This document shows positions 1 to 63,599 of a stretch of DNA of 63,599 bases, in pieces. The stretch covers positions 10,540,428 through 10,604,026 of the forward strand of contig NC_057748.1 in the NCBI RefSeq assembly GCF_004010195.1, written 5' to 3'. This DNA comes from Chiloscyllium plagiosum (lineage: Eukaryota). The position numbers and the translations under genes are program-made. Every line of letters starts with the position of its first letter. Position 1 is the stretch's first letter. The notes beneath the pieces were generated by a model. That model was given only the letters and a program-made list of their open reading frames with translations. It had not been told where the DNA came from and ran no database searches.

Positions 1-107
1 CTCGTGGGTGGAGCACACCAAGCCAAACAGAATCACAGAGTTTTACAGCACAGAAAGAGGCCCTTTGGCCCATTGTGGTTATGCTGGTCATCAAGCACTT
101 TGTCTCT

Positions 108-448
108 TTGGGCATGACACGGGGGCTCAGTGAGGTTAGCGCTGCTGCCTCACAGCGGCAGAGACCTGGGTTTGATTCCCTCCCTCGGCTGACTGTCTGT
201 GTGGAGTTTGCACGTTCTCCCCGTGTCTGCGTGGGTTTCCTCCGGGAGCTCCGGTTTCCCCCCACACTCCAAAGACCTGCAGGTCAGGGGAATTGGCCAT
301 GCTAGATTGCCCATAGTGTTAGGTGCATGAGTCAGGCGTAACTATAGAGTAAAGGAATGGATCTGGGTGGGCTACTCTTCAGGGGGTCAGTGTGGACTTG
401 TTGGGCCTAAGGGCCTGTTTCCATACTGTAGGGAATCGAATCTAATCA
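108..448 (+). mobile_element. HE1-type tRNA-derived SINE
   Basis: A-box-like head (ggctcagtg..gttagc), V-SINE-like core gtggagtttgcacgttctccccgtgtctgcgtggg, and aatct tail. Many similar copies occur in the window. Confidence 0.85.
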
Positions 449-609
449 CTTGGCCCATAGCCTCTAATGCTATGGTGCTTCAAGTGATCATCTAAAGATT
501 TCTTAGATGTTGCAATACTTCATGTCTTTCAGGCAATGTGCTCCAGACCATCTGGCGGAAAAAAAGGACCCTTCCTTAAATTCTTGTCTTGAATACGCCT
601 CTGGTTATT

Positions 610-1912
610 GAACATAGAAGGTTACAGCGCAGTACAGGCCCTTTGGCCCTTAATGTTGCGCCGACCTGTGAAATTAATCTGATGCCCATCTAACCTACAC
701 CGGTCCATTATAATCCATATGTATGTCCAATGCCCATTAAAATGCCCTTAGCGTCAGCGAGTCTATTACTGTTGCAGGCAGGCCGTTCCACGCCCCGACT
801 ACTCTCTGAGTAAAGAAACTACCCCTGATATCTGTCCTAAATCTATCATCTTCAATTTAAAGCTATATCCCCTCGTGTTAGCCTTCACCATCCGAGGGAA
901 AAGGCTCTCACTGTCCACCCTATCTAACCCTCCGATTTTCTTATATGTCTCAATTAAGTTACCGCTCAACCTTCCTCTCTCCAATGAAAACAGTCTTAGT
1001 TCCCTCAGCCTTTCCTTGTAAGTTCTTCCTTCCATAACCAGGCAACATCCTAGTAAATCTCCTCTGAACCCTTTCCAAAGCTTCCACATCCTTCCTATAA
1101 TGCGGTGACCAGAACTGTATGCAATTCTCCGGGTGCGGCCTTACCAGTGCCTTGTACAGCTGTGGCTCCGAAACTCAATCCCCCTACCAATAAACACCAA
1201 CACACCATATAGCTTCTTGACAATTCTATCAACCTCGGTGGCAACTTTCGGGGATTGATGCATCTGGACACCAATATCTCTCTGTTCATCCACACTGCCA
1301 AGAATTTTACCATTAGCCCAGTACTCTGCATTCCTGTTACTTCTTCCGAAGTAACTTTTCCGCATTAAACTCCATTTGCCACTTCTCAGCCCAGCTCTGC
1401 ATCTTATCTATGTTCCTCTGCAACCCATAACATCCTTCGGCACTATCTACAACTCTGCCTACCTTAGTGTCAACCCCAAATTTACTAATCCATCCTTCTA
1501 CGCCCACATCCAGATAATTTATACAAATGACAGACAGCAGTGGCCCCAAAACAGATCCTTGCAGGACACCACTGGTAACTGAGCTCCGGGATCAACATTT
1601 CCCATCAACCACCACCCTCTGCCTTCTTTCAGCTAGCCAATTTCTGATCCAAACCACTAAATCACCTCCACCCCGAAACTCTATTTTGTGCAATAGCCTA
1701 CCGTGTGGAACCTTATCAAACGCCTTACTGAGGTCCACATACACCACATCAACCACTTTACCTTCATCCACCTGTTTTGTCACCTTCTCGAAGAACTCAA
1801 TAGCGTTTGTGAGGCACGGCCTACCCTTCACAAAACTGTGTTGATTATCCCTAATCAAATTCTTCCTTTCTAGATGATTATAAATCCTATCTCTTATAAC
1901 CTTTTCCAACCT
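610..1912 (-). mobile_element. CR1/HER1 LINE 3' fragment (degenerate RT)
   Basis: Broken RT peptides VDVVYVDLSKAFDKVPH, KFGVDTK and WQMEFNAEK, with a ttctatg-type tail. Confidence 0.92.
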
Positions 1913-4407
1913 TGATCCCTGCACTAAGGCAAAAAGTTTCTTCCTTTCTACCTCATAATCTTGTACACCTCAATTAGATTCCCCTCCATCAGCCTTCTCT
2001 GCTCGAAGGATAACAGCCTCGGCCTATCTAATCTCTCCTCAGAGCTAATGTTCTCCAGCCCAGACACCATCCTGGTGAATCTCCTCTGTAAAGGAGATCA
2101 CTGTCTTGCTGATACAGATCTCAGATCCCTTGCTCAGCTGGATTACAATGAACTGTTTATATAAATCTCCTTGATTGATTTCATTCCTATGCATTCCCTC
2201 TGATATCACCCATTATCTCTGTTTCAATTATGCTTAGTGATCTATGGAAAATTACTCTTCGATATCACCCTCCCCAGCACAAAGTTCCATTCCCTGATAG
2301 AACTGCTTTGATTGACAGCGATAATGCTGAGAAGTAATAAGGTCACAAGTCCAGAGCAATAGTTCCCATTTATTGCGCTAAGAGTCATTTTAGTTTTCAT
2401 ACTGGCAGCTAACATCCGTGTTATCTCATTGCCAACTCCTTTTCATGAGGTCACTCAAGAAGGTTAGATTAAACCCCTCCCCCACCCTGAATTTAAATCC
2501 CCAATTTCTGTCACGCTTGCTCAAGAATATGAATCATTTTCCACTCCCTGCTGTCCTCATGACCTCATATCCACGTAAGCCATTATTCTCAAAGACAACC
2601 CATGTAAAGGACATGTCTAATTTCAGGCTCGAAATCTATTGTGTAGGAGAGCATTATCACTGTCAATCAAGGAAGTACTGGGAGTATAACTAATGGAAAG
2701 GGTTGGTTAGCTTGTACAGCTGATTGCCGCATAGTCTGATGCCAAAAGTGAGGGGTCAGTTCCTGAATCAGTGGAGGGCACCGTGACTTTTCAAAAAAAA
2801 TCCTTTGCTGCCTCCCTCTAGGGTAGCATGGTGGCTCAGTGTTCAACACTGTCTCACAGCGCCAGGGACCAGGGTTATATTCCAGCCTTGGCTGACCGAC
2901 TGCATGGCTTTCCTCTGAGTGCTCCAGTTTCCTCCCACAGTCCAAAGATGTGCAGGTTAGGGGAATTAGGCATGGGGCATGCAAGGATAAAGGGGGCATG
3001 GGAGTGAGTGTGGGTGAGATGCTATTGAGAGAGGCGGTGTGGACTTGATGGGCCAGATGGTCTGCTTCCACACTTTGGCGACTCTATGATTTGAATGAGA
3101 GTAGTCCATGGAGGCTGTCCAGGATTATGGTGATTTTCAGACTGTGGAGAGTAGTAGCACTTCAGTCCAAAAAGGAAACTGATGCATTTTAATTTGTAAC
3201 CCTAACCTAATCCTGGTGAATTTGATTTTTCTTCACTAGGGCAAACTTATATATTGAGTAGGCATATGCATGAGTATATACGGTAACAAGCTCTGAATGA
3301 AGTTGAAGATTTTCTCAGTGGAAACTCTCTCTGCTTATGTGTAGAGTTAAATTACACCCACGGGATTAGTTCCATTGCTTTCACGTTATTCATTTGGAAA
3401 GAGGTGAGTGATCTATACTTTAAATATACATTAATATATATAATAAACAATACATTCAACAGGAAATTTGATGTAAGAAATAAATTCCATGGGCCCAATT
3501 CTGGAAATTTGCTATTTGGCAATGCTGAACCAAGAAATGTAGAATTGGATTCTGTTCCTGGTCCATGCCTTGTGAACTGGCCTCAGCTGGAGTGGATGAA
3601 AGATTGCTGCTATGTTCTCGGCTTCTCCAGATTAGGGAGACGGAAAGGATATTAAGGAAGCTAGAAAAGATTGGATTCCTGGTCAGTGAAGCCCCACACA
3701 GTTGAACATGCCGACCTATCTCTGAATCTTTAATCCCTTGAGCAAAGGATTGGGATACTCACCCTACTAAGGACTCAACACCATCAGGAAAGCGGGCTGA
3801 GAATTGGTAAGTAAAAAAATTGAATTAAAGAAGCGTTATTTTTGTAAAATCAGATTGTACTTGTTGATCTTATCTCCAACTGTTGTAATACTTTTGAGTG
3901 TTGTGGAGATGCTGGTGTTGGTCTGGGGTGGACAAAGTCAGAGGTTACAGTCCAACAGCTTTATTTGAAATCACAAGCTTTCAGAGCGCTGCGCCTTCGT
4001 CAGGGGAAGATATTTTTGTGTGCAGGCAATTCTGCGTCTCAACTGTCACTTTTTTTCTGGGGACTAAACGCTCATGAACCAAACGCCATCAAAATATAAA
4101 CTGACTTCTCCAGAACTCCTTGGTGGATGAGTAAAAATATGGCAGAACCTTATGACTAAGAGAATTACTTGGAGTCTTTAAAAACTTTGCAGCCACTTGA
4201 CCTTCCATATGGAGTGAAAGGGAAGTGCAGCAGAATATTCTGCTGTTATTACCAATCAAAAGGTTCACCCAGAACTTAGTGAAAGTAACGGCAAACATTT
4301 TAAACTTTATTTTCTTGTTTTCTTATTTTACCTAAATAAACAGACTTGTTCAGATGTTGTGCAAATTTGCTGTTTCAGTATCCCTTGGGTGTATTTTTGC
4401 TTCTATA

Positions 4408-4860
4408 TAGAAAGTGTGGATTGACTGGGCTTGGACTTGCTGGGATTTAGAAGATTGAGGGGGGGGGGGTGGGATCTTATAGAAACGTATAAAATCCTCA
4501 TGGGGCTGGACAGGCTAGATGCAGGAAGAATGTTCCCGATGTTAGGGAAGTCCAGAACTAGGGGTCATAGCCTAAGAATAAGGGGTATGTCATTCAGGAC
4601 TGAAATGAGGAAGGATTTCTTCACTCTGGAAGCTGTGGACCTGTGGAACTCTCTCCCACAGGAAGCTGTTAGGGCCAGTTTGTTAGATATATTCAAGATG
4701 GAGCTGGGTGTGGTCCTTGTAGTCAAAGGGATCAAGGGGTCTGGAGACAAAGTGGGATACTGAGATTGCATGATCAGCCATGATCATACTGAATGGTGGT
4801 GCAGTCTCAAAGGGCCGAATGGCCTTCTCCTGCACCCATTTTCTATGTTTCTGTGTTCCT
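4408..4860 (+). mobile_element. CR1 LINE 3' fragment
   Basis: DLIETYKI...SRTRGHSLRI...WNSLP peptide and ttctatgt tail. Confidence 0.9.
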
Positions 4861-5024
4861 ATTACAACAGTCAATAAATCTGACAAAGTAGTCTTAGCCT
4901 GATCTGGTCCTTTCTGCTTTTGGACCCATTGTGTAGATAACCTCTGTATTTCCTGTTGAGGAATATGGAACAATAAATGTCAAAACTGGAGATCCTAATT
5001 CTAATAAAGGACAGGAAGGGACAG

Positions 5025-5625
5025 TATGGTGCCTCACAGTGACAGGGACCCGGGTTCGATTCCACCTCGTGTGACTGTCTGTGCAGAGTTGAACATTCTC
5101 CCTGTGTCTGTGTGGGTTTCCTCCGAGTGCTCTGGTTTTCTCCCACAGTCCAAAGATGTGCAGGTCGGGTGAATTGGCCATGCTAAATTGCCCGTAGTGT
5201 TAGGTGCATTAGTCAGAGGGAAATGGGTCTGGGTGGGTTACTCTTCGGCGGGTCGGTGTGGACTTGTTGGGCCGAAGGGCCTGTATCCACACTGTAAATA
5301 ATCTAATCTAATCCAATTCTAATAAAGGACAGAAAGGGGCAGTATGGTGCCTCACAGTGCCAGGGACCCGGGTTCAATTCCACCTCGTGTGACTGTGCGG
5401 AGTCGAACATTCTCCCCGTGTCTGCATGGGTTTCCTCCCACAGTCCAAAGATGTGCAGGTTAGTTGAATTGGCCGTGCTAGATTGCCTCATAGTGTGTAG
5501 GCTAGGTAGATTAATCATGGGAAATGTGGGGTTGGATCTGGATGGGATACTTTTCGGAGGGTCAGTGTGGACTTGCTGGGCCGAATGGTCTGCTTTTACA
5601 CAGTAGGGATTCTAAGATTTAGGAT
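5025..5625 (+). mobile_element. Two tandem HE1-type SINEs
   Basis: Two SINE bodies (about 5025-5312 and 5345-5625) preceded by the same flank. Confidence 0.85.
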
Positions 5626-7505
5626 TCTTTTTCGTTTATTTGGTTTGTAGGGATCTCTGTTTGTAGAGACTACAAGCTAGCTGTGAGCACAAAGAAACTT
5701 GCTCTGAAAAGCTTCTGTGTCCCATGGATAGAGATTCCCACATTGACTTGAGCTACGCCAATCCATAAATATAGAATTTTTGGTTAAGTCAATATTTAAT
5801 GATTATAAATAGTTAATACCTGGAGTGTGAACTCCAAAGGAACTATATGAGGATTGACGTTGGCATGGACATCCTCTGGGCTAGTTCCTGATCTAGTACA
5901 GAAGACCAATAAGCAATGTGGGATTTAGTGGGATAGGGCGAGGAATAAAAATATATAAAAGTCATGATTTATTTAGACAAATGTAAACGCTTAAAGAAAA
6001 TACAGCTTGTGATGTGTGCAGGTTTAGTGACCAAGGAATTTATACGTAATGAGTTTTTTTCTCCGGAATCATTTGGTGAAAGAAAGCGAGACTGTGGGAT
6101 TAAGAAGGCCTTTTGAATTGACACTTTTTCCCCTCCCACCTCCTTTCCAAACAGTGTAGATTCTGTGCAGCCCATGTTAATGTCAGATTATTCAACTACG
6201 TCAGGGCTTGACAGGGTAGATGTGGAGAGGTTGCTTCCCATTGGTGCGAGAGCCTTGGACTAGAGGGACGCCCTCTCAGAATAAGGAGTCACCCATTCAA
6301 GGCGGCGATGAGGAGAAATTTCTTCTCTCAGAGGGTTGTGAAGCTTGGGAATTTGTTTGCACAGAGGGCCATCGAGGCTGGGTCACGAAGAATAGTCAAG
6401 GCAGAGGTGGATAGGTTTTTAATCAGTAATGGGATCAAGTGTTAGAGGGAAAAGACAGGAAAGTGGAGTTGAGGATTGTCAGATCAGGCACAACTCACAA
6501 TGATGGAGCCGACTCGATGGGCTGAATGGCCTACTTAAACCACAAGGCAGAGGAGCAGAAGAAGGCCTATTCAACCCATGGGTCCACTTGGCCATTCAGT
6601 GAGATCATGGTTGATCTGATAATTGTCACTGCACTTTCTGTCCATAACCCTTGGTGCTCCTTTGCTACTTTAGATTAGATTACATTACAGTGTGGCAACA
6701 GGCCCTTCGGCCCAACAAGTCCACACCGCCCCGCCAAAGCGCAACCCACCCATACCTCTACATTTACCCCTTACCTAACACTATGGGCAATTTAGCATGG
6801 CCAATTCACCTGACCCTGCACATCTTTGGACTGTGGGAGGATGCAAACTCCACACAGTCAGTCGCCTGAGGCTACTTCTGTTCCTACGTCTTATCGTCTC
6901 AGAACATAAGCTAATAACCTCATAACTAGGATGTTATTCCTCTCCCGTGAGCCTGCTCCGCTATTTAATACGATCATGGCTGATCTCATATTGGCCTCAA
7001 CTCCCTTTTCCTGCCTCCTCCCCATAACGCTTCAACCAGTTAAAAATATGTCTATCTCCTTTTTAAACTTATTCCATGTCCCAGCATCCACCACACGCTG
7101 GAGCAGTGAATTCCACAGATTGACGAGAGAATTAGTTCCTCCCCATTTCTCTTTTGGCCTAAATCTGTGACTTCACGTTCTAGATTACACCACAGGTCTA
7201 TGTGGGACTTTGCACCCATTAAATTCCTTGCCTTAATTCAAATACAGTACTTTCCCAGCAGTTAGGCTACCCAAGTGTTATCCCTTCAATTGAGTTTAAC
7301 GGACTCAGCACTGAGTAGAAATTAAAACCGTGGCCTTTCTTGATTGGGAACACAGGACAGTGGGAGGGGAGTGAGGAAGTGATGGTTACTCACAAAACCT
7401 TTGGTGCAGCCAATGAGGATTACTGGTCACAACAGATCACGATTGAACATCTTGTTGTATAATAGTCACACAGTATTCCCAAAACAAGGGTGAGCGAAAT
7501 AAAAG

Positions 7506-10500
7506 AGGAGAAAGTGAGGCCTGCAGATGCTGGAGATCAGAGTTGAGAGTGTGGTGCTGGAAAAGCACAGCAGGTCAGGCAGCATCCAAGGAGCAGGAGA
7601 ATCGACGTTTTGGGTATAAGCCCTTCATCAGAAATGAGGCTTGTGGGCCAAGGGGGCTGAGAGATAAATGGGAGGTGGGTGGGGCTGGGGTTAAGATAGC
7701 TGGGAATGCGATAGGTAAATTAAGGTGGGGGAGAAGGCAATGGAGCTGATAGGTGGGAAGGAAGATGGACAGGTAGGATAGTGCCAAGTTGGAAGGTTGG
7801 ATCTGGGATAAGATGGGGGGAGGGGGAATGAGGAGAGTGATGAAATCCACATTGATTCTGTGTGGTTGGACGGTCCCAAGGTGGAAGATGTGGCCTTCTT
7901 CCTCCAGGTGTTGGGTGATTAGGGTTTGGTGATGGAGGACGCCCAGCACTTGCATGTCCTTGGGGGAGTGGGATGGGGAGTTAAAGTGTTCGGCCACAGG
8001 GCGGTGGGGTTGTTTAGTGCATGCCCTGGAGATGTTCTCTGAAACGTTCTGCAAGTAGGCTTCCTGTCTCTCCACTGTACAGAAGACCACATCGGGAGCA
8101 ACGGAGACAGGAAATGATGTGTGTGGAAGTACAGGTAAATCTCTGTTGAATGTGGAAGGTTCCTTTGGGGCCTTGGAGGGAGGTGAGAGGGGTGGTGTGG
8201 GTGCAGGTTTTGTAATTCTTGTGGTGGCAGGGGAAGGTGCCAGGAGGGAAGGGGGAGATGGTGGTGGGCTGATGGAATGGTCTCTCCGGAATGCAGATAG
8301 GGGTGGGGAGGGAAATATATCACTGGTGGTGGGGTCTGTTTATAGGTGGCGGAAATGACGGAAGATGATGTAATATATCCGGAGGTTGGTGGAGATGGAA
8401 GGTGAGGACCAGGAGGTTCTGTCCTCGTTGAGATTGGAAGGGTGGGTTTTGAGGTTGGAGATGCGCTGGAGGGTATAATTGACCATGTGGGAGGGAAAGT
8501 TGTGGTCTTTGAAGAAGGAGGCCATTTCCAATAGACCAGAAGACATAGGAGTGGAAGTAAGGCCATTTGGCGCATCGAGTCCACTCCGCCATTTAATCAT
8601 GGCTGATGGGAATTTCAATGCCACCTACCTGCACTCTCCCTGTAGCCCTTAGTTCTTGCAAGATCAAGAATTTATCAATTTCTGCCTTGAAGACATTTAA
8701 CGTCCCAGCCTCCACTGCGCTCTTTGGCAATGAATTCCACAGGCCCACCGCTCTCTAGCTGAAGAAATGTCTCCTCATTTTCGATCTAAATTGACTCCCT
8801 TTAATCTTAAGGCTGTGCCCATGGGTCCTAGTCTCCCCGTCTAACCAAAACTACTTCCCAGCATCCACCCTTTCTAAGCCATGCATTATCTTGTAAGTTT
8901 CTATTAGATCTCCCCTCAACCTTCTAAACTCTAATGAATACAATTCCAGGATCCTCAGCCGTTCATCGTATGTTAGGCCTACCATTCCAGGGATCATCCG
9001 TGTGAATCTCCACTGAACACGCTACAGTGCCAGTATGCCCTTCCTGAGGTGTGGGGCCCACAACTGGACGCAGTACTCCAAATGGGGCCTATCCAGAGCT
9101 TTATGAAGTCTCAGAAGCACATCACTGCTTTTATATTCTAACCCTCTTGAGATAAATGACAACATTACATTTGATTTCTTAATCACGGACCCAACCTACA
9201 AGTCAACCTTTAGAGAATCCTGGACCAGCACTCCCAGATCCCTTTGTACTTTGGCTTTATGAATTTTCTTACCGTTTAGAAAGTAGTCCATGCTTGTATT
9301 CTTTTTTCCAAAGTGCAAGACCTCGCATTTGCTCACATTGAATTCCATCAGCCATTTCCTGGACCACTCTCCCAAACGGTCTAGATCCTTCTGCAGCCTC
9401 CCCACTTCCTCAGTACTACCTGCCTGTCCACCTAACTTCGTATCATCGGCAAACTTCGCTAGAATGCCCCCAGTCCCTTCATCCAGATCATTAATATATA
9501 AAGTGAACAGATGCAGCCCCAACATTGAATCCTGCAGGACACCACTTGTCACCCACTGCCATTCTGAAAAAGAACCTTTTATCCCAACTCTCTGCCTTCT
9601 GTCAGACAGCTAATCCCCAATCCATACCAGTAGCTCACCTCAAATACCATGAGCCTTCACCTTACTCGGCAGCCTCCTGTGAGGCACCTTATCAAAGGCC
9701 TTTTGGAAGTCTAGATAGATAACATCCACTGGATTTCCCTGGTCTAACCTAATTGTTACCTCTTCAAAGAATTCTAACAGGTTTGTCAGACATGACCTCC
9801 CTTTACTAAATCCATGCTGACTTGTTCTAATCTGACCCTGCACTTCCAAGAATTTAGAAATCTCATCCTTAACGATGATTCTAGAATTTTAACAACAACC
9901 GAGGTTAGGCTAATCGGCCTATAATTTTCCATCTTTTGTTGTGATCTTTTCTTGAACAAGGGGGCTACAACAGTGACTTTCCAATCATCTGGGACTTTCT
10001 CTGACTCCAGTGACTTTTGAAAGATCACAACCAACGCCGCCCCTATTTCCTCAGCCACCTCCCTCAGAACTCTAGCCCATCGGGGCCAGGAGATTTATCA
10101 ATTTTTAGACCTTTTAGCTTTTCTAGCACTTTCTCTTTTGTAATGGCTGCCATACTCAACTCTGCCCCCAACTCTCCTTAATTATTGGGATATTAGTCAT
10201 GTCTTCCCCTGTGAAGATTGACACAAAATACTTATTAAATTCTTCAGCTATTTCCTTACCTCCCAACACAAGCCTTCCTGCATCAATTTGGAGTGGCCCA
10301 ATGTCTACTTTTGCCTTGCGTTTGTTGAGAGAAACTTTTACTATCATTTCTAATATTACTGGCAAGCCTACCTTCGTATTCGATCCTCTCCTTCCTTATT
10401 TCTCTCTTTGTTATCCTCTATTTGTTTTTGTAGCCTTCCCAATCCTCTGATTTCCAAGCGCTCTTGGCCACTTTATAGGCTCTCTCTTTCTCTTTGATAC

Positions 10501-11575
10501 ATTTCCTGACTTTCTTTTATCTAATTCCACCCCCCCCCGGGATAGTCTTTCTTTTCTTTGGGATGAACCTCTGTACTCTGTTCTCAATTACACTCAGAAA
10601 CTCCCACCATTGTTGCTCTACTGTCTTCCCCACTGGGCTCTGCTTCCAGTCGATTTTCATCAGTTCCTCTCTCATGCCCCTGTAATTACCTTTATTTAAC
10701 GGTAACACCATTACATCCGATTTTGCCTTCTCTGTTTCAAACTGCAGAGTAGACTCTACCATATTATGATCACTGCATCCTAAGTATTCACTTACTTTAA
10801 GATCTTTTATAAAGTCTGGCTCATTACATAGCATTAAGTCCAAATCTCATGTATTCTGTGGTGGAATTAGTCCTCTTGGGAGCAGATGCAGCGGAGGTGG
10901 AGGAATTAGGAATAAGAGATAATGTTTTTACAGGAGGCAGGGTGGGTGGAGGTGTCGAACAGGTAGCCGTGGAAGTTGCTGGGTTTGTAGATGTCCATGT
11001 TGAGTCGGTCACCATTGATGGAGATGGAGGTGTCTGAGATAGTCCAGGTGAACTTAAGGTCGGGGTGGAATCTGTTAGTGAAGTTGATGAACTGCTCAAC
11101 CTCCTCGTGGGAGCACAGGGTGGTGCCGATACAGTCATCACTGTAGCAGAGGAAAAGGTGGGAATGGTGACGGTGTAACTGCGGAAGATGGACTGGTCCA
11201 TGTACCCACGAAGAGACAGGCATAGCTGGGGCCCATGTGGGTGCCCAGGGCTACCCCTTTGATCTGGAGGAAGTGGGAAGATTCAAAGGAGAAATTATTG
11301 AGGGCGAGGACCAGTTCCGCCAAACAAATGAGAGTGGAGGTGAAAGGGTCCTGGTGGGGACGATGGGAGAGGAAGAAATGGAGGGCTTGCAGGCTTTTGT
11401 CATGCCGGATAAATGGGTATAGTGACTGGATGTCCGTGGTGAAGATGAGGGGTTGGGGGCCAGGGAAACAAAAGTCATGGAGGAGGTGAAGGGCATGGTT
11501 GGTGTCCTGAACTTAGGTGGGGAGTTCCTGGACTGGGGGGAAAGGGCGGTGTCAAGGTATGTGGAGATGAGTTCG
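7506..11575 (-). mobile_element. Penelope-like retroelement (RT plus GIY-YIG remnants), split by a CR1 insertion
   Basis: RT motifs LVLALNNFSF...QIKGVALGTHMGPSYACLFVG and YSDDC at 10850-11575. GIY-YIG C-terminal HRPVAEHFNSPSH and pLTR at 7506-8527. Confidence 0.88.
8530..10846 (-). mobile_element. CR1 LINE (degenerate ORF2) nested in the PLE
   Basis: SDHNMV endonuclease end, NYRPISLTSVV, DFQKAFDKVPH and KFADDTK motifs. Confidence 0.93.
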
Positions 11576-12435
11576 AGCAAAATAAAGGTTCACTAGATTG
11601 CTTCCGAGGATTGGTGGTGTAAGGAAAAATTGAATAGATTAAGTCTCTGCTCCCTAGAGATGAGAAAAATGAGAGATGACCTACTTGCAATCCATGAAAT
11701 ACTCAAGGAGCTTGACAGAGGAGATGCTGAGGCAATACTTTCTTTGGGTAGGGAATGTCAGAATAAAGGGTCAGCCATTTATAGACTCATAGATGTTGTG
11801 TCTACCTTGGATTCCAGCATCTGGAGTTTCTTTGTCTTTAATTGTAGATATTTACAGCACAGAAGGAGGACATTTGGCCCATTGCAGCTGTGTCTGTCAA
11901 CAAAAATCTGACTGCACCCATCCCGTTTTCTAGCTGTTGGCATATAGCCCTTGGATGCTATCTCAATGCAAGCAACTATTTAAATACTGCTTGAAAACAA
12001 TAAATGTTGGCGATCACAGCCGATAACATCCATGGTGAGAGAGCAAGCTAACGTTTCGAGTCTCGATGACTCTGCTTAATCGCTGTGAGAATTTTTGACC
12101 CCACCACCCTTCCTGGATTGAGATGAGTTGAAAATTCTTACGAACCTTTGGAATTCTGTCTGCCAGAAATCAGTCAAGTATATTCAAGACAGAGCTCGAT
12201 AGATTCCTATTTGCCTTCGAAGTGAACTAAGGGACACAGAGATAGTGCAGAAAGTGAGATGAGGTAGAGGTTTGGCAGACCTTTCTTGGCCATCTCCAGT
12301 TGGTCTTTCAAATGTTCATACGGCCATACACTGTCACAATTCGGGGAGGTTCAACACTAAACCCACCACTTGAATAGTAGCCAAGTATTGAAAGCTACTA
12401 AAGGATACGCCTGGTACTGTATGTGCATGCAGGGG

Positions 12436-12942
12436 AGGAGAGAGAGAGAGAGAGTGTGTGAGTGAGAGAGAGAGAGTGTGTGTGAGTGAGAGAGAGAGAG
12501 NNNNNNNNNNNNNNNNNNNNNNNNNNNNNNNNNNNNNNNNNNNNNNNNNNNNNNNNNNNNNNNNNNNNNNNNNNNNNNNNNNNNNNNNNNNNNNNNNNNN
12601 NNNNNNNNNNNNNNNNNNNNNNNNNNNNNNNNNNNNNNNNNNNNNNNNNNNNNNNNNNNNNNNNNNNNNNNNNNNNNNNNNNNNNNNNNNNNNNNNNNNN
12701 NNNNNNNNNNNNNNNNNNNNNNNNNNNNNNNNNNNNNNNNNNNNNNNNNNNNNNNNNNNNNNNNNNNNNNNNNNNNNNNNNNNNNNNNNNNNNNNNNNNN
12801 NNNNNNNNNNNNNNNNNNNNNNNNNNNNNNNNNNNNNNNNNNNNNNNNNNNNNNNNAGAGAGAGTGTGTGTGTGTGAGAGAGAGAGTGTGTGTGTGTGTG
12901 AGAGAGAGAGAGTGTGTGTGTGTGAGACAGAGAGAGAGAGAA
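12436..12942. repeat. (GA)n/(GT)n compound microsatellite spanning a 356-N assembly gap
   Basis: Dinucleotide repeats on both sides of the N run 12501-12856. Confidence 0.95.
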
Positions 12943-15018
12943 GAGGTTGACAGAAAAAATCGGCAAGGGATCCCAACTGATTTGACTGCATAATGCCATT
13001 CATTGTTAGTGGGGGTCAAAAACCTGGAATGCCTCCTGAACAGTATGTGAGTGCATCTTCAATGCAATGGTTCACCTCCGCCCTCTCAGCGGGTGACAAG
13101 GGATGAGTGATAAAGACTAATGTCACCTGTGAGCGATTAAATAAACTTACCCCGCCATCCTTGGCCTCACCATAGATCTGTGAAAGGAAATTCCCCAACA
13201 CTCCGTATGAATGTCAACATAACCATTTAGACGTGAACCTTGATCAAAGAATGGGTTGTTTCTTTTCTCTGTGGCTAAAATTAAACGAAAGCCTGGATTT
13301 TGGCTTGAGCTTCGATGCTGATTTTGCTGAAAATGTCTCGACAGTAACACTCGCAATCTTCATCGGTCTTTAAATCACACAACAGTCACCGGGGCATCGG
13401 GATTGTTTTGAACACCGAGTTTATTTGGGCTAAAATCTTGAGACAGGAACATAGAAAATAGGAGTCGGCCATTTGGCCCCTCGAGCCTGCTCCCCCATTC
13501 ACTGACATCATGGCTGATGTTCCACTTCCTTGCCATTTGGCCTCACCAATCATGTTTCCCTTGATGTCTTTAACTCTCTTTTTTTTAATTCACTCATGGG
13601 ATGTGACTGTCTTTGGCCAGGCCAGCATTTTTTGCCCAGAGGGCAGTTAAGAGTTGACCACATTGCTGTTGGTCTGGAATCTCGCGTAGGCCAGATCAGG
13701 TAAGGTTGGCAGTTCCCTTCCCTCAAGGGCACTAGCGAACCAGATGAGTTTTTCCAACAATTGGCAATAGATTCATGGTCGTCATTAGACTCTTAATTCC
13801 AGATGTTTTGAAACTACATTCAAATTCCACTATCTGCCATGGCAGGATTTGAACCGGCGTCCCCACGTTATTACCTGGGTGTCTGGATTGACAGTCAAGA
13901 GTGTGGTGCTGGAAAAGCACAGCAGTTCAGGCAGCATCTGAGAAGCAAGAAAATGTTTCATCAGGGCTTTTGCCCGAAACGTTGATTTTCCTGCTCCTTG
14001 GATGCTGCCTGACTGGCTGTGCTTTTCCAGCACCACACTCTTGACTCTAATCTCCAGCATCTGCAGTACTCACTTTCGCCTCTCTGGATTAATAGCCCGG
14101 CAACAATACCATCAATGGCTATCACCTCGCCCATTGTGAAATGTAGAAATCCATTGATCTCTGTCTTGTACGTGATCATTAACCAAGCCTCCACAGCCCT
14201 CTGGGGGAGAGAATTCCAAAGTTTCTTCACCCTCTGAGAGAAGGAATTCCTCCTCATCCCAATCCTCAATTGCCTCTCTCTCATTCTCAGACTGTATCCC
14301 CATCTCTAGGTTTTCCAGCCGCGGGAAATGTCCACTGTACATCTTCCTTGTAAGAATTGTCTGATTCAAAGAGATTGCCTCTCATTCTTCAAAACTCGGG
14401 AGAATAAAAGCCCAGCCTCCTCAATCTCCCCTGATAAGACAATTCCGCCATTCCAGGGATCAGTTCTTATTTTTTATTCATTTTGTGGGATGTGGGTGTC
14501 ACTGGTTGGGCCAGTATTTATTGCCGGTCGCTAGTTGCCCCTTGAGAAGGTGGTGTTGAGCTGCCTTCTTGAACTGCTGCAGTCCACCTGATGTGGGTTG
14601 ACCCACAATGCCCTTAGGGAGGGAATTCCAGGATTTTGTCCCAGTGACTGAAGGAACAGTGATATATTTCCAAGTCAGGATGGTTAGTGACTTGAAGTGG
14701 ACCTTGAAGATAGTGGTGTTCCCATGTACCTGCTGCCCTTGTCCTTCTAGATGGAAATGGTTGTGGGTTTGGAAGGTGCTGTCTGAGGACCTTTGTTGAA
14801 TTTCAGTTGGATGAATCTTTGTAATCCTATCCAAAAGCTCGCTGGCGATTCAACACTGACTTTCTCAGTGAAGGTCTCACCCCTTGGGAAGATTTCCCAC
14901 AGATGACTGTTGTGTGGGGTCATTAGGACCCTGCAGCCGCCTCGCGATAACGTCACAGAACAGCGCATTGCTGAGTGTAAATACCACAGCCTGGAAAAAC
15001 ACCACCAGATTCCAACAG

Positions 15019-15927
15019 GGAGAAAGTGAGGACTGCAGACGCTGGAGATCAGAGTCGAGAATGTGGCGCTGGAAAAGCACAGCAGGTCAGGCAACATCCG
15101 AGGAGCAGGCGAATCGACATATCGGGCATAAGCCCTTCATCAGGAATGAGGCTTGTGGGCCAGGGCTGAGAGAGAAATGGGAGAGGGGGTAGCTGGGAAA
15201 GCGATAGGTGGATGAATGTGAGGCAGAAGGGGATAGGTTGGAGAGGGGGCAGTGGGAGGAGGAGTTGAAGTATTCAGCCACGGGGCGGTGGGGTTAGTGG
15301 GTGCAGGTGTCCCAGAGATGTTCTCTGAAATGATCCCCAAGAAGGTGTCCTGTCTCCCCGATGTAGAGGACACCACACTGGGTACAACGGATACAATAGA
15401 TGACATTGGTAGAGGTGCAGGTGAATTTCTGACGGATGTGAAAGGATCTCTTGGGGCCTTGGACAGAGGTGAGGGGAGTGGCGTGGGTGCAGGTTTTGTA
15501 ATTCTTGCCCACTCCATCAAACACATGCAGGCCTTGGCCTCCTCCACCGCCAAACCGTTACCACCTGACACCCGGAGGAGGAACGCATCATACTCCGCCT
15601 TGGGACCCTGCAACCACACGGGATAAATGTGGATTTCAACAGCTTCCTCATTTCCCCTCCCCCCACCCTATCCCAGTCCCAAGCCTCCAACTCGGCACCG
15701 CCCTCTGGACCCGTCCATCACTGCCCCCTCTGACCTATCACCTTCTCACTTACCTTCATCCACCTATCGCTTTCTCAGCTACCTCCCCCCAGCCCCACCC
15801 CCTCCCATTTCTCTCAGCCCTAACCCACAGGCCTCATTCCTGATGAAGGGCTTATGCCCGAAATGTCGATTCTCCCGCTCCTCGGATGCTGCCTGGCCGG
15901 CTGTGCTTTTCCAGCACCACACTCTCG
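15019..15927. mobile_element. PLE derivative with inverted termini and a 15-bp TSD
   Basis: ACCAGATTCCAACAG at 15004-15018 and 15928-15942. GIY-YIG remnant NVIYCIRCTQCGVLYIGETG on the - strand. pLTR copies at both ends in opposite orientation. Confidence 0.9.
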
Positions 15928-16274
15928 ACCAGATTCCAACAGCCAGTCTCAGGAACAGAGAGACGTGAACACACAAGGAAGATAGATGAGCCTTACCTAG
16001 TGTAACTATTAGATAAAAGCCTGGTATACCTACGATTACCATGTTGAGCTGTACTTGGTATTAATGTATCATAAATAGTGTTACTTTAAAGACTAAACCA
16101 AAGAACAGTTCTTGACTCTGCCTTCTCTTATGAACTGTCTGTAAAGAAACTGAAATACCTCGTGTGGCATCAAATTACACCATAAAAAGAACAATTGCTT
16201 GAGGAAGGGTCTGGAAGTGGGTGGGATTGTGTTTCTGAGTAACCACTGGTTCGATCTGTTCCAGGCTGTGAAGG

Positions 16275-16339
16275 ATGTGGGGATGGGCCTTCCTCCCCAT
16301 CGTGCTGGCAGTCAGTGCAGCTGGAGGCTGCTGGGCCGT
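16275..16339 (+). CDS. TMEM150B: TMEM150B-like (DRAM/Frag1 family) coding exon 1: MWGWAFLPIVLAVSAAGGCWA(V)
   Basis: ATG at 16275, GTAAGT donor at 16340, phase 2. Peptide resembles the human TMEM150B N-terminus (MWGYLSLMPVFLAVWAISGVWIV). A possible acceptor ccag ends at 16264. Confidence 0.85.
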
Positions 16340-16796
16340 GTAAGTACCCTTTGAGCACTCATGCACGTTGTGTTTATCTATGTTACCATGACACTCACTT
16401 CTCAACTCCGGGCAAAAGCAGCGATCAGAACACTAGGTTCCAGTGCACTGCTCTGTCCCCTTCTCATTCAGTCTCCTGCTGCAGGTAAAAACAACAACAG
16501 CAGGCTGCTGCATTGTTGTAACAGCCCAACCCAGGGCACCTCCCGTTCTACATCAACCTGCCATGCCCCCACTGGCCCACATCAAGAGTGCAAGCCTTAC
16601 TGCATCCCCTGCATCTCAGAGCAGGTGATACATGTGCCTTAGCCAGTGACAAGGACAAATTATATTTGAAAGATCTTGCCCAATCCATGCCTCTTCCACA
16701 AAAGAGCAGAACCCTTCCCATCACCCTCCTTATTCTAACAACACCTTGCATTTGAATGGCACCTTTAATATTGAGAAACCAACCGTCTTTCCACTA

Positions 16797-16822
16797 ACAC
16801 ACACACACACACACACACACAC
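16797..16822. repeat. (AC)n microsatellite
   Basis: About 13 AC units. Confidence 0.95.
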
Positions 16823-19179
16823 GTGCCACAGAAGCTGAGGCAGTGCAAGATGTTACAGGACGGGGTGGGGGGGAGTTGCTGTTAGCGATATGTAAAGTTC
16901 CTGTAGTTTTACTCTCTCATTACAGAGAGAGCGCCATAGAGTTGTACAGCACAGAAACAGGCCCTTCGGCCCAATCTGTCCATGCCGACCAGGTTTCCTA
17001 AACTGAATTGGTCCCATTTGCCTGCGTTTGACCCATATCCCTCTTGACCTTTCCTATCCATGTACCTGTCCAAATGTCTTTTAAGTGTTGTAATGGTACC
17101 CATCTCCACCACTTCCTCTGGCAGCTCATTCCATACACGTACCACACTCTGTTTGAAAAAGTTGCCCCTTAGGTCCCCTTTTAAATTTTTCTCCTTTCAC
17201 CTTAAACCTATGCCCTTTGGATTTGGGCTCCCCTACTCAGAGGAAATGGTTTAATCTCAGAAGAGGGGAGAGATTGAGAAGGAAAAGTCCTTCATGGTAA
17301 CCTCAGCTGGTGTGGGATTTGAACCCAAGCTCTTGGTATTACACTGCATTGCAACCCTGCCATCCGAGCTAACCAAACCCTTGGTTGTAATAAGCTCAGA
17401 TAGATCTTTGTATTTGAAGCAGCCTCCTAAAGGAGGTTGGGGGAAAAGAAGCAGCAAGAACTCAGCAGGGAATTCCAGGGGAGCAGGCAGAGATGTGAAG
17501 GCATGGCTGGACTAGTCCCACACGCCTACATTTGGCCCATATCCCTCAAAACCTTTCCCATACAAGTACCTGCCCAAATGTCTTTGAAACATTGTAACTG
17601 TACCAGCCTTCACCAATGGAGAAGAAGTGTAAAAAAAGCCAGGGCAGAGTAATAGAGTGTCTACTGAAGGACTGGGAATTACTAAGGCAGGCAGAGACGA
17701 GACCGTACAACAGCACTGTAATGAGGCACCAGCTGAGATCTCTGACTGAGCTTCCAGTCATAGTCAGAGAGATATACAGCACAGAAACAGACCCTTTGGT
17801 CCAACTCGTCCATGCTGACCTATCCTAAATTATATGGTCGAATTTGTCAGCAGTTAGCCCATATCCCTCTTAAACCTTTCCTATTCATATGCCCATCCAG
17901 ATGTTTTAAATGTTGTAATTGTACCAACCTCCACCACTTCCATCTGTCCATAATATCCCCTTCTGTGGTTCAGTGTCAGATTTTATTGAATAGCCCACCT
18001 TTGATATGCCTTTGGATGTTTCATTACACTATGAGTAATACTTACATAGAAATTGTTATTAAGGCAGTGAGATTTACTTTAGCCGGACAAGTCTATATTA
18101 AATGCTGGTGTGCAAGCAAACAAAATGGCAAACTGTACGGAAAAAGAAGGCTTGTATTTATCTAGCACCTTTCGTTACTAGCGGGTTTCTGAGACTGCTT
18201 TACAGACAGTGGAGTACTTTAACGGTGCTATCACTTGTTGTAACACAGCACAAACATTCACACACAGCAGCCAGGCAGTCCGTGTTCATGATTGTGGGTT
18301 GGGGAGGAAATATTGGTCGGGACTTTGGGACTGGGGGAGAACTCCCTGCTATCCTTCAAAATCGTGTCGTGGAATCATTTACACCTAAGATGGTGCCCTG
18401 TGTGGCGACATTACATGCTGTACTCCTGTACTTGGGTACACGTGACAATAAAATCGAAATCTAAACTCAAACAGGCAGGTGGAGCCTCAGTTTAATGTCG
18501 CATTCGAAACGGTGGCACCTCCGACACTGCAGCACTCTGTCAGAACTGCACTGGGCTCTGGCTTTGATTTGGGTGCTCTAAGACATGAGGTGGGACATGA
18601 ACCCAGTACTTTGTGAGGCAAGAATTCTACCAATGGCATAATATTACTTTAGAGTGAGGTTAGAGAATGAATGTTTAACTAAGTGAAAAAATAATTTTGG
18701 ATGAAAAATTATTTTCTTAAAGGGCAGAACATGATTAGTGCAGTCTGCTAGTACAAGGAAGGCAAGGGTTCATCGGGTGGCTACTATAATGCAGTGCTTC
18801 ACAAGTTTTTTTTTCCCCCTGAAATGACACCTTCCTCAACTGCAAAGATTTTTCGTGGAGTGCTGTGCAGTTCATATGGTGTGGGGAGCGGGTGGGGGTG
18901 TTGGCTACTGGGGAGGGCCATGTAGGCAGTAGCGAGGCCAGGGCTCACGGTGAGGGGAGGAGAGTGGATGTTATCAAAGGATTTCACCTTAAACTATTTT
19001 TAAAATCCTTCCTTTTCACTGACTCTTTTGGTCAAGCTTCTAAGATCAGTCAATTAGGCTGTGCCCATCATTCCAAACAAAACACAAGAATTTAAAGGGA
19101 CCTTGCAGCTGTTAGCTCTCAGTCAGAGTTGGTTAGGAGCTCATCACCCCGAATCTCATAAACACAGAGGCTACAAGAG

Positions 19180-19920
19180 CAAGTCAGATGCTAGGAATCA
19201 GGCAGCAAGTAACTCACCTCCTGACTCCCTAAAAGCTGTCGGGAGAAAGTGAGGTCTGCAGATGCTGGAGATCAGAGCTGAAAATGTGTTGCTGGAAAAG
19301 CGCAGCAGGTCAGGCAGTATCCAGGGAACAGGAGAATCGACGTTTCGGGCATAAGCCCTTCTTCACATTTTCATCCCTAAAACCTGTCCATCATCTACAA
19401 GTCAGGAGTGTGATGGAATACTCCCCACTTGCCTGGATGGGTACAGCTTCAACAACACTCAAGCAGCTTGACACCATCCAGGACAAAGCTGCCCGCTTGA
19501 TTGGCACCACATCCACAAACATCCACTCCCTCCAAAACCGACGCTCAGTAGCAGCGGTGTGTACCATCTACAAGATGCACTGCAGAAATTCACCAAAGAT
19601 CCTTAGACAGCACCTTCCAAATCTGCGACCACTTCCACCCATTTCGGCAAGGGCAGCAGATACATGGGAACACCACCACCTGCAAGTTCCCGTCCGAGCC
19701 ACTCACCATCCTGACTTGGAAATATATTGCTGTTCTTTCACCGTCGCTGGGTGAAAATCCTGGAATTCCCTCCCTAAGGGCATTGTGGGTCAACCCACAG
19801 CAGGTGGACTGCAGCAGTTCAAGGAGGCAGCTGACCACCACCTTCTCAAGGGGCAACTAGGGACAGGCAATAAATGCTGGGCCCAGCCCGCAACACCCAG
19901 ATCTCACAAGTGAATAAAAA
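19180..19920 (+). mobile_element. L2/CR1-group LINE 3' fragment with an inserted PLE terminus (19241-19365)
   Basis: QVRSVMEYSPLAW...LDTIQDKAARLI RT C-terminus. Related copies on the - strand at about 14480-14800 and 20370-20925. Confidence 0.8.
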
Positions 19921-22900
19921 CTTTTTTTAAAATGTTGCAATATTCATTTTGGGAAGAGCAGCTGTGATGTAATGACTAATCTTGATAAGTTGTTATATAA
20001 ATGTTGAAATTCATATTGCTCAATAAGGGATACCATATTTAGCTCATTTTGAATTGCTCACTTTAAATAAAATTAAGGCGTCAAAGTCCAGTTGAATACC
20101 AATCAGAATACCCTTTACTCTTTCATGGGATCTGAGAGTTGCTGACAAGGGTATCCCTAATTGCCCCTAAACTGAATGGCTTGCTCGGCTATTTCAGAGG
20201 GCACTTCAGCAGGCAGTTACAGACAAAAATGTCAGACGTCCGTGCCTGAAGTATATTATGGAACTAGATGGATTCTTAGAACAATCAACGATCACTTCAC
20301 AGATTTATATTCCAGATTTATTGATTGAATTTAAATTCTATTAACTCTGATGGTTGGACTTTAAAAATTCACTTCTGAGGTCTGGGCATCGCTGGCTGGT
20401 CAGCATTTATTGCCCGTTCCTCGTTGTCTCTTGAGAAGGTGGTGGTGAGCTGCCATCTTGAATCGCTACTGTCCACATGCTGACCCACAATACCATGAGG
20501 GAGGGAATTCCAGGATTTTGACTCAGCAGCAGTGAAGGAACGGTGATATATTTCCAAGTCTGGATGGTGAGTGGCTTGGAGGGGAACTTGAAGATGATGG
20601 TGTTCCCATGTATCTGCTGCCCTTGTCCTTCTAGATGGAAGAGGTCATGGGTTTGGAAAATGGTGTCTGATGATCTTTGGCAAATTTCTGCAGTACATCT
20701 TGTAGTTAGTACATATCACTGCTACTGAGCATCAGTGGATCTGGTGCCAATCAAGCAGGCTACTTTGTCCTGGATGGTATCAAGCTTCTTGAGTGTTGTT
20801 GGAGCTGTATTAATCCAGGCCAGTGGTAAGTATTCCATTACACTCCCGATCTATGCCTTGTAGATGGTGGACAGGCTTTGGGGAGTCAGGAAGTGAGTTA
20901 CTCACTGTAGTATTCCTAGCCTCTGACATTGATTTGAACCCATTAGAGAACTAACCTGTGCCTTTATATTACTTGTAGATAAACAGGAAGCTGGAAGAGC
21001 ACAGTAAGCTGGGCAGCATCAGGAGGTGGAGACCTCAACAATTCGGGTATAACCCTTCTCCACTTCCCGATGCTGCCTGGTTTGCTGTGTTCATCCAGCC
21101 TCCTGTTTGTCGAGATCGGACTGCAGCATCTGCAGTTTTTGGACTCCAACCTTTATATTACTCGGCCAGTGATATTACCCTCACCTTTCCTTGACCACGG
21201 TGGATTTTAAGCAACAATTGAAAATAGTTTCACAATCAGCGTTACTAAGACGAGTTTTATACATTTATAGATTTGTAATTGCTACCATTGGTTGCTACCA
21301 TTGACGGCAATTGAACTTTAATCCCCACAATGGGACTCTGGTCTATTACTCCAGTGACAAAACTGCAACATCAGCATCTCCCTTCCTCCTGCTCATGATA
21401 GCGCTAAGCACATGCTGGGGACACAATGGCCTACTGGTGATATCGCTGGACTTGTCAATCCATAGACCCAGCTAATGATAACCATGAATCCATTAACAGT
21501 TGTTGGGAAAAAAAACCCACTAATGTTCTTTAGGGACGAAAATTGCCATCCTCACCTGGTCCGGCCTACATATGACTCCAGACTCACAGCCAACATGGTT
21601 GACTCTTAAGTGCCCAGTGGGTAATAAATGCTGATCTAGTCAGTGATGCCCGCATCCTATGAATGAGTAAAAAAGACACCCCAAATGCTCGAAGTTGTCA
21701 GGCTAATATTGTGTGAAAAATGACGAAGATCCAATCAAGCATGAGGTTGTTACATAGCAACAGTTAAATTCATCATCACAACAGTCCAACACCAACTGGA
21801 TTCAGTTAATATAACTGAGAATTAGATTCATTGTTAAAATGCCCCAGTAAATGTTGCAGAAGTTATTTTAATGCATAGAATCCCTACATTGGGGAAACAG
21901 ACCCTTCCAGCCTAACAAGTCCACACTGACCCTCTGAACAATATCCCACCCAGATCCATTCCACTACCCTATTAGTCTATATTTCCCCTGACTGATGCAC
22001 CCAACCTACACATCCCTGAACACTATGGGTAGCTTAGCATGGCCGATTCACCTAATCTGCATATCTTTGGACTGTGGGAGGAAACCCACGCAGACGTGGG
22101 GAGAATGTGCAAACTCCACACAGACAGTTACCCAAGGCTGGAATCGAACCTGGGTCGATGGCGCTGTGAGGCAGCAGTGCTAACCACTGAGCCACCATGC
22201 CACACCATAATGTGAAGGAAAATTATCTGGTCACAAGAAATAGGAGCTGGCAAAGGCTTGTCAAGTTATTTTCCGCCATTTATTGAGATCATGGTTGAGC
22301 CAATTGTGGCCTCAATTGCGCTTTCCAGCTCGCTTGCCTCTCCCTCATAACCCTTGACTCAAAAACTGTCGAACTCAGCCTTGAATATACTCCATGACCC
22401 AACATCGAGCTCCAAGTGAAAGTTCTAAAAACTAATGACCTTCTGAGAGAAGTAATCCCTCTTTGTTATCTTATTATTTCCTCATGGGATGTAGGCATTG
22501 CTGGCTGGGCCAGCACTTATCGCCCATCCCTAATTGCTGATTGAGAAGGTGGTGGTGAGCTGCTGTGGTCGGTTTGGTGTAGGTATATCCATAGTGCTGT
22601 CAGAGAGGGAGTTCCAGGATTTTTGACCTAGGAATGGTAAAATATTTCAACGGGGAGAAAGTGAGGTCTGCAGATGCTGGAGATCAAAGTTGAAACTTTA
22701 TTGCTGGAACAGCACAGCAGGTCAGGCAGCATCCAGGGAACAGGAGATTCGACGTTTCGGGCACAGGCCCTTCCTCAGGAATGAGCAGAGAGTGTTCAGC
22801 AGGACATTTATCAGTACAATGCCTCGACCAATCAAGAATCAGAGTTTACAATTTAAGCAGAGCTTGGCAGTTACCTATCATCACCATCTAATTGGTACAT

Positions 22901-25664
22901 CTCCAAGGAAATACCTCTGTAAATCAGCATCTATATGCCAACCAATCAATGTATGCCTTTCATACAGAATAAAACACCTTCTCTCCTTTATGTTGCTATT
23001 TCTTGTGAATTGTCTTGAGGATCGAGCTCCAAGTGAAAGTTCTAAAAACTAATGACCTTCTGAGAGAAGTAATCCCTCTTTGTTATCTTTATTATTTCCT
23101 CATGGGATGTAGGCATTGCTGGCTGGGCCAGCACTTATTGCCCGTCCCTAATTGCTGATTGAGAAGGTGGTGGTGAGCTGCTGTGGTCGGTTTGGTGTAG
23201 GTATATTCATAGTGCTGACAGAGGGGGAGTTCCAGGATTTTTGACCTAGGAATGGTAAAATATTTCAACGCCAGGATAGTGAATGGTTTTTGGCCGGAGC
23301 CCTTCATCAGGAATTTTTGATCTGCCTGATGAAGGGTTCCGGCCTGAAACGTCGATTCTTCTGCTCCTCAGATGTTGCCTGACCTGCTGTGCTTTTCCAG
23401 CACCTCAACTCTGATCTCCAGCATCTGCAGTCCTCACTTTCTCCTGGTGAATGGTTTTATTTTATTCATTCATGGGATGAAAACGTCACTGGCTCAGCCA
23501 GAATTTACTCCCCATCCCTAATTACCTAGTGGGTGGTTAAGAGTCAACCACATTGCTGTGGGTCTGGAGTCACATGTATATCAGACCAGGTAAGGATGGC
23601 AGCTTTTTTCCCTGCAGGTTATTAGTGAACCAGGTGGGTTTTTCCAACAATCAACAATGAATTCCTGGTCGTTGTTAAACCCTTAATTCCAGATTTTGTT
23701 TGATTGGAGCATGACCTGGGCCTCTGGATTAACAGTCTAGTGTTAAGGGTTATGAGGGAGAGGCAAGCGAGCTGGAAAGCGCAATTGGCCTTTGCCAGCT
23801 CCTATTTCTTGTGACCACGGTGGCACAGTGGTTAGCACTGCTGCCTCACAGCGCCAGAGACCCAGGTTCAATTCCCGACTCAGGCGACTGACTGTGTGGA
23901 GTTTGCACGTTCTCCCTGTGTCTGCGTGGGTTTCCTCCGGGTGCTCCGGTTTCCTCCCACTGTCCAATTCGGCGGGGCGGTGTGGACTTGTTGGGCCGAA
24001 GGGCCTGTTTCCACACTGTAAGAAATCTAATCTAATCTGTTCAGCCATCACTTCCCCTGTTCTAATGGTTGGAGGGGAAATTGCATTTATCTCCATCTGC
24101 TGCGCCTGCCTGTCCAGGTGTACGGTGTTGCTAAAGGAGTCTTGGAGCACTGATGCAGTCATCTTGTAGATGGTACAGTGTCTCAGAGGTGGAGGAAGTG
24201 TTCAAATTGATGCATGTGCTGCCAATCAAGTGTCCTAAACAGGGCTGAGTTTCTTGAGCATTGTTGGAACTTGCAACCATCCAGCAAGTGGGGAGTATTC
24301 CATCACATTCATGACTTGTGCCTTGTTGATGTGGACATGTTTGGGGAATTAGGATGTGAGTAACTCTTATGGAAAGCAGCCCTTGACCTGCTCTTGTAAC
24401 TACAGTACTTACATAGCTGGTTGAGTTGATTGTGAGACTTCATCATTTTAAACTTTAGTTCTAGATTCCCCTATGACAGAAAACATCCCCTCACATGTGT
24501 CGTCTCAAGCTCCCTCAGAATCTTATAGACCACCTTCCGTCCTTTGGAACTCCATTGAGTCTAAACCAAACCTGCTCAACTTTAAAGATACCTCTTTCAT
24601 CTCAGGAATTATTATTGTGTATCTTCTCTGAATTGCTTTGAAAGCAAATAGATCCTCCCTTAGGGAAAGGGACCAAAATTGCACTAGGTTGATCACAGAA
24701 TCCTTACAGTGTGATGGAGCAGGTCCTTTGGCCCATCAAGTCCACAGAATGCAGGTGAGTGGCGTTGGTGGGGGCAGAAGAGGTGGCAAACATGGCAGTG
24801 GGGGAGGGGGGCAGAAGTCACTGAGCATGTGACATCAGTGATGATGTGAGGGGCGGAAGTGATGTCACGTGTGGTGCATGAGGAATTGTGAGGGGCGGAG
24901 CTGACACGCCCCCATTCAACTCATCCCCCATCAAGTCTACACCGACCCTCCAAAGATCATCCCACCCCATTCCCAATATCCCTGCATTTCCCATGGCTAA
25001 CCCACACATCCCTGGACACGGAGCAATTTAGCATGGCCAATCTACCTGACCTGCACATCTTTGAACAGTGGGAGGAAACCAGAGCAAACCCACACAGACA
25101 CAAGGAGAACGTGCAAACTCCATACAGCCCAGTCACCCTCGGCTGGAATTGAACCCGTGTCCCTGGCGCTGTGAGGCAGCAGAGTTAACCACTGTGCCAT
25201 TATCTCACTGATGACTTGTGGTGTTGTGGTAAAGCGTCCCTACTTTTATATTCTAATTCCTTTTGAATTAAAAGCGACATTGTATTTACCTTCCTAATTG
25301 CTTGATTTGCCTGCGTGCTAACCTTTTGTGCACCTTGTTCGGGGACTCCCAGATTCCTCGGCATTCTGCAGTATCTCTCCATTAAAAAGATATCATGCTT
25401 TTCTATTCTTCCTGCCAAAGCAGACAACTTTAGACTTTCCCATGGCGTATTCCACCTTCCAATTTTTTACCCACTCTCTGAACCTATCCATATCGCCATT
25501 AAAAACTCTTTGTCCTCCTTGCAACTTGCTTTGCTTCCCATCTTTGCATTGTGAGCAAACTTGGCTACAATGCAGTCAGTTGCTTCATCCAAGTCATCAA
25601 TTATAAATATCCGAGGCCCCAGCACTGAACCCAGTGGAACTCCACTCATTACAATCTGCCAACC

Positions 25665-26560
25665 CAACTTAGTGAAGAACGTGTTTGGTACACTTGCTTT
25701 ATTTATCAGTGTATGGAGTACAGGGGTTGGGGGATCATGTTGTGGCTGTACAGGACATTGGTTAGGCCACTTTTGTATTCAGTTCTGGTTTCCCCCCTAT
25801 AGAAGGATGTTGTTAAACTTGAAAGGGTCCAGAAAGGATTTACAAGAATATTGCTGAGGTTGAAGTGTTTGAACTACAGGATAATCTTGATATTTCCGAA
25901 TATTGTTTTATTTGGATTTTATTTGAATAGTATTTTGTTTGGATAATTGAATGTTTGGATAATTGAATGTTTGGATAATTGAATGTTTGGATAATTGAAT
26001 GTTCAGATAACACAATGTTCAGATAACACAGTTTACCCAAGCATTGGGACTTTGAGATCTTGTTCAGATAATCCGAAATTTGAATAATTGGTATTTGGGT
26101 AACCGAGGTTGCACTGTAGAGGGAGAGACTGAATAGGCTGGGGCTGTTTTCCCTGGAGTGTCAGAGGCTGTTGGGTGGACCTTCTAGTAGTTTATAAAAT
26201 CATGAGGGGCATGGATAGGATGAACAGCCGACGTGTTTTTCCCCAGGGTAGGGGAGTCCAAAGCGAGAGGGCACAGCTTTAAGGTGAGAGAAGAAAGATT
26301 TATAAGAGACCTAAGGGGCAACGTTTTCACACAGAGGGTGGTGCGTGTATGGAATGAGCTGCCAGAGGAAGTGGTGGAGGCTGGTACAATTACAACATTT
26401 AAAAGACATCTGGATGGGTATATGAATAGGAAGGGTTTAGAGGGATATGGGCCGGGTGCTGGTAAATGGGACTAAATCAAAATGGGATATCTGGTTGGAG
26501 TGGAAGAGTTGGACTGAAGGGCCTGTTTTTGTGCTGGTGTGACTCTGTGACTCTATAAAC
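25665..26560 (+). mobile_element. CR1/HER1 LINE 3' fragment
   Basis: SKARGHSFKV...FTQRVVRVWNELP peptide and gactct tail. Confidence 0.88.
25877..26116. mobile_element. Tigger/pogo-like MITE with internal 16-bp tandem repeats, inserted in a CR1
   Basis: TA at 25875-25876 and 26117-26118, CAG...CTG termini with imperfect TIRs, and about four copies of TGTTTGGATAATTGAA. Confidence 0.7.
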
Positions 26561-29500
26561 TCTAGGATGCAGGCTGTCAGGACCAGTGGACTTGTCTTTA
26601 TTCCCATTAGCTTTCCCAGTCCTTAATGTCCAGTGATTGTGAGATTGTTCCTTCTTTCTTTTGCCTCTTCCTTTTCTACTATTCTTAGGATCCTTTCTGT
26701 GTCTTGTCCTGTTAAGAATGATGCAACATAATTATGCACAGTCTTTCCCATTTCCTCATTTTCCATTATTAATGCCCTGGTCTCACCCTCTGAAGGACTA
26801 CCACTCAGCAGCTCTTTATTAGAATTTGAATCCCTATAGTGTGGAAATAGGCCCTTCAGCCCAACAAGTCCACGCTGACCCTCCAAGGAGTATCCCACTC
26901 AAACCCATTCCTCTACATTTACCTCTGACTAACCTACACATCCCTGAACACTATGGGCAACTTAGCATGGCCAATTCACCCTAACTTGCACATCTTTGGA
27001 CTGTGGGAGGAAACCAACACAGACACAGGGATAATATGCACACTCCACACAGACAGTCACCCAGGGCTGGAATCGAACCCAGGTCCCTGGTGCTGTGAGG
27101 CAGCAGTGCTAGCCATCGTGCCACCCTTAGCTTTGCTGCTTCCCCAGATGTCCATAACCTCCAGGTCTACCAATAACCTTTTCAGCATTGTCCATCTTTT
27201 CTTGCAATTTTATACCATCCTTAACTTCCTTTGTTAGCCACTGATGCTGCTTTCTTCTTGTACAGCCTCTGTCTCAACAGAATGTGTCTTTTGTAGGGAG
27301 TTATATTAACCCACAAGCAAGAGGAAGGTGCAGGCTATTTGGCCCCTCGGGCCTGCTACACTGTTTAGTAAGGTCGTGGCCGATCCAATCAAAACCTCAA
27401 ATCCACTTTTCCGTCTACTCCAACAACCTTGCACCCTCTTGCTTACGCAGAGTACGTCAGCTGCTGCCTTAAACGCATTCAGAGAATCTGCCTTTTCAGG
27501 AAGAGAGTTACAAAGATTTGTGACCCTCTGAGAAGAAAAGTTTTACCTCATCTGTTTTGAAAGGGCGACCCCTTTGATTTTTACACCATAATGGCTTGTT
27601 CTATGGCAGCCCAGTGGCAGCCCACACGAAAAATTTGATAAGTGGTGTTCAGATAAGATATGGGGTCAACCATTTTAATAATGGGCGGCACGGTGGCTCA
27701 GTGGTTAGCACTGCTGCCTCACAGTGGCAGGGACACGGGTTCAATTCCACCCTCGGGCAACTGCCTGCACGGAGTTTGCACATTCTCCCCGTATCTGCGT
27801 GGGTTTCCTCCCACAGTCCAAAGGTGTGCAGGTCAGGGTGGATTGGTCATTGCACTTGGTGTCCAGGGATGTGCAGGCTGGATGGGTTAGCCATGGGAAA
27901 TGCAGGGTTATCGGGTAGCAGGGTTGGTGTGGGGTCTGGGTGGAATACTCTTTGGAGGGCTTGGTGTGGATTCGATGGGCTGAATGACCTGCTTCCACAG
28001 AGTAGGAATTCTAGATTCTCCCATAAGTAGAAACATCCTCTCCATGTCCTACCAGTCAAGATGCCTCATAGCTTATATGTTTCAATCAAGTCATCACTTC
28101 CAAAAGTCCAGCCTCTCCTACAGGACAACCCTCCCATTCCAGGATTCGTCTGGCAAACCTTCTCTGAATTGCCTTCAATTTATATACGTCCTCTAACAAA
28201 GAGACCCATACTCTGGATATCTTTCCAGCTGTTATCTCACCAATGCCCTGTATGACTGAATGAAAGATTCCCTCATAAGTTTGCCACTACTCCTCCACTG
28301 CTTTATCTTTCAACCTAACTATTCAGTCCACTTGTGCTGACTTTGTCTTCATAACTTTATAAAAGCCTTTATTTAACGTTAATTGTTTGCATAGCGTGGA
28401 AACTGGTCGAGGCAGACTTCACCGAAGCATTCAAAAGCGAGCTAGATTATTATTTTCTAATTCTCCCACAAGAGACAAGGCTCAGATGGGCGGCACGGTG
28501 GCTCAGTGGTTAGCACTGCTACCTCACAGCGCCAGGGACCAGGGTTCAATTCCACCCTCAGGCAACTGTCTGTGTGGAGTTTGCACATTCTCCCCGGGTC
28601 TGCGTGGGTTTCCTCCCACAGTCCAAAGGTGTGCAGGTTAACTGAATTGGCCATGCTAAATTGCCCATAGTGTTCGGTGTATTAGTCAGAGTGAAATGGG
28701 TCTGGGTGGGTTACTCTTTGGAGGGTCGGTGTGGACTGGTTGGGCCGAAGGGCCTGTTTCCACACTGTAGGGAATCAAATCTATTTTAAAAAGCAGGCTT
28801 ACGGGGAGAAGACAGGAGATTGGTGTGAAAGGAATCACTCGTTTGGAGGGCCAGCATAGACAAACTGGCTGAATGGTCTCTTTCTGCACTAAGAATGTCT
28901 CCAGTCCCACATTCTCACTGTCAGATTGAATGTGAGATTGCATCTTGTTACAATGACTCCTATTGAGAGGGTCCTTCACTGTTTGAGATTATTTATTAAT
29001 CCTGTCTCATTACTGGGTCTAAAATAGCCAGTTCCCTGATTTGTTCCAGGACATATTGTTCTGGAACCAGGCAAGATTACGTCAGCTTCTTCATCTAGGA
29101 GCAGTTTAATGTTAATGTCACTACTTTACTTCCATGATGCAGATCTGATCATTGAACTCCTTAACAATTTTTCTCTCTGTGACTGCTGAGAATTCCTCTT
29201 CCGTTACTGTGTTTCTTATCCCACAGCAATCTGGCTACCTGTTTGATTACTCCTATCCTGTTTCTTCACAATCTTAAATCATTTCTGCTAAATTAGGTTT
29301 GTTCGATCTCTGTTCAACCCTTGTGTCTCAATTGGTAGGACTACTGCCTCTGAATCAGCAAATTGTCGTTTCAAGTACCTCTCAGATCAGAATCTGTGTA
29401 CACTGACAGCAATCTTTCTGACACTTCAAAAATGATGACACTCAAAAGGCACTTTATCGGTTTTGTTTTAAAGGCAGTGCTAGTTTGGTGACACAGAACT

Positions 29501-30184
29501 TTGGGAGTCCCTGGGGCTGTGAAAGGTATTACATAAGGAACTGATTAGATTAGATTACTTACAGCGTGGAAACAGGCCCTTCGGCCCAACAAGTCCACAC
29601 CAACCCTCCGAAGAGCAACCCCACCCAGACCCATTCCCCTACATTTACCCCTTCATCTAACACTACGGGCAATTTAGAATGGCCAATTCACCTAACCCGC
29701 ACATTTTTGGACTGTGGGAGGAAACCAGGGCACCCGAAGGAAACCCACGCAGACATGGGGAGAATGTGCAAACTCCACACAGACAGTCGCCTGAGACGGG
29801 AATTGAACCTGGGTGTCTGGCGCTGTGAGGCAGCAGTGCTAACCACTGAGCCACCGTGCCGCCCAATGCCAGGTTTTTTTGCGAGCAACATCAGTATCTT
29901 CCTTTTAACAAGGGGTTGAGTTTCCCTTCAACTGGACATGCTCCACTATCTTTTTCACAGCAGTTTAATTATTGTCAAATCTCACCTCCAACCTTTGGAC
30001 TTTAGTTATCATGTCATTCCCAATTTGCAGTTATGTCATTGTGTAAGCCAGTGACTATTTTAAATTTTCCCAAATATCAGTTTACAATGTAATGCTATCT
30101 TATCTGGTTCTTTTATTGTATTGTTTCATGTCATACGCGAATATTAACCAAGCCGTTTTGACTTTGCCTGTGGATTTTCTGCAG

Positions 30185-30244
30185 GTTCGGAATAGCGGTG
30201 GCAAATGGATCTGTGAACATTACTGTGGAATTCCCCTACATCAG
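30185..30244 (+). CDS. TMEM150B: TMEM150B-like exon 2: (V)FGIAVANGSVNITVEFPYI(S)
   Basis: ttttctgcag acceptor, gtaact donor, 60 nt, phase 2-2. Contains the PYIS family motif and N-glycosylation sequons NGS/NIT. Confidence 0.9.
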
Positions 30245-32094
30245 GTAACTTCAGTGTTGCTGACAGGCGCACCCTGCAAGTCTTCCAAGATATTGTGTTA
30301 TCGCTCAAACCCAATGACCTAGAAGTGCAAGATTTATCCCAGGGTAGGTGGTAGGCTGACTGTTCATTCCTTCGCTACAATGTAACTGGCAGACCCAACT
30401 TTGCACAGGCACGTGTAAGCTAGGAGCAAGAGTAGGCCATTTGGCCTGCTCCACAATTCAATATGATCGCGGCTATTCATTTGAGCACAATTCCCTCATT
30501 CTGTCCTCCCCCCTCAAATCCCTTGATCCCTTTAGCCATAATAGCTATACCTACCTCTTCCTTGAAAACACATAACGTCTTGGGGCCTCACCACTCTCCG
30601 GGTGAAGATAACGCTCTTCATCTTCAGTCCTAACTTGGACCTTATTCTGAGACTATTTCCCATGATTCCACGCAACACTAGTGTGGAGTAACTTCCTGTT
30701 TGCATGTCCCCTGTTTAACCCTGTAAGAATTTTCTAAATTTTATTCATCACCCATTTCTCTTCAAAACTCTACAAAATACAGACCACTTTCCTCATAAGG
30801 TCAGTGGTCACAGGCCTTGAGACATTAGCTCTGTTTCTCTCTCCACAGACACTGCCAGACGTGCTGAGTTCCTCCAGAAACCTTTGCTTTGATTTGCTTC
30901 AAATCGCCAGCATCTGCGATTCTTTGTTTTATTTTGTCTTTAAAACTTTCCTCATGGGATATGGGCAGTGCTTTTCTTGTCCATTTAAGAGTCAACCTGA
31001 GGCTGGAGTCACATAGAGGCCAAACCAGGCAAGGCTGGCAGATTTAATTCCCTAAAGGGTATTGGCAAACAAGATTTTCTTTTTGAATGACGATAGCTAG
31101 TGGTTACACAGTCATTCTGAGGGCTAGCTTTTTGAAAAAAAAAAGATTCCAGGTTTTAAATCATTGCCACAATGGTGTTCAAACCCTCCTATCCATAAGA
31201 CAGTGGCGTAACCACTGTACCACCAGCTCCCTCACAGTTGAGGTGAATAGCATAGATGCATTTAAGGGTAAGTTGAATAAACACACATGGAAGGAAGAAA
31301 CAGAAGGGTATGCTGACAACGTTAAATGATGTAGGATAGGAGGAGATGCATATGGGCTAGAATGAGTCTGTTGGGCCAAATGGCCTGTTTCTGTTTTTAA
31401 GGACCGGACCAAACCTTCAAACTATGTTAGGGAGATAGCCTAGACCGTAACTTTTTCTTATTTTAAAGGCAAGTGCCAGGCGTTGCATTCTGGATTGGTC
31501 AAACTACCGGTCTTGAAGCAAAACACACTTTATTCATATACTGTAGATAAAATACAACAAAAGAATTGGAATAATTAACTCTATTGGATAACTTAACAGA
31601 ATGATAGATTATTTATAGATAACAGGTACTAAACGGAATCTGTTCCAATATAGGAACACACCCTTGACAAAGGCAAATTCAGTCAAATAGATTGTCTCAC
31701 ATGTAATTCTCCAGTCCAGGAGGAAACAAAACATCAAGAGAAAACTTTGAGAGAGACAGTGGCAGGGAGAGATGTATTGCAGTTTCCAAACTGAGCTTCA
31801 ACACCCCAGAAATACTAAAAATTAAAATCCTGGCTCTGTGGGAGCTTGACTCCACCCGTTCAAGCTGCTTCTATTGTTCCAACAAAAAAACCCAAGGTCT
31901 CACAAGCTGTTTACTTTATTGGTTTGAAATAGACAGCTTGGTACCTCTGTCTTAAAACCTCTCTTCAAAAAAATCAAGGACAAACTACACCTCTCAAAGC
32001 CATAGCATCGTCTAAGTGTGCTATTTGTTCTGTGTCATGTCAGTTGCGCTCGTCAGTTGAGTGATAAACCTTTGACTTTCCGTGTTTTCTTCAG

Positions 32095-32162
32095 TGTTTG
32101 TGGGGCTGAACCACCTCAGAGCTGCATTTTTGGCCAAGTGATGAACGTCGGGTCTTTTCTGG
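32095..32162 (+). CDS. TMEM150B: TMEM150B-like exon 3: (S)VCGAEPPQSCIFGQVMNVGSFL
   Basis: ttttcttcag acceptor, gtgagt donor, 68 nt. Contains the PPQSCIF motif of TMEM150B. Confidence 0.92.
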
Positions 32163-32539
32163 GTGAGTATACCTCAAACGGATTCCTTTTGAGGACACAG
32201 GGAGAACTCCACATACACCAAATGCAGACAGTGAGGTTCAGTGAGGCCAACCCCTCCCGGTGTGACACAGAGCCATGGTGATCACAAACAGCAGCGTCTG
32301 GACATCAACCCAGCTATCCACCGCCAGCAGGGGAAAGCGAACGTGAGTCAAAACTCACGGTTGCTGGAAATCTGAAGTAAAAGAGCAGAAGGTGTCAGAG
32401 GAACTTAGCAGCATCTGAGCTGAGTTGACCTGTCCAGTCCAATGTGTCTCTTCTTCAGAACTAGAATAAGATACAAATACTCGCAAAGTTAAAAACTCGC
32501 AAAACTACAATCTGTGCCTTTCACTGGCTGCCAATTGGA

Positions 32540-33150
32540 TTTTTAAATTCAAAAATCTACTATAGTCATAAAAATATCTTTTATTTACAGATATAGTCAC
32601 TGAAGCAGTTTGGTTCTGTACAGTAGCACATGAAAAAACAAATTTTGGAGTTAGACTCTATCCAAAGGCATTTCTTACTTGTACAAGATTATATTTACAT
32701 ACATTCTGAGGCAATGAGAGGGTCTAACAGCTGAATGGACCCTCGTTATACTTTGGCAGAAAGACCTCAGACAGTGGTCTTTTCCCACATGCCCCTCAGT
32801 GGCGGCTGCCCCTGGCTTCAGTGCGTCCCTCAACACACAGTCCTGGACCTTGGAATGTGCCAGTCTGTAACACTCAGTCAGGGTCAACTCCTTGCTCTGG
32901 AAGACCAAGAAGTTTTGGTTGGACCAAAGCGGGCCTTTCACTGAGTTGATGGTCCTCCAGGTGCAGCCGATATTTGTCTCGGTGTGCACCCGGGGAACAG
33001 ACCGTAGAGAACAGAGTCCCATATCACGGAGCTGCTCAGGACAAACCTCCACACAAACCACTACATCTCTCTCCAGACTTCATTTTCAAAGGCACGTTCC
33101 AGAAGGAGATGTGGGACAGTATGTCTCCAGTCAGTACCTTAGGATAAAGG
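32540..33150 (-). mobile_element. L1/Tx1-like LINE 3' fragment
   Basis: HTETNIGCTWRTINSVK...ECYRLAHSKVQDCVLRDALK resembles a Tx1-type ORF2 C-terminus. Related degraded copies lie in ferritin intron 1 (about 47400-48050 and 59140-59900). Confidence 0.65.
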
Positions 33151-33557
33151 TCACACATGATTACCAAAAGTCAGCAGGCACAGTGGCACAGTGTTGCATT
33201 TCTCTCCTCTTTTCGATTGTCATGTTAAAAAAAAAACATCTGATTCACTAATATCCTTTCAGGCTGGAAAATCGGTCATCCGTTTATCCTCTGTCTCGGT
33301 GTTGCTCACCTGACCTTAAAGAATGAATCTGGAACGTGCCTTTGAAAATGAGGTCTGGAGGGAGATGTAGTGATTTGTGTGGAGGTTCATCCCGAGCAAT
33401 TCCATGATGTGGGACTCTGTTCTGTATGGTCTGTTCCCCGGGTGCACACCGAGACAAACATCGGCTGCACCTGGAGGACCATCAACTTAGTGAAAGGGGA
33501 AAGACCAGCTTCAGAGAGGATGTTTAGTTTTAAAATTGTTTCTCTCGTTCTTTGCAG

Positions 33558-33685
33558 TTATTTGGGTTTGTGTCATCAGATACCAGCAAGTGATAGACTA
33601 TGGGTACCAGTCGGCACTGAACATTGTCAGTCTGGTGACCGGCTGCCTGTGCGCGATCGGGGGTTCCTTGGTGGGAAATTTCCAG
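33558..33685 (+). CDS. TMEM150B: TMEM150B-like exon 4: VIWVCVIRYQQVIDYGYQSALNIVSLVTGCLCAIGGSLVGNFQ
   Basis: tttgcag acceptor, gtaatg donor, 128 nt. Has the RY and VGNFQ hallmarks of the DRAM/TMEM150 family and is phase-compatible with exon 3. Confidence 0.93.
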
Positions 33686-35059
33686 GTAATGTGTTGCATG
33701 AGACTGGAGGGGAGGTGGGGATTGTGGTGGGGAGAGTGGGGTGGGGCAATGCTTTCGGCTGAATGGGCAAGTTTTTCCTGGGCTATGGGTTTCGCCAATG
33801 GCAGCTGCCGTTGGACACAGTACTTCCCAGTAGTATGAAGCTCCGAAATGCCTGAAAAAAATCCAGTTGCCCTCCCATCTCAGGTCAGAGTGGTGCTGGA
33901 AAAGCACAGCAGGTCTGAGGAAGGGCTTTTGCTCGAAACATCAATTTTCCTGCTCCTTCGATGCTGCCTGACCTGCTCTCTCCAGACCTCATTTTCAAAA
34001 GAACAGCAGGTCAGGCAGCATCGAAGGAGCAGGAAAATTGACGTTTCGGGCAAAAGCCCTTCATCAGACCTGCTGTTCTTTTCCAGCACCACTCTCATCT
34101 TGACACTAATCTCCAGCATCTGCAGTCCTCACTTTCGCCTCCCATCACAGATTGCTCAGTGCTACCAGCCAACTGCATGACCCCTCAGCATCCATAACCC
34201 CTTGGCAACCCTGGGTGATGATCCCCGTCATATAACCACCATGCCTCAGGGCTTCACTCCTCCCTTTCCCTCTGACCCCAGCCCCTGTTTCTCACCCTCC
34301 ACCAGTTTCGCTCTTGGGCCCCATCCCACTGGTCCGACAAAGTCTCTCCTGTCAAATCAAAACTCTGCTGGAAATCGAACAGACAAATCCCGCAGAAAGA
34401 AAAGTGCCGGGAAACTCAGTGGCGACTCAGTGGAGAGAGAGAGAGAAACAGAGTTAAGTCGCAGATCAGGTAAAACTGTAGGAGCAGATTACTGCTGGAA
34501 TCTACAGTGGAACCAACAAATGCTGGAGATCACAACGGGTCAGGCAGCATCCATGGAGAGAGAGCAAGCTAATGTTTCAAGCCTCGATGACACTTCATCA
34601 GAGCTGATGATGCACATCAGCTCTGACAGTCTTCCAGACTTGTACTGTGAGCTTACTCTCCCTCCTGCCCGATCGGCTGGTGATCTCCAGCATTTGTTGT
34701 TTCTGGTAGAACTGCATTTCAGTCCTGAAGAAGAATTGCACCAGACTCAACATGAGCTGTTTCTCTCTCCAGAGCTGCTGCCAGACTTGCTGAGTTTCTC
34801 CAGCAATTTTGGAGTTTGTTGGTGATAGCGGGTCTCCCGTTTAGGTGAACGATGCTTACCAGGTATTTCTTCTATAGCCCGATGATTGTGTTCTTGTGCA
34901 GCCCTATGTTATAGAAACAGCAATTAAAGTGTTGGTGATGTGTAATTGAGTTACAGCCAACACACCACATTAAGAGTTCACGCTTTAGAAACAGTGTCCC
35001 CAATTCGTCCAATGGGCTACAGTGAATCTGTGTTAACAAAACACACATTATAACAGAAC

Positions 35060-35510
35060 GACCTGTATCATTACTGTGTCTGTTGCTCCCGATGTGGTCT
35101 CCTCTACATTGGGGAGACTGGATGCCTTACTCGCAGAGCGGTTTAGGGAACATCTCCGGGACACCCGCACCAATCAACCCCACCGCCCTGTGGCCAACAT
35201 TTCAATGCCTCCTCCCACTCTGCCGAGGACATGCAGGTCCTGGGCCACCTCCATCGCTGCTCCCTCACCACCCAACGCCTGGAGGAAGAACGCCTCATCT
35301 TCCACCTTGGGTCCCTTCAACCCCAGGGCATCAATGTGGACTTCACCAGTTTCCTCATTTCCCCTCCCCTCTCCTTACCCCAATTCCAACCTTCCAGCTC
35401 AGCACTGTCCTCATGACCATTCCTACCTGTCTGTCTTCTTTCCCACCCATCCGCTCCACCCTCCTCTCCGACCTATCACCTTTACCCCTTCCTCCACCCA
35501 CCTATTCAGT
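35060..35510 (+). mobile_element. PLE GIY-YIG fragment
   Basis: LAERFREHLRDTRTNQPHRPVA and QRLEEERLIFHLGSLQPQGINVDF. Confidence 0.85.
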
Positions 35511-35599
35511 ATCCTGCCTTTCAAGGAACTATGAACCTACACTCCAAGCTCTCTTTGTTTGGCAATGCGCCCCAGGACCTTACCATTAAGTGTATAAGT

Positions 35600-35985
35600 C
35601 AATAGACAATAGACAATAGGTGCAGGAGTAGGCCATTCAGCCCTTCGAGTTGCACCGCCATTCAATATAATCATGGCTGATCATTCCTAATCAGTATCCT
35701 GTTCCTGCCTTATCTCCATAACCCTTGATTCCACTATCTTTGAGAGCTCCATCCAACTCTTTCTTAAATGAATCCAGAGACTGGGCCTCCACTGCCCTCT
35801 GGGGCAGAGCATTCCACACAGCCACCACTCTCTGGGTGAAGAAGTTTCTCCTGTGCTCTGTCCTAAATGGTCTACCCCGTATTTTTAAGCTGTGTCCTCT
35901 GGTTCGGCACTCACCCATCAGAGGAAATATGTTTCCAACTGCCAGAGTGTCCAAAACTTTCATAATCTTATACGTCTCAATCAGG
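35600..35985 (-). mobile_element. CR1 LINE 3' end
   Basis: CRTRGHSLKI...WNALP peptide and (tagacaa)n tail. Confidence 0.88.
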
Positions 35986-36575
35986 TCCTGCCCTGATTTG
36001 CCTTTCCAAAATGCAGCACCTCACATTTACCTAAATTAAACTCTATCTGCCACGTCTTGGCCCATGGGCTCACCCAGTCAAGGTCCTGTTGTGCTCTAAG
36101 TAACCTCCTTTGCTGTCCACTACATCTCTGATTTTAATAACATCAATTCAGAGTAAATGTTACTGCAGTAGTGGAAGGTAGTACTGTTGGACTCATTAGT
36201 CATACTGATTATGTGTAGAGTAGACGTGGTCTTGATTTTAAAATATTTGCTTTTCAGCATCACTCTAATCCCTTCCCTATCCACCTATTGCACTCTCATC
36301 TACCTTCCCTCCCAGCCTCATTCCTGAAGAAGAGCTTTTACCCGAAACATCAATTTCCTGCTCCTCGGATGCCGTCTGACCGGCTGTGCTTTTCCAGCAC
36401 CACTCTAATTCAGACTCTAATCTCCAGCATCTGCAGGACCCCCTTTCACCTCATTACTTATTGTCCACTCACATAATGTCGTTTCAGGAACTCCGTGCTC
36501 TCAGAGGGAAGAGAATAAAAAGTACAAACCCCAGCGGGGGGAGGAGCTAATTTCTTTATTGATTATCTTCAACAG

Positions 36576-36627
36576 ACCGTCAACCAGATCCACGTCCACC
36601 TCGTGGGAGCCTTTCTCGCCTTCTTTA
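36576..36627 (+). CDS. TMEM150B: TMEM150B-like exon 5, truncated by assembly gap: TVNQIHVHLVGAFLAFF
   Basis: ttcaacag acceptor, phase 0. HLxGAFLAF motif; runs into the N-gap at 36628. Confidence 0.88.
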
Positions 36628-37127
36628 NNNNNNNNNNNNNNNNNNNNNNNNNNNNNNNNNNNNNNNNNNNNNNNNNNNNNNNNNNNNNNNNNNNNNNNNN
36701 NNNNNNNNNNNNNNNNNNNNNNNNNNNNNNNNNNNNNNNNNNNNNNNNNNNNNNNNNNNNNNNNNNNNNNNNNNNNNNNNNNNNNNNNNNNNNNNNNNNN
36801 NNNNNNNNNNNNNNNNNNNNNNNNNNNNNNNNNNNNNNNNNNNNNNNNNNNNNNNNNNNNNNNNNNNNNNNNNNNNNNNNNNNNNNNNNNNNNNNNNNNN
36901 NNNNNNNNNNNNNNNNNNNNNNNNNNNNNNNNNNNNNNNNNNNNNNNNNNNNNNNNNNNNNNNNNNNNNNNNNNNNNNNNNNNNNNNNNNNNNNNNNNNN
37001 NNNNNNNNNNNNNNNNNNNNNNNNNNNNNNNNNNNNNNNNNNNNNNNNNNNNNNNNNNNNNNNNNNNNNNNNNNNNNNNNNNNNNNNNNNNNNNNNNNNN
37101 NNNNNNNNNNNNNNNNNNNNNNNNNNN
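36628..37127. other. Assembly gap (500 N) inside the TMEM150B-like gene
   Basis: A round 500-N run, probably a placeholder of unknown true size. Confidence 0.98.
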
Positions 37128-37274
37128 AGTCAGAGGGGGTCTCGCGGGTTAACCTGTCGTCCACCAGGCACCAACATCATTTGGGAGATCTCGCGTCAGG
37201 ATCCAGGCAGCAGCCAACAGATGCCGGCTGGGAGGGTTTATGTAGCCGATGGCACAAGAATTGCCTGGGATTGA
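37128..37274 (+). CDS. TMEM150B: Probable C-terminal tail of the TMEM150B-like last exon (SQRGSRG...TRIAWD*)
   Basis: Non-repetitive open frame directly after the gap, ending in TGA, with AATAAA at 37836. The frame cannot be verified across the gap. Confidence 0.4.
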   Translation, partial: SQRGSRGLTCRPPGTNIIWEISRQDPGSSQQMPAGRVYVADGTRIAWD

Positions 37275-37835
37275 AGCCAGCGAGAGCGGGTAGCACAGTG
37301 GCTCAGTGGTTAGCACTGCTACCTCCCAGCACCAGAGTCCCAGGTTCAATTCCAGCCTCGGAGTTTGCACGTTCTCCCCGTGTCTGTGTGGGTTTCCTCC
37401 GGGTGCTCCGGTTTCCTCCCACAGTCCAAAGATGTGCAGGTCAGGTGGATTGGCCATACTAAATTGCCCATTGTATTAGGTGCATTAGTCAGAGGGAAAT
37501 GGGTCTGGGTGGGTTACTCTTCGGAGGGTCGATGTGGAATTCTTGGGTGGAAGGGCCTGTTTCCACACTGTGGGGAATCTAATCTAAAGAGGGAGAAATT
37601 TGATTCTGAAAGTAAATTGGCAAGAAACATAAAAACAGACAGTAAGAGTTTCTGTGGGTATGTGAATGAAGGTAGTTAAGCGAAGGTTTCAACACACTTA
37701 TCAGATGAATGAATTAAAAAAATCATATTCTACAATACGAATCGAGCGAGAGAGAGACACCTTGTGTAATTACAGCGTGTACAAGATTCTAAAGCAATTG
37801 CAACATAAACAGGTTTTGAAGAAAATGCTGTGGAG

Positions 37836-37841
37836 AATAAA
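37836..37841 (+). terminator. Candidate polyadenylation signal of the TMEM150B-like gene
   Basis: AATAAA followed by a T-rich tract, downstream of the presumed stop. Confidence 0.4.
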
Positions 37842-37984
37842 TTGTATTTATATAATTTATATGTCATTCAATGGTTGCTATTACATTCTCACAAATAACA
37901 GAAACTTCATGATGTGTACATGAAACGCAGAGGAGGCTGCCTGGCCCTGAGTCTCTGAACTATGAGGAATGATCGGATAGGTTG

Positions 37985-39920
37985 AGAAAAACAGAAATTT
38001 CTGGAGAAACTCAGCAGGTCTGGCAGCATCTGTGGAGAGAAATCAGAGTTAACATTTCAGCTCTAGTGATCCTTCCTCAGAACTAATGGTAGCTAGCGTA
38101 AAAGTTGTTATTTTTATGCAGAAGATAAGGTGGGGAAAGAGGTGGATGACAGCCCAAAGAGAGAGAAGAACAATTGGACAGACCAAGGAGTGGGTAACGG
38201 TCAGCCTGGGAGAATGAGTGGCCGCTAATGGGGATTGTGTAATGGGCCGTGTGTCGTAGTTGATCATGTGATAACATGGCTTAGTGTGTGGGGGTTGGGG
38301 TAAGGACATGGGAGAAAGTGCCTCAAACCCTAAAATCATTCCTGGGGATAGGCTATTCACCAATTTCCACTACAAACCAACTGACTCCCATTGTCAAGAT
38401 TAGAGTGGTGCTGGAAAAGCACAGCAAGTCAGGCAGCATCCAAGGAGCAGGAAAATCAATGTTTCAGGCAAGAGCCCTTCATCAGGAAACACTTTTGCCC
38501 AAAACATTGATTTTCCTGCTCCTTGGATGCTGCCTGACCTGCTGTGCTTTTCCAGCACCACTCTAATCTTGACTCTGATCTCCAGCATCTGCAGTACTCA
38601 CTTTTGCCTGACTCCCATAGTTACCTTGACTATACATCCTCAGACCCTACTTCCTGTAAAGACTCTATTCCATTCTCCCGGTTCCTCCATTTCTGTCAAA
38701 ACTGTTCAGATGATTCCAACTTTGACAGGAGGTCTGCGAAATGGCCATGTTCTTCCCTGACATTAGGTTCCCCAGCACCATAGTTGACTCAGCCGTCAGC
38801 CCCACACTTTGGCCCTCACCCCCTCTCTTCCCTCCCGCAACAGTGATAGGGTTTTCCCTGTCCTCACCTACCATCCCACCAACTTCCACATCCAGAGGAT
38901 CATTACTTGCCATTTCCAACACCTCCAGTGGAAGGCAACCACCAGACACATATTCCCCTCCCCTCCCCCTTCTGGAGAGACCATTCCTCCCGGACAACCT
39001 AGCCCACTCCTCCTTCACTCCCAACAGCCACCCTCATGGGCCCAGACACGCCTTCCAGATGCACTTCACTCAAACTAGTCGCCTGCATTTGCTGCTCTCA
39101 ATGTAGGCGTCGCTGTAGGTGTTTTCGACAGCGAGACAAAGTGTAGACCAGGTGACCGCTTTGCAGAACACCTACGTTCTGCCCGCAAAAATGGGTTTCC
39201 AGTTTCCTGCAACTTGAACAAGCCACCTGGCTAACATCTCTGTCCCAGGCTTGCTGCAGTGCTCCAGTGAAGCTCAGAGCAAGCTGGAAGAACAGCACCT
39301 CACTTCCTGCTCGGGAGCTGTTCTGCCTTCTGGACTCAATATCAAATTCAACAATTTTAGGGTTTGAGGCACCTGCTCCCAGGTCCTTACCCCAACCCCT
39401 AAATACCAGGCCTTATTATCACATGATCTGCTATTATGCACAACCCATTGTTAGCCACTAATAGCCGCTATTCACCCTCCCAGGCTGACCATTATCCACT
39501 CATTTGTCTGTCCACCTGTTCTTCTCTCTCTTATGTCTCTATCTCCACCAATTGTTTATTTCTTACCCCCCTCTCCTCACCCTTTCTTCTGCATAAAAAA
39601 CATTTTTTTCCTAGCTACCATCAGTTCTGAGGAAAGGTTACTGGACCTGAGACGTTAACTCTGATTTGATTTGAATTGAATTGAATTTATTGTCACATTT
39701 ACCAACGCACAGTGAAAAGCTTTGTTTTGTGAGCAATATAGACAGATCCCAGAGTTAAGTAGCATAGATAAGTAAATACTAAGTAAACAGCAGCAAAAAC
39801 AAAAACACAGGTACAGGTGTTAATAGTTTGTGAGTCCATTCAGTATTCTCTCTACAGATTTCTCTCTACAGATGCTGCCAGATCTGCTGAGCTTCTCCAG
39901 CAATTTCTATTTTTGTTTCT
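37985..39920. mobile_element. PLE with inverted pLTRs and a nested fold-back mini-element (38392-38607)
   Basis: 37985-38340 is an inverted copy of about 39350-39920. The interior has degenerate PLE ORF remnants (FPVLTYHPTNFHIQRII). Confidence 0.8.
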
Positions 39921-42900
39921 AACACTTTGAGATGTTTGACACCAGCCAGAACAAAGCTTGATTGGAACTCTGTGCGTCGCCTTCCCCACTCACTCCCTCT
40001 GCTGTCCGTCTCGTACATTAACACACTGCAGCAACATTACAAACACAACCGCACACATCAGGAAGTTGAAAGGCTGCAATGCACAGGAACATCATCACCT
40101 CCAACTTCCCCTCCCATTATAAAGTCACATACACCAACTTGAGTGAGGACTATTTCAGTTTTCTGTTATACCTGAGATTGTGCAGGACATTGGTGAGACC
40201 TCTTCTGGAATACTGTGTCCAGTCTGGGTCGCCCTGTTATAGGAAGGTTATATAGGAAAGATATTATTAAGTTGGAGACGGTTCAGAAGAGATCTAGCAG
40301 GATGTTGCTGGGAATGGAAGGTTTCAGTTATCAGGAGAGACTGGGACTTTTCTCACTGGAACTTAGGAGAATGAGGGGTGACCTTATGAATGGCAGGTGC
40401 CTTGTCCCTAAGGTGGGGGAGTTCAAGATTAGGGGGCAGATTTTTAAGGTGAGAGGAGAGGGATTTAAAAATAGACTGAGTTTTATTTATAATAAGTGGC
40501 TCATGTGTGGAATTCCATACATGCACCACCCTCTGCATGAAACACTTGCCTCATAGGTCCCTTTTAAATCTTTCCCCTTAAACCTGTGCCCTGTAGTTAT
40601 AACTCCCCCACCCCAGGGAAGAAGATCTTATCTATTTCCCCCAATCTATGACCCTCATGGTTTCACTGACAAACATTACCAGGGATAAAAGCCCCAAGCC
40701 ACTGGAACATTTAAAGATTCAAAATAGAATGTACAGTTGCAGAGAAGATTATGCAACTGTCAGATTATTAAACCTCCCCCCCCCCCCCCTTGTGTTACTA
40801 ATGAAGGCCACCATCTGTGCACAGCATCCCATTCCCATATGGGGAAACCAAATTCCTTCAGAAAGATTGTCTCAGTGAGACACTCAGTTATGACAACTTG
40901 GGAAAGCAGTAAATGCCCTTAAAACAAAAATTCAGGTCTGGCAGCATCTGCTGAGAAATGAAACAGCATTGATATAGATTCCAGTGACTTCACAAAATTT
41001 CACACCTGCTGAGTTTCTCCAACAGGTCCTGTCCCAGATCTCCAGCAATCAATGTTCTGTTGGTTAATAGACAATGCCAGTTACCAGAGAAAGCAAATAT
41101 TTAAAAATCAAGACCACATCTACTCTACACATAATCAGTATGACAGTCCATGTTTTTACGTAGTTGATTTTTAACCCAACTGCGAATCCTCTTGCAAGGA
41201 TGCCTGCCTTGAACAAGTTTTCCTCCTCTCTCTACATGTCATTTCCTCTGCCCTGAAGCTCTTCAACCATGTCCTGAAACAGACTCGCTCACCCATTGTA
41301 CTCTTTGCTACCTTCCCCCACCAGCCAGAGCAAAGCTTGACAAGAGCATTTGACAAGAATGTTAGAGACTAGAGGGCTTGAGTTATAAGGAGAGGCTGGA
41401 ATAAAGCTGAGACTTTTCTCCCTGTAGCATAGGAGGATGAGGGGTGACCTTAGAGGTTTATCAAATCTCGAGATGCGTAGATAAGATGAATAACCAGGGT
41501 ATTCCCCAGGGTAGGGGGAATCCAAACCTAGAGGGCATAGGTTTAAAGGTGAGAGGGGAAAGATTTAAGAAGGACCAGGGGGCAATGCATATATGGAATG
41601 ATATGGCAGAGGCAAGTTCAATAACAACATTTAAAAAGACATTTGGACAGGTGGACAGATAAGAAAGGTATAGAGGGGTATGGGCCAAATGGGACTAGTG
41701 CAGTTTGGTGAAACTTGGTCAGCAAGGATGAGTTGGGCTGAAGGGCCAGTTAGCATGCTGTATGTCTAACATGTTGAAACACCAGCTTGGGCCCATGTTG
41801 ACTTAACTGAACAAATGGAACACAATGCCCAAACTGTAATTGGGAGAGAGAGGACTGCAGATGCTGGAGATCAGAGTTGAGTGTGTATTGTTGGAAAAGC
41901 ACAGCAGGTCAGGCAACATCCAAAGAGCAGGAGAATCAACATCTAGGGCAAAAGCCCTTTGTCATTCCTGATGGGGGGGGCATTCTGCCCAAAACGTCAA
42001 TTCTCCTGCTCCTTGGATGTTGCCTGACCTGCTGCGCTTTTCCAGCGCCACAATCCAAACTATAATTGGATGAATGGCCTGAGAGAACATGTCAGAGGCT
42101 TAGCATTCTGTAGCAAATAGCTCACCACCTGACTGTCCAACATCTGTCCTAATGACACCAGGCACAGGTCAGGAATGTGATGGAATACTTTCCATTCCAG
42201 AGTGAAGCTCCAAGAAAAAAAAAAATCTAAGAGAAAGAAACCAGTTTGATGCCTCATTTACCATTAACACTTTCCCAAGGAAGTTGATACAGATCTTGTG
42301 GGTGAAGGGATATGGAGGAAGGTGGGATTGGGGTATTGAGCTTGATAATTAGCCATGATAAAGGTGCAGGAGAGCAGACTTGAAGGGCCAAATAGTCTAT
42401 ACCTGCTTCTAATATTAGCAACTGCCATGTGGATATATGCCCATATTAGATTACTTCAAATACTCATATTGCAAACTATTAATTAGCTTTGGGTTTCTGA
42501 CAAGTCAATCTGGTTTTATAATCAACCAACAGTTTTGTTATTCACATAGAAACCCACCTCTGATCTTTTTATTGTTGTTGGAAAAAACCTCTCCATGTGG
42601 AGTAAGGCCATTCAGCCCATCGAGTCCACAGCAACCCTCTGGAAAGCAGCTTCACTCAGATTAAACTGATGCCATTCAATATAGTAGACAGAAAGGAACA
42701 TTGTTACAGGATGGGAATAGTTGGGCTCTTATATCAAGCACCTTCTCACAGAGGATATTACTCAGTCAGATGTACAGCCCAGAAACAGACTCTTTGGTCT
42801 AACTCATCTATGTTGACCAGATATAGTAACCTAATCCAGTCTCATTTGCCAGCACTTGGCCTGTATCCCTTTAAACCCTTCCTATTCATATACCCACCCA

Positions 42901-43415
42901 GATGCCTTTTAAACGTTGCAATTTTACTAGCTGCCACCACTTCTCCTGGCAGCTCATTTTAATACACACACCACCCTGTGTGAGGGCATTACCCTTTAGG
43001 CCCCTTTTATATCTTTCCCCTCTCACCCTAAACCTATGCCCCTCTAGTTCTGGGCTCTGCCACCCCAGGGAAAAGACTGTCTATTTATTCTATCTATGCC
43101 TCAATTCAGGCAAAGGGGTAGAAGAAAACTAAAAGCTTGTTTAAATTTTCTTTCCCAGATGCTAAACCTATTCCACTCCCTACCCACCCTAAAGTACCAA
43201 AGGAAAGTTTTCACCCATAGTCATGAACTCCAGGATCACTGAGAAAGAGAAAACACAACCAAGAGGAACACAGTAACCAAACTTCTCAATCAGGGAGGTC
43301 TAGTGGAATTAGCATTTCAGTCAAATCATTAGAGCATTTCCACACTTGTGACCTATGGACTATTAAAGCTAGAAGTGGCTTCAATAATGGACAATAAGCA
43401 AGATCAACAAATATC

Positions 43416-43421
43416 TTTATT
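43416..43421 (-). terminator. PolyA signal, ferritin copy 1
   Basis: AATAAA on the - strand about 130 nt after the stop codon. Confidence 0.7.
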
Positions 43422-43549
43422 TCAATTTGCACAGAACAGCAATTGGATTTGTTCTAAGTTCCTTCTTCCTGGGAAGATTTCAATAATTCCATGGGAGGCA
43501 GAAGCAATCAAACCAGGGATTACGTACATAGACCGTACCCCATGTCCCA

Positions 43550-48273
<4,724 letters not shown>

Positions 48274-48360
48274 TTTACCAATAGAGCCTTCACCAAACTA
48301 CCACCAACAAACACAACCCTATCACACACCAACTATACTCAAATCCCCTCTCCCATTGAA

Positions 48361-48500
48361 TTTATACCCCAGGAATTAAGCTGTAATTCAAAGACATCAT
48401 CAGTGATGACCAATCACTCTTGTTAATCAATTGATCAGTTGCCATGTCCAATCAGATTTGAATCAGCCCAGCATGACATTTTGGAACTCAGGAACCAATC
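48361..48500 (-). promoter_or_regulatory. Ferritin copy 1 core promoter (TATA plus clustered CCAAT boxes)
   Basis: GGGGTATAAA on the - strand (TATAAA at 48361-48366), about 88 nt above the ATG. CCAAT motifs near 48410, 48448 and 48495. Conserved in copy 2. Confidence 0.7.
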
Positions 48501-50074
48501 AGAATCAATAACTCATCGATGATGGAATTGCTGATGGACCTTTGACCTCCTTCTCAAGAGCAAACTCAGAAAGGGTCAGAACTGGAAATGACAGGAAAAT
48601 GGACGCTAATGTCAAACATACTCTAACTCCTCATTTTGACACCATGTGGGGCAGTATATGAAGAGAAGACTGAGGCAGAGTTATATTGGTTTGTAACTCT
48701 GAGGGGCATATTCCCCTAACATTCCAACAGCAGTGTTGGCAGATCAATGGAAAATAGAGCATCATTTTCAGGAAACAGTTTTCAGTTGGTATAAAACAAC
48801 TGAAATAGTATGTTTATGGGTCATCTAATAAAGACAACTGATGGTAAGTGGACAAATGATGGAACCTTCTGTGATTTCACAAGACACAGGAAGCCCCATT
48901 TATAAACCAAACCCCAGTGACCTGAGCATCTCAGCGATGTCTATGTCTATGTTCTAATCATCTTTGAACTAGTTACTGGAACCATGATGGTGCCCACCAT
49001 TGTATTACATCCATATTGAGTTATTCATGGTGTTAAGGATAACCAGAGAGTTTGTGATGAGGTATTTTCTGGCAGGTGCACATCAAATTACATTGAGTGA
49101 AAGCACAGACACTGGCCATTCAGCCCAATTGCTCTGTGCTGATGTGCACATTGAGACAATATTGTCTCCAATGGGGGGAGAGGGTGGGGGCAGAAGACGG
49201 GGATGGGCTGGTTCAGTTAGACAGGGGGCTAACTGGGTGATAGCAGTGAGGAGCCCACAGCATGGCTCTGACCTTTGTCCTGGCCATGAGAATTCATGGA
49301 GCTCCTATCTCCTCAGGCTGGTGGAGAGGTTACTCTCAAACCCCACACTAATTCTCTCTCTCCCTCACATGGAGAAAAGAGATGCCTGTGACCTTTTGTA
49401 GAGTGCAGCTGCTGACCTTATCCAGGGTCAGGATCAGTTCAGAAATTGTTTGAATTCAGTATCTCAAATATTGTTGGTGTGAAATTATACACTGAGCTCT
49501 ACCAGGCTGAGACTGGCAGGGTCAAAGGTCAGTACAGCAGGAGTGCACTGTGGGTTTGGAGTTGGGTTTTATAATTGGCCAGTCCTCACTGCTGACACCA
49601 TCTTCTTCCGGAGCTGACATGGGATGGATAGACGGCTTTGGTCAATTTGCCGGGCCCATTTCTTCATTCTGATATCAGTGGAGGTACTGAGACTGTGTGG
49701 AGAAACACCTTCCTTCAACCTCGAGCAGGAGTTAGGTAGGCGAAGGTGTTGGAATAACATGGCAGAAATACTTTTTGCCCTGGGACATTGCTACTAATGG
49801 GAATGTGGAACAGGTAAAGTATTTTCATATATTTGAAGCTCCCACTGGGATCAGTGTGCTTGTGCTGCAGGATCTATTGACACAATTGGTCCGTTGCAGA
49901 GGAGACCATTCGGCCCATCATCTGTGCCAGCTCCTTTCACAAGTTTGAACCCACAACCCCTGTCATCGCAAAGGAAGATTTTATTCTAATGGAACTTAAC
50001 TTTTACTGGCAGACCAGTCACTAATGGAGCATTGTGTCCAATTCAGGACAGTCAGACAATGGGAGTGTACTCAG

Positions 50075-52540
50075 AGAGCAGAGGTTACTGGGAAAGGAGG
50101 AACTTCTTATTTTTATTCCCATCCAACTATATTAGTCAGTGTTTTCTCAACCCGAGACCCTACCTTTGTAGGACCTCCCATCCAACCTTAAAGACCAGGG
50201 ACATATCAGGTAAGCGTCTCTTCTTTTTTACTTTGTGATAAGGGGACTAGCAGGGGTGGCAGTGCAGGGAGAGCAGTGTTCCTCCGCATGACGTTTGAGG
50301 TGAGGGATGCTATTAGTGTCCCATCCAAGTCCATCTGCAGGAAGTGCACCCAACTCTCGCTCCTCCCAGACTGTGTTAGGGAACTGGAGCGGGAGCTGGA
50401 TGAACTTCGGATCATACGGGAGACAGAGGCTGTGATAGATAGGAGTTACAGGGAAGTAGTTACACCTAGGCATAAAGAAAGCTGGGTGACTGTTCGAAGG
50501 GGGAAAAAAGAAGTCAGTGGAGGGATCCCCTGTGGTCGTTCCCCTGAAAAACATGGATACTGTTTTGGATACTGTTGAGTGGGACGACTTACCAGGGGTA
50601 TACAGTGGGGCCCAGGTCTCTGGCACAGAGCCTGTCCCTGTTGCACGGAAGGGAGGGAGGGAAAGGAGGAGAGTGTTAGTCATTGGGGACTCAATAGTTA
50701 GAGGCTCAGATAGAAGGTTTGTAGGGAACGAACGAGACCTGCAGTTGGTGTGTTGCCTCCCAGGTGCCAGGGTCCGTGATGTCTCAGATCGTATCTTTGG
50801 GGTCCTAAAGGGAGAGGGTGACCAGCCTCAAGTTGTTGTCCATGTAGGTACCAACGACATAGGTAGAAAGAGGGATAGGGATGTAAGGCAGGATTTCAGG
50901 GAGCTAGGGTGGAAGCTGAGAGCTAGAACAAACAGAGTTGTTATCTCTGGATTGTTACTTGTGCCACGTGACAGCAAGGCAAGAAATATGGAGAGATATC
51001 AGCTGAACATGTGGCTGCAAGGATGGTGCAGGAGGGAGGGTTTCAGGTTTTTGGATAACTGGAGCTCATTCTGGGGAAGGTGGGACTTGTACAAACAGGA
51101 CGGCCTTCACTTGAACCAGAGGGGTACTAATATCCTGGGTAGGAAATTTGTTGGTGCTATTCGGGTGGGTTTAAACTAGCTCAACAGGGGGATGGGAACT
51201 GGAGGTGTAGTTGCAGTGCACAGGAGAATGAGAGTAGGAAGGATAGGGACAGGATTTCAGGGTCACAGGAATGTGCTAGCAGACAGCAAAGTGGTTTGAA
51301 GTGTGTCCACTTCAATGCCAGAAGTATCTGAAATAAGGTAGGTGAGCTTGCAGCACGGATACATACCTGGGACTTCAATGAGGGTAGGGCAGTTGACGTG
51401 GTATACATGGACTTCAGTAAAGCCTTTGATAAGGTTTCACATGGTAGGCTGTTGGAGAAAATGCAGAGGCATGGAATTGAGGGTGATTTAGTAGTTTGGA
51501 TTAGAAACTGGCTTTCTGAAAGGCAGCGAGTAGTGGTTGATGGAAAATATTCAGCCTGGAGTCCGGTTACTAGTGGTGTGCCACAAGGACCTGTTTTGGA
51601 ATCACTGCTGTTTGTCATTTTTATAAAGGACTGAGACGCAGGCATAGGTGGATGGATTAGTAAGTTTGCAGATGGCACTAAAGTCGGTGGAGTAGTGGAC
51701 AGTGTGGAAGAATGTTGCAGGGGGAACTTGGATAAACTGCAGAATTGGGCTGAGAGGTGGCAAATGGAGTTCAATTCAGCTAAATGTGAGGTGATGCACT
51801 TTGGGAAGAATAATAGGAAGGCAGAGCACTGGGTCAATGGAAAGATTCTTGGTAGTGTGGATTTACAGAGGGATCTTGGAGTCCATGTACATAGATCCCT
51901 GAAAGTTGCCACCCAGGTGGATAACGCTGTTAAGGCAACATTCGGTGTTAGGTTTCATTGGTAGAGGGATTGAGTTCTGGAGCCACAAATATCATGCTGT
52001 AACTATGCAAAGCACTGGTATGGCCACACTTGGAATATTGTATACAGTTCTGGTCCCCATATTTCAGGAAGGATGTGGAAACATTGGAAAAGGTGCAGAG
52101 GAGATTTACCAGGATGTTGCCTGGTCTGCAAGTTCGTTCGTATGAGGAAAGGTTGAGAGACTTGAACCAGTTCTCATTGGCAAGGTGGCAGCTAAGAAGG
52201 GATTTGATAGAAACATATATGATTGGTGGATTAGCTAGGGTAGATAGTGAAAGTCTTTGTCCCCTACAGATGACGTCAGTGTGTACAAGGGGGCATAACT
52301 ACAAATAGAGGGGTGATAGATTTACAACAGATGTCAGAGGCAGTTTCTTTACAGAGTGGTAAGGTCATGCAATGCCCTCCCTGCTAATGTAGTCAACTCA
52401 GCCACATTAGGGAGATTTAAAGAATCCTTAGATAAGCACATGGATGATGATGGGATAGTGTAGGGGGGAAAATAATAAGCTGAGAATAGTCTACAAGTCA
52501 ATGCCACATCAAGTGCTGAAGGGCCTGTTCTGTATTGTTC
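50075..52540 (+). mobile_element. CR1 LINE with 5'UTR, ORF1 (coiled coil plus SGNH esterase) and internally deleted ORF2; 7-bp TSD
   Basis: ORF1 motifs CRKC...VRELERELDELR, GDSIVRG, HVGTND and DGLHLN. RT motif MDFSKAFDKV. TACTCAG at 50068-50074 and 52541-52547; the empty site is visible in the paralogous unit near 61912. Confidence 0.93.
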
Positions 52541-53956
52541 TACTCAGCATTGCCTAGGCAAAGAAGTGAAAAATTTTATTGTTTTAAACCATTTGCTATG
52601 ACTGGTCCACACTGGCCCCCACGTACTGTGAGGTGGTGGGGTATATCAGGTGTAGAATGCAGGAGGAGGCTGTAGTTACAGCCCAGGAATAGATAAGTAA
52701 TAAATGTTAGGCAGAACATGTGGTTGTTGAGTGAAAGTGGTAGTTGTAGTGAAAGAAAGTGATATTGCGCCAATGCTCTGGGAAGGATTCCAGAGTTGGA
52801 GTGAGATGAGGAGGAACTGCCTGTTGAACAGATGATTTGAGTAACTCAAGTCACTCGTTAGTGATAGATGTTTCGTGCAGGACCGAAACAAACAAACATT
52901 TACTCCAACTTGTCTACGCTGACCAGATAGCCTAAATAAACCTAGTCCTATTTACCAGCAGTTGGCCCACATCCTTTCCACTTCACTTACCTAGTCAGAT
53001 GCCTTTTAAGTGTTGTAATTATACCAGCCTCCACTTCCTCTGGCAACTCATTCCACACAATCTGAGAAAAAGTTGCCCTATGGGCCCCTTTCAAATCTTT
53101 CCCCCTCACCCTAAATATATAGGCTCTAGTTTAGAACTCTCCCACCAGAAGAAAGTGACCTGACTATTCACATGCTCATGATATTATCAACCTGAGACAG
53201 CCTCAGCCTATTTGGCCTCTCCCCAGAGCTCAAGCCTTTTCCTGAACCCTGTCAAGTTTCAGGGAGACCAGTATGGCCCACAATAGTCGGTAAGAAAGTT
53301 CTGTGGCCTATCCATACCAGCCCTGCAAGAGGAGCAGCTCACTTCATGGATCAGTTCAGTAACCCTGTGCATTATGAATATGAAACTACAGCCTAAAGCT
53401 GCTTCTAAAGAGCCTAGATAGAGCCCCCCCCCCACTCTAGAGGATTCAGAATTGGATTGAACTATTGTTTGCTGCAAATCCACTGTATGGAACCGACTTC
53501 CTCAACAAGAGGATGGACAACATCAAGGGCAAGGTAGGATTAGGGTATTGTTACAGAACAGGTGGGTGTAATCTCTTTTGAGAATGCTTGGGGAAAAAAA
53601 AATCTATTCCAAAATCAAATGGGCAACAGGGACAGCATAGGTGGTATGGGAACAGTTGGTTTTGTCATGGAATACACAATTCAGGCTGTTTTCATCACCT
53701 GACCTCCCCATTGCTGAGGGGAATGTCAGATTAAGACTGCAGTATCTTACACCTGCCATTCTCATGGAAGAGCTACAATCGTGACTCTAAGGAATGGAAT
53801 AAAGAGCACAAAACCCTCAAATCATGAGCTCCAGTGTAATCATTGTTGGAACTGGATGGGCTAGAGATTGTTCTGGAACAGATTCCAAACCTTAAGATAT
53901 AAAAAGGTGAAAATTAAAGCCAGTGATTAGAACAGAGTAGGTGAGATCAGATGATC

Positions 53957-53962
53957 TTTATT
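53957..53962 (-). terminator. PolyA signal, ferritin copy 2
   Basis: AATAAA on the - strand about 100 nt after the stop codon. Confidence 0.75.
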
Positions 53963-54064
53963 TTAACTGAAGAATGGATGGGAAAAGTTCCTGCTTCCTG
54001 GAGAAATTCTCCCAATGAGAGTTGGATACAAACAGACAAAGACTGCAGTCAGTCAGAGGCCCCA

Positions 54065-60126
<6,062 letters not shown>

Positions 60127-60185
60127 TTTCCCAATAGAACCTTCTAACTACAACCAACTATACTCAAATCCCCTCTCCCATCGAA

Positions 60186-60330
60186 TTTATACCCCAGGCA
60201 TTAAGCTGTAATTCAATGACATCATCAGTGATGATCATCAATCAATCTCGTTAATCAATTGATCAGCTGCCACGTCCAATCAGATTTGAATAAGCCCAGG
60301 ATGACATTTTAGAACTCAGTAACCAATCAG
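60186..60330 (-). promoter_or_regulatory. Ferritin copy 2 core promoter (TATA plus CCAAT boxes)
   Basis: TATAAA at 60186-60191, about 60 nt above the ATG. CCAAT near 60276 and 60323. Confidence 0.7.
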
Positions 60331-63300
60331 AATCAACAACTCATTGATGATGGAATTGCTGATGGACCTTTGACCATCTTCTCAAAGGCAAATTCAGAAA
60401 GGGTCAGAACTGGAAATGACAGGAAAATAGACACTTATGTACACATACTCTAACTCCTCATTTTGACACCATGTGGGGCAGTATATGAAGAGAAGCCTGA
60501 AGCCAATTGGCAGAGCTATATTGGTTTGTAACTCTGAGGGGCATATTCCCCTAACATTCTAACAGCAGTGTTGGCAGACCATGGAAAATAGAGCATTATT
60601 TTCAGGAAACAGTTTTCAACTGGTATAAAGCAACAGAAATAGTATGTTTATGGGTCACCCAACAGAGGCAACTGATGATAAATGGATGAATGATGGAACC
60701 TTCTGTGATTACCTCGCAGATTTCACAAGACACAGGAAGCCCCAATTATAAACCAAACCCCAGTGACCTGAGTATCTCAGCGATGTCTATGTCTATGTTC
60801 TAATCATCCTTGAACTAGTTACTGGAATCATGTTGGTGCCCACCATTGTATTACATCCATATTGAGTTATTCATGGTGTTAAGGATAACCAGAGAGTTTG
60901 TGATGAGGTATTTTCTGACAGGTGCACATCAAATTACATTGAGTGAACAGCACAGAAACTGGCCATTCAGCCCAATTGCTCTGTGCTGATGTGCACATCG
61001 AGACAATATCGTCTCTAATGGGAGGGGTGAGGGTGGGGGCAGAAGATGGGAGAAGTTAGACAGGGGGCTAACTGGGTGATAGCAGCGACGAGCTCCAATC
61101 CCTGTCCCGGATGTGGGAATTCATGGAGCTCCTACCTCCTCAGGCTGGTGGAGAGGTTACTCTCAAACCCCACACTAATTCTCTCTCTCTCCCTCACATG
61201 GAGAAAAGAGATGCCTGTGACCTTTTGTAGATTGCAGCTGCTGACCTTATCCAGGGTCAGGATCAGTTCAGAAATTGTTTGAATTCAGTTTCTCGAATAT
61301 TGTTGGTGTGAAATTATACACTGTGCTTTACCAGGCTGGGACTGGCAGGGTCAAAGGTCAGTACAGCAAGAGTGGAGGGCAGCTTTGGAGTTGGGTTTTG
61401 TAATTGGCCAGTCCTCACTGCTGTCACCATCTCCTACCTGAGCTGACATGGGATGGATAGATGGTTTTGGTCAATTTGCTGTGACCATTTCTTCTTTCTG
61501 GTATTCTGGTATCAGTGGAGTTACTGAGACTGTGTGGGGGAACCCCTTCCTTCTACCTCGAGCAGGAGCAAGGTAGGGGAGGGGGGAGGGTGAAGGTGTT
61601 GGAATAACATGGCAGAAATACCTATTGCCCCATCTCCCTGGTATATTGCTATTACTGGGAATGTGGGACAGGTAAACTATTTCCATATAATTGAAGCTCC
61701 CATTATGACCAGTATAGTTGGGCTGCAGGATCTATTGACACATTGCAGAGGAGACCATGCAGCCCATCATCATCTGTGCCAGCTCCTTTCAGGAGTTTGA
61801 ACCCACAACCCCAGCAAAGGAAGATTTTATTCTAGTGGAATTTACTTTTACTAGCAGACCAGTCACTAATGGAGCAATGTGTCCAATTCAGGAGAGTCAG
61901 ATAATGGGATGGACTCCGCATTGTTTGAGCAAAAGTTTTATTGTTTTAAACCATTTACTATGACTTGCTCACAGTGGCCCCTGCCTACTACGAGCTGGTG
62001 GGGTATATCAGGTGTAAAGTGCCAAAATAGGCTGTAGTTACAGCCCAGGAATAGATAAGTGATAACTATTAGGCAGAATATGTGGTTGTTGAGTGAAAGT
62101 GGTAGTGAAAAAACAATAATAATCCCAATGCTCTGGAAAGGATTCCAGAGTTAGAGTGAGATGAGGAGGAACTGCCTGTTGAACAGATAATTTGAGTAAC
62201 TCAAGTCACTATTGTTAGTGATAGGTGTTTCATTCAGAATCTATAGGATAGTCATACAACCCAGAAACAAACCATTTGCTCCAACTGGTCTATGCTGACC
62301 AGAGCCTGATTAATCCAATCCCATTTACCAGCACTTGGCCCACATCGCTTCTTATTCATGTACCTAGTCAGATGCCTTTTAAAGGTTGTAATTTTAGCAG
62401 CCTCCACTTCCTCTGGCAACTCATTCTATATGAAATCTGTGATTGTAAGTTGCCCCATAGACCCCTTTCCAATCCTTCCCACTTCTTGCTCTGAACTTTC
62501 CCACCCAGTGAAAAATGACCTGATTATTCACACCACTGATTTAATAAGCCTCTAAGCAGCCCCAACCTGGTCAGCTTCTCCCTATAGCTCAAGCCCTCCA
62601 ACATCAAATCTTTTCCTGAACCCTTTCAAGATTCACAACATCTTTCCTATGGGAAGGAGACCAGAATTGCCCACAATAGTCTGTAAGAGGGTTCTGTGGC
62701 CTATCCAAAGCATCCCTGCAAAGGAGCAGCTCACTTCCTGAGATCAGTTCAGTAACCCTGTGCATTATGAATATGCAACAAGACGCTACAGCTGCTTTTA
62801 AGGGTCTGGACAGAGCCTTCCCTCCCTCAGCACAATCAGGATTGGATTGTGCACTATTGTTTGCTGCAAATTCACTGTACAGAACTGACCTCTTCCTCAG
62901 AGAGAGGATGGAAGACATCAGGGGCAAGACAGGATTGGGATATTGTTACAGAACAGGTGGGTGTAAATCTATTTTCTCCAAGAGAATGCTTGGAAAAGTA
63001 TTCCTAAATCAAAAATGGGTAAATGTTTGAGAACAGTTCATTTTGTCCTGTAATACAAAATTCAGGCTCACCTTTTCACCACGTGACCTCCCCATTGCTG
63101 AGGGGAAGGTCAGAATAAAACTGCCGTATCTTAAACCTGCCATGCTCATGGAACAGCTGCACTCGTGACTAAGGAATGGAAATTAAAAAGAAATCACAAA
63201 ACCCCCAATTAACAGCTCCAGTGTAATCACTATTGGAAGTGTAGACTAGAGATTTGGGAACAGATTCCAAACTGTCAGAAGATATGAACTGAAAATTAAA

Positions 63301-63338
63301 GCCACTGATTAGAGCAGAGTAGGAGAGATCAAATGATC

Positions 63339-63344
63339 TTTATT
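63339..63344 (-). terminator. PolyA signal, ferritin copy 3
   Basis: AATAAA on the - strand at the position homologous to copy 2. Confidence 0.75.
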
Positions 63345-63440
63345 TCCCATTTGTTTCTTCAGTACAAGTTCCTGCTTTCTGGAGAAATTCTCCCAAGGAG
63401 TTGGATACAAAACAGGCAAAGACCACAGTCAAAGTCCCCA

Positions 63441-63599
<159 letters not shown>

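What the first reader, a model, noticed from the sequence alone, without database searches (positions are those of the whole stretch)
48274..48366. Ferritin genes without an iron-responsive element
Seen: TATAAA lies only about 88 nt (copy 1) and 60 nt (copy 2) above the ATG, implying leaders of roughly 60 and 30 nt. Neither leader contains a CAGUGN loop or an IRE-like stem; both are G/U-rich. Established: cytosolic vertebrate H, L and M ferritin mRNAs normally carry a cap-proximal IRE bound by IRP1/2. Inference: this array is uncoupled from IRP translational control and regulated by transcription and gene dosage, which fits a tissue-specific bulk protein.
Basis: partly seen in the sequence, partly recalled or inferred. 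Interest (0 to 1): 0.72.

Follow-up and report, generated by a model that had tools for sequence, protein, structure and literature searches.

The report
Shark ferritin array lacking iron switch
These are intact, tandemly repeated shark iron-storage (ferritin) genes that lack the RNA switch normally tying ferritin production to iron levels; they most likely belong to a large egg-cell ferritin cluster already reported in other sharks, and switch-less reproductive ferritins are known elsewhere.

Summary
Observation confirmed. Two intact four-exon ferritin genes (minus strand, 176 aa) and the last exon of a third form a tandem array in a carpet shark. TATAAA lies 87 and 59 nt above the ATGs; the leaders hold 2-3 cytosines and no IRE loop. 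No IRE exists anywhere in the window: a custom model scores at most 9 bits here against 23-41 bits in 14 of 30 held-out ferritin loci, so no upstream exon inside the window can supply one. The start site is unmapped, and one related-species contig has about 69 upstream letters that did not lay on this leader. The genes belong to a shark clade with Lys at the ferroxidase ligand Glu62, sister to an amplified clade with an intact centre. A preprint reports hundreds of ferritin copies with ovary-specific expression in Greenland shark but does not mention IREs. Best reading: an oocyte-type, transcription- and dosage-driven, probably ferroxidase-dead subunit that co-assembles with active paralogues to stock eggs with iron. 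IRE-less reproductive ferritins are known (snail yolk ferritin), so this is a new vertebrate variant, not a new principle.

The parts
48361..48366 (-). TATAAA, copy 1 (predicted core promoter)
   Evidence: flanks conserved in copy 2; use not shown
48274..48341 (-). Predicted 5' leader of copy 1 (61-68 nt, G/U-rich, 2 C, no IRE)
   Evidence: start inferred from TATA spacing
48410..48499 (-). Three reverse CCAAT (ATTGG) boxes starting at 48499, 48452, 48414, and an E-box at 48441
   Evidence: 0.124 such NF-Y-like sites expected per 200 nt; the two distal boxes are kept in copy 2
48172..48273 (-). Copy 1 exon 1 coding part
45208..45354 (-). Copy 1 exon 2; encodes Lys59 (H-chain Glu62 position)
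   Evidence: spliced contigs
44777..44902 (-). Copy 1 exon 3
   Evidence: joints 44902-45208 and 43705-44777
43550..43705 (-). Copy 1 exon 4 to stop; encodes Glu138 (H-chain Gln141 position)
43416..43421 (-). AATAAA after copy 1
60186..60191 (-). TATAAA, copy 2
60127..60166 (-). Predicted 5' leader of copy 2 (33-40 nt, 1 C, no IRE; 28 nt shorter than copy 1 in the G/T-rich part)
60264..60327 (-). Two reverse CCAAT boxes (60327, 60280) and an E-box (60269), copy 2
60025..60126 (-). Copy 2 exon 1 coding part
55367..55513 (-). Copy 2 exon 2
54904..55029 (-). Copy 2 exon 3
54065..54220 (-). Copy 2 exon 4 to stop
63441..63596 (-). Exon 4 of a third copy; the rest lies beyond the window end
   Evidence: 1 and 2 nt from copies 1 and 2

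Best explanation
Copies 1-3 are functional members of an old, shark-wide ferritin array. A proximal CCAAT/CCAAT/E-box/TATA promoter (inferred) gives a 35-65 nt leader with no IRE (absence shown; leader length inferred), so IRP1/2 cannot repress the mRNA and output is set by transcription and copy number (inferred). The likely site is the oocyte, where protein must be stockpiled ahead of iron supply (inferred from the Greenland shark cluster). The subunit has Lys at the ferroxidase ligand Glu62 and Glu at Gln141 (shown), so it is probably ferroxidase-dead (inferred) and most likely co-assembles with the intact-centre paralogues amplified on the same chromosome, as L does with H, to form the egg's iron store. 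Somatic iron buffering would fall to a separate low-copy paralogue, presumed to keep its IRE (not seen).
For: IRE absence with working controls. Intact genes with canonical splice sites, 8 synonymous against 3 non-synonymous changes between copies (pN/pS about 0.1, Fisher p 0.0003). Spliced array-type contigs in 3 of 3 contig runs laid (depth 15.2, 52.3, 2.6), against depth 17531 for a different paralogue in X1 (depth is a poor measure and tissues are unknown). No AG within 150 nt above either ATG has a pyrimidine tract like the real acceptors (at most 0.53 against 0.65-0.94). Lys59 in 38 of 38 aligned proteins at 78% identity or more, Glu in 110 of the other 117; Lys59 clade SH-aLRT 99, sister (83) to a 32-row intact-centre clade. 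Both types share a longest-contig length in seven shark species. Greenland and white shark: 155 'FTL' and 179 'FTH1' copies, ovary-specific cluster. E62K is said to suffice to abolish ferroxidase activity in germ-cell FTHL17. Snail yolk ferritin lacks an IRE.
Against: No start-site data. In run X3 a 475-nt array-type contig has 171 letters beyond exon 2, by inference exon 1 plus about 69 upstream letters, yet X3 depth at 48294-48520 is 0: a diverged leader of another copy or species fits, a different first exon is not excluded. No ovary sample was identified here; no Greenland shark protein was among my hits, so tying this clade to the preprint's cluster is inference through white shark. The tree is the quick version, holds no mammalian L chain, and the sister link is weakly supported. 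Only two leaders were seen, both of the Lys59 type. The low-copy paralogue's IRE was not seen. An IRE fits in a leader of about 75-100 nt in an oyster, so shortness alone proves nothing. Co-assembly was not tested.
Confidence: 0.66

Rival explanations
1. IRE-less and germ-line, but not an iron store: the Lys59 subunit works like mammalian FTHL17 or an apoferritin bulk protein (structural, amino-acid reserve, nuclear or protective role), and the IRE was lost because iron control no longer mattered.
For: Lys at Glu62 as in FTHL17. Nearly all atypical invertebrate ferritins lack an IRE. Only two of the four carboxylates recalled for the L-chain nucleation site are present (Ala54, Gln57, Glu58, Glu61).
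Against: Three-fold channel residues Asp128 and Glu131 and five other centre residues are kept; intact-centre paralogues are co-amplified beside them.
Confidence: 0.17
2. IRE-less bulk ferritin of another tissue (epigonal organ, blood cells, testis, embryo, egg-case gland) rather than the oocyte.
For: Array-type spliced contigs occur in three runs of unknown tissue. A shark 'ovary' sample can include epigonal tissue (recalled).
Against: The cluster was called ovary-specific in a data set whose figure legend lists eight tissues; array-type sequence was rare beside the low-copy paralogue where that comparison was possible (X1, X10).
Confidence: 0.1
3. The real transcript starts elsewhere and is still iron-controlled, through a first exon outside the window or a non-canonical IRP site.
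For: The unexplained upstream letters of the X3 contig; TATAAA is common.
Against: No IRE between either ATG and the next gene upstream; no good acceptor above the ATG; a distal start would include an out-of-frame five-codon upstream ORF.
Confidence: 0.05
4. The copies are decaying by-products of array turnover and the missing IRE has no meaning.
For: Several database paralogues are truncated or mis-joined models.
Against: Open frames, purifying selection, Lys59 clade kept across distant sharks, upstream DNA 92-95% alike between copies against 83-90% in introns.
Confidence: 0.02

Closest known systems
Shark ferritin cluster of Greenland and great white shark (bioRxiv 10.1101/2024.09.09.611499; passages read)
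   Same: Large tandem ferritin expansion in sharks, two labelled subunit types, mostly full length, ovary-specific expression.
   Different: The word IRE does not occur in its main text, and its one ferritin passage gives no promoter or ferroxidase-site analysis. It states at least 90% identity to human orthologues, whereas copy 1 is 64-70% identical to the H-type chains of bony vertebrates in my alignment. That its 'FTL' class is the Lys59 clade is my inference.
Snail yolk ferritin of Lymnaea and Biomphalaria (PMC10799875; passages)
   Same: Reproductive bulk ferritin whose 5' UTR has no IRE.
   Different: Secreted, with signal peptide and a 42-residue insertion. The shark protein is 176 aa, aligns without gaps to frog M ferritin from residue 1 and has neither.
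Mammalian FTHL17 and FTMT (PMC7760355; passages)
   Same: FTHL17: germ-cell expression, Glu62Lys, six genes in mouse. FTMT: not regulated by IRE/IRP.
   Different: FTMT is mitochondrial with an intact centre and comes from an intronless gene (title of a cited reference). The shark genes keep three introns and fall in a shark-only clade. The IRE status of FTHL17 was not in the passages read.
Canonical cytosolic vertebrate H, M and L ferritins with a 5' IRE (Rfam RF00037)
   Same: Fold family (Pfam PF00210), four-exon layout, best solved match frog M ferritin (E 1e-83).
   Different: Control vertebrate-type mRNAs carry an IRE 146-237 nt above the ATG; these genes have none, and the centre has Lys59 and Glu138.

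Membership tests
Animal cytosolic ferritin (PF00210) | Full-length ferritin domain without signal or targeting peptide | tested here: met
IRE-regulated H/M/L ferritin mRNA | 5' UTR stem-loop with CAGUGN loop and C bulge | tested here: not met
   controls 40, 44, 56
IRE-regulated H/M/L ferritin mRNA | IRP1/2 binding and iron-dependent translation | not testable with these tools
   needs gel shift and polysome or reporter assay
H/M-type (ferroxidase-active) subunit | Glu27, Tyr34, Glu61, Glu62, His65, Glu107, Gln141 (H numbering, recalled) | tested here: not met
   five kept; Glu62 is Lys and Gln141 is Glu
L-type subunit | Ferroxidase centre disabled | tested here: inconclusive
   Lys at 62 present; activity not measured
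L-type subunit | Cavity nucleation carboxylates (four Glu, positions recalled) | tested here: not met
   Ala54, Gln57, Glu58, Glu61
L-type subunit | Orthology with tetrapod FTL | tested here: inconclusive
   clade is shark-only and apart from frog L, but that branch is long, the tree is quick and no mammalian L was included
Molluscan yolk ferritin | Signal peptide and 42-residue insertion | tested here: not met
Molluscan yolk ferritin | No IRE in the 5' UTR | tested here: met
Shark ovary ferritin cluster | Tandem, full-length, many copies on one chromosome | tested here: met
   three copies in 20 kb; many paralogues per species
Shark ovary ferritin cluster | Ovary-specific expression | tested here: inconclusive
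   runs laid have no tissue label; ovary statement comes from the preprint

The most novel reading that the evidence does not exclude
Sharks built their own two-subunit ferritin system for the egg: an active (Glu62) and an inactive (Lys62) subunit arose by duplication before distant shark lineages split, both shed the IRE, both were amplified to tens or hundreds of copies under an oocyte promoter, and together they form a maternal iron store that re-invents the H/L division of labour independently of tetrapod L ferritin.
Probability: 0.35. Interest if true: 0.68.

Novelty: new variant of a known kind. Interest (0 to 1): 0.42.

Why it matters
It gives a regulatory and biochemical reading of a reported but unexplained gene expansion. 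If the shark ferritin array is IRE-free, oocyte-driven and partly ferroxidase-dead, it speaks to maternal iron supply for very large yolky eggs rather than to somatic iron control, which matters because ferroptosis has been linked to Greenland shark longevity. It would also be an intron-containing vertebrate case of IRE loss coupled to ferroxidase loss, a pairing reported for invertebrate atypical ferritins.

Tried and rejected
No genome is held for this window, so other array copies and the low-copy paralogue's 5' region could not be read. No RNA holder listed on record; the small-share runs were laid instead. One search listed no pile-up of molecule ends; X10 had mean depth 0.56 in 48294-48520, too little to place a start. 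A decayed IRE above the TATA box: one of four local alignments scored high (copy 1, 48466-48438, 2 of 500 shuffles), but it overlaps a CCAAT box, has no CAGUG loop and is not repeated in copy 2 (163 and 365 of 500) or with the second probe (236 of 500), so rejected. A palindrome just above TATA (about 48391-48375, seen by eye) has the wrong loop, is broken in copy 2 and lies outside the predicted transcript: rejected. Eight loose IRE-like patterns on the minus strand have non-canonical loops or fold otherwise; none is in a leader (one lies in intron 1). The careful tree did not finish. The paper search for CCAAT-driven oocyte promoters gave only a listing and nothing was read, so the likeness to fish zona pellucida promoters is recalled and untested. 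PMC5568229 timed out. PMC3944790, PMC1488847 and PMC11719527 gave background only. Earlier-finding look-ups gave nothing relevant. No structure or complex prediction was run; a model would not settle catalytic activity.

Full report
What is there. The coordinates cover the stretch between a TATAAA and the ATG of a minus-strand ferritin gene. Self-comparison and exon mapping give two complete four-exon genes (ATG at 48273 and 60126) and the last exon of a third at the window end. Both complete genes encode 176 residues with GT-AG introns and differ at 11 of 531 bases, 8 synonymous and 3 not (pS 0.071, pN 0.007, Fisher p 0.0003). The nearest named proteins are from Chiloscyllium (up to 99%), Hemiscyllium and Stegostoma, so the window is from a carpet shark. 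No genome is held for it.

The observation. TATAAA ends 87 and 59 nt above the ATGs. Those stretches contain 3 and 2 cytosines and no CAGWGN, and the predicted leaders fold no better than shuffles. Rfam gives nothing at gathering score in the window and no IRE at E up to 10 in 40000-63599. To show the test can succeed I fetched 37 ferritin loci from metagenome contigs. Rfam found IRE_I in 4 of the 20 given at gathering score and 4 weaker ones among 17 given in E-value mode. A model built from seven of these IREs scored 23-41 bits in 14 of the other 30 loci (several are near-identical to training rows, and many of the 16 misses are partial or genomic) but at most 9.0 bits anywhere in the window on either strand. 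A pattern scan found an IRE in 11 of 25 control 5' regions and none in the 5791 and 3314 nt that reach from each ATG to the stop codon of the gene upstream. That region has no gaps. An IRE-bearing upstream exon would therefore have to lie beyond a neighbouring paralogue.

Is the TATA box the promoter? Not shown. For it: conserved flanks; two ATTGG boxes kept at 133/86 and 136/89 nt above TATA, with a third in copy 1, against 0.124 such sites expected per 200 nt; upstream DNA 92-95% alike between copies against 83-90% in introns; no AG above the ATG with a real pyrimidine tract; and an out-of-frame five-codon ORF starting just below TATA that a distal start would include. Against it: TATAAA occurs 0.51 times per kb, the copies are not independent, and one RNA result is unexplained. 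In one search four runs of related or same-label organisms were laid on copy 1 only (43300-50100). Three contig runs gave spliced array-type pieces with the predicted joints (depth 15.2, 52.3, 2.6). The X3 contig has 171 letters beyond exon 2, by my inference 102 of exon 1 and about 69 upstream. That length matches the predicted 61-68 nt, but X3 depth at 48294-48520 is 0, so those letters did not lay on this leader. A diverged G/T-rich leader is plausible, since copies 1 and 2 already differ there by 28 nt; another first exon is not excluded. Contigs cannot show starts.

What kind of ferritin. Against frog M and H chains the centre keeps Glu24, Tyr31, Glu58, His62 and Glu104 but has Lys59 (H-chain Glu62) and Glu138 (Gln141); the channel residues Asp128 and Glu131 are kept (H numbering recalled). 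Of 216 proteins held, 155 of 160-190 aa were aligned: Lys59 is in 31 of 31 at 90% identity or more and 7 of 7 at 78-90%, while 110 of the other 117 have Glu; Glu138 is in 31 of 31, 1 of 7 and 2 of 117. In a quick tree of 74 rows the two copies sit in a 12-row Lys59 clade (SH-aLRT 99) with Heptranchias, Mustelus, Cetorhinus, Carcharodon and carpet sharks, sister (83) to a 32-row clade with a mostly intact centre; a separate five-row shark clade (99) looks low-copy. Cluster sizes, pooled over species, are 76, 45 and 43 for Lys59 types and 127, 180 and 138 for intact types. In X1 a paralogue whose first ten residues match the low-copy P0208 has depth 17531 against 15 for the array type; in the raw run X10 the loose ends with 265 and 149 reads translate by hand to P0208-type sequence, while 1 of 31 and 0 of 15 reads at 48247 carry the array letter. 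Tissues are unknown and depth is a poor measure.

What is in print. A Greenland shark genome preprint (10.1101/2024.09.09.611499; passages only, supplements not seen) reports 155 'FTL' and 179 'FTH1' copies, clusters syntenic with white shark, and ovary-specific expression of the largest; 'IRE' does not occur in its main text. Snail yolk ferritin lacks an IRE (PMC10799875, passages). FTMT is not IRE-regulated, and germ-cell FTHL17 has Glu62Lys, said to suffice to abolish ferroxidase activity (PMC7760355, passages). Nearly all atypical invertebrate ferritins lack an IRE (PMC8395497, passages). Ferritin mRNA is abundant in vertebrate ovaries (PMC1488847, passages). Ten searches showed no paper on IRE loss or the Lys62 clade in shark ferritins; the library lacks most subscription journals, and most listed papers were not opened.

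How it most likely works. Shown: intact genes, tandem array, no IRE in the window, Lys59 and Glu138, spliced transcripts in relatives. Inferred: a proximal CCAAT/TATA promoter and short leader; no IRP repression; output set by transcription and dosage; oocyte expression; loss of ferroxidase activity; co-assembly with the active paralogues into an egg iron store. I put 0.66 on the whole chain and about 0.93 on the mRNAs lacking a canonical IRE. The main rival (0.17) is an FTHL17-like role not tied to iron storage.

Verdict. It belongs to a known kind, IRE-less reproductive ferritin, and to an array already reported. What I did not find in print is the IRE loss in that array and its pairing with a shark-wide Lys62 subunit class. 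Interest 0.42; 0.68 if both classes prove IRE-free and form an independent H/L-like egg ferritin.

Noticed in passing
window 45208-45354 and 55367-55513 (exon 2); 43550-43705 (exon 4): Glu62Lys is shared by a clade found across distant sharks; Gln141Glu is nearly confined to carpet sharks. Solved frog M variants with Glu at that second position exist (3ka6, 3ka9).
   Followed up: partly
window about 50073-52568: LINE-like insertion upstream of copy 1 only, with a GDSL-esterase ORF (50490-51179) and a reverse transcriptase fragment (51332-51634); absent from the matching spacer above copy 2.
   Followed up: partly
window 56237-57541: Head-to-tail 653-nt duplication (98% alike) of a LINE-like fragment in intron 1 of copy 2; recent duplication or assembly artefact.
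   Followed up: no
window 59156-59428: About 140-nt tandem duplication in intron 1 of copy 2.
   Followed up: no
window 43546-43732, 54061-54247, 63437-63599: Exon 4 is 98-99% identical among three copies while the 3' UTRs of copies 1 and 2 are 76% alike: strong selection or exon-limited gene conversion.
   Followed up: partly
window 33839-33980 and 38393-38573: Inverted pairs of a short interspersed repeat forming near-palindromes.
   Followed up: no
window 1-43400: No further ferritin exon 1; by eye mostly repeat remnants and two N gaps (12501-12856, 36628-37127), so copy 1 may be the end of this array segment. Only four ORFs here were scanned against Pfam, with no hit.
   Followed up: partly
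L027:1392-1427, L035:1027-1062, L036:134-169, L037:225-260: IRE-like hits (31-38 bits) in control loci; in L035-L037 they lie 0.4-1.4 kb above the matched coding stretch.
   Followed up: no
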